Of a stretch of 63,893 bases of DNA, positions 1-63,893 are shown one piece after another (the stretch's first letter is position 1; every line of letters starts with the position of its first letter). The stretch lies in NCBI GenBank assembly GCA_934096405.1, contig CAKOLW010000005.1, positions 1-63,893 of the forward strand, in the 5' to 3' direction. The notes beneath the pieces are model-generated. The model saw only the letters and a program-made list of their open reading frames with translations. It was not told the origin of the DNA and did no database searches. Source of the DNA: an uncultured Bacilli bacterium (lineage in GTDB: Bacteria; Bacillota_I; Bacilli_A; RF39; UBA660). The translations under genes were made by a program, and so were the position numbers.

Positions 1-1149
1 ACAGGTACAACAACAAGTACTGGAGTCAAAATATCAAATATTACTTCTAGTCAAACTTGTAGTGTTACATTAAAATCTTTATCTCCTACATTGGCTGAGG
101 CAATACTAAGAGATAATCCAACAGTAAGTAAAAGAACAGATTTTACTGCTGGTTTTATTGATAATACAACAGGAACAATATTTAAGCAAGTAAGTACATC
201 AAGTGTACCAAAAACTGAAGATATGAATGGAGATGGTGTTGGAGAAGATGTATATTACTATGCGGGTAATACTACTAATAACTGGGTAAAGTTTGGAGGA
301 TTTTATTGGAGAATAATTCGTATAAATGAAGATAAAAGTATAAGAGTTCTTTACGCTGGACTTACAACTGATACTACAAATGGTTTTATAGCTTCTGGTA
401 CTCAATTTAGTAACAATACCACAGAAAGATTATATATTGGCTATATGTATGGAACAAGTGGCTCTTTAGAAAGCAGTAGAACTAATGAAAATAGTAGTAA
501 TATTAAGCAAGAAATTGATAAATTTTATGTTAATAATTTATTGAGCTATGATAAATATGTAAGTAAAGATGCAATATATTGTAATGATAGAAGCATAGGA
601 AGTGGTACTTATACATCAAATTCTATATATTTTGGCTCATGGATGAGAAATTATATAAATAAGTCCCCCTCATATAGATGTGGAGCAAATGTAAACAACG
701 GATTATATGAAAGTACACAAGCTATTGCAGATAAATTCAGTTCAAGTACTAATGGCGGAGGAAATGGTAAATTAAAATGTTCTGTTTATGGTTATACTGA
801 TAAAGATTGTCCAATAGCTCTTATGACGGCAGATGAAGTAGTATTCGCTGGTGGCATTACATCTAATGTTTTAAGTAGTCCGTATGCTTGGTACCTTACT
901 AATAGTGTAGGAACTTTTATAACAGGTACTACAAATTGGTGGCTTTTATCACCAAGTTATGTTCGATCTGCTAATGAACCAGAAATAACAGCAATTTTTT
1001 CTGGAATGCTTGCAAATATTGATTTAAAGTATACAGCACGTGTTATGGCTGTTAGGCCAGTATTGTCTTTAGCACCTTGTGCTAAAGTAACTGGAACAGG
1101 TACACCTACAGATCCATATATTGTTGATGAAACATATTCTACATGTTAA
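1..1149 (+). CDS. 3' part of a secreted/surface protein gene (open to the left window edge); its C-terminal domain is paralogous to that of 22484..24013
   Basis: The frame is open from base 1 (TGTTTSTGVK...), so the TTG at 91 is only the first in-window start. Colinear motifs are shared with 22484..24013: VYYYxGNTxxNWVKFG, YWRIIRxNEDxSxRxLYxG, GYMYGTSGSLESxRTNEN, SKDAIYCNDR, WWxxSP, VRPVxS. Confidence 0.8.
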   Translation, partial: TGTTTSTGVKISNITSSQTCSVTLKSLSPTLAEAILRDNPTVSKRTDFTAGFIDNTTGTIFKQVSTSSVPKTEDMNGDGVGEDVYYYAGNTTNNWVKFGGFYWRIIRINEDKSIRVLYAGLTTDTTNGFIASGTQFSNNTTERLYIGYMYGTSGSLESSRTNENSSNIKQEIDKFYVNNLLSYDKYVSKDAIYCNDRSIGSGTYTSNSIYFGSWMRNYINKSPSYRCGANVNNGLYESTQAIADKFSSSTNGGGNGKLKCSVYGYTDKDCPIALMTADEVVFAGGITSNVLSSPYAWYLTNSVGTFITGTTNWWLLSPSYVRSANEPEITAIFSGMLANIDLKYTARVMAVRPVLSLAPCAKVTGTGTPTDPYIVDETYSTC

Positions 1150-1158
1150 TGAGGCGTT

Positions 1159-1386
1159 ATGACAAACGAAGAACTAAAGATGATAATAGGAAATAATATA
1201 AAGAAGTATAGAAAGAAAAATGGTCTTACTCAGGATGAACTTGCTAGTTTAATTGGCTGTACTACTGCTTTGATAGGTGCTTTGGAAAGCTCTAAAATGT
1301 GTCAAGGAGTAAGTGTATATAATCTATATAAAATAAGTAGAGTGTTAAATGTTTCTATTGATAAATTATTTAAAGATGTTATATAA
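1159..1386 (+). CDS. XRE-family helix-turn-helix transcriptional regulator (75 aa)
   Basis: Typical Cro/CI HTH: IKKYRKKNGLTQDELASLIG...LYKISRVLNVSIDKLF. It starts 10 nt after the upstream stop. Confidence 0.8.
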   Translation: MTNEELKMIIGNNIKKYRKKNGLTQDELASLIGCTTALIGALESSKMCQGVSVYNLYKISRVLNVSIDKLFKDVI

Positions 1387-1393
1387 TTAAGTT

Positions 1394-1756
1394 ATGAAAG
1401 AATTATTGATAACAAATTTAATTTATTTTGTAATTTCATATTTAGTATTGTTTTTAATATATGTTTTAATTATTAATAGAAAAAGAAAAACTTATACTGA
1501 AGGTAAGAAAAATTTAGAAATTTATTATATAGTTAATAAGTTTAATTTAGATATGAGAAAGGTTAAGTATAATAAACTTAAATGGGCTTTAACTATTATA
1601 AATCCATTAATCATGAGTTTTACTTTTATAGTTGTAATAAATATTAAAAATATGTTTTTGGCTTTAATTATAGGTTTTTTAGTTATGATGGCTTTAATAT
1701 ATTCAATATATGAAATAATAGGTAGAATTTGCAAAAAGAAATATGAAAGTGTGTAG
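1394..1756 (+). CDS. Small integral membrane protein, unknown function
   Basis: 120 aa with three hydrophobic segments. It is tightly packed after the XRE gene and followed by a terminator. Confidence 0.55.
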   Translation: MKELLITNLIYFVISYLVLFLIYVLIINRKRKTYTEGKKNLEIYYIVNKFNLDMRKVKYNKLKWALTIINPLIMSFTFIVVINIKNMFLALIIGFLVMMALIYSIYEIIGRICKKKYESV

Positions 1757-1758
1757 TT

Positions 1759-1783
1759 AAGTTGAGAATTTCTCAACTTTTTA
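1759..1783 (+). terminator. Rho-independent terminator
   Basis: aagttgaga-att-tctcaactt stem-loop followed by a T run. Confidence 0.7.
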
Positions 1784-1987
1784 CTTTGTATGTTTCTGAA
1801 AATGACCTATTGAAAAATTAAATATAAAATAAAATGTAAAAAAATAGTGCATTTAGTTTAAGTTTTTTACATTATTAATAGCATAAAATTATAATTGTTC
1901 TCTTTATTTATTGGGTTAATTTTGGTAAAATATGTATGTACATGGTTTTACATAATGTGACATATTATTTATATAAGTAGTTGTAAA

Positions 1988-2185
1988 ATGATTATGGTGA
2001 ATAGTATGTATACAGTAAAGGTATTTGATGAGTCTCATGAAAAGGATTTAGAAAATAAGGTGAATTCTTTTTTGAGGACTATAGGTAGTAAGAAAATAAT
2101 AGATATAAAGTATCAAGTAAGTATAGGAATATTTAGTAGTGAACAGATATATTGCTTTAGTGCGATGATAATTTATATAGATTGA
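1988..2185 (+). CDS. Cse60/YteV-like small sporulation protein
   Basis: VKVFDESHEKDLENKVNSFL...IIDIKYQV...EQIYCFSAMIIY matches the Cse60 family pattern from memory. The real start may be the ATG at 2006 (MYTVKVFDE). Confidence 0.6.
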   Translation: MIMVNSMYTVKVFDESHEKDLENKVNSFLRTIGSKKIIDIKYQVSIGIFSSEQIYCFSAMIIYID

Positions 2186-2193
2186 GAGGTTAT

Positions 2194-3819
2194 ATGAAGA
2201 AGAATTCTTTTGTAGAAGGTACATTTATTGCAACTTTTTCAATAATATTAGTTAAAATATTAGGTGTTTTATATGTTATACCTTTTTATAAGATTATTGG
2301 AGAAAGTGGTGGTGCTTTATATAGTTATGCTTATAATGTTTATAATTTGTTTTTAAATATTAGTACAGCAGGTATACCAGTTGCGATTAGTAAGATTATT
2401 AGTGAGTATAATACTTTGGAAATGTATGAAGCTAAAGAAAGATCATTTAAGCTAGCTAAGAGAATTATAGGAATTATTGCTTTGATTGCATTCTTTGTTT
2501 TATTTGTATTTGCTAAAGAGATAGCAGTTTTAATACTTGGTGATATAAGTGGTGGGAATAGTTTAAATGATGTTGCTTTTGTTATTAGATGTGTATCATT
2601 TTGTTTACTTATTATACCTTTTTTATCTGTTACTAAGGGTTATTTACAAGGACATAAATATATTACACCTTCTAGTGTTAGTCAAGTAATTGAACAAGTT
2701 GTTAGAATTGCAGTTATACTTATGGGTTCTTATATAATTATTAATGTTCTAAATAAAAGTGTTAGTTTAGGCGTGGGTGTTGCAGTTTCTGGTGCTTTCT
2801 TTGGAGGAGTAGTAGCTTACATTTATTTACTTATTAAAATGAAAAAGAATAAGGATGAATTTAAAGTTTCTACTAAACCTGATAAAGTAAGTGATAAGGA
2901 AATAATTAAAAAGATACTTAATTATGCATTACCTTTAATTATAGTTAGTATTGCTACTGATATTTATAGTTTAACTGATATGACTTTAGTTTTAAAGGCT
3001 AGTTATAAACTTGGATATACTGGTAGTGAAAGTGAACTTATTTCAAGTATTATTTCTACTTGGACACCTAAAATATGTATGATAATTAATGCAGTTGCGA
3101 TAGGACTTTCTACTAGTTTGATACCACATATGGTTAGTAGTTTTGTTAAGAAAGATATGACTGAAGCAAATAAGAAGTTTAATCAGGCGATAAGTATTAT
3201 TATTGTTAGTACTTTACCTTTAAGTGTGGGTATTGCTTATTTATCTAGACCTATTTATACATTGTTTTATGGTTATAGTTTATATGGAACATTAATTTTA
3301 AGATATACAGCATTTCAAGCATTGTTTGCAAGTATATATATAGTTATAAGTATGGCTTTACAAAGTCTTAATATGTTTAAAGTAGTTTATAAGAGTACTA
3401 TATTAGGCTTTTTGACTAATGCTATATTGGATGTACCACTTATGTATTTGATGAAGAAATTAGGTACTCATGCTTTTTATGGTGCAATAATTGCGACTAT
3501 TCTTGGTTATGTTTTATCTTATGCGATAAGTTTAAGTTCATTGAAAAAACAATTAGGATTTAGTTTTAAAGGAATAGTAGATACTATTAAAAAAAGTATG
3601 TTACCAATATTAAGTATGACATGTGTACTTATTCTAATAAACTTATTTTTAAAGTTAAATGTTAGTGGAAGTATTAAAATATTTATAACTTGTTTAATTT
3701 ATGCATTAGTGGGTGGTTTTGTTTATTTAAGTATTTCTTATAAGATTGGATTACTTGAAAGTGTATTTGAAAAAGAGTTTATAGATAAAATATTTAAAAA
3801 ATTAAAAATTAGGAGGTAA
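2194..3819 (+). CDS. MOP-superfamily flippase (SpoVB/YtgP/MurJ-like polysaccharide or lipid II flippase)
   Basis: ~540 aa polytopic membrane protein. The N-terminus GTFIATFSIILVKILGVLYVIPFYKIIG and overall layout are typical of SpoVB/YtgP. The ATG at 2194 follows a gagagg SD. Confidence 0.75.
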   Translation: MKKNSFVEGTFIATFSIILVKILGVLYVIPFYKIIGESGGALYSYAYNVYNLFLNISTAGIPVAISKIISEYNTLEMYEAKERSFKLAKRIIGIIALIAFFVLFVFAKEIAVLILGDISGGNSLNDVAFVIRCVSFCLLIIPFLSVTKGYLQGHKYITPSSVSQVIEQVVRIAVILMGSYIIINVLNKSVSLGVGVAVSGAFFGGVVAYIYLLIKMKKNKDEFKVSTKPDKVSDKEIIKKILNYALPLIIVSIATDIYSLTDMTLVLKASYKLGYTGSESELISSIISTWTPKICMIINAVAIGLSTSLIPHMVSSFVKKDMTEANKKFNQAISIIIVSTLPLSVGIAYLSRPIYTLFYGYSLYGTLILRYTAFQALFASIYIVISMALQSLNMFKVVYKSTILGFLTNAILDVPLMYLMKKLGTHAFYGAIIATILGYVLSYAISLSSLKKQLGFSFKGIVDTIKKSMLPILSMTCVLILINLFLKLNVSGSIKIFITCLIYALVGGFVYLSISYKIGLLESVFEKEFIDKIFKKLKIRR

Positions 3820-3821
3820 TT

Positions 3822-4721
3822 ATGTTAATATTAAAGAATGTTACTAAATATTATGGAAGTAATTTAGCTGTTGATAATTTGTCTTTTGAAGTTAAAGATG
3901 GCGAAATTTTTGGATTATTGGGAGTTAATGGTGCTGGTAAAACAACTACATTTAGAATGATAACGGGATTACTTGATAAAACAGAAGGAGAAATTACTTT
4001 TAATGGAAAAAAGATAGATTATAGTGTTACTGATAAAATAGGGTTTTTAGCTGAAGAAAGATGTTTATTAACTAAGTTAACTGTATTTGAACAAGCAAAG
4101 TTCTATGGTGGACTTAAGAGTATGAGTGAAAAAGATATTGAAAGTAGATTAGATTATTTATTAGATAAGCTAGAAATAAGTGATTATAAGAATAAAAAGA
4201 TTAAAGAGTTATCTAAAGGTAATCAACAAAAAGTTCAGTTTATTATGGCTATTTTACATAAACCTAAGTTACTAATATTAGATGAACCTTTTAGTGGATT
4301 GGATCCTATAAATATAGAGTTATTTAAAAATTTAATTTTAGAATTAAAGCATGAAGGAACTAGTATAATATTCTCTAGTCATAGAATGGATCATGTAGAG
4401 TATTTTTGTGAATCATTAGTTATATTAGTTAAAGGTAAGACTGTTTTACAAGGTAATTTAAAGAAAATTAAAGAAGAGTATAGAAAGAAAAATATATTAA
4501 TAAATGGGAGTATTGATACTGAAGAAATTAAAAAAGTTAATGGAGTGTTGGATGTTCAAAAGAATGGACAAGATTATTCTGTTAAGATATTAGATGATTC
4601 TAAAGTAGAGAATGTGTTTAAGTATGTTAGTAAATGTAAGAATATTACTAAGTTTATAGTTGAAGAACCTTCTTTGAATGAAATATTTATTGAAAGAGTA
4701 GGTGGATCTTATGAAAAATAA
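3822..4721 (+). CDS. ABC transporter ATP-binding protein
   Basis: Walker A GVNGAGKTT, signature LSKGNQQK, Walker B LLILDEP. Confidence 0.9.
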   Translation: MLILKNVTKYYGSNLAVDNLSFEVKDGEIFGLLGVNGAGKTTTFRMITGLLDKTEGEITFNGKKIDYSVTDKIGFLAEERCLLTKLTVFEQAKFYGGLKSMSEKDIESRLDYLLDKLEISDYKNKKIKELSKGNQQKVQFIMAILHKPKLLILDEPFSGLDPINIELFKNLILELKHEGTSIIFSSHRMDHVEYFCESLVILVKGKTVLQGNLKKIKEEYRKKNILINGSIDTEEIKKVNGVLDVQKNGQDYSVKILDDSKVENVFKYVSKCKNITKFIVEEPSLNEIFIERVGGSYEK

Positions 4722-6027
4722 ATTAAAGTTATTAATTAAAGATGGATTAAATAAAAAGATTAATACTAAATGGTTTAAAGTTGTTAATATTATTTTATTA
4801 GTTGTAATAGTGGGACTTATTAATATAGATAATATTATTAAGTTCTTTGGTGGTAATTTTGATGATCCGATTGTTATATATGTTATAGATAACACTAATA
4901 AATATTATGAGGCTATTAAGAGTGGTTATGATAATATTGATTTGAGTGCTCTTGGTTCTGAAAGTGAAATTAAACTTGCAGATAAATCACTGGATGAATT
5001 AAAAGAAGAAATGGTTAATGATGAGAGTAATGATATTATATTAGTTATTAATAGTAATAACGGAAAAGTAGTCGCAGATGTTATCTCTTATAATTATGTT
5101 GATGCTGTTACTTTGCAAGTGTTAAATTCTACTTTATCTTCAGTTAAAACTAATATTGCATTGATGGAAAGTAGTTTAACAGAAGAAGAACTTGCTAGTA
5201 TTTATGAACCTGTAGAAATTAATAGAAGTTATTTAAGTGATAATTTAGATGAGAATAATGAGTTAATGAGTTATATTGGTAATTTTATTATTCCTATGTT
5301 TATAATACCTTTCTTCTTACTAATAATTATGGTTACTCAGATGATTGGAGCAGAAATAAATGAAGAAAAGAGTTCTAAGAGTATGGAAATTATTATTACT
5401 AGTGTTCCAGCAAGACTTCATTTTATTTCTAAGATTATAACAGCTAATGTTTATGCTATTTTACAAAGTTTATTGTTTGTTTTATATTTTGGTATAGGTA
5501 TATTAATTAGAAGACTAGTGACTGGTACTAGTTTAATTAGTGGTCTAGATAGCCAAATAGGAAATGTAGTTAATCAATTTATTCAAAGCGGAACATTAGA
5601 TAATTTATTAAAATGTTTACCAGTTACAATTATAATGATTTTATTAAGTTTTGTAGCATATTCTTTAATCGCAGGTATACTTGCTAGTATGACTACTAAT
5701 CAAGAAGATTTTCAACAACTACAATCACCTATGATGATGATTATAATGGCTGGTTACTTTCTAGCAATACTTGCATCTACTTATGAAAAGAGTACATTTA
5801 TAACAATTGTTTCTGTAATACCATTTATTTCATGTATATTGAGTCCAGTATTACTTATGATGGGACAAATAGGAATAGTACATGTGTTAATTAGTATATT
5901 GCTTTTAATATTAACTTTATATTTACTTATTAAATATGGTTTAAGAGTTTATAAAGTCGGTATATTAAATTATAGTTCTAGTAATTTATGGAAGAAGATT
6001 TTAGAAGGAATTAAATCTAAAGAATAA
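4711..6027 (+). CDS. ABC-2 type transporter permease
   Basis: N-terminal TM, a large extracytoplasmic loop, then about 5 C-terminal TMs. It overlaps the ATPase stop. The ATG at 4711 follows an aggtgga SD. Confidence 0.8.
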   Translation: MKNKLKLLIKDGLNKKINTKWFKVVNIILLVVIVGLINIDNIIKFFGGNFDDPIVIYVIDNTNKYYEAIKSGYDNIDLSALGSESEIKLADKSLDELKEEMVNDESNDIILVINSNNGKVVADVISYNYVDAVTLQVLNSTLSSVKTNIALMESSLTEEELASIYEPVEINRSYLSDNLDENNELMSYIGNFIIPMFIIPFFLLIIMVTQMIGAEINEEKSSKSMEIIITSVPARLHFISKIITANVYAILQSLLFVLYFGIGILIRRLVTGTSLISGLDSQIGNVVNQFIQSGTLDNLLKCLPVTIIMILLSFVAYSLIAGILASMTTNQEDFQQLQSPMMMIIMAGYFLAILASTYEKSTFITIVSVIPFISCILSPVLLMMGQIGIVHVLISILLLILTLYLLIKYGLRVYKVGILNYSSSNLWKKILEGIKSKE

Positions 6028-6051
6028 CTACTCTGATGTGAGTAGTTTTTT
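6026..6051 (+). terminator. Rho-independent terminator
   Basis: aactactc-tgatgt-gagtagtt stem followed by TTTT. Confidence 0.75.
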
Positions 6052-6312
6052 CTTGTTTAGTATAATTATGTTAAGAGTAGAGATACTATGAAAAAATTAT
6101 ATGCTACAAATTTTGATAAAACATTTTATAAAAATGAAAACGATTTAGAGATAAAAGAAATATATTTTCGATTGTTACTGGATGTTGTGTGAAATGTTTT
6201 GATGTTGTTAAGAAATGATTTGATTAAATTTTATTATAAAGATAAAAGATAAAAGTATACTTGAAGAATTAAGCTAATTTATTGTATAATTTTGGTAGGA
6301 AGGATGATTTAT

Positions 6313-6990
6313 ATGAAGAAAGAAAATATTTTATGGGGATTAGGATTTATTATAGTAGGAATTTTGGTGTTGGTTAATGCATTAGGAATTCTAGAAATTA
6401 ATGTATTTTTTAAAGGATGGTGGACTTTATTTATTATAGTACCTTGTTTTGTTAATATTTTTAAAGATAATGATAAGACTGCGAGTATTATAGGAACTGT
6501 GTTTGGTATACTTTTATTGCTTGCTGTGAGAGATGTTATTAATTTTGATTTGTTATGGAAAATATTATTACCTTTAGTATTAATCATTATAGGGTTATCT
6601 CTTATATTTAAAGACAAAGTTAGTGATAAGGTAAAAGATGAAATTAAAAAGTTAAATAAAAATAGTAAAGATGAGTATACTGCTACTTTTTCAGGACAAG
6701 ATTTAAATTTCGATGATGAAGAATTTAAGGGATGTGAACTTAATGCTATATTTGGTGGTATTAAATGTGATATAAAGAATGCTAAGTTAAAAGATGATGT
6801 AGTTATTAATGCTTCTTCTATATTTGGTGGTATTACTTTATATGTTCCAAAAGATGTTAATGTAAAGGTAGTTAGTAATTCTATTTTTGGTGGAGTTTCT
6901 GGTAATTATAATAAAAATAAAAGTGATAAAAAAGGTAAAACTATCTATGTAAATGCTACTTGTTTATTTGGAGGAGTTGAAATTAAATGA
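6313..6990 (+). CDS. LiaF-like cell-wall-active antibiotic response membrane protein
   Basis: N-terminal TM bundle plus a C-terminal repeated FGG motif (IFGGIKCDI, IFGGITLYVP, IFGGVSG, LFGGVEIK). The ATG at 6313 has an aggaagg SD. Confidence 0.7.
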   Translation: MKKENILWGLGFIIVGILVLVNALGILEINVFFKGWWTLFIIVPCFVNIFKDNDKTASIIGTVFGILLLLAVRDVINFDLLWKILLPLVLIIIGLSLIFKDKVSDKVKDEIKKLNKNSKDEYTATFSGQDLNFDDEEFKGCELNAIFGGIKCDIKNAKLKDDVVINASSIFGGITLYVPKDVNVKVVSNSIFGGVSGNYNKNKSDKKGKTIYVNATCLFGGVEIK

Positions 6991-7775
6991 CACAGGCACA
7001 AAAAGTAATTAAGTATTTTGCTTATGCCTTAGCAATATTTATTATAATTAGTATATTTTTTTTAGTGATTGAAGTTGTTAAAGGAGTATGTGGAATATAT
7101 GAAGATAATGATATCAACCTTGGTGAAGTAAATTATAATAATTATTTAGAATTAGATGTTTCTGGTGTTGATTTATATATTGAAAATGGTGATTTGTTAA
7201 AAGCAGAATCAGATAGTAAAAAAATTAATGTTAAACAAGATGGTAATAAATTAGTTATTAAAGAGAAAAATGGTGTGTTATTAAATAAAAATAAAACAGT
7301 TATAAAATTAACTGTTCCAAAAGATTTAGAGTTTGATTATGTTAAAATAGATACTGGTGCAGGAAATTTAAATATTGATAGTCTTACAACTAAAAATTTA
7401 GATATTGATATGGGTGCAGGAAATTTAAAAGTTAATAGTTTAGTTGTTAGTAATGATGCAGATATAGATGGAGGCGTTGGAGATATTAATCTTAATGATG
7501 TACGTATTAGCGATTTAAACTTAAATTTAGGTGCTGGTTCAACAATTATTTCAGGAAATATTTTTGGTAGTGCTGATATAGATACTGGCGTTGGAAATTT
7601 CACTTTAAATTTAAAAGATAAGTCAGATAAGTTTACTTTTGATGTTAGTAAAGGAATTGGTAGTATTTTAATTAATGATGAAAAAATCAACGATGATAGA
7701 GTTATTGGTAATGGTAAAATAAAAATAGAAATAGATGGTGGAGTAGGAAATATAGAAATTAATACTAGATATTAG
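6987..7775 (+). CDS. DUF4097-type beta-strand repeat protein (LiaG/YvlB-like putative adhesin fold)
   Basis: N-terminal TM, then repeated G(A/V)G(N/D)(L/I)N(I/L) strands (DTGAGNLNID, DMGAGNLKVN, DGGVGDINLN, DTGVGNFTLN, DGGVGNIEIN). It overlaps the LiaF-like gene by 4 nt. Confidence 0.7.
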   Translation: MTQAQKVIKYFAYALAIFIIISIFFLVIEVVKGVCGIYEDNDINLGEVNYNNYLELDVSGVDLYIENGDLLKAESDSKKINVKQDGNKLVIKEKNGVLLNKNKTVIKLTVPKDLEFDYVKIDTGAGNLNIDSLTTKNLDIDMGAGNLKVNSLVVSNDADIDGGVGDINLNDVRISDLNLNLGAGSTIISGNIFGSADIDTGVGNFTLNLKDKSDKFTFDVSKGIGSILINDEKINDDRVIGNGKIKIEIDGGVGNIEINTRY

Positions 7776-7815
7776 TTTCTATTTTTTCTAAGTAGTGATA
7801 TAATTATTTTGTGAT

Positions 7816-7889
7816 TACCCTGTAGCCAAGTGGTAAGGCAGTGGATTCTGACTCCACCACCATAGGTTCGAATCCTATCAGGGTAACCA
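7816..7889 (+). tRNA. tRNA-Gln (anticodon CTG)
   Basis: Hand-folded cloverleaf: acceptor TACCCTG/CAGGGTA (U1:A72 as in bacterial tRNA-Gln), anticodon arm GTGGA-TTCTGAC-TCCAC, T arm ATAGG-TTCGAAT-CCTAT, encoded CCA. Confidence 0.9.
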
Positions 7890-7902
7890 ATTAGTTAATT
7901 AT

Positions 7903-7926
7903 TCCCATTTGTGTGGGATTTTTTAA
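7903..7926 (+). terminator. Rho-independent terminator after tRNA-Gln
   Basis: tccca-tttgtg-tggga followed by a T run. Confidence 0.65.
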
Positions 7927-8112
7927 TTATTAAAAATTGGAACTTATTAAAATAAGTTCCAATAGTAGAAGCCTATTTTTTTAGGCAAAAAACCTTCCAT
8001 TTTGTGTTTAACCTATAAGGTCGCCGAAGCTAGGCTGGGACTACTAACTCCCGTCAATATATAATATATATACTATATTAAAATTATATAATTTTTTTGT
8101 ATTCTGTCAAGG

Positions 8113-9213
8113 TTATTTTGCATATTTTTTTAATTTTCCAACTAATGGTATGATGATTGTTATTGATAAGTATGCTAAACTAATAGGTAATATTAAGTAT
8201 GCATATTTTATTTTTAATTTAGTTAAATATGTCTCATATGGTAAAGTCATGATAGTTATAAATACAAAGGATAGAATAAGTAATATAAATAATATTTTTT
8301 TAACTTTTTTATTTTTGAATAAATGATTAACTAAATATTTAATAAATAATAAGCTATAGCCACACGCATAAGACATGAATAAAACGAGTACTAAGATATT
8401 TAGATTTTCTAAGTTATCTAAGAAACTGAATACATTCATAGTTTTTAGTACTGCGTATGAAGGGTAGTTATAAAGTGAAGCAATGTTATATCCTAACACT
8501 CCTAAGATAACTATAGAGATGATACTACTTGATATAAAAGATATTATGTAAGATAGTGTTAGTTTTTTTGTTAACTTTGTATTATCTACTATATTATTTT
8601 TAGGTATTAATAAAAGTAAAAATAATGGAGACATGTAAACTAATATATATGTTATAGAAGATTTACTAAGTATATTAAAAGTATTGTTTAGTAATGGTTT
8701 AAAGTTACTTAGATCTATATCTTGAGTAAGTGTAAAAGCATTTGTAAGATACATTATAAGTCCTAGTGCTAGAGAAATAACAGCTATTCTAGAGGATGTT
8801 CCTACATCAAAACATGAAAAATATATTATTTGAGTTACTAGAATAATTGGTATTACATAGTCAGGACTTTCTGTTAAAAATTCACTTGATATAAATGTAC
8901 TTATTCTAAAAAATATTATACTTAGAAATGCAAATGTTAAAATTAAAATTAATATATTAAGTAGTTTAGCTAGTGGTTTAGGAAAAGTATAGTCTATTTT
9001 TTCAAATAAATTCTTGTCTGGTAAATAGTTAAATAATTTAAAGAAAATAAATAATAATATAAATCCTAGTATAAAACTTATTCCTAAACTAATAATTAAA
9101 CTTGTTTTTGTTTCAGTGATTAGATAAGGTATTAATATACCTAGTAATGTGGAATTTATTAATAAAATAAACATTATAGAGAAGGTAATACTATTTAACT
9201 TATATTTATTCAT
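8113..9213 (-). CDS. Spore germination protein, GerAB/GerKB-type permease subunit
   Basis: 366 aa with about 10 TMs. It is the last gene of an A-C-B germinant receptor operon. Confidence 0.85.
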   Translation of the reverse strand: MNKYKLNSITFSIMFILLINSTLLGILIPYLITETKTSLIISLGISFILGFILLFIFFKLFNYLPDKNLFEKIDYTFPKPLAKLLNILILILTFAFLSIIFFRISTFISSEFLTESPDYVIPIILVTQIIYFSCFDVGTSSRIAVISLALGLIMYLTNAFTLTQDIDLSNFKPLLNNTFNILSKSSITYILVYMSPLFLLLLIPKNNIVDNTKLTKKLTLSYIISFISSSIISIVILGVLGYNIASLYNYPSYAVLKTMNVFSFLDNLENLNILVLVLFMSYACGYSLLFIKYLVNHLFKNKKVKKILFILLILSFVFITIMTLPYETYLTKLKIKYAYLILPISLAYLSITIIIPLVGKLKKYAK

Positions 9214-10367
9214 TATACTTCCTCCTTTAAATTACCTTGTTTATATATATTTACTTCGACTTTATAGTCAAAATTTAATTTGTTTAATCCTTCTTTATTC
9301 CAATTATTTTTGTCAAAATTAAAATATTTTGGATTACTTTTATAAATATAGTTACCTAAACCTATAAAGTCAGAATTATTTTCTTTAGATTTACCTATTA
9401 CTTTTTTATAATAATTTTCTATTGTATCTTCAACTTTATTGCTTATTTTGTTTAGAGTTTTTTTATTGTCAAATTGTTCAGTACAACCATAATAGACTAA
9501 TTCTGCTTCTATATCACTTGATATTATAATTTTGTCTTCTTTAAGTTTATCTTTAAGCTTTGTTTTACTTGTTAAAGTCTCTACTGTGTAATAACCACCT
9601 TCACATTCTGTAGTAATAGTAGCGTTTTTAATATTATTATTTATAAAATTATATCCAAACATCTCATCATCAGTTAAATGAATTATTTCTTTTTTGTCAT
9701 TTATAAATACTAAATCTTTTAATTCTATATAACTAGGTGTATTACTATTTTGTAGATTATCTATATTTTGACTGTCTTCTATACTTCCATTTAAAACTAT
9801 ATTTGGAATTAATATATCTTTACCGTTTTCTAGGTAATCACTTAGAAATTTTTTCATAGTAAGAGAATAAGATAACCCATATCTTGATTCACTTAGACTA
9901 ACAATATTATATAAATTAGTTGCTGGGTTTATTTCAAATTCACTTAATGAAGATAAGATATCTATTGGATCATTTTCTGTACATGTTACAACTATAAAGT
10001 TCATTGATAGTCTAGTATCTCTAGATAAAAAATCTATTATTTCATTTAAATCATCAGTTAAAATTGATTTATCTAGTATTACATATTTTACATCGGCTAA
10101 AAAGAATATCTTAGAACTCTTTAAATTTAAACTTCTAGCGGCATCAAATATAGTTTTACCTTTACCTGAGACTATTGTTATTGGGCTTTCTTCTACACCG
10201 TTTTTACCTGCTTCCATTATGTTTACTAATTGTAAGTCTAGTTCATATTCATTATCAACTTTTTTTATTCCAAATGCAGTTATAATACCTAGTTCATTGA
10301 GTTCTCTATAATTTGATGAACAACCTGTTAGTAATAATAAACTTAAAATTAATAATAATTTTTTCAT
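9213..10367 (-). CDS. Spore germination lipoprotein, Ger(x)C family
   Basis: Lipobox LLLTGCSS, about 384 aa, positioned between the A and B subunits. Confidence 0.85.
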   Translation of the reverse strand: MKKLLLILSLLLLTGCSSNYRELNELGIITAFGIKKVDNEYELDLQLVNIMEAGKNGVEESPITIVSGKGKTIFDAARSLNLKSSKIFFLADVKYVILDKSILTDDLNEIIDFLSRDTRLSMNFIVVTCTENDPIDILSSLSEFEINPATNLYNIVSLSESRYGLSYSLTMKKFLSDYLENGKDILIPNIVLNGSIEDSQNIDNLQNSNTPSYIELKDLVFINDKKEIIHLTDDEMFGYNFINNNIKNATITTECEGGYYTVETLTSKTKLKDKLKEDKIIISSDIEAELVYYGCTEQFDNKKTLNKISNKVEDTIENYYKKVIGKSKENNSDFIGLGNYIYKSNPKYFNFDKNNWNKEGLNKLNFDYKVEVNIYKQGNLKEEV

Positions 10368-11809
10368 TTAGTGTCCTCCCTTATAATATTTTTCTTAGTT
10401 AAGAATGATGGTCTTTTTTTATTTTTAGCAATACTTGTTTTTATGAGAGAGTCTCCTAAATCTTTTGTTATTAATGGTGCGACTGGTAAAGTGTATGGTT
10501 TACCAAATGATTCAATTGAACACAAGTTAATTATTAGAAGTGTTATTCCCACTAAGAATCCAATTAGTCCAAAGAAACTTGAGAATATCATTAAAATATA
10601 TCTCCAAAATCTAATCGCGCCTTGCATATCATAGTAAATGAATATTAAGTTACTTAGGGATGCGATTGATATTACAATTACCATGATAGGAGAGATTAAT
10701 CCAGCGTTAACTGCTGCATCACCTAGTACTAAAGCTCCTAAAATAGATAGGCTTGTTCCACGATTAAATGGAGTTCTTGAGTCTCCTTCATAAAGTAATT
10801 CAAATGTAAACATAAGCACAAAAGCTTCAATTATCGCTGGGAATGGAACAGCACTTCTTTGCTCGGTAAAGTTTATAAGTAGACTTAATGGTAATAATTC
10901 TTGATCATAAGTAATGATTGCTATAAATAAAGCAGGTGTAATAATAGATAAAATAAATGCTATAAATCTTATCATTCTTATAAATGTTGCATAAAAACTT
11001 TTGTGATAATAGTCTTCACTATTCTTAAAGTAATCCATAAAGAAAGTGGGTGCAATTATTATACTTGGACTATTTTCTATAGTGATTATAACTCTTCCTT
11101 CAAGTAAAAATCTTGAAGCATCATCTGGTTTTTCTGAATAAATTAATGTAGGAAATAAAGTATATTTTCTTTTAACAACATATTCTTTAAAATTGTTAAC
11201 ATCAAATATTCCATCTATTTCTATTTTATTGATTGTATCTTTAATTTCTGTTACAATATTTTCTTCACATATGTTATCCATGTACATTATTCCAACTTTG
11301 GTATGTGTTTGTTTTCCAACAGTTAGTTCTTCTAAAGTTAGATGTTCACTTTTTAATCTTTTTCTTATTAAACCTATATTTTTATTATAATTTTCTGTAA
11401 ATGAATCTTTTGGACCTCTTATAACTGGTTCACTTGATGGTTCGGTGACACCACGATCTAAATCAGCACGAGTTTCATATGCCATTACTTCATTATTATA
11501 AATAACTATTGTGAATCCACTAAAAATATATTCCATTAATTCTTCTTTTGTTTTAACACTTTTATAATTAATTGAAGGTATATTTTCTTTAATATCTTTT
11601 TTAAAATTGTCTATTACTTTTAGATTTATTATGCTTTTATTACTAAAATACTTTAATATGAAATCATTGACTCTGTCTGATGAAGATACTGTTTCATTTG
11701 TAATTATATAAATACACTTAAAAGGACTGACTTTAATTTTTTTAACTATTAAGTCAGGTATATTTTTCTTAAGTTTTTCTAGTTCTTTTATTATCTCTTT
11801 GGTATTCAT
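10364..11809 (-). CDS. Spore germination protein, GerA/GerKA family A subunit
   Basis: 481 aa. Soluble N-domain with RGPKDSFTE and LIRKRLK motifs, and a C-terminal TM bundle (PFPAIIEAFVLMFTFELLYE) typical of the GerA family. Confidence 0.9.
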   Translation of the reverse strand: MNTKEIIKELEKLKKNIPDLIVKKIKVSPFKCIYIITNETVSSSDRVNDFILKYFSNKSIINLKVIDNFKKDIKENIPSINYKSVKTKEELMEYIFSGFTIVIYNNEVMAYETRADLDRGVTEPSSEPVIRGPKDSFTENYNKNIGLIRKRLKSEHLTLEELTVGKQTHTKVGIMYMDNICEENIVTEIKDTINKIEIDGIFDVNNFKEYVVKRKYTLFPTLIYSEKPDDASRFLLEGRVIITIENSPSIIIAPTFFMDYFKNSEDYYHKSFYATFIRMIRFIAFILSIITPALFIAIITYDQELLPLSLLINFTEQRSAVPFPAIIEAFVLMFTFELLYEGDSRTPFNRGTSLSILGALVLGDAAVNAGLISPIMVIVISIASLSNLIFIYYDMQGAIRFWRYILMIFSSFFGLIGFLVGITLLIINLCSIESFGKPYTLPVAPLITKDLGDSLIKTSIAKNKKRPSFLTKKNIIREDTK

Positions 11810-11915
11810 ATTTTTATTATTATCAACAATTATCTAATTATACTTTTGAAAACGAAGTAATAGACAATGGAAAGTTTTTTTGATAGAATTAGTTTATATA
11901 TTTAAGGGGATGTTA

Positions 11916-13019
11916 ATGATGAAAGTTACTATAACTGGTTTAAATCATGAAGGAGAAGGTATAGCTAGAGTAGGTGGTAAAGTTACATTTGTAAGTAATG
12001 CTTTAGAAGGAGAAACTGTTCTTATTGAAATAACTAAAGATCATAAAAAATATAATGAAGCTAAGGTAATTAAATATTTAACTATTTCTCCTGAAAGAAT
12101 TGAACCGATTTGTCCTTATTATGATGTGTGTGGTGGATGTGATTTAATGCATATGTCTTATGAAGATGAAATTGAGTTTAAGAAGGAAAAAGTAAAAAAT
12201 ATTTTAGAAAAATATGCTGGTGTAAATATTGAACCTGAGATTGTAAAGAGTGATAAGAGAGAAAATTATAGAAATAAAATTACTTTACATAAGGGATTTG
12301 ATAAACCAGGATATGTTAAAAGAAATAGCAGTGAAGTAATAGATATAGATGAGTGTAAATTAGCAAGTCCTTTTATTAACAATTATTTACAAAATAATAA
12401 TGTAAATGAAGATATTGTTATTAGAAGTAATGATAATGGTGAGGTTATATCTAGTAGTGATAAAACAATAATAATGAATATTAATAATTTAAAGTATCAA
12501 ATAGATATTAATTCTTTTTTTCAAGTTAATAATTATATAACTAGTAAAGTTTTTGAGCATATTATTAAATTTATAAATGAAGAAGATGTAGTACTTGATT
12601 TATATTCTGGAGTAGGAACTTTATCAATAATGGCAAGCACTAAGGCAAAATATGTTTATGGAATAGAAGTAAATGAGTTTTCTTATAAGAATGCGTTAGA
12701 TAATATTATTTTAAATAAAGTTAGTAATATTGAGTTTTTATGTGGTAAAGTAGAGGATAAAATTGATTTGATTAAAGAGAATATTACTACAATTATAACG
12801 GATCCACCTAGAAGTGGAATGGATAAGTATACTATAAGTGTTATTAAAGAAAAGAAACCTAAGAAAGTTATATATATGTCATGCGATCCAATTACACTAG
12901 CAAGAGATTTAAAGTTAATGAGTGATATTTACGAGATAAAAAGTATTACATTATTTGATATGTTTCCTTGTACTAAGCATATTGAAAGTGTAGTAATACT
13001 TAATTATAAAAATAATTGA
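11916..13019 (+). CDS. 23S rRNA (uracil-C5)-methyltransferase, RumA/RlmCD family
   Basis: TRAM-like N-terminus, Cys cluster CPYYDVCGGCDLMH, SAM motif DLYSGVGT, catalytic DPPRSG and MSCDP. Confidence 0.85.
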   Translation: MMKVTITGLNHEGEGIARVGGKVTFVSNALEGETVLIEITKDHKKYNEAKVIKYLTISPERIEPICPYYDVCGGCDLMHMSYEDEIEFKKEKVKNILEKYAGVNIEPEIVKSDKRENYRNKITLHKGFDKPGYVKRNSSEVIDIDECKLASPFINNYLQNNNVNEDIVIRSNDNGEVISSSDKTIIMNINNLKYQIDINSFFQVNNYITSKVFEHIIKFINEEDVVLDLYSGVGTLSIMASTKAKYVYGIEVNEFSYKNALDNIILNKVSNIEFLCGKVEDKIDLIKENITTIITDPPRSGMDKYTISVIKEKKPKKVIYMSCDPITLARDLKLMSDIYEIKSITLFDMFPCTKHIESVVILNYKNN

Positions 13020-13033
13020 AAGGATGTGTAGAA

Positions 13034-13768
13034 ATGGATACACTAGATGTTGTATTTGGTAATTCTTGTTATAATACTTTAAAAAATAGTCAATTAAATA
13101 GTAATATTTTGATGTTTAATGTTAAATTTAATGTAGGAGATTTGTCTGATATAGAGAAATTTAATATAAGAATACCTGAAGAATTATATTATGAAAAAAA
13201 TAATGTTTACTTTAAAGAAGAATATGATACAATTATTAAGAATATTGTTAATAAAAATAAAATAAGAGTATGGACTGGTAAAAAAGATATTTATTCATAT
13301 TTGATTATGCTTTATATTTCTAGCGTAGTAAAAAAATATGAATATGATTTATATGTTCTTTATTGTGATGAATATGATGAGAATTATCCATCTCCAAGTG
13401 TAATGAATGAAGAAGAATTAAGGTTGTTATCTAAACTTGAACATAAATTATCAGTTAAAGAGATAAATGATAATGTTAAGATTTGGAATGATCTAATTAA
13501 TAAAAATACGGATTTAAGAGTAATTGATAATAATGATATAAAATCTGTGTCATTTGACTTTTATGATAATTTTATTTTAGATACTTTGAAAATAATGGGT
13601 AAGGTTAAGATAAGTAGTTTAGTAGGCAAGTTAATGCAAAAAGTTTATTTACATGATAATATGTGGGTTTATTTAATAGAGAGATTAATTGAAAAACATA
13701 TGATTAAAATAAATATAGATAATAGCATTAGGTATTTTGATAATTATGTGGAATTTATAAATGATTAA
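13034..13768 (+). CDS. DUF1835/DUF3658-like protein
   Basis: The N-terminus LDVVFGNSCYNTLKNS resembles the DUF1835 start. Family recall only. Confidence 0.45.
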   Translation: MDTLDVVFGNSCYNTLKNSQLNSNILMFNVKFNVGDLSDIEKFNIRIPEELYYEKNNVYFKEEYDTIIKNIVNKNKIRVWTGKKDIYSYLIMLYISSVVKKYEYDLYVLYCDEYDENYPSPSVMNEEELRLLSKLEHKLSVKEINDNVKIWNDLINKNTDLRVIDNNDIKSVSFDFYDNFILDTLKIMGKVKISSLVGKLMQKVYLHDNMWVYLIERLIEKHMIKINIDNSIRYFDNYVEFIND

Positions 13769-13846
13769 TAATCTAGAAAAGTTAGAAAAAAATAAAATAA
13801 TATTTAAAAATGTTGTATAATAGATTAAGTCAAGGAGAAATATAAA

Positions 13847-14167
13847 ATGAGTAAATATTGTGTTGTAGAAATAGCTTATGATAATAAAGATGAAGTAGAT
13901 AAAACTAAAAATGAATTATTAGCTAAAAGATTAGTGGCTAGTTGTCATGTTTTAGAAAGTGAAAGTAGTTATGTATCGAGAGGCGAAGTGAAAAATAAAA
14001 AAGAATATTTATTAGAACTTTTAACAATTATGTCAAAAGTTGATGAAATACGTGATGTTGTTAAGTCTATACATAGTTATGAATGTTTTGAGTTTGCTAC
14101 ATATCCTATTACAAGTATCAATGAATCTTATTTAGATTGGATAGATAAGGAAATTAATAATGAATAA
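13847..14167 (+). CDS. cutA: Divalent-cation tolerance protein CutA
   Basis: 106 aa. RLVASCHV...EYLLELLT...HSYECFEF pattern of the CutA1 family. Confidence 0.75.
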   Translation: MSKYCVVEIAYDNKDEVDKTKNELLAKRLVASCHVLESESSYVSRGEVKNKKEYLLELLTIMSKVDEIRDVVKSIHSYECFEFATYPITSINESYLDWIDKEINNE

Positions 14168-14331
14168 GTATGAACCTTTATGGAAATATTTAAAAGATAA
14201 TAAAAAAGAATTAAATGATTATGGTTATGTTGTTAAAAAAATAAGTATGAAAGAAAAGTTTATACTATTTGATAAATTATAACAAAACTCTGGTATTAAT
14301 GATATAATATATATAGGTATAGGAGGACATT

Positions 14332-15348
14332 ATGAAAAAGAAAATGTTATTGTTTATTATGTGTGGGGTTATGGCTTTAATGTTAACTGGGTGTGGTGGT
14401 ACTAAAGTCAAAATTAGAGATGTAGAAACAAAAGCTGTTAAACTTACTGATTATGATAATGGTTTGGTTAAGTTAAAAGTACCTGAAGGCTGGAAAGTAG
14501 TTACTTTAGGTGATTATATTCATTATACTTTAAAAGCTTATAATCCTGAAAATCCTACTTATCAATTCTTCTTTAATATGAAAACAGAAGGGTATAATAA
14601 ATCAGAAGAGGCTAAAGCATTTCAACAAAGATATTATCCTGATAGTATGTTTGCTAAGACTAGTGTAATAGCTACTAAAGATACAGAAGGTTTTTATAAG
14701 ATATTTAATGATTTAGGACCTTTAAATAATACAAGTGAATTTACTTTTCCAATTTTAAATGATTTTACTGTTGTAGAGAATTTAGGTAAAGGATTGATTG
14801 GTGGGGACATTTTGAGAGCGACTTTTACTGATGATACTGGAAAATCTGGAGAAGGAATTTTTACTGCATATGTATATGATGTTGGACCATATTATGTAAA
14901 TGAATATATTATGTCAGGTAAACAAATTGATATTTATTATTTAAATGTATATGAAGCGATGTTTTTTACAGCACCTAAAGATGAACTTATAAATTGGCAA
15001 GATACTTTAAATACAATAGCTAGTTCATTAGAGTTTAGTGATACATTTATAAATGGATTTTATAGTCAACAAGATGCAGTTATGAAGAATTTCCAAAATG
15101 TTAGAAATATATGTAATCAAATTAGTGATGGTATAATGGATTCTTGGGAAAAGAGAAATGCTAGTTTTGATATAATGAGTCAAAAACAAAGTGATGCTAC
15201 TTTAGGTTATGAAAGAGTGTATGATACTGAAACAAATGAAGTTTATAAAGCATATAATGGATTTACTGATGATTATGATGGTGAAAGATATAAATCAGTA
15301 ACTGATGATATGTATACTAAAGGTATAAGTGGTTATATTGAAAAGTAA
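14332..15348 (+). CDS. Lipoprotein of unknown function
   Basis: Signal peptide with lipobox LTGCGG, an aggagga SD and a downstream terminator hairpin (agtaga..tctact TTTT). Confidence 0.7.
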   Translation: MKKKMLLFIMCGVMALMLTGCGGTKVKIRDVETKAVKLTDYDNGLVKLKVPEGWKVVTLGDYIHYTLKAYNPENPTYQFFFNMKTEGYNKSEEAKAFQQRYYPDSMFAKTSVIATKDTEGFYKIFNDLGPLNNTSEFTFPILNDFTVVENLGKGLIGGDILRATFTDDTGKSGEGIFTAYVYDVGPYYVNEYIMSGKQIDIYYLNVYEAMFFTAPKDELINWQDTLNTIASSLEFSDTFINGFYSQQDAVMKNFQNVRNICNQISDGIMDSWEKRNASFDIMSQKQSDATLGYERVYDTETNEVYKAYNGFTDDYDGERYKSVTDDMYTKGISGYIEK

Positions 15349-15455
15349 ATAAGTAGATTAAGGTCTACTTTTTATGTAGAGATAAATATTAATTAAAAAG
15401 TGAGTCAAGGGTGTAAAAATTGTTTTATATATAAAATAGATGAAAGATATGATAG

Positions 15456-15683
15456 AGATACAACTATTATTTATTACAAGGGGGTAAGACTACACTTGAA
15501 AAAATTAAATATTGTGTTCCAGATGATTGGGGCGATGGTTGGAAACATGTACATATTAGTGTTTCTATAGAGAATCAAGAAATGGCTGATAAAAGAGTTC
15601 CTGAATTATTAAAAGCACCTGTTAAACATAGAGAAGTATTTTGTTCTCCTTTAATAGGCCCATTGACACTTAATAAATATTAG
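15456..15683 (+). pseudogene. Internal fragment of a DUF5131 (phage Gp37/Gp68-like) gene
   Basis: Start-less open frame ...WKHVHISVSIENQEMADKRVPELLKAPVKHREVFCSPLIGPL... resembles the conserved core of DUF5131. It has no start codon or N-terminal half and is preceded by several stops. Confidence 0.45.
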
Positions 15684-15699
15684 ATACTGGTCTTATAAA

Positions 15700-15768
15700 A
15701 TTATTAAAATTTCTTACTTCAGTTTCAGAATAGTTATGTACTTTATCTTTTTTATCACTAAAATCTCT
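15700..15768. repeat. Inverted 69-bp copy of an internal segment of the 16446..17078 gene
   Basis: The reverse complement of 15700..15768 equals 16767..16835 with one mismatch (hand alignment). Confidence 0.85.
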
Positions 15769-15816
15769 ACTTTTATTTTCTAATAAAATATGGTAATATG
15801 TTGTCAGGTGATATGT

Positions 15817-16431
15817 GTGAAATTAAATGAGTTGAAATGTAAGAATTGTGGAGCTAAGTTGAGCGTTCCTGAAAAGACTGAAACTGTGACATGTAAGTAT
15901 TGTCATACTACTTTTAGTGTAGATACTTCTTATAGTGAGGGTTATAATTATACTAAAGGTGTCTTGGATGCACAGGATGAAAAACAACAAGAACAAATAG
16001 AAAGAGCTAGAGAGTTTATGAAAAAAAATCCTGGTGTAATTGTATCTAAAATTTTTGCAGTTTTCATTATTATCTTAGTAATTGCAATATTTGGTTTTAT
16101 TGGGTATACAATGTTTAAAAATATAAGCGATTATGATAAGAGTGATGAAGAATGGGATAAAGAATGGGAAGTAACTAAATTTAATAATGGATTTTTAAAT
16201 TATAATGGTACTAAAAGTGGATTTTGGGTTAAAGATTATTTGGATGATATAGTTGATAGTAATAAGACTAATAAAAGTCACATTATAACAGTTGCTTATA
16301 ATGATATTAAAACTAGTGATTCAACTGAAATAATAAATATGAAAAAAAGTATTGATGAAAATAAAAAGTATGAAGTAATTGTTGATTATGATGAAAATGG
16401 TTTCTTCTATTTAATGACAATCGAGGATTAA
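15817..16431 (+). CDS. Zinc-ribbon/TM/extracytoplasmic-domain protein, paralog 1
   Basis: CKNCGAK...CKYCHTTF zinc ribbon, one TM, C-terminal domain. A GTG start at 15817 after an aggtg SD mirrors paralog 2. Confidence 0.7.
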   Translation: MKLNELKCKNCGAKLSVPEKTETVTCKYCHTTFSVDTSYSEGYNYTKGVLDAQDEKQQEQIERAREFMKKNPGVIVSKIFAVFIIILVIAIFGFIGYTMFKNISDYDKSDEEWDKEWEVTKFNNGFLNYNGTKSGFWVKDYLDDIVDSNKTNKSHIITVAYNDIKTSDSTEIINMKKSIDENKKYEVIVDYDENGFFYLMTIED

Positions 16432-16445
16432 TCTAGGTGGTATAA

Positions 16446-17078
16446 GTGAAACTAAATGAGTTAAAATGTAAGAATTGTGGAGCTAAGATAAGTGTTCCTG
16501 AAAAGACTGAAACTGTGACATGTAAGTATTGTCATACTACTTTTAGTGTAGATACTTCTTATAGTGAAGGCTATAATTATACTAAAGGTGTCTTAGATGC
16601 TCAAGAAGAGAAACAACAAAAGCAACAACAAGAACAAATGGAAAGAGCTAAGGAATTTATGAATAGTAGTTATATGTCAAAGGCTACTAAATTTACTACT
16701 ATATTTATGATTATTTTAGCTATTTTATTTATTGTAGTTGTAGCTTATAATGTGGTTAAAATAAGCAGAGATTTTAGTGATAAAAAAGATAAAGTACATA
16801 ACTATTCTGAAACTGAAGTGAGAAATTTTAATAATAACTTTCTAAATTATAATGGTACTAAAAGTGGGGATTGGGTTAAAGATTATTTGGATGATATAGT
16901 TGATAGTAATAAGACTAATAAAAGTCACATTATAACAGTTGTTTATAATGATATTAAAACTAGTGATTCAACTGAAATAATAAATATGAAAAAAAGTATT
17001 GATGAAAATAAAAAGTATGAAGTAATTGTTGATTATGATGAAAATGGTTTCTTCTATTTAATGACAATCGAGGAATAA
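16446..17078 (+). CDS. Zinc-ribbon/TM/extracytoplasmic-domain protein, paralog 2
   Basis: Same architecture. The 5' ~150 nt and 3' ~230 nt are nearly identical to paralog 1, while the middle has diverged. Confidence 0.75.
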   Translation: MKLNELKCKNCGAKISVPEKTETVTCKYCHTTFSVDTSYSEGYNYTKGVLDAQEEKQQKQQQEQMERAKEFMNSSYMSKATKFTTIFMIILAILFIVVVAYNVVKISRDFSDKKDKVHNYSETEVRNFNNNFLNYNGTKSGDWVKDYLDDIVDSNKTNKSHIITVVYNDIKTSDSTEIINMKKSIDENKKYEVIVDYDENGFFYLMTIEE

Positions 17079-17381
17079 ATGCAAATATTTTTAATTATAG
17101 TTATTATTTGTTTTGCTTTTGTTATAGGAAATCATATATTAGATATGAAAGCACCTGAAGAAAAAGTTGAAGCTAGGTTGGTTAATAAAAAGATAGAGAG
17201 TATTATAGATAGTAATAATGTAATGCATGAAAATTATTTATTGTATTTTGAATACCATAATCAGGTAAAACATTTTAGTGTAAGATATTCAGTATATAAT
17301 AAATATAAAAAGAATACTAAAGGTTATTTAATACATAAAAGAAATAAATTTGTTGATTTTATAATAGATGAAGTATATTAA
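17079..17381 (+). CDS. DUF2500-like small membrane-anchored protein
   Basis: 100 aa with an N-terminal TM. The start abuts the stop of the upstream gene. Confidence 0.55.
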   Translation: MQIFLIIVIICFAFVIGNHILDMKAPEEKVEARLVNKKIESIIDSNNVMHENYLLYFEYHNQVKHFSVRYSVYNKYKKNTKGYLIHKRNKFVDFIIDEVY

Positions 17382-17453
17382 ACTAAAACTCCACACTTAG
17401 TTTGTATACTTTTTCTTTAATAGTTTTTATAATTATTATGGAAGGGTGAGATA

Positions 17454-18860
17454 ATGAATCAGACAAAAATTGGTAAATATTTATCTAAAAAGAGAAAAGA
17501 AAAAGGATTAACTCAGGTAGAGATGGCTAAGATTATTGGAGTTACTGATCGTGCAATATCTAATTGGGAAAATGGTAGAAGAATACCTGATGTAAGTTTA
17601 TTTAATAATATTTGTGAGGTATTAGATATTACAGTTAATGAACTAATAAATGGAGAAGATATTTCTAAAGATAAAGTTATAAGTAAGAATAATGAATCTT
17701 TGATTAAAGTGTTAAAGAATAATAAAAATAATAAAAGAAGGTTTATTTATGTATTAGGAATATCTATAGTGTTTGTGTTTACATTAATCTTTTGGAGTTA
17801 TAAGAGTATTTATCCTAAGATAGATATTTATAGTATTATATTAGATGCAGATGATCCTGATAAAGGTTTTAAAACTATTAAGAAGTTTACTTATGATAAT
17901 AGAGATTATTACTACTATGGTATTACTGGAGTTAGTCTGTGTGATATAAATGGAAAGTGTTATGAATTAGAATCTAGTTTGAAACATGGACAAACGAGTT
18001 TAACTAAAATTAATGAATATTTAGATAGTCAAGTAAATTTAGGGAATACTACTAGTGAATTTCTTTATGATGGTGGGACTACTATATATGGAAATGAAAG
18101 ATATCAAATAGCGATATGTAAAACTTTAGATGATAATAAAGATGTTTATATTGGATTAGATGATATGATTAATAATTTAAATGGTAAATATTGTGGACGA
18201 AGTGAAAATAAAGATAAGAGTTTTAAAAGAACATATTATGTAAGTAGTGCTTCTATAAGCGATGATAAAGAATTTAGCAAAGTACATTTAGTTCAAAGTG
18301 ATGGAGAGTCAGATTATGTTTTACTTAATATTACTAATAATTTAGTTGTTGGTAAGACTTATGAGTTTTCGTTTTTGGCTTTTGATGAGTTTGAAGATAC
18401 AATATCTAATTTATTTGAATATGCAACTATTATAGATATTAAATTAGCAGAAGAAGATATAAATGAAGATATTATTGTTAATGAAAAATATGAAAGTAAT
18501 GGAGAGTTAAATGAAGTAGATAATGTTAGTATGGAGATAATGGAGGGCACTTTAACAAAAGAGGGCGCTAGTGTAATAATAACTGATTTAAATAAAGATA
18601 AAAATGGATTTGGTTTATATTATAGAATAGATAAAAAAGAAAATGATGAGTGGAAACCATTGGAAATAATATGTGATAATTGTGCATTTAATGAGCCAGC
18701 ATACTTTGTTGATAGAAATAATAAATTAGTATTTCATATGAATTGGAAAGAATTATATGGACCATTAGATAAGGGATACTATAGAATAGTAAAAGATGTA
18801 TGTGTTGGTGAATTTTGTGAAAGTCATAAATATTTTTCAGTAGAATTTAAAATTGATTAA
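17454..18860 (+). CDS. Membrane-tethered XRE-family HTH regulator with a large extracytoplasmic domain
   Basis: N-terminal HTH (KGLTQVEMAKIIGVTDRAISNWENGRRIP), TM (FIYVLGISIVFVFTLIFW) and a ~350-aa C-terminal region. Confidence 0.8.
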   Translation: MNQTKIGKYLSKKRKEKGLTQVEMAKIIGVTDRAISNWENGRRIPDVSLFNNICEVLDITVNELINGEDISKDKVISKNNESLIKVLKNNKNNKRRFIYVLGISIVFVFTLIFWSYKSIYPKIDIYSIILDADDPDKGFKTIKKFTYDNRDYYYYGITGVSLCDINGKCYELESSLKHGQTSLTKINEYLDSQVNLGNTTSEFLYDGGTTIYGNERYQIAICKTLDDNKDVYIGLDDMINNLNGKYCGRSENKDKSFKRTYYVSSASISDDKEFSKVHLVQSDGESDYVLLNITNNLVVGKTYEFSFLAFDEFEDTISNLFEYATIIDIKLAEEDINEDIIVNEKYESNGELNEVDNVSMEIMEGTLTKEGASVIITDLNKDKNGFGLYYRIDKKENDEWKPLEIICDNCAFNEPAYFVDRNNKLVFHMNWKELYGPLDKGYYRIVKDVCVGEFCESHKYFSVEFKID

Positions 18861-18899
18861 GTTCTACTTTTTCTATATAATATTCTTAGTGGTGGTAGT

Positions 18900-20405
18900 A
18901 TGGATATAAAGAGTATTAAAAAAGAAGCAAGAAAGAATGTAAAAAGAAATTATTTTAAGAAAGTATTAATTGTGTTTTTATGTTCATTACTAGTATATGG
19001 TAAAGTTACTTATACTAATATATTAGATGTAGATTTAACTAATAAAACAAATTTAGATTTAATTAATAAGTATGATATTAAAACTAATACTGAGATTTTA
19101 GATGAACTTCTAGATAAAACTAATAAAGAAAAGAAAATAGAAGAAGAAATATCTAAAAGATATACTAAGGGTGTACTTTCTCTTTTTATTAATGAATTAA
19201 CTGAAACAAAGAGTCTTATATTTACATTATTAAATGGTGTAAATAAGATACTTGGTGGTAGATTATCTTCTGCAGTTATTATATTTTTATCTACAATTGT
19301 TTTATATTTTATTAAGAATTTTATATTAAAACCTTTAGTAGTGGGTAAGAAAAGATATTTTTTAGAAGAGAATACTTATAATAAGACTAAAATGGAGAGA
19401 GTTGTTTATCCATATAAGAAAAAGAAGATGTTTAGTATATCTTGGATATTATTTGTTAGAGATATTTATTTGACAATATGGAGTTTAACAATAGTTGGAT
19501 ATTTTATAAAGAAATACGAGTATATGATGATAGAGTATATTTTAGCTGAAAATCCTAATATTAAGTTAAAAGATGCTTTTAGAATTAGTAAAGATATGAC
19601 TTATGGGTATAAGTGGGATATGTTTAAGTTGGATATATCTATATTATTATGGAGATTACTTAGTGTAGTGACTTTTGATTTATTAAATATATTTTATACT
19701 AATGTTTATAGAGAAAGTATATATTTAGAAGTATTTAATAGATTAAGAAAAGATTATAAGAATGAATTATTAAATGATAAGTTACTTTATGAAAATAAAG
19801 ATAATCTTAGTGTTTATCCTGATGTGTGGAGTAAGTTTACTATTAAAGTTGGTGAAAGAAAAGAATATTCTTTAATAAGTTATATATTATTCTTCTTTAC
19901 ATTTAGTTTTGTAGGTTGGATATGGGAAGTTGGTTTACATTTGATAAATGATGGAGTATTTGTTAATCGTGGTACGATGCATGGACCTTGGATACCTATT
20001 TATGGAATAGGTGGTGTGTTAATACTTTTGTTATTAAAGAAATATTATAATAATCCTTTTAAACTTTTTGTGGCATCTTTTATATTATGTGGTATAGTAG
20101 AATACTTTTTTGGATGGGTACTTGAAACATTTATACATATGAGATATTGGAATTATAGTGGGTATTTTATAAATATTAAAGGAAGAGTATGTTTAGAAGG
20201 ACTTATTGTATTTGGATTGGGTGGAGTTGGATTTACATATATCTTTGCGCCTATATTAGATAATTTCTATAAAAAAATAAATGATAAGTTTAAGAAAGTA
20301 TTGTGTACAATATTAATAAGTGTATTCCTGGTTGATTTATTTATATCTAATTTTGTATATCCGAATACTGGGAAAGGTATATCGAGTGAAGTGAAGAGTA
20401 GATAA
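18900..20405 (+). CDS. Polytopic membrane protein, apparent DUF975-like N-half fused to a PF06541-like (putative ABC-transporter type IV) C-half
   Basis: N-half has hydrophobic hairpins with RISKDMTYGYKWDMF. C-half has FSFVGWIWEV...NRGTMHGPWIPIYGIGG. Family recall only. Confidence 0.55.
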   Translation: MDIKSIKKEARKNVKRNYFKKVLIVFLCSLLVYGKVTYTNILDVDLTNKTNLDLINKYDIKTNTEILDELLDKTNKEKKIEEEISKRYTKGVLSLFINELTETKSLIFTLLNGVNKILGGRLSSAVIIFLSTIVLYFIKNFILKPLVVGKKRYFLEENTYNKTKMERVVYPYKKKKMFSISWILFVRDIYLTIWSLTIVGYFIKKYEYMMIEYILAENPNIKLKDAFRISKDMTYGYKWDMFKLDISILLWRLLSVVTFDLLNIFYTNVYRESIYLEVFNRLRKDYKNELLNDKLLYENKDNLSVYPDVWSKFTIKVGERKEYSLISYILFFFTFSFVGWIWEVGLHLINDGVFVNRGTMHGPWIPIYGIGGVLILLLLKKYYNNPFKLFVASFILCGIVEYFFGWVLETFIHMRYWNYSGYFINIKGRVCLEGLIVFGLGGVGFTYIFAPILDNFYKKINDKFKKVLCTILISVFLVDLFISNFVYPNTGKGISSEVKSR

Positions 20406-20438
20406 TATTCTTCATTTTTGTTATAATATATGTAGGAG

Positions 20439-21317
20439 ATGATAAAGATAAGCAAAGTTTATTTTATTAAGAATATTACTAAAGAGAATGTAGTAAGAAT
20501 CTATGAAGAATTAAATAAAGAATTAAAGGGAAATGTAGCTGTTAAAGTTCATTCTGGAGAAGACGGTAATCAAAATTATTTGAGACCAGAATTTTTAGTA
20601 CCAATTATAGAGAAAGTTAATGGTACTGTAGTCGAGTGTAATACTGCTTATGAAGGTGCTAGAAATACTACAGATAAACATAAGGAATTAATGGATAAAC
20701 ATGGTTGGAGTAAATACTTTAATGTTGACATTATGGATAGTGAAGGAGATATTTGTTTAGATATTCCTAATGGTAAGGTAATTAAAAAGAATTATGTAGG
20801 AAGTCATATTAAGAATTATGATTCTATGTTAGTTTTATCACATTTTAAAGGACATCCTATGGGAGGATTTGGAGGGGCTTTAAAGCAACTTTCAATCGGA
20901 TGTGCATCAAGTTATGGTAAGAGATATATTCATTGTGCAGGAAAAGAAAATGGTAGTTATGAAGATATGTTTCATGTAGAACAAGATAAGTTTTTGGAAT
21001 CAATGGCTGATGCTGCTTCTAGTATAACTAATTTATTTAAAGATAATATTGCTTATATAAATATAATGTGTAATATGAGTGTTGATTGTGATTGCTGTGC
21101 AGTAGCAGAAGATCCTTGTATGAAAGATATTGGAATACTTGCTAGTGTTGATCCTGTAGCTCTAGATAAAGCTTGTATTGATTTAGTATATAATAGTAAT
21201 GATCCAGGAAGAGATCATTTAGTAGAAAGAATTGAATCTAGAAATGGTGTTCATATGATAGATAGTGCTCAAGAATTGGGTGTTGGAAGTATTCAATATG
21301 AATTAATAGAATTATAG
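20439..21317 (+). CDS. DUF362 domain protein
   Basis: VAVKVHSGEDGN..., FKGHPMGGFGGALKQLSIGC, Cys cluster SVDCDCCAV. Confidence 0.6.
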   Translation: MIKISKVYFIKNITKENVVRIYEELNKELKGNVAVKVHSGEDGNQNYLRPEFLVPIIEKVNGTVVECNTAYEGARNTTDKHKELMDKHGWSKYFNVDIMDSEGDICLDIPNGKVIKKNYVGSHIKNYDSMLVLSHFKGHPMGGFGGALKQLSIGCASSYGKRYIHCAGKENGSYEDMFHVEQDKFLESMADAASSITNLFKDNIAYINIMCNMSVDCDCCAVAEDPCMKDIGILASVDPVALDKACIDLVYNSNDPGRDHLVERIESRNGVHMIDSAQELGVGSIQYELIEL

Positions 21318-21325
21318 GAGGTATT

Positions 21326-22273
21326 ATGAATAATATAACTATTATAGGCGGTGGAGTTTTAGGTAGTCAAATAGCTTTTCAAAGTGCATACTCTGGAAAG
21401 AAAGTTACTATTTGGTTAAGAAGTAAAGAAAGTATAGATAGAACTACACCTAAATTAGAACATATTAAATCTTGTTATATAGAAGCTATTGAAGAAATGG
21501 ATAAATCTATAAATAATTGGTGTAATGGTATAAGTGATGTAGATAATTTTAATAAAGAAGAATGTTTAAAGAAAGTAGAAGATGCTTTTGTTAATATTAG
21601 AATAGAATTAGATATGAAAGAAGCTTTAAAAGATGCTGATTTAGTTATAGAATCTATGACAGAAGATATTAATACTAAGAAAGATTTATTTATTAAAATG
21701 AGTAAGTTATTAGACGAGAAGACTATTTTAGTTACTAATTCTTCTACTATATTGCCAAGTAAATTAAGAAACTATACTGGAAGAAGTGATAAGTTTTTAA
21801 GTTTACATTTTGCGAATACTATTTGGAAAAATAATATAGTGGAAGTTATGAAACATGATAAAACTAGTGATGATAGTTTTAATAAAGTAATAGAATTTTC
21901 TAAGGAAATTAGAATGATACCGCTTCCTTTACTTAAAGAGAAAAGTGGGTACTTACTTAATTCTATGTTAATTCCACTTTTGTTTTCAGCCTTGGATTTA
22001 TATGTCAATGGAGTAAGTGATTTTAAAAGTATTGATGAAGCTTGGACTAAAGGTACTGGTTCACCTAAAGGACCTTTTAGAATATTAGATACTGTTGGAC
22101 TTAAGACTGCATATGAAATAGTTAATATGTATGTTAAAACGCCTTCCTTTTTAGCACCTTATAATTTTAAGGGAATGGCTAAGTTGTTGAAACAATATAT
22201 TGATGAAGGCAAGTTAGGTGAAAGTACTGGGATTGGGTTTTATGAATATGTGAAAAGTGATAAAAATAATTGA
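21326..22273 (+). CDS. 3-hydroxyacyl-CoA dehydrogenase family NAD-binding protein
   Basis: Rossmann motif ITIIGGGVLGSQIA, conserved HFANTIW and GPFRILDTVGL segments. Confidence 0.8.
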   Translation: MNNITIIGGGVLGSQIAFQSAYSGKKVTIWLRSKESIDRTTPKLEHIKSCYIEAIEEMDKSINNWCNGISDVDNFNKEECLKKVEDAFVNIRIELDMKEALKDADLVIESMTEDINTKKDLFIKMSKLLDEKTILVTNSSTILPSKLRNYTGRSDKFLSLHFANTIWKNNIVEVMKHDKTSDDSFNKVIEFSKEIRMIPLPLLKEKSGYLLNSMLIPLLFSALDLYVNGVSDFKSIDEAWTKGTGSPKGPFRILDTVGLKTAYEIVNMYVKTPSFLAPYNFKGMAKLLKQYIDEGKLGESTGIGFYEYVKSDKNN

Positions 22274-22288
22274 AGTTGTTTGAATAAT

Positions 22289-22470
22289 TTGATAAAATTG
22301 ATACATAAGATATGAAGGAGTAATTGAACTATGAGAGAAATAATTTTCTTCGAATTAGGTACCAAACTTGGTACGAATTTCGGGGGGGGTTAAAAATAAT
22401 GCCTCTCATAGTTTTTTCGTTATATTAAATTCATAGGCATCAGTCTATGAGTTTTTTAGTGCTCTAAAAA
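22289..22470 (+). promoter_or_regulatory. Conserved leader element, copy 1 (SD + sORF ending in G8 + two terminator-like hairpins)
   Basis: Aligns by eye over ~150 nt with 61758..61975. G8 at 22382..22389. Long-range pairing of ctatgagag (22329..22337) with ctctcatag (22403..22411), then T6. Second hairpin tcatag/ctatga (22431..22450), then T6. Confidence 0.7.
22331..22393 (+). CDS. Candidate leader sORF (20 aa, MREIIFFELGTKLGTNFGGG)
   Basis: AAGGAG SD at 22315..22320, 10 nt before the ATG. Conserved counterpart at 61833..61898. Translation is unproven. Confidence 0.4.
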   Translation: MREIIFFELGTKLGTNFGGG

Positions 22471-22483
22471 ATGGAGGCAAAAG

Positions 22484-24013
22484 ATGAAGGAAAGAAAATA
22501 TGCTTTGTTTGGAATAATTACAACAATAATTTTAATAATTGGAACTACACTAGCATACTTTAAATTTCAAGTATTTGGAAATAAAAAAGTAATAAATGTG
22601 GAATCAACTAACTTACAAATAATATTTAATAATGGAGATAGTACATTTGAAGGAAATGCTTTAGAACCAGGTAATTATGATGAAATAAAGACATTTAGTG
22701 TTAAAAACGAAACAGATACAGAGTTTAAATATAATATAATAATAAAAGATTTAATAAATACATTTGTAACAAAAGGTTATTTAGTATATAAAATAACTAA
22801 TACATCAAATAATGGAGGATACAGTATGAATGATTTTGAAGATATACCAAAATCATCAATAGCTTTAGATATAGGACTAGCATATAATATAACTATTCCA
22901 TCAGGAGTAACACAGGATTATACTATAGAGATAAAGTATTTAAATGATTCAAGTTATGACCAATCAGATGATATGGAAAAAGAAGTATCAGGTAGTATTT
23001 ATATATCAAAAGGGACAGAACCAACATTTATAACAAAAATATTAGAACAGAATAAAACAATAAGTGAAAGAACTAATTTTAAAGTAACCAATACAGAAAC
23101 AACAACAGGAACAATATATAAAACAAATAAAACAGAAGATGGAAGTGAAGTATATTATTATTCAGGTAATACAATAGATAATTGGGTTAAGTTTGGAAAG
23201 TATACAACAGATGATACTTCAAGCAAGAAATTATGGGAATCTGGAGACGATATGTACTGGAGAATAATAAGAACAAATGAAGATGGGAGTGTAAGACTAT
23301 TATATTCTGGAACGAGTCCAGATACAACAGAAGGCTATATAGGAACCTCAGTATTTAGTAATTCAACTAAAGATCCATTGTATGTAGGTTATATGTATGG
23401 AACAAGTGGATCTTTAGAAAGTAATAGAACAAATGAAAATGATAGTACAATAAAAACTGTAATTGACAAATGGTATCAAAATAATTTACTTACTGATTAT
23501 GATAAATATATAAGTAAAGATGCAATATATTGTAATGATAGAAATGCTAGTACTTACGCTTTAGAAGGAACTTATCATTTTAATACATACTCTAGAATTG
23601 AACAAGGCTCATCTACTTTAAAATGCGAAAATAAAAGTGATTCATTTAGTTATAATAATACAAGTGCAAAATTAAAATATCCTATAGCATTAGTAACTGC
23701 GGATGAATTAAATTTTGCTGGGGGATATCTTGAAATTGCAGCTGAAGGAGCTTATTTCACAGTTAATAGGAATAATCTTTCAATTACTAATACACTATTT
23801 TGGTGGACAATGAGCCCTTGGGGACTATATACTACAATGGCAGATATTTTAAGAGCAAATAATAAGGGAACTATTGGAGGAAATGGCTCATTTATTAATA
23901 CTATAGCTGTAAGACCTGTTATATCTATATCTTCATGTGCAATAGTTAAATCTGGTAATGGTACGGCTGAGGAACCATATGAAATTGATTATACTAATAG
24001 TTGCAAGGGTTAA
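22484..24013 (+). CDS. Secreted protein: SipW/TasA-type signal peptide and camelysin/TasA-like N-domain fused to the C-domain shared with 1..1149
   Basis: The N-terminus MKERKYALFGIITTIILIIGTTLAYF matches the SipW-cognate signal pattern (..GGTxAYF). The C-terminal ~330 aa are paralogous to 1..1149. SD ggagg. Confidence 0.8.
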   Translation: MKERKYALFGIITTIILIIGTTLAYFKFQVFGNKKVINVESTNLQIIFNNGDSTFEGNALEPGNYDEIKTFSVKNETDTEFKYNIIIKDLINTFVTKGYLVYKITNTSNNGGYSMNDFEDIPKSSIALDIGLAYNITIPSGVTQDYTIEIKYLNDSSYDQSDDMEKEVSGSIYISKGTEPTFITKILEQNKTISERTNFKVTNTETTTGTIYKTNKTEDGSEVYYYSGNTIDNWVKFGKYTTDDTSSKKLWESGDDMYWRIIRTNEDGSVRLLYSGTSPDTTEGYIGTSVFSNSTKDPLYVGYMYGTSGSLESNRTNENDSTIKTVIDKWYQNNLLTDYDKYISKDAIYCNDRNASTYALEGTYHFNTYSRIEQGSSTLKCENKSDSFSYNNTSAKLKYPIALVTADELNFAGGYLEIAAEGAYFTVNRNNLSITNTLFWWTMSPWGLYTTMADILRANNKGTIGGNGSFINTIAVRPVISISSCAIVKSGNGTAEEPYEIDYTNSCKG

Positions 24014-24324
24014 AATTTTTTTAAAATTATAAACTTAATAGTTTACTATATATAATTTAGAATTATAATATTTATTATTATTTTGTAATATTATATTATA
24101 ATCTTTTAATTTTGTTTTTTTGCTAATAATGTTAATTAATTATAAGTAAATTTTTTCAATGTTATTTTATATTTTTAATATTTTTGTGTTGTTTACATAT
24201 ACTTTTAAAGATAATTTTATTATCTTAGTGATTAGTTTGAATAGTGATTAGACTGAAAATAAAAAAATAATTTATAATTATTTTATGAGCATAATTATTT
24301 GTTTTTAATAATTATAAAATTGTA

Positions 24325-24353
24325 TTGACAAACAAATTATCGGTTGGTATAAT
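24325..24353 (+). promoter_or_regulatory. Consensus sigma-A promoter
   Basis: TTGACA, 17 nt spacer, TATAAT, located 25 nt upstream of the 24379 start. Confidence 0.7.
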
Positions 24354-24378
24354 TTAGATATGCTTAGGAGGAAACTAT

Positions 24379-24861
24379 ATGAAAAGATTATTTATTGATT
24401 TTGATGGAGTAATACTTGATACTATGACTATCTTATATGAAGAAGCAAGAAGACAAGAATATGATGTGAATGATACAGAATTTTATAAAAATTTTAATTT
24501 TAAATGTATATTAAAAGATAAATATATTATTAATGATAGTATTAATTGTATTCAAAGAATAATTGATTCTAACAAATTTGAAGTGAGTATTTTAACTCAT
24601 TGTAATAGTATTAAAGAAGGCAGTGATAAAGTTAAGTATATTAGAAAACATTTTAAAGATATTACAGTTATTATATGTCCTAAAGATATTTCTAAAACTA
24701 AAATGGTTCATACTGAAGGTGCGATACTTGTAGATGATTATGCTGGAAATTTGAGAGAGTGGGAAAGTGAAGGTGGAATACCTGTTAGATTTTCTACTAA
24801 ATTAAATAGTAAAGGATTTAAGGTTATTGATAGATTAGATAGCCTTTTGGAAATGTTTTAA
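24379..24861 (+). CDS. HAD-superfamily hydrolase (5'(3')-deoxyribonucleotidase-like)
   Basis: HAD motif I FIDFDGVILDT and a late VDD motif. 160 aa. Confidence 0.6.
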   Translation: MKRLFIDFDGVILDTMTILYEEARRQEYDVNDTEFYKNFNFKCILKDKYIINDSINCIQRIIDSNKFEVSILTHCNSIKEGSDKVKYIRKHFKDITVIICPKDISKTKMVHTEGAILVDDYAGNLREWESEGGIPVRFSTKLNSKGFKVIDRLDSLLEMF

Positions 24862-24863
24862 TT

Positions 24864-25385
24864 ATGAAGATAGATAAATTAATATTAAATCCATTAGATA
24901 ATAATACTTATTTTATAATCAACAATAATGAAGTTATAGTTGTTGACCCAGCAGAAGATACTATTAAGATACAAGAATATTTAGATAAAAATAAGCTTAA
25001 AATATGTGCGATATTTATAACACATTATCATTATGATCATATTGGTTCACTTGAGTATTTAAAAGAAAAATATAAAATTAAAGTATATGATTATACTACT
25101 ATAGGAAGTTTTAAAGAAATAGGATTAAAATTTAAGGTTATTCCTAGTAAAGGACATTCTATGGATAGTGTTAGTTTTTATTTTGAAAAAACTAAAGATT
25201 TATTTGTGGGAGATTTTGTGTTTTATGAAAGCATTGGTAGGATGGATTTAGAAGGAGGTAGTGAAGAAGAAATGTACTATAGTTTAAATGAACTTAAAAA
25301 ATTTGATAAAGATACGAAATTATATCCCGGACATGGAATTAGTACAACTTTAGAACATGAACTTCTTTATAATCCATATATATGA
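24864..25385 (+). CDS. MBL-fold metallo-hydrolase
   Basis: THYHYDHIG metal-binding motif, GHS, PGHG. Confidence 0.8.
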   Translation: MKIDKLILNPLDNNTYFIINNNEVIVVDPAEDTIKIQEYLDKNKLKICAIFITHYHYDHIGSLEYLKEKYKIKVYDYTTIGSFKEIGLKFKVIPSKGHSMDSVSFYFEKTKDLFVGDFVFYESIGRMDLEGGSEEEMYYSLNELKKFDKDTKLYPGHGISTTLEHELLYNPYI

Positions 25386-27559
25386 TAGCAAGTGTATTAA
25401 TTGAATATAGTGTTAAATCATTAGATAAGACTTTTGATTATTTAGTGCCTAATAGTTTAGTAAATGAAATTAAAGTTGGTCAAAAAGTTTTAGTGCCTTT
25501 TGGGGTAAAAGAAGTTGAAGGCTTTGTAATGGGATTCAAAAAAGAAAAAGAAGATGATTTAGAATATAAATATATTATAGATATTGTAGAAAAAGATTTT
25601 TGTTTAAATGAAGAATTAATTAAATTAGGTAAATATGTTAAAGAAACAACTTTATCTACATTAATTAGTGCTTATCAATCAATGTTTCCTAAAGCATTAA
25701 AAGCATCAAATAAAACCAATATTGGATTAAAAACTAAAAGTTTAGTTTATTTAAATAATGAAGTTGATATAGATAAGTTTATTGAAAGCAATAAAAGAAA
25801 AAAACGACAAGTTGAGATTGTTAAGTTATTAAGAGAAAAGAAAGAAATAGAAAGAAAAGAAATTAATTCAACATCTTTAAGAGAACTTATAGAAAGTAAT
25901 ATTGTTTTAGTTAAAGAAGTTGAAGAGTTAAGAAAAGTTGATTATATAGAGAGTAAAAAAGAAGATATTATTTTGACTGAATCACAGAAAGAATGCTTGA
26001 ATGAAATTAAAAATAGTACAAATAATAAAGTTTTATTATATGGTGTTACTGGAAGTGGTAAGACTGAAATATATATTAATTTAATTAAATCATATTTAGA
26101 AGATAATAAAAGTATTATTATGCTTGTTCCTGAGATTAGTTTGACTCCACAGATAGTTAGTAGATTTAAGAGTGAGTTTGGAAGTAGCGTTGCAGTATTA
26201 CATAGTGCTTTATCTGAAGGTGAAAAATATGATGAGTATAGAAGAATAGTAAGAGGAGAAGTAAATATAGTAGTGGGTGCTAGAAGTGCAGTTTTTGCAC
26301 CTATTAAAAATATAGGTTTAATTATTATAGATGAGTGTGGAAGTCCATCGTTTAAGCAAGATGTTAATCCAAAGTATAATGCTATAGATGTTGCTTTTAA
26401 AAGAGCTGAATACAACAATTCTCTGGTACTTATGGGAAGTGCTACACCTTTATTAGAACAGTTTGCTAGAGGAGAAAAGGGAGTATTTAAATTAGTTAAA
26501 TTAACTGAAAGAGTTAGTAATAAATTACCTTTTATTAAAACTATTGATATGAACGAGGAAGTTAAAAAAAGAAATTTTACTATTAGTAGTGAACTCAAAG
26601 AAAAAATAAATGACAGATTAAATAAACATGAACAAGTAATATTATTATTAAATAGAAGAGGTTATTCAACATTTATGAGTTGCTCTTCGTGTGGATATGT
26701 TTGGAAGTGTCCTAATTGTGATATATCATTAATTTATCACAAGACATCTAATAATTTAAGATGTCATTATTGTGGATATACTACTACAATGAGCAAAGTA
26801 TGTCCTAGTTGCAAAGAAGAAGCAGTAAAAGATTTAGGTATGGGCACTGAAAAATTAGAAAGTATAGTTAAAGAGATGTTTCCAAATTCTAAAGTAATAA
26901 GAATGGATTTAGATACTACTTATAGAAAAGGGTCTCATCAGAAAATTATAGAAAGCTTTAAAAATCATGAATATGATATTTTGATAGGTACACAGATGAT
27001 ATCTAAAGGGCTTAATTTTAGAGATGTTAGTTTAGTTGGAGTAATTAATGCTGATGCATCACTTAATATTCCTGATTTTAGAAGTGGAGAGAGAACTTTT
27101 GAATTATTAATGCAAACTTCTGGAAGATGTGGTAGGTATGAACTTGATGGAGAAGTTTTAATACAAACTTATAATAAAGATAATTATGTTTTTGATAGTT
27201 TAAAAAAACAAGATTATGTTGATTTTTATAAAAAGGAAATGAAGATTAGAAAAGAATTAAAGTATCCGCCTTATTATTATATGGTTTCTATAAAAATAGT
27301 TAGTAATAATTATGAGATGGCTAGAGATGAAAGTAATAAGGTTAAAAAGTATCTTGATAAAAATTTAAGTGATAATTTTATCGTACTTGGTCCTTCTACT
27401 GCGAGTATATTTAAATTAAAAAATAATTATTATTTTCAAATATTAATTAAGTATAAAAAAGAAGAAAATTTAATGAGTGTTTTAAGTGAGTTAAATGATT
27501 TATATACTAGTGATAGGGTTAAACTTGATATTAATATAAATCCTTTAAATCTAATCTAA
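25382..27559 (+). CDS. priA: Primosomal protein N' (replication restart helicase PriA)
   Basis: Walker A GVTGSGKTE, Walker B IIIDE, Cys-rich zinc region CSSCG..CPNCD..CHYCG..CPSC. 725 aa. Confidence 0.95.
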   Translation: MIASVLIEYSVKSLDKTFDYLVPNSLVNEIKVGQKVLVPFGVKEVEGFVMGFKKEKEDDLEYKYIIDIVEKDFCLNEELIKLGKYVKETTLSTLISAYQSMFPKALKASNKTNIGLKTKSLVYLNNEVDIDKFIESNKRKKRQVEIVKLLREKKEIERKEINSTSLRELIESNIVLVKEVEELRKVDYIESKKEDIILTESQKECLNEIKNSTNNKVLLYGVTGSGKTEIYINLIKSYLEDNKSIIMLVPEISLTPQIVSRFKSEFGSSVAVLHSALSEGEKYDEYRRIVRGEVNIVVGARSAVFAPIKNIGLIIIDECGSPSFKQDVNPKYNAIDVAFKRAEYNNSLVLMGSATPLLEQFARGEKGVFKLVKLTERVSNKLPFIKTIDMNEEVKKRNFTISSELKEKINDRLNKHEQVILLLNRRGYSTFMSCSSCGYVWKCPNCDISLIYHKTSNNLRCHYCGYTTTMSKVCPSCKEEAVKDLGMGTEKLESIVKEMFPNSKVIRMDLDTTYRKGSHQKIIESFKNHEYDILIGTQMISKGLNFRDVSLVGVINADASLNIPDFRSGERTFELLMQTSGRCGRYELDGEVLIQTYNKDNYVFDSLKKQDYVDFYKKEMKIRKELKYPPYYYMVSIKIVSNNYEMARDESNKVKKYLDKNLSDNFIVLGPSTASIFKLKNNYYFQILIKYKKEENLMSVLSELNDLYTSDRVKLDININPLNLI

Positions 27560-27596
27560 TATTTGATAAAATATACATAAGAAAGGTGTTAATGTT

Positions 27597-28529
27597 ATGA
27601 AAGATAAAAAAGTAATATTTATGGGTACTCCTGATTTTGCAGTACCTGTGTTAAGAAAATTAATTGAAGAAACTAATGTTGTTTTAGTTGTCACTCAGCC
27701 TGATAAAATGGTGGGAAGACATCAAGAAGTAATGTATACACCTATAAAAAAGGTTGCTTTAGAAAATAATATAACTGTGTTTCAGCCAAATAATATTAAA
27801 GAAGATAATAAAATTATTTTTGATACAGATGTAGATATTATTGTGACTTGTGCATTTGGTCAATTTATACCTGAAAGTATTTTAGAATTTCCAAAGTATA
27901 AAAGTATTAATGTTCATGCATCACTTTTACCTAAATTAAGAGGAGGAGCACCTTTGCATAAATGTTTAATAGATGGTTACAAGAAAACTGGTATTACAAT
28001 TATGTATATGACTAAGGGAATGGATACTGGAGATATAATTAGTCAAGAGAGTATTGATATAAATATTAATGATAATGTTGGAATTATTCATGATAAGTTA
28101 AGTGTAATTGGTGCAGATTTATTAATTAAAACATTACCTAGTATATTTGAAGGCACTAATAAAAGAATAAAGCAAGATGAAAATGAAGTTACTTATGCAT
28201 ATAATATAAGTCGTGAAGAAGAAAAACTTGATTTTAGTAAAAGTAGTTTAGAAGTACATAACCAAATAAGAGGTCTATATCCATATCCTGTAAGTTACAC
28301 TATATTTGATGGAAATATCATAAAGATATGCGTATCAGAATTAAATGATTCAACTATTGGAAAATCTGGGGAAATAACTAAAGTGACTAAAGATGGTATT
28401 ATAGTTAAGTGTAGTGACAAAAGTATATTAATAAAAAAATTAAAACCTAGTGGTAAAAAAGAAATGAATAGTATAGATTTTGCCAACGGTTATGGAAAAG
28501 AAAAATTAATTGGGAGAGTATTTGAATGA
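27597..28529 (+). CDS. fmt: Methionyl-tRNA formyltransferase
   Basis: VIFMGTPDFAVPVL, HASLLPKLRGGAPL. 310 aa. Confidence 0.95.
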   Translation: MKDKKVIFMGTPDFAVPVLRKLIEETNVVLVVTQPDKMVGRHQEVMYTPIKKVALENNITVFQPNNIKEDNKIIFDTDVDIIVTCAFGQFIPESILEFPKYKSINVHASLLPKLRGGAPLHKCLIDGYKKTGITIMYMTKGMDTGDIISQESIDININDNVGIIHDKLSVIGADLLIKTLPSIFEGTNKRIKQDENEVTYAYNISREEEKLDFSKSSLEVHNQIRGLYPYPVSYTIFDGNIIKICVSELNDSTIGKSGEITKVTKDGIIVKCSDKSILIKKLKPSGKKEMNSIDFANGYGKEKLIGRVFE

Positions 28530-29260
28530 ATGATGTAGAGAAAGAAGAACAAAGAAAAAGGTTAATTAAAATTGGTATTTATGTTGGTGTATTTGTATTA
28601 GCTTTTATTATTTTAAAAATAGAAAGTTTAACTAGTTCTAAAAATAATGATAGAGACAATGATAAGCAAGTTACTTCAGATAAAATTGAAGTAGTTGACA
28701 ATATACTTAAAATATCTCAAAATAGTTATGAAGAAAATGTATTTTTAACTATGGACGATGATGCATTAACATTAGAATTTCAAAAAACTGATAATATAAT
28801 TGTTGGTTCTAAAAAGTATCATGGTGAAACAATAACTTTTATAAACAAGGATAGTCAATATTATAAAGTCGACGAAGAAAGCCAATCATTAGTCCCATTA
28901 ACTGATTTTGTTGACTTTAATTATGATAAAACTTTTATGGAATTATCTAATATTAAATTATTATTAAATAAGAGTAATTCTCCTGTTGTAAGTGATGATA
29001 AGGTAAGTTATAAGTATACTCTTAAAGATATTTTGCCAATATATAATAATTATAATAGTACAACATATATAGATTTAGGAAAAGGAAATATTACATTAGA
29101 TATTTATTATAAAGATAAATCTTTAGATTATATTTTAATAGATACAACTGATTTATATAATAAAATAAATGATAAAGAATTGAATCAAGTTCTTTATAAA
29201 ATATTTATAAAACAAGCTGATGCTGAAGATACTACTTGGTTAGAAAATTTATTAAAATAA
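28526..29260 (+). CDS. Membrane-anchored protein of unknown function
   Basis: N-terminal TM (IGIYVGVFVLAFIILKI). Overlaps the fmt stop by 4 nt. Confidence 0.6.
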   Translation: MNDVEKEEQRKRLIKIGIYVGVFVLAFIILKIESLTSSKNNDRDNDKQVTSDKIEVVDNILKISQNSYEENVFLTMDDDALTLEFQKTDNIIVGSKKYHGETITFINKDSQYYKVDEESQSLVPLTDFVDFNYDKTFMELSNIKLLLNKSNSPVVSDDKVSYKYTLKDILPIYNNYNSTTYIDLGKGNITLDIYYKDKSLDYILIDTTDLYNKINDKELNQVLYKIFIKQADAEDTTWLENLLK

Positions 29261-29444
29261 ATATCTAGTTTTGTCGATTTTAATGAATTTTATTAATATA
29301 AGTTATATTATATATTTGAGGTGAAGATAAATAGACGAAATAGATAAAATTTATGATGAAATAATTGATAAATTAACTTTGTCAATTATTGAAACTAGGA
29401 GGAAATTTAAGGATAACACTTAAATTTCTTTTTAATACATTTTA

Positions 29445-29473
29445 TTGACAAATGTATTATAAAATTGTAAAAT
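29445..29473 (+). promoter_or_regulatory. Sigma-A-type promoter
   Basis: TTGACA, 17 nt spacer, TAAAAT. It overlaps the ATG at 29452 listed in the ORF track, which argues for the later start at 29497. Confidence 0.6.
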
Positions 29474-29496
29474 TAAAATGGAAGAGGGGCAGAAGT

Positions 29497-29814
29497 ATGA
29501 TAGATGAAAAAATCCTTTTGACAACTAATGACATACTAGAAAAAGAATTTAAAATTGATGCCAGAGGATATAGGCCTCAGGAAGTTGATAAGTTTTTGGA
29601 TATTATTATTAGAGATTATACCGAATATGATAAATTAATAAATAGGTATGAAACTGAATTAAAGTCTATTTTAGCTGAAAATGCTAAATTAAAAAGCGAA
29701 CTTAGAAATTTAAGGTCTACTCTTAGTGTTGCTGAAAATAAGAGTGGTCAAACTAATCTTGATATTTTAAGAAGGCTTAGTGAACTTGAAAAAATAGTTT
29801 ATGGAGAAGAATAA
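29497..29814 (+). CDS. DivIVA-domain protein (GpsB-like cell-cycle protein)
   Basis: ILEKEFKIDARGYRPQEVDKFLDIIIRDY is the DivIVA/GpsB N-domain, followed by a coiled-coil tail. SD gaagagggg. Confidence 0.8.
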   Translation: MIDEKILLTTNDILEKEFKIDARGYRPQEVDKFLDIIIRDYTEYDKLINRYETELKSILAENAKLKSELRNLRSTLSVAENKSGQTNLDILRRLSELEKIVYGEE

Positions 29815-30150
29815 ATATCTTAGGTAAACGCTGCATATAATTATGTAGAGGAAAGTCCATACTCGCACATTGCTGAGATGCATGTAGTGATCATGCTAGA
29901 GAAAAAAATAACTCTAGGTAGCAAATGCTAACGGCTTCGAAAAAGAGAAGAACTCTCTTGATTAGATATAAAAGTGCCATAGTGACGATGTCCTTTAGGA
30001 ATAAGGGAAGTGGAACGAGGTAAACCCCATGAGCGAGAAACCCAAAATTGGTAGGGGAGTCTTCACAAATGAAATGAAAAGAGTGAAGAAGTTATTAACT
30101 AGATAAATGTTTACCACCCGTAAGGGTACAGAAAATGGCTTATTAGATAT
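29815..30150 (+). ncRNA. rnpB: RNase P RNA, type B (Firmicutes type)
   Basis: Universal motifs GAGGAAAGTCCATACTCGCAC, AGTGCCATAGTGACGA, GGTAAACCCCATGAGCGAGAAACCC, ACAGAAAATGGCTTA. P1 pairing of aatatct with agatatt at the ends. Confidence 0.9.
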
Positions 30151-30168
30151 TTATTAAAATAAAGGAGA

Positions 30169-30672
30169 ATGTCTGTGAAGGAAATAGGAGAAATATTTAA
30201 AGATAAAAGAGAAGAAATAGGTTTATCTGAAGAAGAAGCTGCAAAAGATATGAATATTACTATTCCACAATTAGAAAACTTAGAAGATGGTAATGTAAAT
30301 GCTTTTAAAGATATATTTTTTTTGAAAGAATTAGTAAGAAAATATGCAATTTATTTAAATGTTGATGAAGAAGAAGTTATGGAGAATTTTAATGATTTTG
30401 TCTTTGACTTTACTTCTAGAATTCCAGTAGAAGAAATAGAACAAAAAGTAAAAGAAATAGAAAAAGAAAATGATAAAGAAACTAGAAAAAAAATTAGTTC
30501 ACCGTATACTAGAAAAAAAACTAGAAAAGCTAAAATGAAGCCTGTTTATTTTTTTACAATTATTACTATAATATTAGTTAGTGTAACTTTAATTATATTA
30601 AATTCATTATTGAGTAATAGAAGGACTTTATGCAATTTAAGGAGAGTAGATACTTATGAATTTACCAAATAA
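30169..30672 (+). CDS. RodZ-like HTH/TM protein
   Basis: N-terminal HTH, a charged linker and one TM. It sits directly upstream of pgsA, as B. subtilis ymfM(rodZ) does. The start could be the GTG at 30175. Confidence 0.6.
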   Translation: MSVKEIGEIFKDKREEIGLSEEEAAKDMNITIPQLENLEDGNVNAFKDIFFLKELVRKYAIYLNVDEEEVMENFNDFVFDFTSRIPVEEIEQKVKEIEKENDKETRKKISSPYTRKKTRKAKMKPVYFFTIITIILVSVTLIILNSLLSNRRTLCNLRRVDTYEFTK

Positions 30673-31243
30673 AATTACTGTATCAAGAATTATTTTATCA
30701 ATTTTAGTATTAGTGTTATTAATTTTTCCATTAGAAAAAATAGGAATTAATATGTCTACTGTTGTTATTGCTGGAAAGGTACAAGTTGATTTGAAATATT
30801 TTATATGTGGTTTTTTATTTTTAATTGCAAGTGTTACTGATTTTATTGATGGTCATATTGCTAGAAAATATAATATGGTTACTGACTTAGGTAAAGTTAT
30901 GGATGCGATTGCTGATAAGATATTAGTTAATGGGGTATTAATTATTTTAGCTAGTCAAGGATTTATTAATGTTATTATTCCAGTTATAGTTATTAGCAGA
31001 GATACTATTGTTGATTGTATTAAAATGGTTGCTGGCAATAAAAAAGGTGCTGTAGGAGCAAGTATTGCTGGTAAAATTAAAACTATATGTATGATGACTG
31101 GTGTTACATTGATGTTATTTTATAATTTACCATTTGAATTAATTGGATTTAGATTGGCTGATATTTTGATTATGTTAGCAACTGTTTTATCTGTAATAAG
31201 TGGTGTACAATATTATTTAAATTATAAGGATTGTTTAATATAA
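30656..31243 (+). CDS. pgsA: CDP-diacylglycerol--glycerol-3-phosphate 3-phosphatidyltransferase
   Basis: CDP-alcohol phosphotransferase motif DFIDGHIARK...G..MDAIADK. Confidence 0.9.
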   Translation: MNLPNKITVSRIILSILVLVLLIFPLEKIGINMSTVVIAGKVQVDLKYFICGFLFLIASVTDFIDGHIARKYNMVTDLGKVMDAIADKILVNGVLIILASQGFINVIIPVIVISRDTIVDCIKMVAGNKKGAVGASIAGKIKTICMMTGVTLMLFYNLPFELIGFRLADILIMLATVLSVISGVQYYLNYKDCLI

Positions 31244-31262
31244 GGCGTTAAGCCTTTTTTTC
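31242..31262 (+). terminator. Rho-independent terminator after pgsA
   Basis: aaggc-gttaa-gcctt followed by a T run. Confidence 0.7.
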
Positions 31263-31376
31263 TTTTGTTTAACTATTGACATAACTTAAATACTTTAATA
31301 AAATTGAGGTGCAAGCGTTGCTTGTAAGACTATAATAATAAATAAATGTTTTTGAATACATTTGTTCGAAAAATTG

Positions 31377-31405
31377 TTGACAAAATAAAAAAATAATTGT
31401 AAAAT
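31377..31405 (+). promoter_or_regulatory. Sigma-A-type promoter of recA
   Basis: TTGACA, 17 nt spacer, TAAAAT, about 25 nt upstream of the recA SD. Confidence 0.6.
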
Positions 31406-31428
31406 TATATTGTAAGTAGGAGGACAAA

Positions 31429-32469
31429 ATGATAAAGAATACAAAAACAGAGGAAAAAGATAAGGCATTGGCACAAGTATTACAAGATATTGAAAAACAA
31501 TTTGGTAAAGGTGCTATTATGAAATTAGGGGAAGATGGAGTTAAAGATATAGATGTTGTATCTTCAGGAAGTCTTGCACTTGATATTGCTTTGGGTGTAG
31601 GAGGTTATCCTAAAGGAAGAATAATTGAAATATATGGACCAGAGTCAAGTGGTAAAACAACATTCGCATTACATGCTATAGCTGAAGTTCAAAAAACTGG
31701 TGGAAGAGCTGCTTTTATTGATGCTGAACATGCTTTGGATCCGGTTTATGCTAAGAATTTAGGTGTTGATATTAATAATTTGTTATTAAGTCAACCTGAT
31801 ACTGGTGAGCAAGCATTAGAAATATGTGAAGCACTTGTTAGAAGTGAAGCAATGTCTATTATAGTAATAGATTCAGTGGCAGCATTAGTACCGCAAGCTG
31901 AAATTGAAGGAGAAATGGGAGACTCACACGTTGGATTACAAGCTAGACTTATGAGTCAAGCATTAAGAAAATTATCTGGGGCTATTAATAAAACTAATAC
32001 TATATGTATATTTATTAATCAATTAAGAGAAAAAGTTGGAGTTATGTTTGGTAATCCTGAAACTACTCCTGGTGGAAGAGCACTTAAGTTTTATTCATCT
32101 ATTAGACTTGATGTAAGACGTGCTGAACAAATTAAAGTTGGAACAGAAGTTATTGGTAATAAAACAGTAGTTAAAGTTGTTAAAAATAAGGTTGCTCCAC
32201 CATTTAAAACTGCTGAAGTTGAAATTATGTATGGACAAGGTGTAAGTCATGAAGGAGAACTTGTTGATATTGCAAGTAATTTAGATATTATTGAAAAGAG
32301 TGGAGCTTGGTATTCTTATAAAGGAGAAAAAATAGGACAAGGTAAAGAAAATGTAAAAGCAATGTTAAAAGAAAATAAAGTATTGTTAGACGAGATAGAA
32401 GAAAAAGTTAGACAACATTATTCATTCAAGTCTTCTGATAAAAAAGAGAAGAAGGAAGAAAGCAAATAA
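31429..32469 (+). CDS. recA: Recombinase RecA
   Basis: GPESSGKTT Walker [11 protein letters not shown] and the rest of the highly conserved RecA core. Confidence 0.98.
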
Positions 32470-32470
32470 A

Positions 32471-32508
32471 AAAGAACAGGTATGACTATAAGTCTTTACC
32501 TGTTCTTT
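32471..32508. terminator. Bidirectional terminator between convergent recA and the kinase-like gene
   Basis: 12-bp stem aaagaacaggta/tacctgttcttt flanked by an A run and a T run. It overlaps the 3' end of the minus-strand ORF. Confidence 0.75.
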
Positions 32509-33379
32509 GCTTATAAACTAAATGATGGGCTTGATATGCATTTTTAATTGGTATGTTATCTAAGTATGGTAGTATAGTTTCATTGTCTCCATTACAATAA
32601 ATTTTTTCGATTGTATTTAATAAATCTTTAGGAAAACCTAAATCTTCTAGGTAGTTTATGTAGTTATAAAATTGTTCTATGGTAAGCATGTACATCTTTG
32701 TCTTTGAAATAGTATTTAAAAACATTATTATATAACAGTACAAATCAGTGTTTCTTGATGGAATCTGATAGCCATTCTCATCTTCTTTATATTTCATTGG
32801 AAATTCAGATATAATTGGATTTAAAAATAAATATTTTGATGGAAAATATATTTCATTAGTTAAACATGCACTGTCTAAATCACAAACTCTTAAATTTCCT
32901 TTACCATCTATAATAAAATTTGCTTCATGCATATCTCCTAAATAAAAATGATAAGGAAAATCTTTTATACTTTTCAATTTTTCTAGTATAATTCCAACAT
33001 CTGTTAGATAATTTATTTTATCTTCTAAAGTGTTTTTACTATCTTTTAAAAATGTGCTTAAGTTTGTTGACTTTTCTATGAATGGCATTATTGGACCTAA
33101 AGCATTTCCAGCAAATACTCCTAGACCATCAAGTGTGATTAATTCAGGTACTTGTCCATTTAAAATATCTCTATATTGTAATAGAATATTGATATTGTAA
33201 AGTTTTTTGCTAAAAGAAATATCTTCATTATTGTAGTAAACTTTAAATAATTTTCTTTCTTTTTTACTTCTTTCACTTCCAATTAGATATAACTTTGCTT
33301 CTGTATTTGGTATTTCTTTTCCTGGATTATATTGTTTAAGTTTATTATACTGAGAATTAGTTAGTGACATGATTTTCAT
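32486..33379 (-). CDS. Protein-kinase-like phosphotransferase (APH/CotS-like fold)
   Basis: Catalytic-loop-like GDMHEANFIIDGKGNLRVCDLDS (H.D....N ... D.D). Confidence 0.6.
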   Translation of the reverse strand: MKIMSLTNSQYNKLKQYNPGKEIPNTEAKLYLIGSERSKKERKLFKVYYNNEDISFSKKLYNINILLQYRDILNGQVPELITLDGLGVFAGNALGPIMPFIEKSTNLSTFLKDSKNTLEDKINYLTDVGIILEKLKSIKDFPYHFYLGDMHEANFIIDGKGNLRVCDLDSACLTNEIYFPSKYLFLNPIISEFPMKYKEDENGYQIPSRNTDLYCYIIMFLNTISKTKMYMLTIEQFYNYINYLEDLGFPKDLLNTIEKIYCNGDNETILPYLDNIPIKNAYQAHHLVYKQRTGKDL

Positions 33380-33436
33380 AAATGATTTCCCCCTTAGATA
33401 GTTAAATCATACCATATAAAGTACAAAAAGTCAAAC

Positions 33437-34075
33437 TTACTCAAAATAATAAAGTAATTTAATTCTTCTACCTTTAGTTTCTATTAAGCCTTCAACTTTC
33501 ATATTGCTTAGTTCTCTTGTCATTGCAGATCTGTTAACAGCTAAATAATCGGCAAGGTCTGTATAACTAAATGGTAAATAAATTATTCTAGAACCATTTT
33601 TTCTACTAACCATGTTAAAGTATGCAAGTAGTTTATCTCTTGTACTTTTATTAGTTAGGACTTCTATTCTGTCATTGTTTTTAGATATTTTTTCAAATAG
33701 TATTTTATTTAAATTTTTTAAAAATTGTGTATAATATGATAATCTATTTTCATCAAAATTTATTATGTTATCAAAATCAAAAATAAGTAAAGAAACATCT
33801 TCTGTTGTACGTATTTCGTATTCATTATTTGTTATTGCTGAATAGGTTGTACCAAATACACTCCCTTCATCTAATTTTTCAATTATTGTACGTGAACCAT
33901 TGCTGTCAATCCTAGTAATTATAAGGCTTCCGGCGGTTATTACACAAATAATATTATCTCTTTTAAAACTATCTAATATGGTCATATTTTTCTTGTAGTT
34001 TATAGTGTACGTTTCTAAATATGATAAAAGTTTTTCTTTGTTTTTACCTGTAATTCCATTAAATAAATTTTCCAT
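33437..34075 (-). CDS. Crp/Fnr-family transcriptional regulator
   Basis: cNMP-binding-like N-domain and C-terminal HTH (YTDLADYLAVNRSAMTRELSNMKVEGLI). Start trimmed to MENLFNG (34075) because the longer ORF overlaps nrdD. Confidence 0.8.
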   Translation of the reverse strand: MENLFNGITGKNKEKLLSYLETYTINYKKNMTILDSFKRDNIICVITAGSLIITRIDSNGSRTIIEKLDEGSVFGTTYSAITNNEYEIRTTEDVSLLIFDFDNIINFDENRLSYYTQFLKNLNKILFEKISKNNDRIEVLTNKSTRDKLLAYFNMVSRKNGSRIIYLPFSYTDLADYLAVNRSAMTRELSNMKVEGLIETKGRRIKLLYYFE

Positions 34076-34116
34076 CTTTACACCTCTAAGTATAATTTTA
34101 TCAAATAATGTAAAAA

Positions 34117-34130
34117 GTTGCAATTGCAAC
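34117..34130. promoter_or_regulatory. Perfect 14-bp palindrome GTTGCAATTGCAAC (candidate Crp/Fnr-type site) upstream of nrdD
   Basis: 5-N4-5 dyad like an FNR box. It lies in the divergent intergenic region, just upstream of a TATAAT at 34153..34158. Confidence 0.45.
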
Positions 34131-34186
34131 ATTGAATATAAAATATATCGTGTATAATGAGATTTAGAAAAGGTAGGAGGAGTTAC

Positions 34187-36340
34187 ATGAAAGTAATAAA
34201 AAGAGATGGACATATGGTTGACTGGTGTCCTGAAAAAGTTGAAAATGCAATTATGAAAGCCAACAGCGAGGTGGAAGAAGAAGATCAAGCATCATCTACC
34301 CAAATAAAAAATATTATTAAACATATAGAAAAATTAGGAAAGAAAAGAATTTTAGTTGAAGATATACAAGATATCATTGAAATGAAATTGATGTCTATTG
34401 GTAAGTATGAACTAGCAAAAAAATATATTACGTATAGATATACAAGAGAGTTGGTAAGAAGAAGTAATACAACTGACTTGGCTATTAAAGAATTAATTGA
34501 TGGTGAAAGTGAATACTGGAATACTGAAAATTCAAATAAGAATGCTAAAGTAGTTACTACTCAAAGAGATTACCTAGCAGGTATTACGAGTACTGATATT
34601 ACAAAGAGATTTTTATTAAGCGAAGATATAGTACAAGCACATGAAGATGGAATTATACATTTCCATGATGCTGATTATTTTGCACAAAATGCTTTACATA
34701 ACTGTGATTTAATTAATCTGGAAGATATGTTACAAAATGGTACTAATATTAATGGAGTAATGATAGAAAAACCACATAAATTTTTAACAGCAATGACTAT
34801 TGCAACACAAATTATAACAGCTGTAACATCTAGTCAATATGGTGGAGCAACTATTACACTTACTCATTTAGCACCTTTTGTTAGAGATAGTTACAAAAGA
34901 TACTTAGATAAATATAAAAAACGTAAATTTAGTAAAGAAGATTGTGAAAAATATGCTAAGGAAGATTTAAAGAAAGAAATAACTGATGGAGTACAAACAT
35001 TCCAATATCAAATAAATTCAATGACTACTACAAATGGTCAAGCACCTTTCTTAAGTGTATGCATGTATTTAGGAGAAACTAAAGAATATAAAGATGAACT
35101 TGCAATGATTATTGAAGAAGTACTACATCAAAGAATATTAGGTATGAAGAATGAAAAGGGTGTATATATTACACCAGCATTTCCTAAACTTCTTTATGTA
35201 CTAGAAGAAGACAATATTAATCCTAAAGGAAAATATTATTATTTAACTAAATTGGCTGCTGAATGTACTGCTAAGAGAATGGTACCGGATTATATTTCTG
35301 AAAAGATTATGAAAGAATATAAGATAGATGCTAATGGTAATGGAAATTGTTATCCTTGTATGGGATGTAGAAGTTTCTTAACACCTTATGTTGATGAAAA
35401 TGGTAAACCTAAATATTATGGTAGATTTAACCAAGGAGTTGTTACTATTAATTTACCTGATGTAGCTTTATCAAGTGAAAAAGATATGGATACATTTTGG
35501 CAAATATTTGATGAAAGACTAGAACTTTGTCATAAGGCTTTACAAGCAAGACATAAAAGATTATCAAAAGCAACTAGTGATGTAGCACCAATTTTATGGC
35601 AATATGGAGCATTAGCTAGACTTCCTAAAGGTGCTAGTATACATGACTTATTACATAATGGTTATTCTACAATTAGTTTAGGTTATGCTGGACTTTATGA
35701 ATGTGTTAAATATATGACAGGACATTCTCATACTGATAATGGTAAAGGAAAAGAATTTGGACTTCAAGTTATGCAAAGAATGAATGATAAATGTAAAGAG
35801 TGGAAAGAAGCAGAAAAGATAGATTATAGTGTTTATGGTACACCTATTGAATCTGTTACTTATAAATTTGCTAAATCATTAAGAGAAAGATTTGGAGTAG
35901 TTAAAGGCATTACTGATAGAGATTATATTACTAATAGTTATCATGTACCTGTATTTGAAGAAATTGATGCATTTACTAAATTAAAATTAGAAAGTGAATT
36001 TCAAAAATTAAGTCCAGGTGGTGCAGTAAGTTATATTGAAACACCAAATTTAACTAATAACTTGGATGTTGTTATGGAAGTAATTAAATTTATGTATGAA
36101 AATATAATGTATGCAGAAATGAATACTAAGAGTGACTATTGTCAAAATTGTGGATACACTGGTGAAATCTTATTAGATGATAATTTGGAATGGTATTGTC
36201 CTGAATGTGGTAATAGAGATCATGATAAATTAAATGTAGCTAGAAGAACTTGTGGATATATTGGAACTAATTTCTGGAATAAGGGAAGAACACAAGAAAT
36301 TAAAGAAAGAGTAATACATATAGATAATAAGGATGCATAA
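34187..36340 (+). CDS. nrdD: Anaerobic ribonucleoside-triphosphate reductase (class III)
   Basis: ATP-cone N-terminus (VIKRDG), C-terminal zinc ribbon CQNCGY..CPECGN and glycyl-radical motif RRTCGYIG. SD aggaggag before the ATG at 34187. Confidence 0.95.
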   Translation: MKVIKRDGHMVDWCPEKVENAIMKANSEVEEEDQASSTQIKNIIKHIEKLGKKRILVEDIQDIIEMKLMSIGKYELAKKYITYRYTRELVRRSNTTDLAIKELIDGESEYWNTENSNKNAKVVTTQRDYLAGITSTDITKRFLLSEDIVQAHEDGIIHFHDADYFAQNALHNCDLINLEDMLQNGTNINGVMIEKPHKFLTAMTIATQIITAVTSSQYGGATITLTHLAPFVRDSYKRYLDKYKKRKFSKEDCEKYAKEDLKKEITDGVQTFQYQINSMTTTNGQAPFLSVCMYLGETKEYKDELAMIIEEVLHQRILGMKNEKGVYITPAFPKLLYVLEEDNINPKGKYYYLTKLAAECTAKRMVPDYISEKIMKEYKIDANGNGNCYPCMGCRSFLTPYVDENGKPKYYGRFNQGVVTINLPDVALSSEKDMDTFWQIFDERLELCHKALQARHKRLSKATSDVAPILWQYGALARLPKGASIHDLLHNGYSTISLGYAGLYECVKYMTGHSHTDNGKGKEFGLQVMQRMNDKCKEWKEAEKIDYSVYGTPIESVTYKFAKSLRERFGVVKGITDRDYITNSYHVPVFEEIDAFTKLKLESEFQKLSPGGAVSYIETPNLTNNLDVVMEVIKFMYENIMYAEMNTKSDYCQNCGYTGEILLDDNLEWYCPECGNRDHDKLNVARRTCGYIGTNFWNKGRTQEIKERVIHIDNKDA

Positions 36341-36342
36341 TT

Positions 36343-36852
36343 ATGAGATACAATAGAATTAGAAAGATGGATATATCAAATGGCCCTGGTATCAGGGTCA
36401 GTATATTCATGCAGGGGTGTGCTTTTCACTGCGAAAATTGTTTTAATAAGGAAACATGGGATTTTGATGCAGGAGAAGAGTTTACAGATGAAACAATAGA
36501 AAAAGTGTTGAAATTATGTGAAAGTGAGCATATTGTAGGATTATCGATATTAGGAGGAGAACCAATGCACCCTAATAATATTGAAGGTACTACAAAGCTA
36601 GCTAAAGCTTTTAAAGAAAGATATCCTAATAAAAGTTTATGGGCTTGGAGTGGATTCTTATTTGATAAACATTTAAAAAATAAAGAAGTTATGAAATATT
36701 TAGATGTTTTAGTTGATGGACAATATGTGGATAGTTTACATGATTTTACTCTTGAATGGAGAGGTTCAAGTAATCAAAGAGTAATTGATGTTCAAAAATC
36801 GTTAAAAAGTAATGAAGTAATTTTATATGAAAGTAAGGAGTATAGTAGATGA
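36343..36852 (+). CDS. nrdG: Anaerobic RNR activating protein (radical SAM)
   Basis: GPGIRVSIFMQGCAFHCENCFN cluster motif. Confidence 0.9.
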   Translation: MRYNRIRKMDISNGPGIRVSIFMQGCAFHCENCFNKETWDFDAGEEFTDETIEKVLKLCESEHIVGLSILGGEPMHPNNIEGTTKLAKAFKERYPNKSLWAWSGFLFDKHLKNKEVMKYLDVLVDGQYVDSLHDFTLEWRGSSNQRVIDVQKSLKSNEVILYESKEYSR

Positions 36853-37307
36853 GATTAAGGGGCTTTGAAGTAGCAAAAGGATTTGAAGATAAAGGGGTTA
36901 ATATGCCTGTTAGAAAAACTAAATATTCAGCAGGTTATGATGTTGAAGCGATAGAAGATGTTGTAATACCAGCATTTAAACCTGGAATGAAACCAACTTT
37001 AGTCAAGACAGGTCTTAAGGCATATTGCCAAAATGATGAATATATTAAATTAGTTAATAGATCAAGTAATCCAGGAAAGAAAGGTTTAGTTTTAGCAAAT
37101 TCTATAGGAATTATAGATGCTGATTATTATAATAATCCTGATAATGATGGACATTTTATGTATGCTTATTATAACTTTTTTGATCATGATGTTGAAATTA
37201 AAAAAGGAGATGTAGTAGGTCAAGCAATATTCCAAAAATATTTAATAACAGATGATGATGAGGCAACTGGTGAAAGAGTTGGAGGATTTGGTTCAACTAG
37301 TAAGTAA
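36849..37307 (+). CDS. dut: dUTP diphosphatase
   Basis: SAGYDV, GIIDADYY and C-terminal GGFGSTS motifs of trimeric dUTPases. Confidence 0.85.
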   Translation: MRLRGFEVAKGFEDKGVNMPVRKTKYSAGYDVEAIEDVVIPAFKPGMKPTLVKTGLKAYCQNDEYIKLVNRSSNPGKKGLVLANSIGIIDADYYNNPDNDGHFMYAYYNFFDHDVEIKKGDVVGQAIFQKYLITDDDEATGERVGGFGSTSK

Positions 37308-37341
37308 TTTAGAAGTAGAAATACTTCTTTTACTTTACAAT

Positions 37342-37363
37342 AATTGTATCACGTGATACAATT
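37342..37363. promoter_or_regulatory. Perfect 22-bp palindrome, candidate TetR operator
   Basis: AATTGTATCAC|GTGATACAATT, located 16 nt upstream of the TetR start codon. Confidence 0.6.
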
Positions 37364-37378
37364 TTATTAGGAGGCTTT

Positions 37379-37933
37379 ATGAGTGTTAAGATTACTAAGG
37401 AAAAAATATTAGATATAGCTTTTGAAATAGTTAGAACTAATGGTATAGAAAATCTAAGTAATAGGACTATTGCTAAAAAATTAAATTCATCTATTAGACC
37501 TATTTATTATCAGTTTAAAAATACTGATGAGTTAAAGAAAGAATTATATAATAAAATTAAGAAATATTTCTTTACTTATATATTTGATAAGAGTGTGGAA
37601 GATTCTTATAAACAAGTGGGTATTAATTATATAAGATTTGCTAAAGAAGAGAGTAATTTGTTTAAATCTTTGTTTTTTAATAACTATATACCAAGTGATT
37701 TTTTACTAGAAAGTGATGATGAATTTAAAGAGATATCTAATTTAATTAGAATGAAGAGTAATGTTAAAAATATTATGGATTTTCATGTAGAAATGTGGAT
37801 TTTTACTCATGGACTTGCTACATTGGTTGCATGTAATAATATGTATTTTAGTGATGAAGATGTAAGTAATTTGTTAACAATGGAATTTAAGGCTTTAAGT
37901 TGTTTAAATAAGAAAGAAGGTAATGATAAATGA
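37379..37933 (+). CDS. TetR/AcrR-family transcriptional regulator
   Basis: N-terminal HTH (ILDIAFEIVRTNGIENLSNRTIAKKLNSS). First gene of an ABC operon. Confidence 0.8.
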   Translation: MSVKITKEKILDIAFEIVRTNGIENLSNRTIAKKLNSSIRPIYYQFKNTDELKKELYNKIKKYFFTYIFDKSVEDSYKQVGINYIRFAKEESNLFKSLFFNNYIPSDFLLESDDEFKEISNLIRMKSNVKNIMDFHVEMWIFTHGLATLVACNNMYFSDEDVSNLLTMEFKALSCLNKKEGNDK

Positions 37934-38865
37934 ATGTAATAGAAGTTAAAGATTTAACTAAGTCATATAAAAATTTAGTTGCAGTTGATAATTTGTCTTT
38001 TGAAGTAAAAGAAGGAGAGATTTTAGGATTATTGGGTCCAAATGGAAGTGGTAAGTCTACTACTATTAATGCGATTTTATCTTTATTAAAGTGTGATAAA
38101 GGTATTGTTAAAATATTTGGTAAGAAGATGACTCCAGATGCTTATGATATTAAAAGTAAGATAGGTGTTATATTTCAGGAAGTTGCTGTTTTTGAAGAAT
38201 TAACTGTATATGAAAATTTAGATTATTTTTGTGGTTTATATATTAAAGATAAAACTATTAGAGAAAGATATATTGAAGATGCAATTAAATTGGTTAGTTT
38301 AGAGAATTATAAAAAGTTTTATCCTAAACAATTATCTGGTGGATTAAAAAGAAGACTTAATATAGCGTGTGGTATTGTACATAAACCTAAACTTATTATA
38401 TTGGATGAACCAACAGTTGCAGTCGATCCACAAAGTAGAAATAGTATATTAAATGGAATAGAAAAACTTAGAGAAGAAGGTGCTAGTATACTTTATACTA
38501 CTCATTATATGGAAGAAGTGGAAATACTTTGTGATAGAATTATAATACTTGATAAAGGTAAAATAATAGCTGAAGGTACTAGTGATGAGTTAAAGAAAAT
38601 GACTAATATAGAAGAGAAGATTACAGTTGAAGTTAATAATTTAGATAGTAAAATACTAGAAGATATAGAGAAATTTAATACTGTTGATGAAGTAAATTAT
38701 ACAAATAATATTTTATTAATTAAGTATAAAAAAGGCAAAAATAATCTTGGAAATTTAATAGATTATTTGAAGGATAATAAAGTTAAATATAATAAAATAT
38801 TTTCTGAAAGACCTACATTAAATGATGTGTTCTTGGAACTAACCGGAAAGGAATTAAGAGACTAA
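37930..38865 (+). CDS. ABC transporter ATP-binding protein
   Basis: GPNGSGKST, LSGGLKRR, LIILDEPT. Confidence 0.9.
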   Translation: MNVIEVKDLTKSYKNLVAVDNLSFEVKEGEILGLLGPNGSGKSTTINAILSLLKCDKGIVKIFGKKMTPDAYDIKSKIGVIFQEVAVFEELTVYENLDYFCGLYIKDKTIRERYIEDAIKLVSLENYKKFYPKQLSGGLKRRLNIACGIVHKPKLIILDEPTVAVDPQSRNSILNGIEKLREEGASILYTTHYMEEVEILCDRIIILDKGKIIAEGTSDELKKMTNIEEKITVEVNNLDSKILEDIEKFNTVDEVNYTNNILLIKYKKGKNNLGNLIDYLKDNKVKYNKIFSERPTLNDVFLELTGKELRD

Positions 38866-40037
38866 TGTTTTTACATAATTTTAAGTATGCTTTAAAGATA
38901 ATATTTAGAAATAAGAGTTTAATATTTTGGACTTTTGCCTTTCCAATAATATTAGGTACTTTCTTTAAATTGGCATTTAATAATATAGAAAAAGGAGAAA
39001 CTCTTAGTACTATTGATATTGCAATTATAGATAATCAAGAATTTAATGATAATCAGTTTTATAAAGAAGCATTTAATCAGTTGAGTACAGGTGAAAATAA
39101 GATGTTTAATACTAAGTATACTACTTTAGAAAATGCTAAGAAGTTACTTAGTGATGAAGAAATAACTGGGTATTTAGTGTTATCTAATGATGTTATTAAT
39201 ATTACTGTTAATTCAAATGGAATAAATGAAACTATAATAAAGACTGTAGTAGATGAAATTAACACTAATAAAAATATGTATGAAACATTAATTAATAAAG
39301 AGATAGAAGAAGAATTTAAAAGTGGTAATACTAATATAGATTATAAAGATATATATAATAAAGTTACTGATAAAATTATTAGTGATGTTAAATTAAATGA
39401 TATTTCTAATTCTAATTTAAGTTATACTATGATTGAATATTATACTTTAATTGCGCTTACTATACTTTATGGTGGTACAATATCACTTTATATGGTTAAT
39501 AAAACTTTACCTAATTTGAGTGAAGTTGGTAAAAGAGTTAATACTAGTTCATTAAAGAGAAGTACTATTTTATTTAGTAATTTGCTTGCTAGTTATGTTG
39601 TTCAATTAATTGGTTTATGTATATTATTTGTATATTGTATATTTGTAATTAAAGCGGATTTTGGTGATAATTTGCCATTAATAATTTTGCTTTCATTAAT
39701 AGGTGTTTTTGCAGGACTTTCTATGGGAGTATTTATTGGAGTTAATGTTAAGGCTAGTGAAGGAGCAAAGTCTGGTATACTAATAGGTATTACTATGTTA
39801 TTTAATACTTTAGCTGGTATGACTGGTGTAACCTTAAAATATGTTATAGATAAGAATATACCAATTATAAATAAAATTAATCCTGCGAATATGATTACTG
39901 ATGGATTTTATTCACTTTATTATTTAAATGGTATGAATAGATATTTCTTTAATATAATGAGTTTAATAATATTTTCTATAGTACTTTTAAGATTTTCTCT
40001 TAAGAAATTAAGGAGGCAACAATATGACAGTATTTAA
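38865..40037 (+). CDS. ABC-2 family permease
   Basis: N-terminal TM, extracytoplasmic loop and a C-terminal 5-TM bundle. Confidence 0.75.
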   Translation: MFLHNFKYALKIIFRNKSLIFWTFAFPIILGTFFKLAFNNIEKGETLSTIDIAIIDNQEFNDNQFYKEAFNQLSTGENKMFNTKYTTLENAKKLLSDEEITGYLVLSNDVINITVNSNGINETIIKTVVDEINTNKNMYETLINKEIEEEFKSGNTNIDYKDIYNKVTDKIISDVKLNDISNSNLSYTMIEYYTLIALTILYGGTISLYMVNKTLPNLSEVGKRVNTSSLKRSTILFSNLLASYVVQLIGLCILFVYCIFVIKADFGDNLPLIILLSLIGVFAGLSMGVFIGVNVKASEGAKSGILIGITMLFNTLAGMTGVTLKYVIDKNIPIINKINPANMITDGFYSLYYLNGMNRYFFNIMSLIIFSIVLLRFSLKKLRRQQYDSI

Positions 40038-41169
40038 GACTTTTTGGAAGATTATTAATAAATATAAAGGTACTATTATACTTTATACAGTAATGTTAGT
40101 TATATTTGGTGGTATTAATATGAGTTCTAATAATAATACAGTAGAATTTACTAGTTCTAAACCAGATATTATTATAGTTAATGAAGATGAGTATAAAGGA
40201 ATTACTAAGAATTTAATAGATTATTTAAAAGATAATGCTAATATTATTCAAGATGTAAATACTGAGGATGAAATGAATGATTCTTTGTTTTATAGGGAAA
40301 CTAATTATATAATTTATATACCTAAGAATTATAGAGTTGATACTTTAAATGGTAAGAGTATTACTTTAAATATAAAAAGTTCTGGAGATTATTATTCTAG
40401 TCTAGAAGAGTTAAAACTTACTCAGTACTTAAGTGTTCAAAATACTTATTTGAGTGTATTTAATAATGAAGAAGATTTAATTAGTAATATTAATAATACT
40501 TTAAAGAATAATTCTAAAGTAGAAGTTACATCTAAACTTAATGAAAGTGAGTTAAGTAATATCTCTAGATATTTTAGTTTTGCTAGTTATTCTATAATGG
40601 CAGTTATTATGTTTATTATATGTTTAGTACTTACTAGTTTTAAGGAAACTACTATTAATAAAAGAATTATAATTAGTAGTATGGATTATAAAGAACATAA
40701 TAAGTTATTATTTATATCTAGTTTAGGTTATTCTCTTATAGTGTTTGTGTTATATGTGGTTTTAGGAATTATACTTTTAGGTAAACCTTTATTAACTACA
40801 AGAGGACTTATTTATATACTTAATACTTTTGTATTTACTATTACTTGTTTGTCATTATCTTTGTTAATATGTTCGTTAATTAAAAGTAAAGATGCAGTAA
40901 ATGGTATTGTAAATGTTTTGGCACTTGGATCAGCATTCTTATGTGGAGCTTTTGTACCTAGTGAATGGTTACCTGATGGAGTACTTTTATTAGGACATAT
41001 ATTTCCAGCATATTATTTCATAAATAGCAATGACTTACTTAAAGAAATACAAGTGTTAAATTTAAATAGTTTAATGCCAGTTATAATAAATATGATAATA
41101 CTTTTAGGTTTTACATTTGTGTTTGTTATGTGTAATAATATAGTTACTAAAAAGAAAAGAGTTAGTTAA
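40024..41169 (+). CDS. ABC-2 family permease (second subunit)
   Basis: Same topology as 38865..40037. Overlapping start. Confidence 0.75.
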   Translation: MTVFKTFWKIINKYKGTIILYTVMLVIFGGINMSSNNNTVEFTSSKPDIIIVNEDEYKGITKNLIDYLKDNANIIQDVNTEDEMNDSLFYRETNYIIYIPKNYRVDTLNGKSITLNIKSSGDYYSSLEELKLTQYLSVQNTYLSVFNNEEDLISNINNTLKNNSKVEVTSKLNESELSNISRYFSFASYSIMAVIMFIICLVLTSFKETTINKRIIISSMDYKEHNKLLFISSLGYSLIVFVLYVVLGIILLGKPLLTTRGLIYILNTFVFTITCLSLSLLICSLIKSKDAVNGIVNVLALGSAFLCGAFVPSEWLPDGVLLLGHIFPAYYFINSNDLLKEIQVLNLNSLMPVIINMIILLGFTFVFVMCNNIVTKKKRVS

Positions 41170-41181
41170 GGATGGAATGCT

Positions 41182-42930
41182 ATGGAATTAGAATGGGATT
41201 TAGATGATTTATTTGTTAATAATGATGAATTTTATAAAGAAATAGATTGTGTTAGAAATATATTGAGTTCATTTATAAATGAATTAGATAGTTTAACTTT
41301 ATTAGAGTTACTTGATAAAGAATGGTATATTAAAGAAAAAACAAACAATATTTTAATTTATGGTTCACTTAAATATTATAAAAATATAAAAAGTGAAGAG
41401 TGTGTTAAATTAAAAGAAGATGCTGAGAACTTTAGTAATGAAGTTAATGCAACTTTGAAAAGAGTTGATAATATTATCATTAATTATGGTAAAAATAAGA
41501 TAAATGATTTAATTAAAGAAGATGCTAAGTTAGAAAAATATAAACATTATTTGGATGATTTATTTAGACTTAGAGAACATATTCAAGATAATAATGTTAA
41601 TAAAGAAATAAAAGATAATATGAATTTAATTAATAAAAATATATCTTTATATAATGATTTACTAAGAAATAGTAATTATGGAAATATTATAATAGATGGT
41701 AATGTTATTGAATTAGATTCTTCTAATATATCAAAATATTTATCATCTAGAGATAGAGAAACTAGAAAAGAGACTTATTTTGCTATATATAAGTCATTTA
41801 AAGATAATTTAGATGGATTTAGTAAAATTTTGAATGAATTAATTGGCTTAAGAATTAAGAATGCTTCTTTAGAAAGATTTAATAATACTTTAGATAAAGT
41901 ATTGTTTACTGAAAATATAGATGCTAGAATATTGGATTTTTTAATTAAATCTGTTAATTCTAATTTATCTCTTATACATAGATATTTTAAGATTAAAGGA
42001 GATATGTTAGATATAAATGATATACATTTATATGATTTAAATGTTCCATTGGATAACAATTTAAAAACTAAGTATACTTTGGATGAAGCAATTGTTATTA
42101 TTAAGAATGCATTAAAGCCTTTAGGTGACAAGTATTTAAGTGTAGTAGAATCTTTATTAAATGGACATATAGATGCAACATTAGATGAAAATAAACATCA
42201 ATCTATTACTTTTTCTTGGAATACATATTCTTTTTTAAACTTTAGAGGTTCATATAATGATTTAAAGAATTTAATTCATGAATTAGGACATATAGTTAAT
42301 TATTATTTATATAAAGGAAGTGTACCTTATTTATACGAGGATAGTACTATATTTGTTGGAGAGACAGCATCAATAGTTAATGAAATTTTATTAATTAGAT
42401 ATTTATATAATAATGCTGAATCTATAGATGATAAGATATTCTATTTAAGTAAAGAGATAGAAAATTATTTTACTTCTGTATATAAACAAATCATGTATAC
42501 TGAATATGAAAAGAAATTATATGATATTAAATTAAATAGAGATTTGTCTTCTGATTTATTATCTAAAGAATATTTTGATTTGGTTAAGAAATATTATGGT
42601 AATTATGTTAATTTAGATGATGAAGCTAGTTATGAATGGACTAGATTGGGACATTTATATAGATGGAGTTTCTATACATATAAATATGCAAGTGGACTTT
42701 TAATTGCAAGTAATATTGTTAATTCATTGATTGATGAAAAGACTATTAGTAAAGAAGAATATATTAAATTCTTATCTTTAGGAAGTTCTATGTATTCTTT
42801 GGATTTATTAAAAACAGTTAATGTTGATTTAACTAATTCAAATGTAATCAATTCAGGTTTTAATGTTTTATCTAAAGATATAGATGAATTAGAAAAGTGT
42901 ATTCAAAAGAAAAGAACTGCTAGTAAATAG
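41182..42930 (+). CDS. M3B-family oligoendopeptidase (PepF-like)
   Basis: Zinc motif HELGH (LIHELGHIVNYY), about 580 aa. Terminator hairpin actgcta..tagcagt plus a T run at its 3' end. Confidence 0.8.
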   Translation: MELEWDLDDLFVNNDEFYKEIDCVRNILSSFINELDSLTLLELLDKEWYIKEKTNNILIYGSLKYYKNIKSEECVKLKEDAENFSNEVNATLKRVDNIIINYGKNKINDLIKEDAKLEKYKHYLDDLFRLREHIQDNNVNKEIKDNMNLINKNISLYNDLLRNSNYGNIIIDGNVIELDSSNISKYLSSRDRETRKETYFAIYKSFKDNLDGFSKILNELIGLRIKNASLERFNNTLDKVLFTENIDARILDFLIKSVNSNLSLIHRYFKIKGDMLDINDIHLYDLNVPLDNNLKTKYTLDEAIVIIKNALKPLGDKYLSVVESLLNGHIDATLDENKHQSITFSWNTYSFLNFRGSYNDLKNLIHELGHIVNYYLYKGSVPYLYEDSTIFVGETASIVNEILLIRYLYNNAESIDDKIFYLSKEIENYFTSVYKQIMYTEYEKKLYDIKLNRDLSSDLLSKEYFDLVKKYYGNYVNLDDEASYEWTRLGHLYRWSFYTYKYASGLLIASNIVNSLIDEKTISKEEYIKFLSLGSSMYSLDLLKTVNVDLTNSNVINSGFNVLSKDIDELEKCIQKKRTASK

Positions 42931-43038
42931 CAGTTTTTTTTCTTTAATTACATCTTTATATTACCATAAAATGGCATTTTTTTCAAGACTTGTAGAATAC
43001 TATAAAGTGTGATATTAAATATTAGGAGGTAGATAAAT

Positions 43039-43596
43039 ATGCAAATTAATACAGCATTAATAACTTGTTTTCTTAGATATTATCATACTATGAATAGTAA
43101 TATTAAAGTATATAATGATAAGTATGCTAAGGAACTTTTAACTGATGAGGAAATTACTAATATTAGTAATAGTTTAAAGAGTGGAATTAATTATTTTAAT
43201 CCTAATTATAATGGAGATAATCCTTTACTTTGGATAATAAACAATCAATTAGCACCTTCTGTATTGGCAAGAAGTAAGTTTAATCAAATACATTTATATA
43301 ATGAAATTAGACTTGGTTTAAAACAATATCTTATACTTGCTAGTGGGTATGATACATCGGGATTTATGGTGAATGATAAAATTAAAGTGTATGAGATAGA
43401 TAAAAAAGAGATGATTAAAGATAAGATTAGAAGAGTAAGTTTAAGTAAGTTAGATAATAAAAATATTAATTATATTTCTACTGATTTTAATAGTAATTGG
43501 ATAGAGAGTTTACTTAATACTAATTATAATTCTAACGAAAAGACTTTTTGTTCTCTTTTAGGTATAAGTTATGTTTTATTAGTTAAAAAGAATTGA
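43039..43596 (+). CDS. Class I SAM-dependent methyltransferase (LCM/TcmP-like), probably C-terminally truncated
   Basis: LILASGYDTSG SAM-binding motif, VYEIDK, STDF. It ends about 70-90 aa earlier than expected for this family (memory-based expectation). Confidence 0.5.
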   Translation: MQINTALITCFLRYYHTMNSNIKVYNDKYAKELLTDEEITNISNSLKSGINYFNPNYNGDNPLLWIINNQLAPSVLARSKFNQIHLYNEIRLGLKQYLILASGYDTSGFMVNDKIKVYEIDKKEMIKDKIRRVSLSKLDNKNINYISTDFNSNWIESLLNTNYNSNEKTFCSLLGISYVLLVKKN

Positions 43597-43644
43597 TAAT
43601 ATTTGGTTAATTTGTTAAAATCTATATATAAGGTATGGTGAATT

Positions 43645-44550
43645 ATGAAGAAAAAGTATGTGTATATTATAGGTGGTGTTTTAATACTTATTTTGTTAAT
43701 TTTAGGTGTATTGTTATTTAATAATAAACCTTCTAGTTTAATAGAAGAGGCAGCTAAAAATAGTGGTAAAGAAGTAACAGATTATAAGAAGTTTTTAGGT
43801 GGAGATGTGTTAAATGAAAATACTCATTTTAATGAATATACATTTATTAGTAACAATAAGGCTTATATATTCGATCCATCTAAATTAAAAAGTGGTGAAT
43901 TAAGTTATAAGAAAGTGTATGATATTCCTAGTGAGTTGGAAATTCTTAATATAGGAATACCAATGGGTGCTGATATAACATTTATAACTAAAGATGATAT
44001 AGAATATAAGTTAAATGATATAAATACAGATAATAAAATAGAAGATAATTATGGTATGTTTAATAAGGCTAATTATAAACTTGATAAATTCTATGATTCA
44101 TATTCCATGGGTGTATATAAGACTAAGTTTGATTACGATTTTGTATTTAATAATCATATGATTAAAGATAATGTTATATATAAATTAAGTGTTCCTTGGT
44201 ATGATATTCTTGAAAAGAAAGATTATCCTTTTACTAAAGAGAAGATAAGTGGTAATTATGAAGGTGAAAAGATTCTTAATGTATATAATGATAGAATTAT
44301 AAAGACTGATAAAGCTTTTTATGAAGTAGTAGATTATTATAAAGATAATACTAGGACAAGTGGAACTTTAAAAATGACTATGTTAAGTAAGTATTATGAT
44401 GAAGTATTAACTTTTACTTATGAATATGTCGTACTTAAAGATTATACTTTAATACCTATAAAAGATACTTTTGTAAATCGTAATAAAAAATATGTAGAGT
44501 ATTTTTATAAAGATTGTTTTGAAGAAGAAATAAAAGATTTTAATGAATAA
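43645..44550 (+). CDS. Membrane-anchored protein of unknown function
   Basis: N-terminal TM (YVYIIGGVLILILLILGVLLF). Terminator-like hairpin after the stop. Confidence 0.6.
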   Translation: MKKKYVYIIGGVLILILLILGVLLFNNKPSSLIEEAAKNSGKEVTDYKKFLGGDVLNENTHFNEYTFISNNKAYIFDPSKLKSGELSYKKVYDIPSELEILNIGIPMGADITFITKDDIEYKLNDINTDNKIEDNYGMFNKANYKLDKFYDSYSMGVYKTKFDYDFVFNNHMIKDNVIYKLSVPWYDILEKKDYPFTKEKISGNYEGEKILNVYNDRIIKTDKAFYEVVDYYKDNTRTSGTLKMTMLSKYYDEVLTFTYEYVVLKDYTLIPIKDTFVNRNKKYVEYFYKDCFEEEIKDFNE

Positions 44551-44633
44551 TTAGTTCAATAGATTACTATTGGACTTTTTGTCACTTAGTAGTCACTTTA
44601 GATTTTGTATAATGGACTCGTTAGGAGGAAAAT

Positions 44634-45165
44634 ATGGAAATATTAAGAGTAGAGAATTTAACTAAGATATATGGAGAAAAGAGTACTAAGGTAATTGCTT
44701 TAGATAATGTATCTTTTAATGTAGAAAAATGAGAATTTGTGGCAGTAGTAGGTGCTTCGGGAAGTGGTAAATCAACACTTTTAAATTTAATGGCTAGAGT
44801 AGATAGACCTACTAGTGGTAAAGTAATTATTAGAAGAAGACAAATAGGACTTATATATCAATTCTATAATTTAATACCTATTTTAAATGTAGAAGAGAAA
44901 ATCATTTACCTAATGAATTATCTGGTGGACAACAACAAAGAGTTTCAATTTCCAGAGCGCTTATAACTAAACCATCTATAGTACTCGCAGATGAACCTAC
45001 TGAAAATTTAGATTCTAAGATTAGTGAAGAAATAATGTAAATATTAAAAAGTCTAATAAAGATTATAATCAAACTATAATAATGATAACACATAATCCTG
45101 AGATTGCTAAAATGACTGATAGAATTATAGAAATAGAAGATGGACATATAAAGGAAGAGAGATAA
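44634..45165 (+). pseudogene. Degraded MacB/BceA-type ABC ATPase gene
   Basis: In-frame TGA at 44730..44732 where EKGEF is expected. Walker [10 protein letters not shown] is present. There is an internal deletion after SGKVII, a frameshift before [15 protein letters not shown], and a stop after EEIM. Confidence 0.85.
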
Positions 45166-45167
45166 TA

Positions 45168-45943
45168 ATGAAAATATTAAATAAATTAACATATAAAAAT
45201 CTCCTTCTAAATAAGAAAAGAAGTATTGTAACTATTATAGGTATTATTCTTTCAGTTGCTTTATTAACATCTGTTTCTAGTATGGTAGTTAGTTTTAGAG
45301 AAAGTGTTATTAAGTTAGAAAAAGAGGCAAATGGAAATTATCATTATTCATTTATGGATGTTAAAGAAAGTGATTTAAATCAATTTAAAAATAATAGATA
45401 TATTGAGTCATATTATGTTACTAAAGATATAGGATATGCTAAGATAGATAGTAAGAATGAGTTTAAACCATATGTTTATGTAATGGAAATGGATAATGTA
45501 TCTTTAAAGAATACTGGTATTGTTTTGATAAGTGGTAATTTACCTAAGAATGATGAGGAGATACTTATACCAAGACATTTAAAAACTAATGGAAGAGTTG
45601 AATATAATATTGGAGATAGTATTCTTTAAATATAGGTGAAAGAGTAAGTGAAGGGTATAGTTTAAATCAGAATAATCCATATGATTTGTAAACTAAAGAA
45701 GATATAGTAAATACTAATACTAAGACATATAAAGTTGTAGGTATTATGGAGAGAGTTAGTAATAGTATGGAACTATTATCCGCGCCTGGTTATACTTTAA
45801 TAACTTATATAGGTAATACAAATAGAGATAACTATAATGTATATGTCAGGTATACTAAAGAAGGATTAAAGAAACAATATGAAGTTACAGCTAATATAAT
45901 TGGTGTTAATGTAAGACTGTTAAAAGAGATTTTAAAATATTAA
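45168..45943 (+). pseudogene. Degraded and truncated FtsX/BceB-type permease gene
   Basis: Only the N-terminal TM and part of the extracellular domain remain. Frameshift near 45629, in-frame stop near 45690, and no C-terminal TM bundle. It is followed (45943..46008) by an unrelated C-terminal scrap ...IERIGSDKTGRWQILK. Confidence 0.75.
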
Positions 45944-46354
45944 TTGATAATTCAATAATTGAAAGAATTGGTTCTGATAAAACAGGACGTTGGCAAATTC
46001 TAAAATAAATAAGTGTCGATTAATTTGGTGCTTTTTAAATTAAATTATGTTCATTATTAGTTTTTAATCTTATTTTATTATAAAAAATAATCGGAGTAAT
46101 TAAGGAAAGTGAATATATCCTCAAATTAATTAGAGTCATACATAATAAAATCCAGTAAACACGGGAAATAATATCTGTTTGAAGCGTTTGGTTAAGTTAT
46201 TTCAAGCTTTTTCTCGTTAATTAGAAATTAATAACTAAATATCTTTTTAATAATATTTTAATACGATTTAAGGCTTGTAACAAAAAACATGACGAAATAT
46301 TTAAAGAAGTCCGATTTTATGATAAAATTATATAGAAAACAAGGGTGATTAAAT

Positions 46355-47731
46355 ATGAATATCGAACAAGCAGTTCAACTATTAAAAAAAATTAAATCAT
46401 ATCAAGGCAAAAAAATAAAAATAATATATTACAAAAAAAATTACGAGTATCAATTAGTAAATAATGAATGGAAAATTGGTTTTTGTGGATATGAAAAAGT
46501 ATCTGCAGTTGTAAAGCTTTGCGAGGTTAATAACTTCACGAGTGTATTAGTAGAAGATAGTGATACAAAAAGGAGTTTTCCTTTTTTTGGTATGGATTGT
46601 ATTATTGAATCTCTTGCTACAATCAATGAAGATAATTCAATCTCATTAATTTATGAAAATCAATTTTTAAAAAGTAAAAATTTAAACATAGAAAATGATC
46701 AATATGGTCAACAAACAAAAAGAGAAATGTTTCAATCTGAAGATATTGATGAACAAATAAAAGAATATTTAGAAAGAGAAAAATTAAGTAGAAGTGCTAA
46801 TAATCCAATATTAAATGATTTGTTTGATAAACCATCTATTTTTGATTATGGTACTCGAGATAGAGTTTTTCCATTTACAAATGAAATGCTAAATTTATAT
46901 ATGCCAGCTTATTCTTTTGTGGGAAAAAAGGTTTTGGCAAATTTAGGTAGTGGTGATTTTGCATTAAATGCATATTTACTAGGATCAAGTTTGATAGATA
47001 CTTTTGATATTAATGAATATTCTTATTATTATTATGAGTTAAAAAAAACACTGATAAAATTCTATAGTTATGATGAATTTTTAAATGTCATAGAAAACCC
47101 CAAAAAAGTGTATGATGATTTTAATAATTATAAACACTTTTTAAGTAAAGATGTTTCTGAATTTATTGCTAAAATGTTTAAAAAATACAATAATTGTTTG
47201 ACTGGATTTGCAAAGAAATTATTTTTACCTTCCTCATTTAATGCTGAAGAAAGAAAATTTTCTAGCAAAGATTTGAAAAATTTAAGAATGACTGCTCAAT
47301 TTAGGAATTTTTATTTAAGTAATGAACAAAATTATAACATAGTACGTAGTCAACTATCAAATGGAATAGATATTCATAGTAAATTTTTGTTAGGAGATGT
47401 TACAAATTTACAATTCAGTGATAAGTATGATATGATATATTTAAGTAATATAGGTGATGTTATTGATGCTCAACAATATTATACTTTTATTCGTTTTTTA
47501 CGAGATAATATTTTAACAGATAATGGTCAAATAATTATTGTTGATAAAGCTAGAAAATTTGATTTCCTTTTAAATGATGAAAGTGTTTCAAAAGATAATT
47601 ATAATGTTGCTCAAATAACACAATATAATGAAAATAATGCTGGTTTGTCCAATATTCCAGATTCCGAAAAAAGCGTTTGTTTATATTCTGTTTATAGACA
47701 TCCAGAATTAAAACATAGCTCAAAACGATAA
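46355..47731 (+). CDS. Two-domain protein: unknown N-domain plus DUF3419/BtaA-like SAM-dependent transferase-like C-domain
   Basis: VLANLGSGDFALNAYLLGSSLIDTFDINEYSYYYYELK resembles motif I plus the acidic loop of DUF3419-type Rossmann enzymes. Late YDMIYLSNIGD motif. Family recall only. Confidence 0.5.
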   Translation: MNIEQAVQLLKKIKSYQGKKIKIIYYKKNYEYQLVNNEWKIGFCGYEKVSAVVKLCEVNNFTSVLVEDSDTKRSFPFFGMDCIIESLATINEDNSISLIYENQFLKSKNLNIENDQYGQQTKREMFQSEDIDEQIKEYLEREKLSRSANNPILNDLFDKPSIFDYGTRDRVFPFTNEMLNLYMPAYSFVGKKVLANLGSGDFALNAYLLGSSLIDTFDINEYSYYYYELKKTLIKFYSYDEFLNVIENPKKVYDDFNNYKHFLSKDVSEFIAKMFKKYNNCLTGFAKKLFLPSSFNAEERKFSSKDLKNLRMTAQFRNFYLSNEQNYNIVRSQLSNGIDIHSKFLLGDVTNLQFSDKYDMIYLSNIGDVIDAQQYYTFIRFLRDNILTDNGQIIIVDKARKFDFLLNDESVSKDNYNVAQITQYNENNAGLSNIPDSEKSVCLYSVYRHPELKHSSKR

Positions 47732-47887
47732 TTTTACTAATTATCGTTTTTTGTATCTTTATAATTTTTTTTATTTTCCTAAATCATTTTCATATTTTCA
47801 TATTTCATAAAATTTGTTAAAATAATTTTGGTATAATTATATAGAAGTGTCAGATAAATAGTAATTTGAAAGTGAGATGTATTTTTT

Positions 47888-48385
47888 ATGTATTTTGATA
47901 AATTAAAATGTATTAATCAAAATGTGGATTTAAATGATTATTTAAAATTATATACATATGTTAGAGAACATATGCAGCATCCTGAATGGTTAGGAACTTT
48001 TTCTGAGAATGAAATAAAAGATATTTTATTTCATGGAGGAAAAATATGGCTATATTATGATAATGAACATTTAGTATGTTCAATGTTTTATATACCTTCT
48101 AATCAAAAAACATTAAATAAAAGACATATTAATACTTTAGAAAGAGAAACAGCTTCATTGGGGCCAATAATGGTAAGTCCTGATTATGTAGGTAATGGGT
48201 ATATGTTAAAAATGTTAAAAATATTTAATGAATACTGTATTAATGTAGGAATTAAATACATATTTACCAAAGCACATAGCGAAAATTTTTTTTCTATTAA
48301 TAATATGTATAAAGATGGTTATAAATTGATAGATGAATATGAAAATGAAAGAGGAAAAATGTCAGCCTTTTTAAAAAAATTATAA
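47888..48385 (+). CDS. GNAT-family N-acetyltransferase
   Basis: IMVSPDYVGNGYMLKMLK fits the GNAT acetyl-CoA binding motif (Q/RxxGxG/A-like). 165 aa. Confidence 0.65.
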   Translation: MYFDKLKCINQNVDLNDYLKLYTYVREHMQHPEWLGTFSENEIKDILFHGGKIWLYYDNEHLVCSMFYIPSNQKTLNKRHINTLERETASLGPIMVSPDYVGNGYMLKMLKIFNEYCINVGIKYIFTKAHSENFFSINNMYKDGYKLIDEYENERGKMSAFLKKL

Positions 48386-48633
48386 TAATGTTAAAAATTA
48401 TAATTTATTAGTGAGATCAGTTTTAAAAAACTAGTCTTTTCTTATTTATGAATAAAAGTATATATTTAATGTCTAGGTTACTAACTCCCATATAAATACC
48501 TGTTATATTTTTAATTGAGCCATTATTTATAACTAGAGTAGTATTAGTAAATCTTTCAATTATATCAATAGTTATCACTAAATTTTATTCTTTTGTTTCT
48601 ATACTTAACATAAAATCAATTTCTTTACATAAC

Positions 48634-48658
48634 AAAAAAACTAACTATTTCTAGTTAG
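48634..48658 (-). terminator. Rho-independent terminator (minus strand), probably the native terminator of tRNA-Gly displaced by the insertion
   Basis: On the minus strand, ctaacta-gaaa-tagttag followed by T7. It lies about 45 nt beyond attL, where the tRNA 3' flank would be after excision. Confidence 0.6.
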
Positions 48659-48699
48659 CATTTATTACTCTCAGAAGTTAGTTTCCGAGTTTCCTATCA

Positions 48700-48721
48700 A
48701 TTTGGAGCAGGTGATGGGAAT
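48700..48721. repeat. attL: 22-bp direct repeat ATTTGGAGCAGGTGATGGGAAT
   Basis: Identical to 56264..56285, which is the 3' end of tRNA-Gly (complement). Confidence 0.85.
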
Positions 48722-48736
48722 TGTCTCCAAAAAAAT

Positions 48737-48961
48737 ATGAGACCTAGATGTTTACAAGATGTATATTTTGTAATGTATGACCTAAAAGATAATCTTGTGT
48801 GCTTTTTTGATAATACTGATGAATTATCACGTGTAACAAAAGTACCAAGATATCAAATTAATGATTATTTTAAAAAGAAAGGAGATTATATTTATATTAA
48901 AGTTTATGGTCGACTTTATAAGTTGTATAAATATAATAAAGAAAAATATGATTTCATGTGA
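48737..48961 (+). CDS. Element-encoded small protein, unknown function (possible regulator)
   Basis: 74-aa ORF immediately inside attL. No recognisable motif. Confidence 0.4.
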   Translation: MRPRCLQDVYFVMYDLKDNLVCFFDNTDELSRVTKVPRYQINDYFKKKGDYIYIKVYGRLYKLYKYNKEKYDFM

Positions 48962-49286
48962 TATTGAAGAAAAGTTAATATATGATATTATTGATAGTTG
49001 TTTAGATAATAAGACTTTTATTGATCAATTTTATTACATAATGGGAGTGTCTGATAAAGCTGTTAAGATCGCTCTAAAAAAATTTAAAATTCTTCACCCA
49101 TTTTTAAAAGTTGAATTATCACAAATAGAAAAATTATTAGTTATAAGCTATAAACTTAGATCTATTAGCATAATTTTATCTTCTACGAAGGTTATGAGTG
49201 GCTTTTATGATATTTCTGTAATAATTGAACAACTAAATCACTTATCTTTAGATTTATCTTTAATAAGTTTGAGAAAATCATTTTAA
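48948..49286 (+). CDS. Element-encoded protein, unknown function
   Basis: ORF open from 48861. The ATG at 48948 (MISCDIEEK...) overlaps the previous stop. Start uncertain. Confidence 0.4.
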   Translation: MISCDIEEKLIYDIIDSCLDNKTFIDQFYYIMGVSDKAVKIALKKFKILHPFLKVELSQIEKLLVISYKLRSISIILSSTKVMSGFYDISVIIEQLNHLSLDLSLISLRKSF

Positions 49287-49405
49287 TTGATTTTCTTTTT
49301 TTATACTTCGAGATAAATTTTTTAGATAGATGACTAAAAAATTTACGTCAATTCTTTTTTTCTTTTTAAAGCATGATATATTTTATTCATGGGGAGGTGT
49401 AAAAA

Positions 49406-49555
49406 ATGAATAGCAAGCCAATAAATGCTACGTTAGAAACACGTACATCTGCAAAAAAAGGTACTACTTATAAAGTTGTGGTAATTAAACTTACTCCAAC
49501 ATATGAAAAATTAGTATTCTTAGACAAGGCTGAAATTGAATTATTAAATAAATAG
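49406..49555 (+). CDS. Small 49-aa protein (positional candidate for an ssDNA-binding or accessory protein)
   Basis: ggggaggtg SD. MNSKPINATLETRTSAKKGTTYKVVVIKLTPTYEKLVFLDKAEIELLNK. Not in the ORF track (too short). Confidence 0.45.
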   Translation: MNSKPINATLETRTSAKKGTTYKVVVIKLTPTYEKLVFLDKAEIELLNK

Positions 49556-49591
49556 CACCTCTTAATTTTTTTGAAAGGAGGTAGTTAATAA

Positions 49592-49768
49592 ATGGATGCT
49601 TTTATTACTGCATTAACTGCTGCTGAAGGTGGACTAAGTGCCGCTTCATTTTATGGAGTACTTACAAGTTTAGTACCATACTTAGTAGTTATCATCCCAG
49701 TTGCATTAGGTTTCTACTTTGTTAGAAAGTTAATTAAGGGAAGTGCAAAAGCAAAAGTTAGACTTTAG
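49592..49768 (+). CDS. Major-coat-protein-like gene, copy A (58 aa)
   Basis: aaaggaggtag SD. MDAFITALTAAEGGLSAASFYGVLTSLVPYLVVIIPVALGFYFVRKLIKGSAKAKVRL: a short polar N-terminus, one TM helix and a Lys/Arg-rich C-tail, as in inovirus g8p. Confidence 0.65.
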   Translation: MDAFITALTAAEGGLSAASFYGVLTSLVPYLVVIIPVALGFYFVRKLIKGSAKAKVRL

Positions 49769-49801
49769 TTGATTTAACTATCTCGAAAGGAGGGTTATTC
49801 A

Positions 49802-49975
49802 ATGGACGCTTTTATTACTGCGTTAACTGGAGCTAAAGGACTAAGTGCTGCTTCATTTTATGGAGTACTTACAAGTTTAGTACCATACTTAGTAGTTATT
49901 GTTCCAGTTTCATTAGGTTTCTACTTTGTTAGAAAGTTAATTAAGGGAAGTGCAAAAGCAAAAGTTAGACTATAA
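49802..49975 (+). CDS. Major-coat-protein-like gene, copy B (57 aa)
   Basis: aaaggaggg SD. Differs from copy A by four substitutions and one missing Gly. Confidence 0.65.
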   Translation: MDAFITALTGAKGLSAASFYGVLTSLVPYLVVIVPVSLGFYFVRKLIKGSAKAKVRL

Positions 49976-49982
49976 TTTTGCT

Positions 49983-50023
49983 CACGTTAACATTATTTTT
50001 AAATTTTGTTGACGTGTTTTTTT
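49983..50023 (+). terminator. Terminator-like hairpin directly after the coat genes
   Basis: cacgttaac / gttgacgtg stem (one G.U pair) with a 16-nt loop, then T7. Confidence 0.55.
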
Positions 50024-50040
50024 ATTTAATAGGAGGTAGT

Positions 50041-50184
50041 ATGATTGAACAATTAAATTGTTGTATTTTCATTTTAAAAATGCAATTGGATTTTTATGAC
50101 TTAACAGGTAAAGAAAAAAAATTAATATTAATGTGTTTACATTATTTAAGAAAATTAAAAAAGGAGGTAGAAAAAAATGTTTGA
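50041..50184 (+). CDS. Small element protein (47 aa)
   Basis: taggaggtagt SD directly before the ATG at 50041. The longer track ORF (49978) would run through the terminator hairpin. Confidence 0.45.
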   Translation: MIEQLNCCIFILKMQLDFYDLTGKEKKLILMCLHYLRKLKKEVEKNV

Positions 50185-50290
50185 AGCAATGGAAAAAGTA
50201 TTGATTGAATTTATACAATATATTCCTTATTTAATGGGAATTTGGGTTATTTTTGATTTAACAGGAAGTTTGTTGTTTAATAGGAGGTAG
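50177..50290 (+). CDS. Small hydrophobic protein (37 aa), minor-coat-like (g7p/g9p-like by size and position)
   Basis: aaggaggtag SD. MFEAMEKVLIEFIQYIPYLMGIWVIFDLTGSLLFNRR. Ends 1 nt before the next gene. Confidence 0.45.
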   Translation: MFEAMEKVLIEFIQYIPYLMGIWVIFDLTGSLLFNRR

Positions 50291-50291
50291 T

Positions 50292-51239
50292 ATGAAGAAA
50301 ATAATTATAATATTAGGATTATTACTTTTTGTACCTGGATTTTTATCAGCTGATACATATTATAATTGGGAACAAGTACAAGTTGATACTTTACCTGAAC
50401 CAACTAAAGATATTATGAATAAAGTTTATATTAAAGATGATAAGTATTATGTTGTTAAGGAAGTCTTAGGAGAAGTTACACCTCTACAAATTGGCGATAG
50501 TATGAATGGTAGAACATTTTATAATGCTATACCTGATAATTTGATGGAACAAGATGTTTGGAAAAATTTATCTAATTGTAGTGATTATTATTATTGTGGA
50601 GGACCAGTTATTGCTTCTGATGGTAATCCATTTGGATTTTATATTAATTATACTAAAGGTGAATTTAAGTTATCGTATAAAGAAAAAGGTTATTATTCGC
50701 TTATTTACATTAATGTAAATAATGTTATTACTTTAAATAAATTTAATTCAGTCTATAATTATGATCTAGTTTTTACTGAAAGATATAGTGTAAATATGTT
50801 TTCTGGTCATCCAGAGTTATATGAGTTTATAGATTACATTTTTGATCATATTAGTACAACACCTTTAGAAAATACTTATGAATGGTTAGAAGTAGATAAG
50901 TCAGATGTTTTGCCAGTTGTAGAAAATAAAATTTATGTACCTTCAGCAAATTTATCTTGTTATAGATTTATTGATAGAAATACTTTAAGAGGTTATTTTA
51001 CAAAACCGATTGTTGGAGATAAAGTTAATTTTTATGATTTTTATTTAGATCAACATTATAATTCAGTTACTGGTAACGAAACATTAAATGAAGATATAAC
51101 ATGCTTGACTAATATTACTACAAATTATTTATATCGTAATGATATAGTTGAGATATTAATATTTTTTATGATTGTTGGCTTTTTTGTATTTTATATACCA
51201 GTTAAAATTTTATTTAGGTTATTTAGGAGGTTTAGTTAA
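50292..51239 (+). CDS. Secreted, C-terminally membrane-anchored protein (candidate g3p-like adsorption/minor coat protein)
   Basis: Signal peptide MKKIIIILGLLLFVPGFLSA and C-terminal TM IVEILIFFMIVGFFVFYIPV plus a basic tail. taggaggtagt SD. Confidence 0.6.
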   Translation: MKKIIIILGLLLFVPGFLSADTYYNWEQVQVDTLPEPTKDIMNKVYIKDDKYYVVKEVLGEVTPLQIGDSMNGRTFYNAIPDNLMEQDVWKNLSNCSDYYYCGGPVIASDGNPFGFYINYTKGEFKLSYKEKGYYSLIYINVNNVITLNKFNSVYNYDLVFTERYSVNMFSGHPELYEFIDYIFDHISTTPLENTYEWLEVDKSDVLPVVENKIYVPSANLSCYRFIDRNTLRGYFTKPIVGDKVNFYDFYLDQHYNSVTGNETLNEDITCLTNITTNYLYRNDIVEILIFFMIVGFFVFYIPVKILFRLFRRFS

Positions 51240-53149
51240 TGAAAAAAATATTTAATTGGACAATTGGAAGTTTTTTTAAAACTTTAGGTAGAATTATATC
51301 ATATTTATTTATTGGTGGAGTCTTATTTTATATTGCTTCTAAATATGATTTGTTAAGTTTTGCAAAATTAGACGCTAGTACTTTTTCATTTACTTATGAT
51401 TATGATCAAGATATGTTAGATAAATTACCTTCAAAATGGTTTGGTTCAAATGGTTGGTTATCTAGAGTTAGTAATTTTCTTAATTATCAAAGAGATTCTA
51501 TCTGGATTTCTAAAGATACTATTTATTTTATTAAAGGTACTTATAGTAGTATGACTACTAATCAAATTCGTTTATATGTTACTTATGATGATGTAGATTT
51601 TAAATATTCTTTAAAGCTAACAGGTGCTAAAATATATGCCATTTCTACTGAAACAGAATTAAATAATTTTATTAAAAATTACAAATATAATTATTCTAGT
51701 TTAGATTATCAAACTTCTATTGATTTAAGTTGTAATACTTCTGAGTCTATTATTGGTTCTGATTTTTCTGGACCAAAATGTGATAAATTCTTACTGCCTT
51801 TTTATAGAAATGGAGTCACTTATTTTATTTATAATGATACTTCATTTTATAATCTTAATTTTTTTGGTATTCCTATAATAGGTTCTGATTCTTTTGGTTT
51901 AGAAGATGAAATGAATATTTTTCTTTATGATAAATATGGTTTTGATAAACCTGATCTTAATAAACTAAAATATGTTTACAATAATGCTATAATTCTTGAT
52001 ACAGACAATCTTAATAATGCTACATCTACTTTTTCAATTAATCTTTTAGATAATAAAGAACCTATTATTAAATCTTTTCAATATTATGGCTTAGTTAATG
52101 ATAATGGCTTATATCATTATGAATTATTAGATAATATAACTGACTTTGATTATACTACTACTTTTACTAATAAAAAATTTACATTTTCTTTTAATACTAA
52201 TGCATTTACTTATACTGATATTTCTACTTATGAAAAGATTTATGTTAAAATTAATTATCAAGAACCTTTTAAACATACAAATAATGGCTTTACTTATACT
52301 TTAGGTACACAATATACTTATCAAATTATACTTAATACCTTATGTGATGATTGTGTTTTCCTTTCTTTAGATTCTTCTGGTAAAAACACTTATGTTTTTA
52401 GTAATAGTGACTCTAGTAAAAATACTTTATTTTATTACTCTATTATTCAAGAAAATAAAATAGTATATAATCAACCTAGTTTTATTGATTTAGCTAATAA
52501 AACTTTAATAAATTCCGATTTAACTATAAAAACATATGATACTTTTTATGGTTCTATTAATCAGCTTATTTTTAACTCTTATAATATTGGTTCTAATACT
52601 GGATTAATAATGAATCTTTATATGAATGATATGAGCAAGATGTATAACCTTTCGGGAGCATATCAGATTATCTATTTTATTTCTCCTAATTTGTATTGGG
52701 GTAATGGTGTTTATACAACAGATAGAAATCAGGTTAGTTATGATTATATTGATTCTGACGGCAATCATCAAAATGGCACTATTTCAGGAGATTTTACTAA
52801 CTCATTAAGTGACTATGATATTTCTGCTAAGTTTAACATTATTAAAGGCATTATTTCTGATGATTTTTATGGACTATCAGGAGTCATATTAAAACCTTTG
52901 GACCATATTAAAACTTTATCTACTAAAGTTTGTAGTCCAATAATATTACCTATTCCATTTACTGAAAAAAATATATCAATTCCTTGTTTTTCTACAATTT
53001 ATAATACATATGTTAAGGATTTAATTGATATATGGCACATTGTTTTATATGGAATAGTTAGTTATGGTATTGGTCTTAATTTATTTAAGACAATAAAAAA
53101 TGCAATAGAGCCTTCTGATGAAGATAATATAGAGGTGATTGATTTATGA
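51239..53149 (+). CDS. Large (636 aa) membrane-anchored element protein, unknown function
   Basis: N-terminal TM (IISYLFIGGVLFYIA) and C-terminal TM (IWHIVLYGIVSYGIGLNLF). Asn/Tyr/Ser/Thr-rich. Overlapping start. Confidence 0.6.
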   Translation: MKKIFNWTIGSFFKTLGRIISYLFIGGVLFYIASKYDLLSFAKLDASTFSFTYDYDQDMLDKLPSKWFGSNGWLSRVSNFLNYQRDSIWISKDTIYFIKGTYSSMTTNQIRLYVTYDDVDFKYSLKLTGAKIYAISTETELNNFIKNYKYNYSSLDYQTSIDLSCNTSESIIGSDFSGPKCDKFLLPFYRNGVTYFIYNDTSFYNLNFFGIPIIGSDSFGLEDEMNIFLYDKYGFDKPDLNKLKYVYNNAIILDTDNLNNATSTFSINLLDNKEPIIKSFQYYGLVNDNGLYHYELLDNITDFDYTTTFTNKKFTFSFNTNAFTYTDISTYEKIYVKINYQEPFKHTNNGFTYTLGTQYTYQIILNTLCDDCVFLSLDSSGKNTYVFSNSDSSKNTLFYYSIIQENKIVYNQPSFIDLANKTLINSDLTIKTYDTFYGSINQLIFNSYNIGSNTGLIMNLYMNDMSKMYNLSGAYQIIYFISPNLYWGNGVYTTDRNQVSYDYIDSDGNHQNGTISGDFTNSLSDYDISAKFNIIKGIISDDFYGLSGVILKPLDHIKTLSTKVCSPIILPIPFTEKNISIPCFSTIYNTYVKDLIDIWHIVLYGIVSYGIGLNLFKTIKNAIEPSDEDNIEVIDL

Positions 53150-53451
53150 CAACTTTAATAAATTCTACTTTAAATGTATTGTTTTCTTTAATTTCTACAT
53201 TTTTAAAAATAATTTTAGCACCTATTGATACTTTGATTATGAATGGATTACCTGATGTAGAAATACTTATAGAAAAATTATCTGACTTTCTTGTTTTGTG
53301 TATTGCTTTTGTTGGTTGGGTAATTGACGCTTTGGCTATACCTTCTGGAGTAATTACTCTTATAGTTTCATACTTTACTTTAAAATATAGTATATTATTA
53401 ATTTCTATTCCGATAAAAATTGTGATAAGGTGGGTGAAAACTTTAAAATGA
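53146..53451 (+). CDS. Small polytopic membrane protein (g6p-like by size and position)
   Basis: 101 aa with three hydrophobic segments. Overlaps both neighbours. Confidence 0.55.
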   Translation: MTTLINSTLNVLFSLISTFLKIILAPIDTLIMNGLPDVEILIEKLSDFLVLCIAFVGWVIDALAIPSGVITLIVSYFTLKYSILLISIPIKIVIRWVKTLK

Positions 53452-54110
53452 TAGGTTTATTTTTAATGTTATTAATTTTTATATTATTATATCTAATTTT
53501 TATAAAAAAAATAAAAATTAAGTTTAAGACTTTTTTTAAAAAAGGCTTTAAAGTTGCTCGTGGTTCATTTGGTGTTTATTGTTATTGTGGCAAACAAGGT
53601 AGTGGTAAAACCTATTCCGTTGTAGAATTTTTGAGAGAAAATTCGGATTTACCGATTTATGCAAATATTAATACAATAACTGGAGTTGATTATACTTATT
53701 TTGAAGGCTTCGAAGAATTATTAAAACTCCGTGATAAAACTGATTGTATTATTGTCTATGATGAAATATTTACTGCTTTAACAAAAAATTCTAGAATGAG
53801 TTCTGAAGTTTTATCATTTTTAAGTCAAATGAGAAAGCGAAGAATAATATTTTTAACTACTGCTCAGGAATGGTTAGAAATTAATATAACACTTCGTAGA
53901 TATTGTAGATATCAAATAGATTGCATGATGTTTAACTTCTTTGGATTATTTGGTATCTTAAAAAAGTCTTTTTATGACGCTGAACATATGAAGTGGAGTA
54001 ACGATGATAATGAGTATATAGCACCAATTATAAGTACAACTATTAGTAAAGCAAATCTAGTTGTCGCTAATTCGTACGACACTTTTGAGCAGATAAATAC
54101 ATCGAAATAA
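53448..54110 (+). CDS. P-loop NTPase, candidate Zot/g1p-like morphogenesis ATPase
   Basis: N-terminal TM, Walker A GKQGSGKTYS, Walker B CIIVYDE. About 220 aa. The ATG at 53448 follows an aaggtgggtg SD. Confidence 0.6.
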   Translation: MIGLFLMLLIFILLYLIFIKKIKIKFKTFFKKGFKVARGSFGVYCYCGKQGSGKTYSVVEFLRENSDLPIYANINTITGVDYTYFEGFEELLKLRDKTDCIIVYDEIFTALTKNSRMSSEVLSFLSQMRKRRIIFLTTAQEWLEINITLRRYCRYQIDCMMFNFFGLFGILKKSFYDAEHMKWSNDDNEYIAPIISTTISKANLVVANSYDTFEQINTSK

Positions 54111-54305
54111 AAAGTCAATGAAAAAACGGAATAAAAGCGAAGCGATTATGCCGGATTTGGAATTGTACTTTTTAAAGGTATAAAATAATTGAAATATAAC
54201 TTCAAAAAACATTTTTTTTGAAGTTTACGCCCTACGGCGAGTAGATAAAAGTTTTTGTACCACTTTTTACAAAAAGTGGTAAATAAAATACAATTGGTCG
54301 ACCAT

Positions 54306-54333
54306 ATAGGGGGTGTACTACGACACCCCCTAT
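54306..54333 (+). promoter_or_regulatory. Double-strand origin hairpin with pMV158-type nick sequence TACTACG/AC
   Basis: Perfect 11-bp GC-rich stem atagggggtgt/acaccccctat with loop actacg. TACTACGAC lies at 54316..54324, about 320 nt upstream of the Rep gene on the coding strand. Confidence 0.7.
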
Positions 54334-54372
54334 GGGAGACTTGTGACATGTGACAAAAAAGGAGGAAATTTT

Positions 54373-54645
54373 ATGAAATATGCTAATAATAAAAATTATT
54401 ATAAGGAGGACAAAGATAATTTGAATAACAACCCTTTTAAGTATCGTTTGACTTATTGTGGCGCTTGTATTTATCAATTGACTAGAGGTAAGTATAAAGT
54501 TGTTTATCAGTGTTATAGTTTTTCAAGTATGTATAAATTTATACAAAAGAATAATATTAATTTAAAAGAAATTCATTTACCTTATATGACTTTAAATGAT
54601 TTTTTAAGAGATTGGGCTACTTTTGAGGGGAATGATATAATATGA
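54373..54645 (+). CDS. Element protein upstream of rep, unknown function (90 aa)
   Basis: aaaaggagga SD before the ATG at 54373. Overlaps the rep start by 4 nt. Confidence 0.5.
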   Translation: MKYANNKNYYKEDKDNLNNNPFKYRLTYCGACIYQLTRGKYKVVYQCYSFSSMYKFIQKNNINLKEIHLPYMTLNDFLRDWATFEGNDII

Positions 54646-55211
54646 AGAAAAATAGATATTGGGCGTTTGTACTTTATTTAGAAAGTGCTCCAGAAAATTG
54701 GAAAGAACTTTTACAATTAACGGGGTTATCAATTTGTATTAGTCCTTATCATGATAAGGACAAGAATCCTGACGGAACACCAAAAAAACCACACTATCAC
54801 ATCATTTTATGTTTTGGTGGACCGACAACCTTTAACAACGTTAAAACTATTACAGATAGTTTGAATCAACCTATACCGATTCCTTTACAACAGGTTAAAG
54901 GTTACTATAGATATTTAACACACAAAGATAACCCCGAAAAACATCAGTATAATGAATCTAATATAGAAACCTTAAATGGCTTTAATATAGATGATTATGT
55001 TGACCTTACATATAGTGAGGTAAATTCTATCTGTATATCTATTCAAAAACTCATTATAGATAATAATATACTTGAATATTCTGTATTACTTGATTATCTA
55101 TTACATAATGAGTTATTTACCGAACTTCAAGTTGCTAGTAATCATACATTGCTCTTTAATACTTATATTACTTCAAGAAGAAATAAAATAAAAAGTCAAG
55201 CATTAAAGTAA
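54642..55211 (+). CDS. rep: Rolling-circle replication initiator, RepB/pMV158 (Rep_2, HUH) family
   Basis: RYWAFVLYLES..W...L......ISPYHDKDKNPDG..KKPHYHIIL (HUH motif) and YRYLTHKD (catalytic Tyr region), colinear with pMV158 RepB. Confidence 0.85.
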   Translation: MKKNRYWAFVLYLESAPENWKELLQLTGLSICISPYHDKDKNPDGTPKKPHYHIILCFGGPTTFNNVKTITDSLNQPIPIPLQQVKGYYRYLTHKDNPEKHQYNESNIETLNGFNIDDYVDLTYSEVNSICISIQKLIIDNNILEYSVLLDYLLHNELFTELQVASNHTLLFNTYITSRRNKIKSQALK

Positions 55212-55318
55212 TTTACAATTTAAATATTTAATGTTATATTAAATATGTGAAGTGTGGTGGTTGACATGAGTTAGAAAAATGTATATAATATTGCACCTGT
55301 AAAGGGGTGTGATAGATA

Positions 55319-56260
55319 ATGAACTTCAATGAAGTTTATTTAGAATATTTAAAATTTGCCGAAAAACAGCAAAAGAAACAAGGTTTTAATAGTTTGTTAA
55401 ACAATTTTAATTCAAGAATATTACCTTATTTTAAAGATATGAGGTTAGAAGATATTACAAGAGATGATATTGTTTCTTGGGAAAGTTATATTTTATCATT
55501 GGGGTTTAGAAACAATTATAATAGAAATCTTTATTATATGCTTAGTGGTTTCTTTACTTTCTGTCATAATAGATATAATTTTGATAAGACAATAATTAGT
55601 GATGTTGGATGTTTTAAAAAGATATATGAAAAAAAGAAAGAGGATTTTTACACTTTAAAAGAATTTAATCTCTTCATTAGTAATGTTGATGATTATATGT
55701 ATAAAACCTTTTTTATCTTCTTATTTTATACTGGAGTTCGTCCAGGGGAGGCAATGGCACTCAAATTAAGCGATTTTCAAGGCGATTATATCAATATTGA
55801 TAAAACTATTGACTCACATGGAAAACGTGAAATAGGTACTCCAAAAACATTCTCTAGCATTCGTAAAATTAAAATAGATAAATTTTTGAAACGAGATTTG
55901 AAACAATTAATAAAAAATTATTATAAGGAGGGTAGTGGAGATTTATTTCTCTTCGGTGGTTTGAAACCCTTAAGTCCTACTACAATCAATAGGCATAAAT
56001 TTAGTGCTTGTAATAGATGTGGTTTAAGACCGATTACCTTACATCAATTTAGACATAGTCATGCTACTTTATTATTAGATAAAGGCATTATGATTAATGA
56101 GATAAGTAAAAGGTTAGGACATTCTAAGGTATCAACCACATTAGATATTTATACTCATACTAATTCAACACAAGAAAAAAGAGTATATAATATACTCTGT
56201 TCCTCGAGATTTAATCTCAATAGTCTGTTAAACAATTTATTAAAACTTAATAAGTTTTAA
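55319..56260 (+). CDS. int: Tyrosine site-specific integrase
   Basis: GVRPGEAMAL (Arg I), HQFRHSHATLLL (H-x-x-R), LGHSKVSTTLDIYTH (catalytic Tyr). Ends 4 nt before attR. Confidence 0.9.
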   Translation: MNFNEVYLEYLKFAEKQQKKQGFNSLLNNFNSRILPYFKDMRLEDITRDDIVSWESYILSLGFRNNYNRNLYYMLSGFFTFCHNRYNFDKTIISDVGCFKKIYEKKKEDFYTLKEFNLFISNVDDYMYKTFFIFLFYTGVRPGEAMALKLSDFQGDYINIDKTIDSHGKREIGTPKTFSSIRKIKIDKFLKRDLKQLIKNYYKEGSGDLFLFGGLKPLSPTTINRHKFSACNRCGLRPITLHQFRHSHATLLLDKGIMINEISKRLGHSKVSTTLDIYTHTNSTQEKRVYNILCSSRFNLNSLLNNLLKLNKF

Positions 56261-56263
56261 CCT

Positions 56264-56285
56264 ATTTGGAGCAGGTGATGGGAAT
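56264..56285. repeat. attR: 22-bp direct repeat overlapping the tRNA-Gly 3' end
   Basis: Identical to 48700..48721. Confidence 0.85.
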
Positions 56286-56340
56286 CGGACCCACGTTATT
56301 AGCTTGGAAGGCTAGAGTTCTACCATTAAACTACACCTGC
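56267..56340 (-). tRNA. tRNA-Gly (anticodon TCC)
   Basis: Minus-strand sequence GCAGGTG-TA-GTTT..GAAC-T-CTAGC-CTTCCAA-GCTAA-TAAC-GTGGG-TCCGATT-CCCAT-CACCTGC-T-CCA. Very similar to Bacillus tRNA-Gly(UCC). Confidence 0.9.
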
Positions 56341-56356
56341 GTAATTAACATTTATA

Positions 56357-56385
56357 ATTCTACTAAAACTTTTTGGCTTTGTCAA
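56357..56385 (-). promoter_or_regulatory. Sigma-A-type promoter of tRNA-Gly
   Basis: On the minus strand: TTGACA, 17 nt spacer, TAGAAT, ending about 17 nt before the tRNA 5' end. Confidence 0.6.
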
Positions 56386-56442
56386 TATTTTAATTGAAAA
56401 AAAGTTTAAAATATGTTAACATTTAATTAGGGTGATACGATT

Positions 56443-56949
56443 GTGAAAAAGAAGAAAATTACATTTAAAAATTATGCTTATTTGCTTTTAATATTAATAT
56501 TGGTTGTTGCTTTAACATTTTATATAAGGTCTTGGTATAATACTTATAAAGCGGAAAAATTGGAGACAAGTCCTATGGAGAATGTAGTAGAGAAGATAGA
56601 TATAAATGAGATTAGAGTGACTGTTTCTGAAATGAATGAAGTGCTTTTATATTTTGGTTATTTGAAAAATGAAAAAATACACTTTATGGAACAAAGAATA
56701 TTAAATTTTTTAAAGAAAGAAGATTTGACAAGTAAATTAATTTATGTAGATGCAACTGAGTACATGAGTAATAATGAATATAAAAATATAATTAGTCAAG
56801 CATTTCCTGATAGTGAAATAGAGCCAGTTTTACCAATGATATTATATGTAAAGAGTGGTAAAGTAATAGATAATATAAAACCTGAATATGGTTTAATACA
56901 AACTTATCAAATAAAAGATTTAATAGATAAATATGATTTAAGCAATTAA
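56443..56949 (+). CDS. Membrane-anchored protein, possibly thioredoxin-fold-like without CxxC
   Basis: N-terminal TM. The soluble domain has the size and pattern of Trx-like accessory proteins but no Cys pair. Weak recall. Confidence 0.4.
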   Translation: MKKKKITFKNYAYLLLILILVVALTFYIRSWYNTYKAEKLETSPMENVVEKIDINEIRVTVSEMNEVLLYFGYLKNEKIHFMEQRILNFLKKEDLTSKLIYVDATEYMSNNEYKNIISQAFPDSEIEPVLPMILYVKSGKVIDNIKPEYGLIQTYQIKDLIDKYDLSN

Positions 56950-56979
56950 AAAACATTTAAGTTTTATTCTTAAATGTTT

Positions 56980-58203
56980 TTATATTCTATCAAATTCGTT
57001 TTTACTTTTTAAAATTACTAGTGTTATTAATGCAACGGCTAACATACATGAACCAGCAATAATGTATTCAGCAATTCCTGTTTGAGGATTAACTATTTTT
57101 TCACCAAGAATCATTATTTGTGGACTACATTCTTGATCATCTACTAAATTATCAGCTGGATAGGAATCATTAATTGTTACTGAAGAATTACCTATAATAG
57201 TTGTACCATTTACTTTAACTTGTCTATTTGTTCTTAAAGTAATTTTATCTACTAAAGTAGAATCAACAACATCTTTTATTTTTAAATAATAAGATAATGT
57301 TTCTTTTTTGTTAGATTCGATAGTATCAGCTTTCCATGTAACTTTTCCATCTGCATAATTTGCTATTCCAGTTGTTGGTTTAACTTCAACTATATCAAAG
57401 TTATCAATTATATAACTATCAAATGATACAGTAGTTTCCATGTTATTTTTAGCTCTAGGCATTAAACTTTCTACTACAGTTGCTGCGTTAAGTGTATTAA
57501 GATTTGTACTTACAACATCAACTCTTGCTGTAGCAGTACTAAATATATTATTGAAATTAGTTTTATCAGTCATATCAATATTATAAGCATAAATTTGAAT
57601 ACCACTGCTAGTATAAGATTCAACTTTTGATTTTAATGCAGTTACATCAACTTCATTTAAAGTACCTAAATTATTTACAACTAATATTATAACTTTAGTT
57701 CCGTTTGATGAACTAAGCTCTCCAGCTGCTTTTTCTAAGCTATCAAATATTTCTCCATTATTACTACTAGAAGCTGTAGTTTTAACATTATTTAAATTAC
57801 TTTCAATTTTTGTAGTATCTAATGGATTTAAAGTTGTCTCATTATTTGTTGTTACAGCTACGCCTTGTCTTACAGCATTTCTTCCTTCCAATAAATTTGC
57901 ACTAGTTTTTAAAGAGTCAATAACATTAGCTTTAATACCTGACATTGTACTACTGTTATCAATAACGTACATAACATCAATATCTTTAGAGTTGTCAATT
58001 ACAATATCAATTGCAACTTTACCATTTGCTAAATCAGATTTTTCTGTATTAATGGTGTTTAATATATTAGCACCATCACTACTTAATACCTTTTTAGCAA
58101 AGTTTTCTTTAACTACTTTTACGCTGTTATTAGCGGCATTTAATGTGCTGACTCCTAGCAAAACACTCAATAGAAGTGTGCTTACTAATAATCCTTTTTT
58201 CAT
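56980..58203 (-). CDS. Cell-wall-anchored von Willebrand factor A domain protein with NPQTG sorting signal
   Basis: Signal peptide and MIDAS motif VIDNSSTMSG. C-terminal NPQTG, a hydrophobic stretch (IAEYIIAGSCMLAVALITLVIL) and a charged tail (KSKNEFDRI). Confidence 0.85.
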   Translation of the reverse strand: MKKGLLVSTLLLSVLLGVSTLNAANNSVKVVKENFAKKVLSSDGANILNTINTEKSDLANGKVAIDIVIDNSKDIDVMYVIDNSSTMSGIKANVIDSLKTSANLLEGRNAVRQGVAVTTNNETTLNPLDTTKIESNLNNVKTTASSSNNGEIFDSLEKAAGELSSSNGTKVIILVVNNLGTLNEVDVTALKSKVESYTSSGIQIYAYNIDMTDKTNFNNIFSTATARVDVVSTNLNTLNAATVVESLMPRAKNNMETTVSFDSYIIDNFDIVEVKPTTGIANYADGKVTWKADTIESNKKETLSYYLKIKDVVDSTLVDKITLRTNRQVKVNGTTIIGNSSVTINDSYPADNLVDDQECSPQIMILGEKIVNPQTGIAEYIIAGSCMLAVALITLVILKSKNEFDRI

Positions 58204-58324
58204 TTTTTCCTCCTTATCATAATCTAATTATATCATGTCATTTTGTAAATTTAAAGAATTTTGTTATATTTTTTCTTTATAAACGTAATTATTTATGCTA
58301 AACTTAGACTAGGAGAGAGTTGTT

Positions 58325-59911
58325 ATGAAATTAATTAGTTTAATAATAAATAATAATACTGCTATTGTAGAGATAATTAATAAACGTTTTAGTAGAGATA
58401 TTAACAATAATGTTATGAATAACAATACTCTTTTATATACTTCATATTTTATAAGAAAGAATAAAGAAGTAATTAATGAAATATTAGAAATTAAGTATAT
58501 AGAAAATTATATATATAAAGATTTTGAAAGCTTTTATGTATTAGGTAGTATAGTAAGTGGGAGTAGTGTAACTTTTGATATAGAAGAATCTCTTACTGTT
58601 AAGGCTTGTAATATATTAGTTAGTATGAAAAGACTTAAATATGTAAAATGTTATTTTATGCCTAGTGATTATGTTCATAAATTAGCAGAAAAAAATATTT
58701 CAGTTAATTTTACTAATGATTATAGTTTTACTAGTGATTTTATAAATAGTAATGGATTTAAAAATTTAAAAAGTTTATATTATAAAAAAATTATTTATTT
58801 TTATAGAGAAGAGGATGTTTATAATAATTTAGAAGATTTTTTGAGAGTAAATATTTCTTTGAAAGTTATACATTTATATTTTTATTCTACTAAATCTATA
58901 AAATATATTACTGAAGAATTAACTAAGTATAAAGAAAATGAAGTTAATATTTATATACATCTTAATGATTTTAATAAAGAAACTATTAAAAATGATGTTA
59001 ATAACTTAAGAGATATTAACAAAAAATTTAATAAAAAAGATAAAAAAATAAAGATTATATATAGTAATGATTTTTTTAATAACAATATTTTTAAAGAACT
59101 TACTTTAAATACTATTAAATTATGTTTAGTGTTAATTATGTATTTGGGATTAATATTAATTATATCTAATAAATATCATGAATATTTGGCTCTTGTAGAA
59201 CTTAGAAAATTGGAAATGTCTTTAATAGAAAATAATAGTCAAGTAAATGACAATATAGATGAAATAGATGATATACAAGAAATAGTGGAACCTGAGCCAG
59301 ATAATAATGAAGAACCAGTTGATGAAGAACCTAAGTATGTAAACTATTATGCAAATATACCGACAACTTTTGACAAACTTTTACAAATTAATAAAAATGT
59401 AGTGGGATGGGTAACTGTTAATAATACTAAGGCTAATTATCCTGTTTTACAAGGTCCTTATAATGAATTTTATAATACTCATGATATTTATGATAGAGAA
59501 GTAATTACTGGATGGATTTATATGGATTCTAGAAATAATAGTAAAGAGTTAGATCAAAATACTATAATTTATGGACATAATTTAATAAGTGGGTATATGT
59601 TTGGAGATTTAAAGAGTACTACTAATTATAGTTGGTATACTAATCCAGAAAATAAATATATTACTTTTAATACATTAGATAGAGAAATGAAATGGGAGAT
59701 TTTTTCTATATACAGAATAGATTATACTACTGATTATTTAAAGACTAATTTCTTTAATGATAAACAGTATAATGAATTTATAGATTTAATTAAAAATAGA
59801 AGTATATATAATTTTAATGTTAATGTTAATCCAACTGATAAAATATTGACTTTATCTACTTGTTCAGGTAGTTCTAGAAGATTAGTAATTCATGCAAAAT
59901 TAGTAAATTAA
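58325..59911 (+). CDS. Class B sortase with a ~250-aa N-terminal cytoplasmic extension
   Basis: C-terminal ~190 aa: VVGWVTV..TKANYPVLQG, IIYGHN, LTLSTCS, RLVIHAKL (SrtB hallmarks). Preceded by a TM (LCLVLIMYLGLILIISN), an acidic linker and a long unassigned N-domain. Confidence 0.8.
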   Translation: MKLISLIINNNTAIVEIINKRFSRDINNNVMNNNTLLYTSYFIRKNKEVINEILEIKYIENYIYKDFESFYVLGSIVSGSSVTFDIEESLTVKACNILVSMKRLKYVKCYFMPSDYVHKLAEKNISVNFTNDYSFTSDFINSNGFKNLKSLYYKKIIYFYREEDVYNNLEDFLRVNISLKVIHLYFYSTKSIKYITEELTKYKENEVNIYIHLNDFNKETIKNDVNNLRDINKKFNKKDKKIKIIYSNDFFNNNIFKELTLNTIKLCLVLIMYLGLILIISNKYHEYLALVELRKLEMSLIENNSQVNDNIDEIDDIQEIVEPEPDNNEEPVDEEPKYVNYYANIPTTFDKLLQINKNVVGWVTVNNTKANYPVLQGPYNEFYNTHDIYDREVITGWIYMDSRNNSKELDQNTIIYGHNLISGYMFGDLKSTTNYSWYTNPENKYITFNTLDREMKWEIFSIYRIDYTTDYLKTNFFNDKQYNEFIDLIKNRSIYNFNVNVNPTDKILTLSTCSGSSRRLVIHAKLVN

Positions 59912-59929
59912 AAAACTGAAGGTTAAAAT

Positions 59930-61699
59930 TTAATCTTCAGTTTTATTTATCATCCAACTATTAAATATGTCAGCATTAGCACTTTCTGGAGGTGGTGATG
60001 CTTTTTCCATTTTAACTATCATTGGAATTTTAAGTATTCTACCAAATGCAACACATGTGCCTGGTTGTAAGCTTTTTTGTTTTTCTATTATATCTGCACT
60101 CATGTTAGGTATCATTCTTGTTATGTAGTCTAGGTCTTCTGGATGTGTTATTTTAAATATTATAAAGTTGTCTGCTTGGCTTATAACATTACTATTTAAG
60201 TCTGTGGGTCTTTGAGTAATTAAGTCTAATAGTACTCCATGTTTTCTACCTTCTTTTGCAACTCTTTCAAATATATTATAACCTAGTAAGTCCACATCAT
60301 CATTTTGTATAACATATCTATGTGCTTCTTCTAAAATTATATGTAGTGGTATACTAGCTCTTGGTTCATTTACTTTACCAAATGCTAAAAAAAGTCTAGC
60401 AAATATTTTTGTTACAGTTCTTGCAAATCTATCATCTACATCTTCTAAGTTAATGTTTATAACTTGAGCTTTTTTATTATCTTTTGTAGTTACTAGATAA
60501 GCTATAAATTCTTTTATACTGTTGTATTTTTTATCAGTAAAGAAAATACTATTAGAACTATTTATTAGATTATGTAGTTTTACTTTTAAACTAATTGCTT
60601 CATCATACATGTCTGGATTTAATAAGTATCTTTCACTAAATAGGGTAAAGTTTAATGCTACTTCTAATTCTTTTAGACCATATGTTACGTTAGATGTATC
60701 TATATTCCATTTTTTATCATCTTGTATAAAACTTTCTATGTATTCAGCTATTATCGTTCTTTCTGCAAATCTTCCTTCACTGTCTATATCAAAACAATGT
60801 CTGAATACTCTTGTAAAACCTACACCTGGGATTATTGCATTTAAATTAATTTGATCTGTGTATGTATTGGCAACTATATCAAATATTTGGTCTCTTATTT
60901 TAGCACTTGTTTGATTAGTATACATTATTGAAGTAATTGCTTTAGCTAATAAGTGATTTTTGTATTCTATAACTTCTTTAGAGTTTGAAGAAAATATTTT
61001 GGCAAGTTCAATAGCACTTTCTACTATAGATATTTGGCTAAATTTAGTAGCGTCTAGTATGTTTAATATATCATCTATAGTTAATAATGATACTGGTATT
61101 TGTAGTTTTTCATTACCTTCATTGATTAATCTTTTATTTGTAGTTATTAATTTGTAGTGTAAGTTTTCGTTTATTTTGTTTAAGTCTTTGAAAGCATTAA
61201 TGTATTCTCCATATGAATCAAATATGAACATATTAGCTTTATATGGAAGAGCTTGCATGTTATATACGTTTTGTATTATTCTACATATTCCATATGTTTT
61301 ACCACTACCAGAATTACCAAATATAGCAGAGTGATTACTAAATAAGTCATTTAAGTTAACACTTACAGGATAATCTTTATATAATGGACTTACTCCTAGA
61401 GTAAAACTCATTTTGTCTCCACCTACTAATACATGTAATTCTTTTTCATTTATTATTCTAACTTTGGCATCTAAACTAGGTTTTTTTATTAAACCTCCTA
61501 CAAAGTTAGTATCATTTATTTCTCCTAAAAAATTTATTTTAACACTAGAACCATCTATGTCTTCAACTTCTCCTAGAATTCTTTTATCTTTGTCTTCAAA
61601 AATAACATGTAAGTTTAAGATATCTCCTAGATTTTTGGCATCTATGGTTAGATTTACTATTGCATAATTTTTATTTATTGCTTTAATATTGCCAAACAT
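59930..61699 (-). CDS. HerA/DUF87-type ATPase (FtsK-HerA superfamily), stand-alone
   Basis: N-terminal barrel-like region (AIVNL...LHVIFED...ILGEVEDI), Walker A GNSGSGKTYG, Walker B HIILEEAHRY, KEGRKHGVLLDLITQRPTDL. Confidence 0.8.
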   Translation of the reverse strand: MFGNIKAINKNYAIVNLTIDAKNLGDILNLHVIFEDKDKRILGEVEDIDGSSVKINFLGEINDTNFVGGLIKKPSLDAKVRIINEKELHVLVGGDKMSFTLGVSPLYKDYPVSVNLNDLFSNHSAIFGNSGSGKTYGICRIIQNVYNMQALPYKANMFIFDSYGEYINAFKDLNKINENLHYKLITTNKRLINEGNEKLQIPVSLLTIDDILNILDATKFSQISIVESAIELAKIFSSNSKEVIEYKNHLLAKAITSIMYTNQTSAKIRDQIFDIVANTYTDQINLNAIIPGVGFTRVFRHCFDIDSEGRFAERTIIAEYIESFIQDDKKWNIDTSNVTYGLKELEVALNFTLFSERYLLNPDMYDEAISLKVKLHNLINSSNSIFFTDKKYNSIKEFIAYLVTTKDNKKAQVININLEDVDDRFARTVTKIFARLFLAFGKVNEPRASIPLHIILEEAHRYVIQNDDVDLLGYNIFERVAKEGRKHGVLLDLITQRPTDLNSNVISQADNFIIFKITHPEDLDYITRMIPNMSADIIEKQKSLQPGTCVAFGRILKIPMIVKMEKASPPPESANADIFNSWMINKTED

Positions 61700-61774
61700 A
61701 ACTACACCTCTTTATTCTAAAATAATGTTACCATAAGTCTAGGAAAGTTTCAATTAATTTTTGATAAAATTAGA

Positions 61775-61803
61775 TTGAATAGTGTAGTAGATTATGATAT
61801 AAT
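61775..61803 (+). promoter_or_regulatory. Sigma-A-type promoter in front of leader copy 2
   Basis: TTGAAT, 17 nt spacer, TATAAT. About 14 nt upstream of the AAGGAG SD of the sORF. Confidence 0.6.
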
Positions 61804-61832
61804 TTTCATAGAATGTAAGGAGTAAAAGAACT

Positions 61833-61898
61833 ATGAAAGAAGTAATTCCTTTTGAAGCAAGTACCAAATTTGATACGAATTTCGGGGGGGGTTATTAG
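61833..61898 (+). CDS. Candidate leader sORF (21 aa, MKEVIPFEASTKFDTNFGGGY)
   Basis: AAGGAG at 61817..61822, 10 nt before the ATG. Same arrangement as copy 1. A +1 G change in the G8 tract would fuse it in frame to 61922..62635. Confidence 0.4.
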   Translation: MKEVIPFEASTKFDTNFGGGY

Positions 61899-61921
61899 AA
61901 AATAACTCTCATAGTTTTTTC

Positions 61922-62635
61922 GTGAAATTAAGTTCATGGGCGTTTGTCTATGAATTTTTTGCACAGCAAAAAATTCATAGATTTAAAAAAATTAAAAAAG
62001 TTATATTGGCACTGGGGGCGTGCTTTCTATGTCTGTTAAATATGAAAGCTGAATGCTCTTATAAAGAATTAAAAGAATTAAATGCGTTTGCTTCTCATGT
62101 GGAAACTAGTTATAAGTATAATGAAGAAACTGGTTTATTTGATTTAACAGTTACTAATTTAGGAGATAAAGCTTTTATTAGTGCTGGTATAAATGAATAT
62201 TATTTTCCTACAGATGGAGTGGTTACAATAAATAATTTGAATTTGGGAATGTCATATAAATATAATGTTTTTCCTTTATCGGCAGGTGATTGTGGTGGTG
62301 AACTATTAAGGGTTTTATATATTACTACTCCCTATAAGAATAATTTTTATGGTTCCTTAGCTTGTACTGGACATGAAGATTTAAGTGTTTGTAATTCTGA
62401 ATTTCTAGATTATAAGCTTAGTAAACAAACTTTTTTAAAATTGTTAGAAAAGAAGCCAAACGAAGAAGTACAAGATGATGACAAGAAAGATGAAGTAGTT
62501 AAACCTACATTTAAAGAACAAGCTATAGAGTTTATAGAAAATAATTATTTAAAAGTGTTATTACCACTTATTTCATTAATACTATCTATAAGTGTATTTA
62601 AGGTTGTGTTAAGAAAAGTAAAACATGGTATTTAG
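61922..62635 (+). CDS. Secreted, C-terminally tail-anchored Cys-containing protein (start uncertain)
   Basis: Signal-like KKIKKVILALGACFLCLLNMKA, a ~130-aa domain with 5 Cys, an acidic linker and a C-terminal TM plus basic tail. The GTG at 61922 has no SD and lies inside the leader hairpins. Confidence 0.6.
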   Translation: MKLSSWAFVYEFFAQQKIHRFKKIKKVILALGACFLCLLNMKAECSYKELKELNAFASHVETSYKYNEETGLFDLTVTNLGDKAFISAGINEYYFPTDGVVTINNLNLGMSYKYNVFPLSAGDCGGELLRVLYITTPYKNNFYGSLACTGHEDLSVCNSEFLDYKLSKQTFLKLLEKKPNEEVQDDDKKDEVVKPTFKEQAIEFIENNYLKVLLPLISLILSISVFKVVLRKVKHGI

Positions 62636-62649
62636 AAAGAGGTGTTAAA

Positions 62650-63300
62650 ATGTTGAAGAAAAAATTATTGTTTTTAATAATCATGTGTATAACTGGCATG
62701 AGCGTATTAAATGCTGATTGTGAAGAAGCTATGGAAGAAGGAAAATATTTAATATATTTTGTTGATAAAGCAATTGATACAAGCTATGATAATATACTTA
62801 ATATTTATATGCCTAAAGATGTTGTATATTTTAAAGTGAAAAATGATTTTAATAATGAAAATAAAACTTATACATCTATTGATAAAGATGATTCAAATCT
62901 TATTAAAATTAAAGCACCTACAAATTATGAAAATATTAAGTATACAATTGAGGTTTATTATGCAGATGCGTCTTGTGGAGTTGAACCAATTAATACATAT
63001 ACAGTTGAAACAGGAAAGTACAATGCTTTATCTGATATGAAAATTTGTTGGGACAAATTATATTTAGATGTTTGCGATACTAATTATGATGAAAAACAAA
63101 TAGAAAAATATAAAGATGTTAAAACAGAAGAAGAATTAACTAAAATAGTTAACAAACAATTAAAAGAGTATAATAGGGCTAATACAAAGCCAATTGATGT
63201 TGTTAAAAAATACTATTTGTATGTTTTAATTCCATTTTTGATTGTTAGTTGTTATTATATTCCTAAAATTATAATTGCTAAGAGAAAGAAGGGAGATTAA
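62650..63300 (+). CDS. Secreted, C-terminally tail-anchored Cys-containing protein
   Basis: Signal peptide MLKKKLLFLIIMCITGMSVLNA. Same overall layout as 61922..62635 (Cys-containing domain, charged linker, C-terminal TM, basic tail). SD agaggtg. Confidence 0.7.
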   Translation: MLKKKLLFLIIMCITGMSVLNADCEEAMEEGKYLIYFVDKAIDTSYDNILNIYMPKDVVYFKVKNDFNNENKTYTSIDKDDSNLIKIKAPTNYENIKYTIEVYYADASCGVEPINTYTVETGKYNALSDMKICWDKLYLDVCDTNYDEKQIEKYKDVKTEEELTKIVNKQLKEYNRANTKPIDVVKKYYLYVLIPFLIVSCYYIPKIIIAKRKKGD

Positions 63301-63893
63301 ATGAATAAGAGACTAGTTAAAATAACCTTATTGATTGCGATTTGCTTTTTTAGCAATTTTGTTGGATTAAAAGCACAAATTACTATTAAAAAATTATGTG
63401 AACAGGATGGTGGAATAACAACTAAGGGAATATTTAAATATGTTAAAACATATACTTACGCCTGTGATGATAATAATGGCAATACAACATGGTATTATGA
63501 TAAACCAGCAAATGAATGTCCAAAAGGTGAAACAATTCATAATGTGATGTATAAACCACAACATTTACTTACTACATTTATTGAAGGAAAAAATTTTGAA
63601 TTACTAGATAATTGGGATTATTATTGTTGTGAAATACCAACACATCCTCCTTGTGACAAGAATAGCTCTGAGTCTAAATATTATGATAAAAACGGACTAG
63701 AAATCGAGGGCGAAAATGCTGAAGAAGAATGGAATAATCAATGTGTTAATCCTGAACCGGATCCTATTCCAGAACCACCAAAACCTGATCCAGATGATGC
63801 TTGCTTTGATAAAGATGAAGAAGTTGGAAAAAATTGTAAAATAGATAATCCAACTAGTGATGTGGCTTGTAGTGGTGAAATAAAAGAAGATGA
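63301..63893 (+). CDS. Secreted Cys-rich protein, 5' part (runs off the right window edge)
   Basis: The ATG at 63301 abuts the previous stop. Signal peptide MNKRLVKITLLIAICFFSNFVGLKA. Many Cys and a Pro/Asp/Glu-rich segment (NPEPDPIPEPPKPDPDD). Open to the end of the window. Confidence 0.7.
   Translation, partial: MNKRLVKITLLIAICFFSNFVGLKAQITIKKLCEQDGGITTKGIFKYVKTYTYACDDNNGNTTWYYDKPANECPKGETIHNVMYKPQHLLTTFIEGKNFELLDNWDYYCCEIPTHPPCDKNSSESKYYDKNGLEIEGENAEEEWNNQCVNPEPDPIPEPPKPDPDDACFDKDEEVGKNCKIDNPTSDVACSGEIKED

Follow-up and report, generated by a model that had tools for sequence, protein, structure and literature searches.

Phase variation of a leader peptide coupled to transcription attenuation has been proven experimentally for the Streptococcus gallolyticus pil1 and pil3 loci (Danne et al. 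2014, PLoS Pathog, PMC3894217). At these loci, low expressers have leader ORFs ending 28 nt or more (about 30-40 nt) ahead of the terminator, and in high expressers the ORF ends in the terminator or after it (PMC3894217). Here, we analyze two related leaders, copies A and B, in a window of 63,893 nt of DNA from an uncultured Bacilli bacterium (contig CAKOLW010000005.1; the window is the whole stretch analyzed). Like pil1 and pil3, the window leaders combine a promoter, a repeat-bearing leader ORF, a stem-loop terminator and downstream genes for surface structures; their short frames end well before the terminator, and an out-of-frame change in the repeat moves the stop into or past it. Both systems occupy several loci per genome, with roughly one third of states ON (predicted to be ON in the case of the leaders studied here). 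These features of a pil1-type switch are present: a leader ORF with a Shine-Dalgarno sequence (SD) and start codon, an out-of-frame varying repeat, a predicted terminator, and the characteristic stop spacing. The repeat itself differs, being a G homopolymer of 6-11 nt rather than the about 13-22 GCAGA units of pil1; the window leaders contain no GCAGA repeats, which sets them apart from pil1 by repeat type. We consider it probable that each copy forms a self-contained leader-peptide attenuator, subject to phase variation and operating as pil1/pil3 do, with a homopolymer as its repeat and in many copies. The switch itself, comprising the repeat family, its architecture, tract hypermutability, frame geometry, and a long-frame bias of leaders with locked tracts, is well supported, while the ribosome-terminator coupling and the ON/OFF polarity are inferred by analogy with S. 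gallolyticus pil1.

A sequence-only reading of this DNA had described an AAGGAG, a short ORF (sORF), a run of eight G's, complementary segments, a T6 and a second hairpin in each leader, and all of these lie where it placed them in both copies. Each module spans about 190 nt (22270-22457 and 61775-61960) and consists of a promoter, an SD, the sORF with its G8 tract, a long hairpin (T1) and a second hairpin (T2). That reading had not included the sigma-70-like promoter with an extended -10 element that each copy possesses. The features are:

22270..22298, + strand: copy A promoter, TTGAAG / 17 nt / extended -10 TGaTAAAAT (promoter scan, sigma-70-like)
22315..22320, + strand: copy A Shine-Dalgarno AAGGAG, 10 nt 5' of the sORF ATG (22331)
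22331..22393, + strand: copy A leader sORF, MREIIFFELGTKLGTNFGGG, 20 codons plus TAA; short frame at G8, predicted OFF
22382..22389, + strand: copy A G8 tract, putative slippage-prone switch element
22326..22417, + strand: copy A long hairpin T1 (P1/P2/P3) with U6 at 22412-22417; MFE -34.6 kcal/mol; RNAalifold consensus
22326-22337 with 22403-22414, + strand: helix P1 of copy A T1, sequestering the sORF AUG; covariation across leader types
22427..22457, + strand: copy A predicted terminator T2, a 12-bp hairpin (22427-22454), -12.7 kcal/mol, with U6/T6 at 22452-22457
22484..24013, + strand: gene downstream of copy A and putatively under its control; 509 aa, secreted/surface, own SD and ATG
61775..61803, + strand: copy B promoter, TTGAAT / 17 nt / extended -10 TGaTATAAT (promoter scan, sigma-70-like)
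61817..61822, + strand: copy B Shine-Dalgarno AAGGAG, 10 nt 5' of the sORF ATG (61833)
61833..61898, + strand: copy B leader sORF, MKEVIPFEASTKFDTNFGGGY, 21 codons plus TAG; short frame at G8, predicted OFF
61884..61891, + strand: copy B G8 tract
61825..61920, + strand: copy B long hairpin T1 (P1/P2/P3) plus U6; MFE -27.4 kcal/mol; consensus structure
61930..61960, + strand: copy B predicted terminator T2, a 12-bp hairpin (61930-61957), -12.4 kcal/mol, with U6/T6 at 61955-61960
61899..62635, + strand: copy B G9-frame continuation of the sORF, through T1 and T2 into ORF 61922-62635; the fusion is 267 aa

The two copies share 80% mean column identity when aligned, and a 34-nt degenerate core pattern matches the window at these two sites only, where shuffled sequences lead one to expect none. 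The G8 tracts, noted earlier as the longest G runs of the window, prove to be its sole G runs of at least 6 nt (GC content 25.2%), and the window contains no C runs of that length. Both leaders fold far more stably than their shuffles (-52.1 kcal/mol, z = -7.6, for one copy and -41.5 kcal/mol, z = -3.95, for the other). Within T1 of copy A, CTATGAGAG at 22329-22337 has its complement in CTCTCATAG at 22403-22411, and T6 (22412-22417) directly follows the latter; helix P2 pairs the G run with a pyrimidine tract, and GGTACC/GGTAC forms the apical hairpin P3. In copy B, CTCTCATAG recurs at 61906-61914, again with T6 behind it (61915-61920).

The two copies are connected to their downstream genes in different ways. 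The copy A tract sits outside gene 22484, which has its own SD and ATG 94 nt past it. Lengthening this tract to G9 extends the sORF to 32 aa, with a stop at 22426-22428, at the base of T2, and shortening it to G7 gives 34 aa, ending at a TAG (22434-22436) within the 5' arm of T2. In copy B this TAG is replaced by TGG, preserving a G.U pair in the hairpin, so the long frame meets no stop there. ORF 61922-62635 has neither an SD nor an ATG of its own, and carries ATT at the position of the start methionine of its homologs, which begin MKK.. and each have their own SD. Because both the stop in T2 and the start of the downstream gene are lost, the long frame of copy B continues straight into the gene as a 267-aa fusion, and this exact product (P0136) is called on two ENA contigs. 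The defining feature of a coding-region contingency locus, a tract inside the regulated ORF, is therefore found in copy B and not in copy A. Gene callers mis-annotate such loci, reporting products of 32, 197, 237 or 267 aa for the same locus.

The G tract is hypermutable. Phase variation by tract slippage had been one of the mechanisms suggested from the sequence, and length polymorphism, with G-run lengths taken from metagenome assemblies and not from reads, is now seen at copy B (G8/G9), in a copy A ortholog (G9) and in a related leader (G6/G8/G9). A locus 99.6% identical to window positions 61699-63185 (L128; 5 mismatches and 1 gap over 1488 nt) has its single indel in the copy B G run, which is G9 there and G8 in the window. 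The related ortholog of copy A (L023) has G9, with a 32-aa sORF called there, and a 99.95% identical strain (L130) has G8 at this locus. One related leader reads G8, G9, G9, G8, G6 and G9 across six samples that are 99.2-99.4% identical over 13.3 kb; of the 18 A/T runs of at least 7 nt in this stretch, just one shows a further internal indel. In one MAG, 17 of the 20 paralogous copies have G8 and 3 have G9, an OFF bias that is not significant (one-sided binomial p ~0.06). Across the family, tract lengths range from 6 to 11.

This family is large. At least 20 module copies occur in one gut Bacilli MAG, and dozens of further modules lie 5' of homologous secreted-protein genes in human-gut metagenomes. 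The search for further copies with conserved structure, proposed earlier as a check, thus returned many copies and related leaders in which T2 and P1 covary: 3 of the 10 T2 base pairs covary across leader types, and the AUG-sequestering helix P1 shows compensatory changes. The promoter layout of copy A recurs in copy B and in every copy of the CAKOLN01 MAG. All 50 scorable G runs of at least 7 nt in ~750 kb of related loci fall within this leader architecture, and every copy lies on the coding strand directly 5' of a gene. Every leader type has an SD-like motif and an ATG despite the differing peptides, and SD, ATG and open sORF were found in 40/40 intact leaders scored. A cis-acting leader common to both window loci is borne out by these data; the proposal that the two loci form a co-regulated regulon is not, as each copy would be an independent stochastic switch and the module precedes not only the at least 20 genes of one genome but also several unrelated gene families. 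A scan of viral contigs for the leader motif gave 0 matches.

The leader had earlier been matched to no known riboswitch or leader class, and this holds for Rfam, where neither window leader nor the leaders of 11 related loci have a match at gathering thresholds; it does not hold for function, for which a precedent is published (PMC3894217). Rfam scans at permissive E-values gave sub-threshold matches at chance level, the sole recurring one being TEG147 on P1 and the U-tail. Two other classes were considered and rejected: a riboswitch or T-box, given the lack of a family match and a G run that is the only hypervariable site, and a MITE or palindromic repeat, given a promoter in each copy, a position on the coding strand directly 5' of a gene, and a hairpin that is strand-specific because many of its pairs are G.U.

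The reading frames point to how tract length could be read out. Relative to the 5' arm of T2, stop positions are bimodal, lying either at least 28 nt upstream or from -5 onward, with none between. In the usual leader, two frames stop just past the G run and one long frame runs into or through T2. Copy A departs from this pattern in that two of its three frames (G7 and G9) are long, making for a less clean switch. Leaders whose tract is interrupted or deleted, which we term locked, are in the long frame in 11/13 cases and in a short frame in 2/13, as against 12/40 in the long frame among intact-tract leaders (Fisher p = 0.0009, or ~0.02 when about 8 independent events are counted, since leaders related by descent are not independent). 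We take the long frame to be the expressed state, given that it is the one in which locked leaders are fixed. In shuffle tests, a single frame open all the way between G run and T2 arose with a per-leader P of 0.48-0.95 (combined p ~0.05 over about 8 semi-independent types); AT-rich sequence would yield such a pattern fairly readily by chance, and the one-long-frame rule is only suggestive.

We propose that transcription starts at a constitutive-looking promoter, giving a leader RNA in which a strong SD precedes a short ORF carrying G8 near its 3' end, and that slipped-strand mispairing during replication would add or remove one or more G's. In two of three frames, the ribosome would halt no more than a few codons past the tract, still 28 nt or more away from T2, leaving T2 to fold and transcription to stop (OFF); by analogy with pil1, both window copies, at G8, are predicted to be OFF. 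In the third frame (G9 in both copies, and also G7 in copy A), the ribosome would proceed through the 3' arm of T1, stopping just short of the T2 5' arm or within it, often at the TAG found there. A ribosome in this position would block folding of the terminator, and with terminator formation prevented, RNA polymerase would enter the downstream gene (ON). Copy B would be an ON/OFF switch of the classical translational kind, and would clear its own terminators as well. T1, which pairs with the sORF start codon, would probably cause termination or pausing on leader transcripts that lack a translating ribosome. The earlier idea that sORF translation modulates the terminator is thus retained as the best reading, acting through the frame set by the G tract and not through sensing of a rare glycine codon. 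Transcription-translation coupling is weak in many Firmicutes, and ribosome-mediated antitermination would therefore need pausing of RNA polymerase.

An unlikely alternative is that phase variation of the tract takes effect in the RNA or DNA itself and not through the sORF frame, tract length tuning read-through by altering leader folding (P2 or a local G:CUCUC hairpin), RNA polymerase pausing or mRNA stability, as poly-G tracts located in promoters or 5' UTRs do elsewhere, for example in Moraxella uspA1 and Treponema tpr. The pairing of the G run with the upstream pyrimidine tract is preserved by U/C changes across leaders, the run can alternatively pair with a downstream CUCUC to give a terminator-like hairpin, and the open-frame statistic is weak on its own, all of which would fit such a role. 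Yet MFE folds are nearly the same for the G6, G8 and G9 alleles of one leader, and neither the universal SD, ATG and open sORF with non-conserved peptides, nor the bimodal stops, nor the long-frame bias of locked leaders is explained. Fusions also argue for frame as the relevant variable: in copy B, and in Gastranaerophilales (Melainabacteria) prepilin/pilin genes, which share the 'NFGGG' poly-G leader and join tract to gene, only frame can matter. The fixation of locked leaders in the long frame, implying an expressed state, bears equally on non-heritable recoding, in which RNA polymerase slippage or ribosomal frameshifting on G8/G9 would give each cell a constant long-frame fraction and low expression with no population switch. 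Homopolymer runs of at least 8 nt can cause transcriptional slippage, and GGG, earlier presumed rare and now confirmed to be so by its share of just 4.6% among the glycine codons of 30 long ORFs, could favor frameshifting; but DNA length alleles differ heritably between samples and paralogs, and slippage could coexist with these without being needed. We judge recoding to be quite improbable.

The rare codons and the stability of the leader also bear on a conventional sensing leader (a Gly-tRNA/GGG attenuator or a ligand- or protein-binding RNA) in which G-run variation would be incidental. Three successive Gly codons, two of them GGG, together with tandem predicted terminators and a very stable conserved fold, would suit such a leader, a reading made very unlikely by the lack of an Rfam match, of glycine-metabolism genes downstream (the genes encode secreted proteins) and of a classical alternative antiterminator pairing. 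In addition, other leader types read the tract in differing frames and contexts, the tract is the sole hypervariable site, and locked leaders do without a G run. Could the sORF instead encode a small peptide with a function of its own (as signal, bacteriocin or regulator), or the module a stand-alone sRNA of ~110-150 nt, with the downstream genes merely adjacent? Its own promoter, SD, ORF and terminators would allow this, and window-type copies share the fairly similar motif M[KR]E..F.E..TK..TNFGGG. However, leader peptides are unrelated between types, and diverge even in one paralog of the multi-copy MAG (MKLNNFFHIKTIVCYGGGYY), while ORF, frame and G run are retained, so that the signaling peptide envisaged from the sequence is not upheld; the module's invariable position before a gene and the 7 non-synonymous versus 1 synonymous changes between the aligned sORFs of copies A and B make a peptide or sRNA function scarcely probable. 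We give equally little credence to an artefact or neutral duplication, in which the 5' regions would be similar because they were recently duplicated or converted, and the differences in G length would be homopolymer errors of sequencing or assembly. Copies within one MAG are indeed 96-100% identical, and Illumina assemblies may miscall long homopolymers, but the tract varies by up to 3 nt across several assemblers and studies while all but one of the A/T runs described above are stable, architecture and covariation are kept across very divergent leaders and hosts, and the chance expectation for one G8 in the window is ~0.004 (arithmetic from base composition).

The phase-variable attenuator that we favor would control a large family of secreted proteins. 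The product of gene 22484 is a 509-aa secreted/surface protein of a very large uncharacterized family with more than 6,800 homologs, and it has no match in Pfam, NCBIfam or a PDB sequence search. Its AF2 model (pLDDT 66) gives weak, beta-sandwich matches in Foldseek, and TasA is absent among the 50 matches listed. The label 'TasA-like' given to this gene earlier is therefore not established by any of these searches; what we take to be its sole resemblance to the TasA/camelysin-like (SipW-dependent) class is an N-terminal '...GTTLAYF' motif. Some longer homologs of the regulated proteins show a faint DUF6273 match.

If the proposed model is correct, a mechanism shown so far, within the open-access full-text literature, only in S. 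gallolyticus (PMC3894217) would be widespread in human-gut Firmicutes, and would control a very large unnamed secreted-protein family (more than 6,800 homologs), of which one small genome would have 20 or more copies able to switch. Many uncultured commensals would then vary their surface stochastically, with relevance to IgA and phage evasion and to strain-level ecology. Homopolymer length in metagenome reads could report ON/OFF states in situ, and the compact cassette of ~190 nt is a candidate synthetic-biology part for heritable stochastic switching. More tentatively, the leader may be a mobile, modular 'contingency cassette' (promoter, G-tract sORF, AUG-sequestering hairpin and terminator) spread by recombination before dozens of surface-protein genes per genome, and before unrelated genes, of which the copy B operon is an example, in uncultured gut Firmicutes; we regard this as possible, on balance doubtful. 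Were it true, surface repertoires would be combinatorial and independently switching, as in mycoplasma or Neisseria antigenic variation, by way of transcription attenuation; P1 and its U-tract would constitute a new checkpoint that aborts leaders lacking a pioneer ribosome; and the Gastranaerophilales 'NFGGG' leader would point either to common descent from a signal-peptide region that was phase-variable or to transfer across phyla.

Compared with pil1, then, the window leaders are distinguished by more than their repeat. They carry two tandem structures, the AUG-sequestering hairpin with its U-tract and then T2; leaders of their type reach at least 20 copies per genome, before a multigene family and unrelated genes; and copy B is a direct translational fusion. 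They occur in uncultured gut Bacilli of very high AT content and in other Firmicutes, where the mechanism is predicted from sequence; in S. gallolyticus it was proven by experiment. No version of the pil1 mechanism based on a homopolymer emerged from a literature search limited to open-access papers.

Coding-region poly-G/C contingency loci include Neisseria pilC. Others are known in Campylobacter jejuni (PMC11955535) and in the pilus clusters of Bifidobacterium breve (PMC9187656). In such loci, replication slippage in tracts of G8-G11 reversibly frameshifts surface structures of host-associated bacteria ON and OFF, and copy B (as a G9 fusion) and the Gastranaerophilales pilin genes appear to behave likewise; unlike these loci, copy A and most family members keep the tract in a separate 20-codon ORF, with a read-out that would be transcriptional, via the terminators.

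Ribosome-mediated transcription attenuators include the trp and his leader peptides and the antibiotic-responsive leaders of the erm/vmlR type in Firmicutes. As in these, the position of a ribosome on a short ORF would determine whether an intrinsic terminator forms; unlike them, the input would be a heritable change in DNA length and not tRNA charging or drug stalling. The trp and his leaders also have a 2:3 antiterminator alternative that is lacking here, where the ribosome itself would mask the terminator arm. Rfam RF03535 (TEG147), a cis-regulatory RNA of S. aureus, resembles the window leaders in that an AUGAGAG 5' arm pairs with ..UCAU.. and a U-tract follows, but the window copies are not TEG147 members: they score 24.1 and 20.3 bits against a gathering threshold of 56.1, matching P1 and the tail only and leaving a 67-nt interior unmatched.

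Clostridioides difficile provides a further parallel, as its cwpV leader-terminator is phase-switched by DNA inversion. The C. difficile flgB flagellar switch is likewise thrown by DNA inversion and is reported to be Rho-dependent (PMC7446863). The C. difficile switches resemble the switch proposed for the window leaders in turning surface proteins ON and OFF stochastically and heritably from within the leader, after transcription initiation; the switching element there is a DNA segment inverted by a recombinase, and here a homopolymer within an sORF.

Two loci in the window, copy A before gene 22484-24013 and copy B at the far end, share a leader in which a short reading frame (sORF) carries a G tract and is followed by two terminator-like structures, a long hairpin (T1) and a second terminator (T2). 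When both regions were reread and the motifs located, every sequence element listed by the sequence-only reading was present at both copies. Each copy also has its own promoter, which together with the layout defines the unit as promoter, sORF, two terminator-like structures and gene:

22270-22298 (copy A) and 61775-61803 (copy B), forward strand: sigma-70-like promoter with extended -10, one per copy
22315-22320, forward strand: AAGGAG of copy A
22331 (ATG) to 22393 (end), forward strand: copy A sORF, 20 codons
22382-22389, forward strand: G8 of copy A
22329-22337, forward strand: CTATGAGAG of copy A, complementary to CTCTCATAG at 22403-22411, which is followed by T6
22427-22454, forward strand: second hairpin of copy A, with T6 at its end
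61817-61960, forward strand: copy B, laid out as copy A; sORF of 21 codons, G8 at 61884-61891

The two copies align at 80% identity, and a degenerate 34-nt core has two sites in the window, both in these leaders, where zero are expected. Both leaders are far more stable than shuffled sequences (z = -7.6 and z = -3.95). The GC content of the window is 25.2%; besides the two leader tracts it contains no G run of at least six, and no C run of at least six.

Far from being limited to two copies, the leader is a large family. Scanning one genome per species with a sequence pattern gave 19 copies in the gut MAG CAKOLN01 ('uncultured Bacilli'), 1 in another Firmicute MAG and 2 in Gastranaerophilales, and BLAST added a divergent 20th CAKOLN01 copy. 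The CAKOLN01 copies each have their own promoter, Shine-Dalgarno sequence (SD), sORF (MKELILFE[LS]STKLGTNFGGGYY*), T1 and T2, and downstream of each lies a gene with SD and ATG for a 510-610-aa protein that carries a signal-anchor at its N-terminus; by their N-termini the proteins form two types. At homolog loci, both fetched and from a metagenome scan, the architecture recurs in very divergent sequence, with a GTAC-N8-GTAC hairpin just 5' of a G6-G11 run, then a strong final terminator, then the gene. The sORF peptides are unrelated across leader types (e.g. MKAYQLVQNKVQMGG.., MKNNSALVQNKVLGGG.., MTNNYVNKLSYISSPIVQNKVLNGGG...), leaving the earlier idea of a signalling peptide unsupported. Among 71 distinct regions lying 5' of family genes, 40 have an intact G run of at least six, and all 50 scorable G runs of at least seven in ~750 kb of related loci lie within the leader architecture. 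A covariance model built from window-type leaders gives exactly two strong matches in the window and 30 weak ones elsewhere, all on the coding strand and immediately upstream of a family gene. Rfam has no family matching the leaders. As a family of RNAs or leaders, this widespread, multi-copy element is undescribed.

The G tract is hypermutable. At locus B, a contig from another sample (L128) differs from window 61699-63185 by 5 mismatches and one indel, G9 for G8, and the predicted 267-aa G9 product (MKEVIPFEASTKFDTNFGGGLLENNSHSFFVKLSSW...) is present in the protein collection, on two contigs. Locus A has G8 in a 99.95% identical strain and G9 in a more divergent ortholog. In a related leader, six samples encoding an identical 859-aa protein carry G8, G9, G9, G8, G6 and G9, the remaining leader being identical; across the 13.3 kb that these contigs share at 99.2-99.4% identity, the sole other internal indel is T8/T7 in one sample (L025, alignment column 10555), among 18 A/T runs of at least seven. 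Tract length is G8 in 17 CAKOLN01 copies and G9 in 3. Assembly error is an unlikely source of differences of up to 3 nt that fall at one site only across different assemblers.

In every leader, two frames end 1-19 nt past the tract (short frames, predicted OFF), and the third continues across the first structure's 3' arm until T2 (long frame, predicted ON), where it usually stops at a TAG in the T2 5' arm, sometimes in the loop or just past the U-tract. Stop positions are bimodal relative to the start of the T2 5' arm, at -28 or below (upstream) or -5 or above (downstream). In copy A, the G8 frame stops at 22391, 36 nt before T2, the G9 frame at the T2 base, and the G7 frame at a TAG within the T2 5' arm. 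Copy A (22331-22436) is unlike other leaders in having both G7 and G9 frames long, so that two of its three tract-length classes are predicted ON. Copy B meets early stops at G7 and G8, and at G9 crosses both terminators into ORF 61922-62635, a fusion made possible because the T2 TAG is here TGG, with a G.U pair kept. The downstream gene is without an SD and has ATT in place of its homologs' initiator Met, and the fused frame is also open in a 94.7% identical strain. Gene-caller products for this gene are 197, 214, 237 and 267 aa long.

In thirteen leaders the tract is gone or broken up (e.g. GTGGGGTGGG, CATGAGGC, CATAGGATGC, GGGGTATGG, GGGGGAGGGG or an internal deletion), so that they can no longer switch. 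These locked leaders, a count to which L115 was added by hand, are in the long frame in 11 cases and the short frame in 2; intact-tract leaders are in the long frame in 12 of 40, about one third being expected if states are sampled at random. The difference gives a Fisher p = 0.0009, or p ~0.02 with ~8 independent loss events, leader counts being phylogenetically non-independent. On this comparative evidence, the long-frame excess speaks for the reading frame as the decisive feature and for the long frame as the expressing state. A shuffle test of whether one frame stays open to T2 was, by contrast, only suggestive (~0.05 combined).

The window-type consensus comprises P1, in which CUCUCAUAG, with U6 after it, pairs with the start-codon region; P2, a pyrimidine tract paired with the G run, in which U/C changes keep pairing; P3, an apical hairpin; and T2, the last terminator. 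The sORF AUG pairs with a CAU ~75 nt downstream in the MFE structure of five of six leader types, and flanking pairs covary (e.g. CUAUGAGAG/CUCUCAUAG vs ACAUGAAAAAC/GUUUUUCAUGU vs AUAUGAAAAAC/GUUUUUCAUAU). The share of paired cells in this helix is 78.8%, compared with 34-60% with the partner slid, and 33 cells show double changes, in an alignment anchored on the predicted partner. T2 keeps an ATAG invariant, around which 3 of its 10 pairs show compensatory changes. One CAKOLN01 copy (L013, reverse strand, plus-strand ~1393-1545) has an unrelated sORF interior, MKLNNFFHIKTIVCYGGGYY*, and retains the pyrimidine-tract:G-run pairing, apical hairpin, frame, G8, T1 and T2. L072 (~2300-2434) is a natural 'locked' long-frame variant: an internal deletion has taken out the P2/P3 hairpin together with the entire G run, and P1, T2 and an open sORF of 20 codons, whose stop falls in the T2 loop, remain.

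The 509-aa product of gene 22484-24013 belongs to the CAKOLN01 downstream-protein family and has >6,800 homologs at E <= 1e-5, none named and a few with a faint DUF6273 match. Like its relatives, it combines beta-rich domains with a signal-anchor at the N-terminus. Because Pfam, NCBIfam and PDB sequence searches gave no match for it, and its AF2 model (pLDDT 66) only weak beta-sandwich matches, the earlier label 'TasA-like' is not established. Longer homologs (800-890 aa; among P0003-P0120) have two tandem C-terminal domains (YWRIIRTN...GYMYGTSGS...VRPVISLK) where the window protein has one, and some show the faint DUF6273 match; papers turned up by a literature search on DUF6273 concern phage receptor-binding proteins hypermutated by diversity-generating retroelements. 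The products of the copy B operon (61922-63300) are small, secreted and C-terminally anchored. A divergently transcribed ATPase gene adjoins the operon, and a sortase gene lies just past that gene:

59930-61699, reverse strand: HerA/FtsK-like ATPase (DUF87), divergent from the copy B operon, between the sortase gene and copy B
58325-59911, reverse strand: class B sortase, 528-aa ORF (TIGR03064, residues 347-516, 157.5 bits)

In the sortase ORF, the sortase domain is preceded by a long N-terminal stretch in which a membrane segment is predicted, and the ATPase gene adjoins the operon in other strains too (L117, L118). Elsewhere the window carries a class B RNase P RNA (29816-30147, 249.7 bits), of a type that fits a Bacillota host, tRNA-Gln(CUG) (7816-7889) and tRNA-Gly(UCC) (56267-56340, minus strand), the last being the sole tRNA of the window that can read GGG, given wobble pairing.

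In other strains the operon found at copy B lacks the poly-G leader and is preceded by an ordinary promoter and SD, with ATG or TTG as start codon, so the 5' module was exchanged by recombination, as a swapped-in cassette. Other strains (L129 1-300; P0135/P0137) encode the same mature protein as 61922-62635 behind a different signal peptide, MKKILFTFLLCFTGILIMKAEC... Within one genome, L006 and L021 (second copy, G run ~6173-6210) have identical promoter, leader and upstream flank joined to different genes, of MKFIKTK... and MKEKKY... type, which suggests recombination or gene conversion among cassettes. Gastranaerophilales (Melainabacteria) MAGs have G10 tracts before or inside type IV pilin-like genes:

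L010 4498-4507, 6287-6296 and also 2584-2593: G10 tracts
L004 6452-6492, reverse strand: pattern match

At L010:4498 the G11 frame reads MKKYSNFGGGGNRLSHSSKG followed by FTLAEVLIALGVIG, which puts the tract within the prepilin leader; a 13-codon sORF (M[GE]YNGKFGGGAIL*) present at L010:6287 and in L004 would fuse to the pilin in the G11 frame. Their 'NFGGG' / TTCGGGG context and an AUG:CAU helix are reminiscent of the window leader.

The finding is real and biologically meaningful, and the earlier ideas of phase variation and of an sORF acting on the terminator prove right in combination, given the tract-length alleles, frame geometry and locked-leader bias; calling the two loci a regulon is unsupported. 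The folds of G6, G8 and G9 alleles hardly differ, and this speaks against tract length being read out through structure alone. Such a structural effect, transcriptional or ribosomal slippage, a sensing leader, a functional peptide or sRNA, and artefact are, even taken together, rather unlikely. In the frame-switching model, T1 would terminate or pause leaders that are not translated, a ribosome that stops at +1 to +11 would by then reach into the T1 3' arm at +15, and ribosome-polymerase coupling is assumed for these Bacilli.

The closest parallel is Streptococcus gallolyticus pil1 and pil3, whose leader ORF carries GCAGA repeats: in-frame leaders end ~39 nt short of a stem-loop terminator, with low expression, and out-of-frame repeat gain or loss yields a longer leader with its stop in or after the terminator, whose ribosome prevents hairpin formation so that transcription reads through, as established experimentally with start-codon, stop-insertion and terminator-deletion mutants (PMC3894217). 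The geometry here is the same, with a homopolymer rather than GCAGA as the repeat, and by this analogy we propose that at both window loci G8 would be OFF and G9 ON, with copy A also ON at G7. Copy B and the Gastranaerophilales pilin genes are a direct-frameshift variant of the same switch theme, namely the classical coding-region switch reported from Campylobacter (PMC11955535) and from Bifidobacterium breve pili (PMC9187656).

Follow-up and report, generated by a model that had tools for sequence, protein, structure and literature searches.

Hundreds of inovirus prophages with repeats in tRNAs adjoining integrases have been catalogued (Roux 2019, PMC6813254), and candidate families tied to monoderm hosts were proposed in that survey, which named six candidate families overall. 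In the human gut, Firmicutes “Clade-1” Inoviridae, e.g., Ino-06, encode a stand-alone Zot, and their hosts are predicted to be mostly Clostridiales (Sugimoto 2021, PMC8530359). M13, one of the Ff phages, and Propionibacterium phage B5 (Paulinoviridae) share the gene order coat, large anchored protein, hydrophobic protein of ~90-112 aa, and ATPase. The GenBank records nearest to the locus described here are circular genomes of 4.4-6.7 kb classified as Inoviridae; they include bajarodino viruses 42 and 49 (PQ006141 and PQ006130; circular genomes from rodent faeces, filed as Inoviridae) and records labelled porcine “Inovirus sp.” and “Inoviridae sp. ct...”.

The locus lies in a window of 63,893 nt (the whole stretch of DNA analysed) and very probably represents a temperate inovirus-like prophage (order Tubulavirales), 7,564 bp long and apparently intact, whose host is a monoderm (Table 1). 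A previous sequence-only reading had proposed an inovirus-type element, and the Zot/pI-type ATPase, the M13/B5-like gene order and the circular Inoviridae relatives support this. With a pI-like ATPase, small single-TM coat candidates, tRNA repeats of at least 10 bp and an integrase, it stands beside the cryptic inoviruses of PMC6813254 by the operational definition of that survey. Likened by description, it resembles Clade-1 of PMC8530359 (5.6-9.4 kb, low GC, Firmicutes hosts, stand-alone Zot), and its integrase follows the Rep gene, as does the tyrosine recombinase of Ino-06. In contrast to the Clostridiales predicted for Clade-1, most relatives of the element come from MAGs with the labels Bacilli, Erysipelotrichaceae or Tenericutes. 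The novelty attached to the element by the sequence-only reading was overrated, as both surveys already describe such elements.

Bajarodino viruses 42 and 49 share eight genes in order with the element: o74, coat, the 37-aa protein, the o315 C-terminal domain, the pVI-like protein, ATPase, Rep and integrase. Identity is 37-39% for the ATPase, 45% for the integrase (virus 49) and, for Rep, 26% to virus 49 and 53% to virus 33. The order coat, 37 aa, 315 aa (C-terminal part), large protein, 101 aa, ATPase, Rep, integrase is common to viruses 42 and 49 and 39 MAG loci. Directly past the integrase gene of the circular viruses 49 and 33, where attP would be expected, is a sequence resembling the 3' end of a tRNA. 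Nevertheless, viruses 42 and 49 are circular genomes of 5.3-5.4 kb, whereas the element is integrated and 7.6 kb long; they carry one coat gene and, where the element has o315, a protein of only 110-114 aa; their ATPase, unlike that of the element, has no N-terminal TM helix, and their large protein has no detectable similarity to o636. A further relative is a circular 4.3-kb contig (L041). All five integrated relatives with a homologous integrase abut a minus-strand tRNA, and in four of these, repeats of 13-21 bp span 5.3-5.9 kb.

Table 1. Coordinates of the element's features and its insertion site within the window
Feature	Coordinates	Strand	Remarks
attL, left repeat copy ATTTGGAGCAGGTGATGGGAAT	48700..48721	+	exact match to 56264-56285
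o74, small basic protein, first gene past attL	48737..48961	+	position conserved in relatives
o126, accessory ORF	48906..49286	+	126 aa in public assemblies; 141 aa if start 48861
o49, 49-aa soluble protein, just upstream of coat genes	49406..49555	+	conserved
Major coat candidate, copy 1, 58 aa	49592..49768	+	TM residues 23-41, basic tail
Major coat candidate, copy 2, 57 aa	49802..49975	+	tandem duplicate of copy 1
o47, small accessory ORF	50041..50184	+	SD taggaggtagt upstream of ATG 50041
o37, 37 aa, hydrophobic	50177..50290	+	one TM segment
o315, secreted, C-terminally anchored	50292..51239	+	TM segments 4-22, 285-303
o636, large protein	51239..53149	+	moderately hydrophobic segments 15-33, 595-613
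o101, 101 aa	53146..53451	+	three hydrophobic segments; pVI-like by size/position
Stand-alone Zot/pI-type morphogenesis ATPase, 220 aa	53448..54110	+	PHROG, Pfam, hhalign, Foldseek
Structured intergenic region, 262 nt	54111..54372	+	ssDNA fold z = -7.4
o90, ORF overlapping Rep start	54373..54645	+	SD aaaggagga; 90 aa in public assemblies
HUH rolling-circle Rep, pMV158 RepB family	54642..55211	+	Rep_OBD 1.8e-41
Sigma-70 consensus TTGACA-17-TATAAT, upstream of integrase	55261..55289	+	12/12 match
Tyrosine integrase	55319..56260	+	PF00589 1.1e-19; PF14659 8e-8
attR, right repeat copy ATTTGGAGCAGGTGATGGGAAT	56264..56285	+	exact match to attL
Host tRNA-Gly(UCC), integration target, kept intact by repeat	56267..56340	-	ARAGORN; Rfam tRNA 65.4 bits

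The element is bounded by an exact 22-bp direct repeat, for which the chance expectation in about 11 kb is ~3e-6 (own arithmetic). The sequence-only reading had located this repeat, had placed its right copy at the 3' terminus of an intact tRNA-Gly(UCC) and had proposed tRNA-targeted integration; ARAGORN and Rfam agree on the tRNA, whose position means that attR takes in its last 19 nt and 3 nt beyond. The adjacency of integrase and attR was also correct, but the gap is 3 nt rather than 4 nt. The empty attB for which that reading suggested a search occurs in two metagenome contigs of the same species from other samples (L054 and L055), which contain the left flank, a single repeat copy and the tRNA with no insert and so fix the element boundaries. 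Conversely, at least five other contigs carry the same prophage (99.9-100% identity). The element is carried by some members of the host population and missing from others, and its insertion is site specific, at the 3' end of tRNA-Gly(UCC) and adjoining the tyrosine integrase. The exact attP junction was not found in IMG/VR or JGI metagenome contigs, collections that possibly lack the element altogether.

The 220-aa ATPase has an N-terminal TM helix, a Walker A motif (GKQGSGKT) and a Walker B motif (IIVYDE). Comparison with Zot/g1p proteins, suggested previously as a check, was positive, although not strongly so. The protein matches PHROG 197 “Zot-like” (1.6e-7), while Pfam Zot scores 19.4 bits, below the 20.3 cut-off; across the ATPase family, Zot matches 17 of 22 members (best E 4.3e-9) and generic AAA scores about equally well (18 of 22). 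Alignment by hhalign gave 86% probability (E 5e-6) with M13 pI and 91% (E 9e-7) with B5 Orf8, and M13 pI and B5 Orf8 alone were retrieved when the family HMM was run on the M13, B5 and MV-L1 genomes. Searches of phages by tblastn returned inovirus records exclusively. The best Foldseek matches were the Zot domain 2R2A in the PDB and “Zonular occludens toxin [Inoviridae sp.]” in BFVD (1.9e-12); TM-scores were low because the AF2 model is poor (pLDDT 60.6). A partition or conjugation ATPase had been raised as the contrary identity, and no such family in NCBIfam or Pfam was matched. The evidence, weak to moderate line by line but consistent, identifies the protein as a stand-alone Zot/pI-type morphogenesis ATPase.

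Gene order corresponds to VIII-III-VI-I in M13 and to Orf5-6-7-8 in B5, but no sequence similarity to either phage is detectable beyond the ATPase. M13 pI depends on the pIV secretin and has a periplasmic domain as well as a TM segment at its C-terminus, unlike the element ATPase, which is N-terminally anchored and encoded in an element without a secretin. Rep and M13 gpII are of different families, and the element has an integrase, which M13 and B5 lack.

The two tandem 57-58-aa genes noted earlier are 95% identical over 140 nt, and copy 2 is evidently a recent tandem duplicate; related loci have one coat copy each. Copy 1 has one TM segment and a basic tail (VRKLIKGSAKAKVRL) and lacks a signal peptide; tail charge is conserved in the family at +4 to +6, and the 57-aa coat of B5 similarly has a basic tail. 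Copy 1 is homologous to 65-67-aa proteins of bajarodino viruses 42 and 49. The o37 protein, kept in bajarodino virus 49 and many loci (27-57% identity), is a candidate minor tip protein that resembles pVII/pIX in size and position. Hydrophobic segments at both ends of o315 agree with the signal peptide and C-terminal anchor previously assigned to it. Its C-terminal ~100 aa are conserved and its N-terminal ~200 aa are lineage specific, such that it matches relatives, whose protein has 110-114 aa, over residues ~210-315 only. The description of o636 as doubly anchored agrees with its two segments of moderate hydrophobicity. Conservation of o636 across loci is limited to the C-terminal ~100-130 aa; size, position and C-terminal anchor make it a candidate pIII-like adsorption protein, and its variable N-terminal part would fit receptor binding. 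All related loci, as well as bajarodino viruses 42 and 49, conserve o101 immediately before the ATPase gene, which is where gene VI lies in M13 and Orf7 in B5. The coat, tip and pVI-like proteins, which have no detectable homology to characterised virion proteins, are candidates for these roles on the basis of size, hydropathy, charge and position.

All plausible ORFs of the element are on the + strand, and AGGAGG-type Shine-Dalgarno sequences precede most genes, as the sequence-only reading had described. Its report that capsid, portal, tail and lysis genes are absent also held, with no match to such families in Pfam or PHROGs among element proteins; sub-threshold head-morphogenesis and terminase PHROG matches (E 3e-4 and 4.6e-3) fall on the ATPase P-loop region only. 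The o74 gene keeps its position in loci L004, L022, L033 and L037 as well as in bajarodino virus 49, where identity is 34%; it has no family match in Pfam or PHROGs, and a regulator or excision helper is a guess. The o49 protein occurs in most related loci (40-83% identity; 162 homologues). Its AF2 model (pLDDT 85.7) comprises three strands and a helix and has no significant Foldseek match; by position only, in the gene V slot of M13, it is a candidate ssDNA-binding protein, and no such protein was recognised in the element. Neither o126 nor o47 (68 aa if TTG 49978 is the start) has a homologue in related loci, and o126 has no credible family match.

Both the pMV158-type HUH Rep and its nick site had been recognised before. 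Rep carries the HUH and Tyr motifs in its Rep_OBD domain, matches RepB_C weakly (1.6e-5) and resembles pMV158 RepB (PDB 3DKX; 5.9e-20); in the alignment HYHII pairs with HYHVL and YRYLTH with YLYLTH. As in pMV158, the nick sequence TACTACGAC (TACTACG/AC) is located upstream of rep, within the loop of a hairpin. It occurs once in the window (54316-54324), the hairpin (54306-54333) has a perfect 10-bp stem, and nicking is predicted between G54322 and A54323; 25 of 47 loci keep the motif on the + strand between ATPase and Rep. The intergenic region holds the double-strand origin and probably also the minus-strand origin and/or packaging hairpins. Unlike pMV158, the element has no recognised CopG-type RHH repressor, ssoA or ssoU, and its replicon sits within a phage-like module for morphogenesis, alongside an integrase. 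The o90 ORF stands in the position of a copy-control gene and gave no RHH/CopG or other family match (Pfam, NCBIfam). No repressor is evident in the element. The promoter upstream of the integrase is a consensus match only, the overall tally of promoter-like sites not being above chance.

Among the genes of the window are those for germination receptor proteins of the GerA type, a SpoVB-like protein (GerA and SpoVB matches being below NCBIfam equivalog cut-offs) and a sortase. The spore-former named previously is plausible, and the host is an uncultured, very AT-rich, probably spore-forming monoderm gut bacterium.

An integrated pMV158-family rolling-circle plasmid or integrative mobilisable element, with membrane proteins as cargo, would move by integrase and Rep only and make no virion. 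Its Rep and nick site are indeed of plasmid type, the closest Reps outside the element's family are those of small plasmids (47-61% identical), the integrase alone is named by NCBIfam, and the particle is deduced for an element known only as sequence. Such a plasmid is nevertheless very unlikely, given that seven membrane, structural and ATPase genes keep a fixed order in 39 loci while Rep and integrase are swapped, which suggests that the conserved core is the structural module. Moreover, the ATPase matches Zot/pI rather than conjugation or partition families, no relaxase or mob gene was found in the element (Pfam, PHROGs), and the faecal relatives were deposited in GenBank as complete circular Inoviridae genomes.

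It is also unlikely that the element is a defective or domesticated inovirus prophage that has kept its att sites and no longer makes particles. The attP junction was not found in contigs, and extra ORFs and a duplicated coat gene accompany a length of 7.6 kb versus 4.3-5.9 kb in relatives, but all conserved genes are full length with a Shine-Dalgarno sequence, and copies from several samples are 99.9-100% identical. Exact repeats and coexisting empty sites in the host population point to recent mobility. Plasmavirus- or pleolipovirus-like viruses also pair an RCR Rep with small membrane proteins, an anchored spike and a small NTPase. A non-filamentous, membrane-derived virus of this kind is extremely improbable despite the superficially similar inventory and the packaging NTPases, such as STIV B204 (E about 0.02-0.1), in the Foldseek list: the best structural and sequence matches of the ATPase are Zot/pI, the coat carries a basic DNA-binding tail, as inovirus coats typically do, and gene order agrees with M13 and B5.

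For a temperate inovirus-like prophage, we infer that virions are filamentous, that they package ssDNA and that the element excises as a circle. The integrase would recombine the tRNA end with a 22-bp attP core and would carry out the excision too. Rep would nick the + strand in the hairpin loop and generate, by rolling-circle replication, + strand ssDNA, the coding strand, as in known inoviruses; hairpins of the intergenic region would prime the complementary strand and may mark DNA for packaging. Coat proteins, although they lack a signal peptide, would enter the membrane and touch the DNA with their basic tails, and the anchored ATPase and the 101-aa pVI-like protein would load coat onto ssDNA and extrude the filament without lysis, a secretin not being needed in a monoderm host. 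The 37-, 315- and 636-aa proteins would form the filament tips, with the variable N-terminal parts of the latter two binding the receptor. The element is a clear-cut representative of a group that metagenome surveys had already revealed.

The element is bounded by exact copies of a 22-bp direct repeat, ATTTGGAGCAGGTGATGGGAAT, and measures 7,564 bp, counted as one repeat copy plus the DNA between the copies. From the position of the tRNA-Gly(UCC) called by both ARAGORN and Rfam, the right repeat covers the final 19 nt of the tRNA, in line with the sequence-only reading; the adjacent 313-aa protein is a tyrosine recombinase, as that reading had it, ending 3 nt rather than 4 nt before attR. A look-up of the exact GNAT protein encoded left of the element recovered two contigs from other samples, L055 and the Hadza gut metagenome contig L054. 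Both run from the left flank through one repeat copy straight into the tRNA, the empty attB that had been anticipated. These empty-site contigs confirm the boundaries independently of the repeat. The same prophage, with 99.9 to 100% identity, is found in at least five other contigs and, since some contigs are occupied and others empty, it is a discrete insertion, carried by some members of the host population and lacking in others. Carrier samples are ERZ28614142, ERZ27287180, ERZ27287193, ERZ28613787 and ERZ27287381, with Logan runs ERR7738657 and ERR7745994. The locus thus combines an integrase beside an att site, repeats of a tRNA 3' end and an empty site in related genomes, the features of a tRNA-targeting tyrosine-integrase element. 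A perfect promoter consensus, TTGACA-17-TATAAT, lies 30 nt upstream of the integrase start and suggests that this gene may be transcribed separately from the long structural operon.

Excision would create an attP junction predicted to read ...AAGTTTTAACCT-ATTTGGAGCAGGTGATGGGAAT-TGTCTCCAAAAAAAT.... The 38-nt junction formed by TTTTAACCT, the repeat and TGTCTCC had no exact match in IMG/VR or JGI metagenome contigs, and contigs carrying o74 (the first gene after attL) or the integrase had attL or attR only and no attP junction. This absence says little, because close homologues of the ATPase come only from Logan/ENA and not from JGI. Circular relatives exist, namely a contig with a 99-bp terminal overlap (L041) and the bajarodino viruses from rodent faeces, whose circular genomes share eight genes and their order with the element. 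A tRNA-3'-end-like sequence directly follows the integrase in bajarodino viruses 49 and 33, which is the layout expected of the element in its excised form.

Positions of the features discussed (window coordinates unless another contig is named)
Feature	Position	Strand	Remarks
468-aa protein	17454-18860		
attL	48700-48721		
o49	49406-49555	+	
Tandem coat genes	49592-49768, 49802-49975	+	
pVI-like protein	53146-53451	+	101 aa
ATPase	53448-54110	+	220 aa
N-terminal helix of ATPase	53448-53510	+	
Hairpin	54306-54333		perfect, 10 bp
Predicted nick site TACTACGAC	54316-54324	+	in hairpin loop
o90	54373-54645	+	
Rep	54642-55211	+	189 aa
Promoter consensus	55261-55289		
Integrase	55319-56260	+	313 aa
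attR	56264-56285		
tRNA-Gly(UCC)	56267-56340	-	
VWA-domain protein	within 56980-61699	-	407 aa; NPQTG sorting signal; directly right of tRNA
Sortase-domain protein, then DUF87 (HerA-like) ATPase	within 56980-61699		528 aa, 589 aa; after VWA gene
Related module, L036	1-4255 of VA92-K48 contig00061		o49-like 53 aa, coat 55, 37-aa, anchor 113, large 396, pVI-like 99, ATPase 216 aa (60% identical)
Dimer, L005	7009-16173 of its contig		period 4,567 bp
Dimer, L012	6816-16167 of its contig		period 4,661 bp

Virions of the Tubulavirales are filaments that contain circular ssDNA and leave the cell by extrusion, without lysis. The size of the element, its genes on the + strand only and its order of coat, adsorption, pVI-like and ATPase genes match the layout of this group. 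Every credible ORF between the repeats is on the + strand and AGGAGG-type ribosome-binding sites precede most of them, so that the single-strand polarity and strong Shine-Dalgarno sequences described earlier both stand. The reported lack of capsid, portal, terminase, tail and lysis genes also held: searches of the element's proteins against Pfam and PHROGs gave no tailed-phage capsid, terminase, tail or lysis family at a convincing score, and weak PHROG matches to head-morphogenesis (E = 3e-4) and terminase (4.6e-3) families were both confined to the P-loop region of the ATPase.

G+C around the element is 22 to 27% within the window, which also encodes PriA and an anaerobic ribonucleotide reductase. 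The description of the host as a Gram-positive spore-former is reasonable given GerA-type germination receptor subunits and a SpoVB-like protein in the window, although these matches score under the NCBIfam equivalog cut-offs. To the right of the tRNA, the VWA, sortase and DUF87 genes resemble a host gene cluster for surface proteins or pilus-like structures. Some 30 kb from the prophage, the N-terminal ~70 aa of the 468-aa protein match XRE/RstR-type phage repressor HTH models (1.4e-11, under the cut-off).

The tandem 58- and 57-aa proteins have the single TM helix (segment 22-41) and basic tail, RKLIKGSAKAKVRL, attributed to them before, and lack a signal peptide. Tail charge across homologues is +4 to +6, with the consensus LRKLIKGxxKxKVR, and the same architecture is seen in B5 Orf5 and mature M13 pVIII. 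By these features both would qualify as small major coat proteins of the Tubulavirales type, although they matched none of the Pfam coat families. The duplication appears lineage-specific, with a single copy in related loci; on the surface side the two copies differ by A10G and by E12 to K plus the deletion of one residue, and within the TM segment by two conservative changes. An apparent single-coat variant in L043 and L060 is a run of N in these scaffolds and not biology.

The coat genes are followed by genes for a 37-aa hydrophobic protein, a secreted, C-terminally anchored 315-aa protein, a 636-aa protein with a hydrophobic segment at each end, the 101-aa protein with three hydrophobic segments, and the ATPase. 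This order parallels M13 VIII-III-VI-I and B5 Orf5-6-7-8, and the hydrophobic end segments agree with the anchoring previously ascribed to the 315- and 636-aa proteins. Among relatives, conservation of these two proteins is limited to the C-terminal ~100 aa, a pattern that would fit a conserved anchor in virion or membrane bearing a receptor-binding part that varies. The putative structural roles of these downstream genes derive from features and position, rather than from homology to proven virion proteins. The small protein o49 was considered as an ssDNA-binding protein, and a good model (pLDDT 85.7) gave no Foldseek match in the PDB with E < 0.4. Many o49 homologues (alignment A3) have short C-terminal extensions ending in IPFF-SDEE, LPFGK or DFP, and bacterial SSB proteins end in acidic "IPF" tails. 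The resemblance is a hint, no more, that o49 might handle ssDNA or recruit host replication proteins.

To our knowledge, the pI/Zot-type ATPase is the only near-universal marker gene of the Tubulavirales. The ATPase of the element has an N-terminal TM helix, a Walker A motif (GKQGSGKT) and a Walker B motif (IIVYDE). Alone, it is borderline in Pfam for Zot (19.4 bits; cut-off, 20.3) and scores 24.4 bits with AAA; Pfam Zot matches 17 of 22 family members (best, 4.3e-9), and PHROG 197, "Zot-like," matches at 1.6e-7. In hhalign comparisons, the family alignment paired with M13 pI (86% probability, E = 5e-6) and phage B5 Orf8 (91%, 9e-7), and a family HMM run over all ORFs of M13, B5 and MV-L1 matched these two proteins only. 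By tblastn against 50,697 phage records, the ATPase hit inovirus records exclusively, the best being annotated Zot with 37 to 39% identity, and a PDB sequence search with the ATPase profile returned nothing significant. Foldseek placed the Zot domain 2R2A first in the PDB and "Zonular occludens toxin [Inoviridae sp.]" first in BFVD (1.9e-12), matches of little weight given the poor AF2 model built from 30 close homologues (pLDDT 60.6). The comparison with Zot/g1p profiles proposed earlier was therefore positive, and the protein is, with moderate confidence, a Zot/pI-type morphogenesis ATPase; confidence is moderate because a generic AAA model fits the family about as well as Zot. All MAG-derived relatives have the N-terminal helix, which is missing from the bajarodino virus 42 and 49 Zot proteins (L001 and L003), these starting ~10 nt past the pVI-like gene, indicating that membrane tethering of the ATPase differs between subclades.

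The Rep is a RepB/pMV158-family HUH endonuclease, as first proposed, with a strong match to Pfam Rep_OBD (Rep_2, PF01719; 1.8e-41), a sub-threshold RepB_C match, and alignment of both the HUH and catalytic Tyr motifs to PDB RepB 3DKX (5.9e-20). The 262-nt intergenic region upstream of rep folds strongly as ssDNA (z = -7.4 versus shuffled controls), and its hairpin loop holds TACTACGAC, which we take to be the pMV158 nick sequence TACTACG/AC. This 9-mer occurs once in the window; of the 47 loci fetched, 25 keep it between the ATPase and Rep genes, on the coding strand. A rolling-circle HUH endonuclease with a predicted + strand nick site is consistent with Tubulavirales replication. As for the CopG-type repressor, antisense RNA copy control and ssoA/ssoU origin of pMV158-family replicons, o90 lies in the copG position and had no family match, and Rfam found the tRNA only; strong ssDNA hairpins are present and unclassified.

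Scanning one genome per species identified the same module at 39 loci. A minus-strand tRNA (Gly, Glu or Ala) borders each of the five integrated relatives that have the homologous integrase, and four of these have 13- to 21-bp repeats spanning 5.3 to 5.9 kb. Other loci have different Reps or no integrase, so the structural module plus the ATPase forms the conserved core, and genes for replication and integration can be exchanged. The ATPase family comprises 1,933 clusters at 90% identity, many on 4- to 5-kb contigs, and 473 at 50% identity (E up to 0.001); IMG/VR holds three relatives only. The relatives come mostly from gut MAGs that carry the labels uncultured Bacilli, Erysipelotrichaceae, Tenericutes or Clostridia. 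The one cultured carrier is Erysipelothrix aquatica VA92-K48, in which a 4,255-bp contig (L036) holds the whole module with a 243-aa Rep that does not match the window's Rep; it may be a complete episomal genome and is a possible experimental system. Two long chromosomal contigs (L005 and L012) carry head-to-tail dimers with 99.9% identity and without an adjacent homologous integrase; they are reminiscent of the arrays in which CTXphi-type inovirus prophages lie in tandem, and could be an artefact of assembly. GenBank places the nearest relatives in Inoviridae, and with the ATPase profile the match to B5 (Paulinoviridae) is slightly ahead of that to M13. A tie to the Plectroviridae of Mollicutes was rejected, as the ATPase HMM had no match in Acholeplasma phage MV-L1.

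Gene families, synteny and insertion support the view of the element as a temperate filamentous phage, and it is very probably an inovirus-like phage of this type. It would integrate into tRNA-Gly by tyrosine recombination and replicate as a rolling circle of the RepB type, starting at the nick site in the hairpin and displacing the coding strand. The anchored Zot ATPase and the pVI-like protein would assemble particles at the membrane, with the ssDNA coated by the 57/58-aa proteins and the 37-, 315- and 636-aa proteins forming the tips of the presumed filament, and release would require neither lysis nor a secretin.

Other readings are less likely. The closest plasmid relatives of the Rep are small uncultured and Mycoplasma plasmids (47 to 61% identity), and the locus could be taken for an integrated RCR plasmid; this is highly improbable, as the ATPase matched no conjugation or partition family, nor an FtsK-type one, in Pfam, NCBIfam or PHROGs, and the Zot assignment was not displaced by membership of another family. 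That the element is a defective prophage is quite unlikely, and a pleomorphic membrane virus is scarcely credible. As for the phage reading itself, the combination of plasmid-type rolling-circle replication with tRNA integration had been thought unusual and is an established pattern, being already described in two surveys. Roux et al. (2019; PMC6813254) mined >10,000 inovirus-like sequences, among them hundreds of prophages recognised by direct repeats of ≥10 bp in tRNA or beside an integrase, proposed candidate families for monoderm hosts, and noted wide exchange of replication and integration genes with other mobile elements. The clade reported by Sugimoto et al. (2021; PMC8530359) consists of human-gut Firmicutes Inoviridae of 5.6 to 9.4 kb and low GC, with a stand-alone Zot domain in all members, a tyrosine recombinase after Rep in one, and Reps apparently acquired from plasmids.

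The original observation is confirmed and its interpretation supported, and knowledge of this kind of element is unchanged by the locus. What it offers is not surprise: the att boundaries are exact, the site occurs naturally both occupied and empty, the inventory of parts is complete and annotated, and a relative has a cultured carrier in which the biology could be tested. Such elements stay hidden in genome records because standard pipelines name the integrase only. We know of no gut Bacillota inovirus that has been experimentally characterised, and the locus bears on how filaments are assembled and pass through a Gram-positive envelope without a secretin. Tentatively, and with considerable doubt, the ~470 ATPase clusters (50% identity) and the element might represent a filamentous-phage lineage of its own, at family level and confined to very AT-rich gut Bacilli, Erysipelotrichales and related monoderms, with minimal secretin-free assembly. 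If so, the assembly machine would be built from a ~215-aa Zot domain tethered through its N-terminal helix, together with a pVI-like protein and a conserved ~100-aa anchor domain; its mode of action would differ from that of the Ff pI/pXI/pIV system, crossing of the thick wall included, and the tandem coat genes would give rise to mixed-coat virions.

Follow-up and report, generated by a model that had tools for sequence, protein, structure and literature searches.

In classical contingency loci, such as the poly-G genes of Campylobacter jejuni and Neisseria pilC, a homopolymer lies in the 5' coding region of the gene. In leader-peptide attenuation, known from the trp/his type and, in Firmicutes, from the bmrCD and erm leaders, a terminator further downstream forms or not according to where the ribosome stands on a leader ORF. 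The closest system to the one described here is that of S. gallolyticus pil1/pil3, in which GCAGA repeats lie inside the ORF of a leader peptide and the switch was demonstrated genetically (PMC3894217). In pil1, a peptide with an in-frame number of repeats finishes 39-49 nt short of a stem-loop terminator and expression is low, and the OFF peptides of the pil1 isolates end 28 nt or more upstream (PMC3894217). When the repeat number is out of frame, the peptide reaches 4 bp before the hairpin or runs into it, the ribosome blocks termination and expression is high (PMC3894217). This was the one experimentally worked-out phase-variable leader peptide plus terminator found in the literature searched, and the searches returned no description of a G-tract version or of the leader family reported here.

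We analysed a 63,893-nt stretch of DNA from an uncultured Bacilli bacterium (the window), which holds two copies of a cassette of about 150 nt composed of a promoter, a Shine-Dalgarno sequence (SD), a leader ORF, a G tract and a predicted terminator, T2. As in pil1/pil3, an operon transcript begins with a short leader ORF that has an SD and an ATG of its own and contains a simple repeat; a stem-loop terminator (here a predicted one) separates this leader from the structural genes; the short peptide ends tens of nucleotides before the terminator, the shifted, longer one at or inside the hairpin; and the genes under control are those of surface structures. The distances from stop to terminator that we read from the sequence are nearly those of pil1. 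Because of this common layout we propose that the same mechanism acts here through a mutable homopolymer, and the best reading of the locus is that it belongs to a newly recognised family of poly-G leader-peptide attenuators, a variant of the pil1-type switch. However, the repeat is a G8/G9 homopolymer instead of 13-26 GCAGA units, the leader ORF lies inside a long predicted helix that would sequester the start codon of this ORF, there are multiple copies of the cassette (at least 21 per genome), which stand before a large paralogous family, and the hosts are uncultured gut Bacilli. Furthermore, the long frame of copy 2 fuses to a structural gene without start signals of its own, which is not the case in pil1/pil3. 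As in classical contingency loci, poly-G length sets the reading frame of a surface-protein gene at copy 2, where a ninth G gives one 267-codon ORF with the tract at codons 18-20; unlike those loci, all other family members have the tract in a leader ORF apart from the structural gene, and control is predicted to work through the termination of transcription instead of protein truncation. The logic of ribosome position and terminator formation is common to leader-peptide attenuation, but the input here would be a heritable frame change and not the supply of charged tRNA or an antibiotic-stalled ribosome, and the leader contains no regulatory run of codons that would relate to what the downstream genes do.

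The features of copy 2, its operon and copy 1 are as follows.

61775 to 61803, + strand: leader promoter, with -35 TTGAAT, a 17-nt spacer and an extended -10 TGaTATAAT

61817 to 61822, + strand: leader Shine-Dalgarno sequence AAGGAG, 10 nt before ATG 61833

61825 to 61920, + strand: predicted helix H1, start-codon region AAAGAACUAUGA paired with segment B (CUCUCAUAGUUUUUU, 61906-61920)

61833 to 61898, + strand: leader sORF, 21 codons in the G8 (short) frame, stop TAG at 61896-61898

61884 to 61891, + strand: G8 homopolymer in sORF codons 18-20, the proposed slipped-strand switch

61887 to 61910, + strand: predicted hairpin plus T-run upstream of GTG 61922, overlapping the G tract

61922 to 62635, + strand: gene 1 as drawn, 237 codons, start GTG 61922 without an SD

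61933 to 61960, + strand: predicted terminator T2, stem-loop UUCAUGGGC-GUUU-GUCUAUGAA (61933-61954) followed by U6 (61955-61960)

61937 to 61939, + strand: TGG, where canonical leaders have TAG, a stop in the terminator arm (from alignments and the frame table)

61947 to 61981, + strand: perfect 16-bp inverted repeat, TCTATGAATTTTTTGC aca GCAAAAAATTCATAGA, overlapping the T2 3' arm and U-run

61991 to 61993, + strand: ATT codon aligned with the ATG/TTG start of homologues, no SD upstream

62650 to 63300, + strand: gene 2, 216 aa, with its own SD and ATG; would need read-through of T2

22270 to 22457, + strand: copy-1 cassette, with promoter 22270-22298, SD 22315-22320, sORF 22331-22393 and G8 22382-22389

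22403 to 22411 and 22427 to 22454, + strand: 3' part of copy 1, segment B and T2 respectively, the latter plus a U-run

The leader promoter matches the consensus at 10 of 12 positions and carries the additional TG, and the same layout was found in copy 1 and in all 21 copies (21/21) of a metagenome-assembled genome (MAG) described below. In an alignment of 19 leaders of four to five sequence types, GGAG and ATG were invariant or nearly so. The product of the copy-2 sORF is MKEVIPFEASTKFDTNFGGGY. The 237-codon ORF lies in the -1 frame relative to the sORF and is open back to 61874, with a TGA at 61871-61873. When the tract was emulated at other lengths, G9 gave the 267-codon ORF and G6 one of 266 codons, with a product beginning MKEVIPFEASTKFDTNFGGGLLENNSHSFFVKLSSWAFVYEFFAQQKIHRFKKIKKVILALGACFLC and a predicted leader-gene 1 junction peptide FGGGLLENNSHSFFVK, while G7 or G10 gave an ORF of only 23-24 codons. 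An earlier note on this DNA had described the sORF from ATG 61833 to TAG 61896..61898, the one-base offset of the 237-aa ORF with its open frame to 61874, and the fusion of the two by one additional G or the loss of two; the sequence and the emulation bear out all three. It was also right that GTG 61922 has no SD and sits between two terminator-like hairpins, which we found at 61887-61910 and 61933-61954, and that no alternative ATG lies 5' of the signal peptide, since none occurs there in frame.

Copies 1 and 2 match across about 150 nt, and the 509-aa gene that starts at 22484, downstream of copy 1, has its own GGAGG and ATG, as the earlier note had stated. The note had further held that the equivalent frame of copy 1 is closed by TAG 22434..22436, and this part did not stand. 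Relative to TTCATAGGC, the G9 frame of copy 1 stops at -4 (TAA 22426-22428) whereas TAG 22434-22436 closes the G7/G10 frame at +4. Because a 1-nt indel separates the two copies, the TAG of copy 1 and the TGG of copy 2 are positional homologues and do not belong to the same frame.

The two leader tracts are the sole G or C runs of at least 6 in the 63.9-kb window (25% GC), and each of the 43 G/C runs of at least 7 that occur in related AT-rich loci (547 kb) is the tract of a leader. We argue from this confinement to leaders at such a base composition that the tract is maintained and does not occur by chance. A search with the conserved-core pattern retrieved 20 copies, all in a single MAG (CAKOLN01, 'uncultured Bacilli bacterium', Hadza gut), which also has a 21st copy with a different 5' half of the sORF. 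Each MAG copy consists of the promoter, AAAGGAG, sORF MKELILFELSTKLGTNFGGGYY, CTCTCATAGTTTTTG and the T2 hairpin. On continuing contigs an SD and an ATG follow next downstream, and the downstream genes that are complete on the contig are all intact, encoding proteins of 511-608 aa with an N-terminal signal-anchor ending in …[SL][AY][YS]F. The gene behind copy 1 is one of a very large family that has no annotation and gave more than 6,886 database matches. Five of its homologues were sampled for leaders: one (P0014) has a leader of the window's type, three from other species (P0078, P0017 and P0024) have G-tract leaders of diverged sequence and common architecture, and P0055 has no G-tract leader. 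Scans of viral contigs with both leader types found nothing, and no Rfam family reached its gathering score for either copy. The sequence of the leader peptide is poorly conserved among types, which points to its length and frame, not its sequence, as what matters.

We compared the frames of the leader types in a table in which +0, +1 and +2 G were emulated for each type. Across five leader types, the stops of the short frames lie 30-43 nt ahead of T2, while one long frame per type stops at -5 to +9 relative to the first paired base of T2. For example, the long frame of the MAG copies (G9) stops at the TAG in UUCAUAGGC, that of the P0078 type (G7/G10) at the TAG in GGAUAGAA, that of L057 (G8) at the TAG in GAGAUAGGG and that of L059 (G8) at a TAA in the loop. 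In a shuffle control, this short-plus-long layout arose in about 34% of the shuffled spacers per leader type, so that the layout is weak evidence alone and supportive only in combination; moreover, the leader types are homologous and thus are not independent instances of it. The earlier note had taken the ORF fusion itself as the switch. G9 does fuse the two frames at copy 2, but copy 1 and every other family member end the long frame in or near the terminator and provide the structural gene with an SD and an ATG of its own. By its primary design the element is a leader-peptide-length switch on a downstream intrinsic terminator, not an ORF fusion. At copy 2 the fusion arose secondarily in one lineage, through the change of TAG to TGG in the terminator arm together with the replacement of the native 5' region.

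A hairpin followed by U5-7 was predicted at the same place in every leader of all types. These hairpins are AT-rich and of modest predicted strength (-3 to -13 kcal/mol; -9.2 kcal/mol for T2 of copy 2), and the T2 stem is preserved with TGG at 61937-61939 through a G-U pair. Upstream of T2, H1 encloses an inner hairpin (61861-61876) and a pairing of G8 with UUCCUUUU. When the leader folds were predicted type by type, the z scores ranged from -2.5 to -8.4, with -5.0 for copy 2 and -8.4 for copy 1, and a helix closing over the AUG of the sORF appeared in all diverged leader types, differing in sequence and register from type to type. H1 might limit translation of the leader to ribosomes that load before segment B is transcribed. 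Such folds could also belong to a constitutive structured 5' UTR or a small RNA, in which tract length is neutral and gene 1 is translated by reinitiation at GTG 61922 or from ATT 61991 independently of an SD. This explanation would agree with the high stability of H1 (z -5 to -8), with the pairing of G8 to UUCCUUUU or UUUUCUUC, in which the C positions differ between the copies, with G8 in all five assemblies of copy 2, and with purifying selection on gene 1 although G8 is the majority state. However, L056 and the P78, L057 and L059 types keep the tract without any pairing between it and a pyrimidine stretch, and a neutral tract does not account for two frames that stop just after it while the third runs to the terminator. 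We regard the structured-UTR explanation as unlikely, though it is the strongest of the rivals.

In the poly-G attenuator that we favour, slipped-strand gain or loss of a G would change the reading frame of the leader. In the short frame, the ribosome would stop 30-43 nt before T2, the hairpin would form and most transcripts would end there, giving an OFF or low state. In the long frame, the ribosome would reach or enter the 5' arm of T2 and block the hairpin, so that transcription would continue (ON). Termination at T2, translation of the leader ORF and the equation of the long frame with ON are what we infer from the anatomy and from pil1. Transcription is often not coupled to translation in Bacilli, and this would make ribosome-mediated antitermination less effective. 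Taking these points together, we consider the general mechanism, a poly-G leader-peptide attenuator, to be moderately probable. Since both copies in the window have G8, which is the short frame, both are predicted to be OFF. The full reading, that of a portable leader-peptide/terminator switch which is derived at copy 2 and OFF in both window copies, appears to us slightly less secure than the mechanism in general but still probable on balance.

Tract length was found to vary in the family. At the P0078 locus of another species, whose orthologous copies we compared among assemblies with an identical 859-aa protein, near-identical flanks and several assemblers, ten samples gave G8 twice, G9 four times, and G6, G4AG3, G8+TT and G9+TT once each. 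The 21 paralogues of CAKOLN01 comprise 18 with G8 and three with G9. The L056 leader, whose 3' half is identical to that of copy 1, has G9, and in it the gene callers annotated a 32-aa sORF. In contrast, the tract of copy 2 was G8 without variation in five of five assemblies (the window, L004, L061, L062 and L063), and that of copy 1 was G8 in both the window and L065; L066 ends inside the tract. The strain comparison which the earlier note had called for thus yielded length variation in the family and none among assemblies at the window's own loci. The proposal of that note, a phase-variable locus that is OFF in this sequence, is upheld insofar as the homopolymer is variable in the leader family and G8 is predicted to be OFF, whereas at the window's loci themselves no variation was seen; in our reading the copy-2 locus itself would switch. 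By our tally, long-frame states make up 5 of 44 instances, a minority that fits surface proteins which are costly or immunogenic and usually kept off.

The DNA-level differences also bear on a non-heritable form of recoding, in which RNA polymerase slips on G8 or the ribosome slips by -1, and low constitutive read-through is combined with the fusion. Long homopolymers are known slippage sites, G_GGG_GGU (61885-61892) is a formal X_XXY_YYZ heptamer in the zero frame with -1 as the required shift, and slippage would account for a gene 1 that is under purifying selection while G8 is fixed. However, the tract-length differences in the family indicate that the tract mutates heritably, which argues against slippage, and the -1 frame elsewhere (copy 1, the MAG copies and other types) only lengthens the leader peptide and ends at or in the terminator. 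As for the ribosome, there is no stimulatory structure 5-9 nt downstream of the heptamer; the nearest helix overlaps the site and T2 is 42 nt away. Programmed -1 frameshifting was rejected, as the heptamer is present but has neither a stimulator nor a conserved trans-frame product. We judge recoding as a whole to be improbable, somewhat more so than the structured UTR.

Gene 1 is the first gene in a Tad-like operon and encodes a signal peptide, an Ig/FN3-like beta-sandwich and a C-terminal transmembrane helix. Its AlphaFold model (pLDDT 75) has an N-terminal helix, a beta-sandwich core and the C-terminal transmembrane helix; Foldseek with this model returned generic Ig/FN3-like matches only, with E above 0.01, and sequence searches of Pfam, NCBIfam and PDB gave no family for gene 1, gene 2 or the copy-1 gene. 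Twelve homologues of gene 1 have 191-237 aa, and their MKK start aligns to I24 of the window protein, that is to ATT 61991; the exception is P0001 (locus L004, 94% identical), whose source is closely related to the window organism. The native start was read at the DNA level at two orthologous loci, L005 and L015. In both, HerA and gene 1 are only about 129 nt apart, and this spacer provides gene 1 with a promoter, an SD of the AGGGTGG type and a start codon, ATG or TTG. Thus the statement of the earlier note that gene 1 lacks an SD of its own was corroborated, and the homologues place the native start at ATT 61991. From 55828 to 61769 the window shares 99.9% identity with L015; the similarity then breaks off just where the cassette begins, and an identical HerA protein adjoins both leader-bearing and leaderless alleles. 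From the breakpoint and these alleles we conclude that the cassette replaced the native promoter, SD and ATG of gene 1.

Despite this replacement, gene 1 is under purifying selection, with a dN/dS of 0.13 and a dS of 0.19 against L004 from ATT onward. L004 has the same arrangement as copy 2 with a G8 tract, and the changes in the signal peptide between it and the window are conservative. The leader and intergenic region differs from that of L004 at 9 of 291 positions (3%), against the dS of 0.19. ATG 62042 is ATA in L004 and therefore cannot be the start of gene 1. GTG 61922 is found only in the copy-2 lineage, with GTT or TTT elsewhere, and lies 24 nt past the stop of the sORF, a position that would favour the reinitiation proposed together with the structured UTR. 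However, neither GTG nor ATT is preceded by an SD while the other genes examined in the lineage all have strong ones, and GTG 61922 is upstream of T2, so that transcripts must still pass the terminator.

In the derived switch that we propose for copy 2, the cassette took over the 5' region of the first gene of the Tad-like operon, and the TAG of the terminator arm became TGG. With TGG at 61937-61939, the long frame opens into gene 1, passing T2, the 16-bp inverted repeat and ATT 61991 into the signal peptide. In the G9 or G6 state, a ribosome melting T2 would continue into gene 1 and make a fusion of 267 or 266 residues. Gene 1 would thus be doubly dependent on the G9/G6 state, whereas gene 2 onward would need read-through only. 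As gene 1 has neither SD nor ATG and yet is under purifying selection, fusion is the most direct route to its translation. Against the fusion counts that it would put 59 extra residues before the signal peptide, and the 18 stop-free codons from TGG 61937 to ATT 61991 would be expected by chance at this composition in an estimated 15% or so of cases. The leader-gene 1 fusion itself is plausible but unproven, and we hold it with less confidence than the general mechanism; under it, a functional fusion protein would be made.

The opposite possibility is that gene 1 was recently decapitated by recombination with the leader cassette and that its continuity with the sORF is coincidental. The abrupt recombination breakpoint at 61769/61770, the leaderless alleles beside the same HerA and the estimate that continuity needs only 18 to 39 stop-free codons would be in line with such an event. 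However, a dN/dS of 0.13 over a dS of 0.19 between two lineages which both have the copy-2 arrangement, conservative changes only in the signal-peptide region, and a leader region more conserved than synonymous sites all speak against it, and we consider decapitation very improbable.

Other identities of the cassette were tried and rejected. TEG147 (RF03535), a small RNA of S. aureus, scored 24.1 and 20.3 bits with the two copies against a gathering threshold of 56.1, and this sub-threshold match is confined to the closing helix (AUGAGAG…UCAU) and the U-run. For an origin from a MITE or IS, 20 nt matched the terminal inverted repeat of an element of the IS3 family from a GC-rich unrelated organism, at about chance level, and H1 relies on G-U pairs and so is not an inverted repeat at the DNA level. 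Glycine-sensing attenuation was dismissed as the downstream genes are unrelated to glycine, a double-glycine bacteriocin leader as the GG sits at the C-terminus, and a type I toxin as the leader peptide is neither hydrophobic nor conserved.

If the poly-G attenuator operates as proposed, pil1-type logic on a simple G tract would be widespread in uncultured human-gut Bacilli and would control a huge secreted-protein family, with no Pfam family for the window protein. The ON or OFF state of surface genes could then be predicted from metagenome sequence only, and strain-level heterogeneity would be explained. More tentatively, and with somewhat less than even confidence, we suggest that uncultured gut Bacilli may possess a genome-wide contingency system of dozens of independent poly-G attenuators, each gating one member of a very large family of secreted proteins, and that in this genome the portable cassette was captured by a Tad-like integrative element as a double lock of antitermination and obligatory fusion. 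Independent switching of dozens of such attenuators would generate combinatorial surface variation. Copy 2 would represent the switch transplanted before an unrelated operon as an obligatory translational fusion, a compact natural design for stochastic control. The 16-bp inverted repeat that overlaps the 3' arm of its terminator is limited to copy 2, and in the L004 version its loop is inverted and one arm base is altered.

The start of the Tad-like operon, before which the second copy of the leader cassette (copy 2) lies, is a hotspot for swaps, since the same HerA protein adjoins leader-bearing as well as leaderless alleles. In the comparison of the window with the orthologous leaderless locus L015, 5.9 kb upstream of a sharp breakpoint were 99.9% identical, and past it the identity dropped to about 69% or the sequences became unalignable. 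The surrounding region (window 55319-63893) looks like an integrative element, carrying an integrase, a class B sortase, a HerA/DUF87 ATPase and the Tad-like operon:

56270-56340: tRNA, with the integrase adjoining
58325-59911: class B sortase
59930-61699, minus strand: HerA/DUF87 ATPase, followed by the Tad-like operon
61769/61770: recombination breakpoint, at 5943 of L015
61947-61981: perfect 16-bp inverted repeat, found at copy 2 only

Further genes of the Tad-like operon were found in L015, encoding an 885-aa protein, a DUF5411 protein, an RcpC-like protein and a T2SSE/CpaF-like ATPase. At copy 2, the 3' arm and U-run of the predicted terminator T2 form part of the inverted repeat, and in the related strain L004 the loop of this repeat was flipped (CACAG to CTGTG).

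The leader was present in 21 copies in the related gut MAG CAKOLN01 (L022-L038). One of the 21 has an unrelated 5' half of the short leader ORF (MKLNNFFHIKTIVCYGGGYY), with the G tract, the 3' pairing segment (segment B) and T2 unchanged:

L031, around 1466, minus strand: leader with the deviant 5' half

Contig ends frequently fall within or close to leaders (L027, L028, L032, L041, L066). Two leaders are decayed switches: in L054 (2388-2395) the tract is broken by an A (G4AG3) and the predicted T2 is weakened, and in L045 (from 6714) a leader with degenerate T2 lies upstream of a RadC-like gene.

In Rfam, window 22322-22419 and 61824-61922 matched S. aureus TEG147 weakly, with 24 and 20 bits, below the threshold of 56.1 bits. 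What TEG147 and both window leaders share is a helix that closes over AUGAGAG…UCAU, with a U-run after it. The gene downstream of copy 1 is one of a very large family of unannotated gut-metagenome genes, for which the database gave more than 6,886 matches (500-890 aa); some members have a faint DUF6273 match:

22484-24013: copy-1 gene, with homologues P0013-P0132

N-termini in this family finish in …SLAYF or …SYASF, which may resemble SipW/TasA-type signal peptides.

A multicopy IS3-family element (metagenome loci L040, L042, L043 and L044) also has the 20-nt leader core, TTGGTACGAATTTCGGGGGG, within its terminal inverted repeat, for example:

L042, around 8954-8973, minus strand: leader-core match

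This element (TGACCTTCCCCCCGAAATTCGTACCAATTTG…) encodes the transposase MKGKRFTEEQIIQVLKEG and resides in an unrelated GC-rich organism; a single 20-mer match is about what chance would give.
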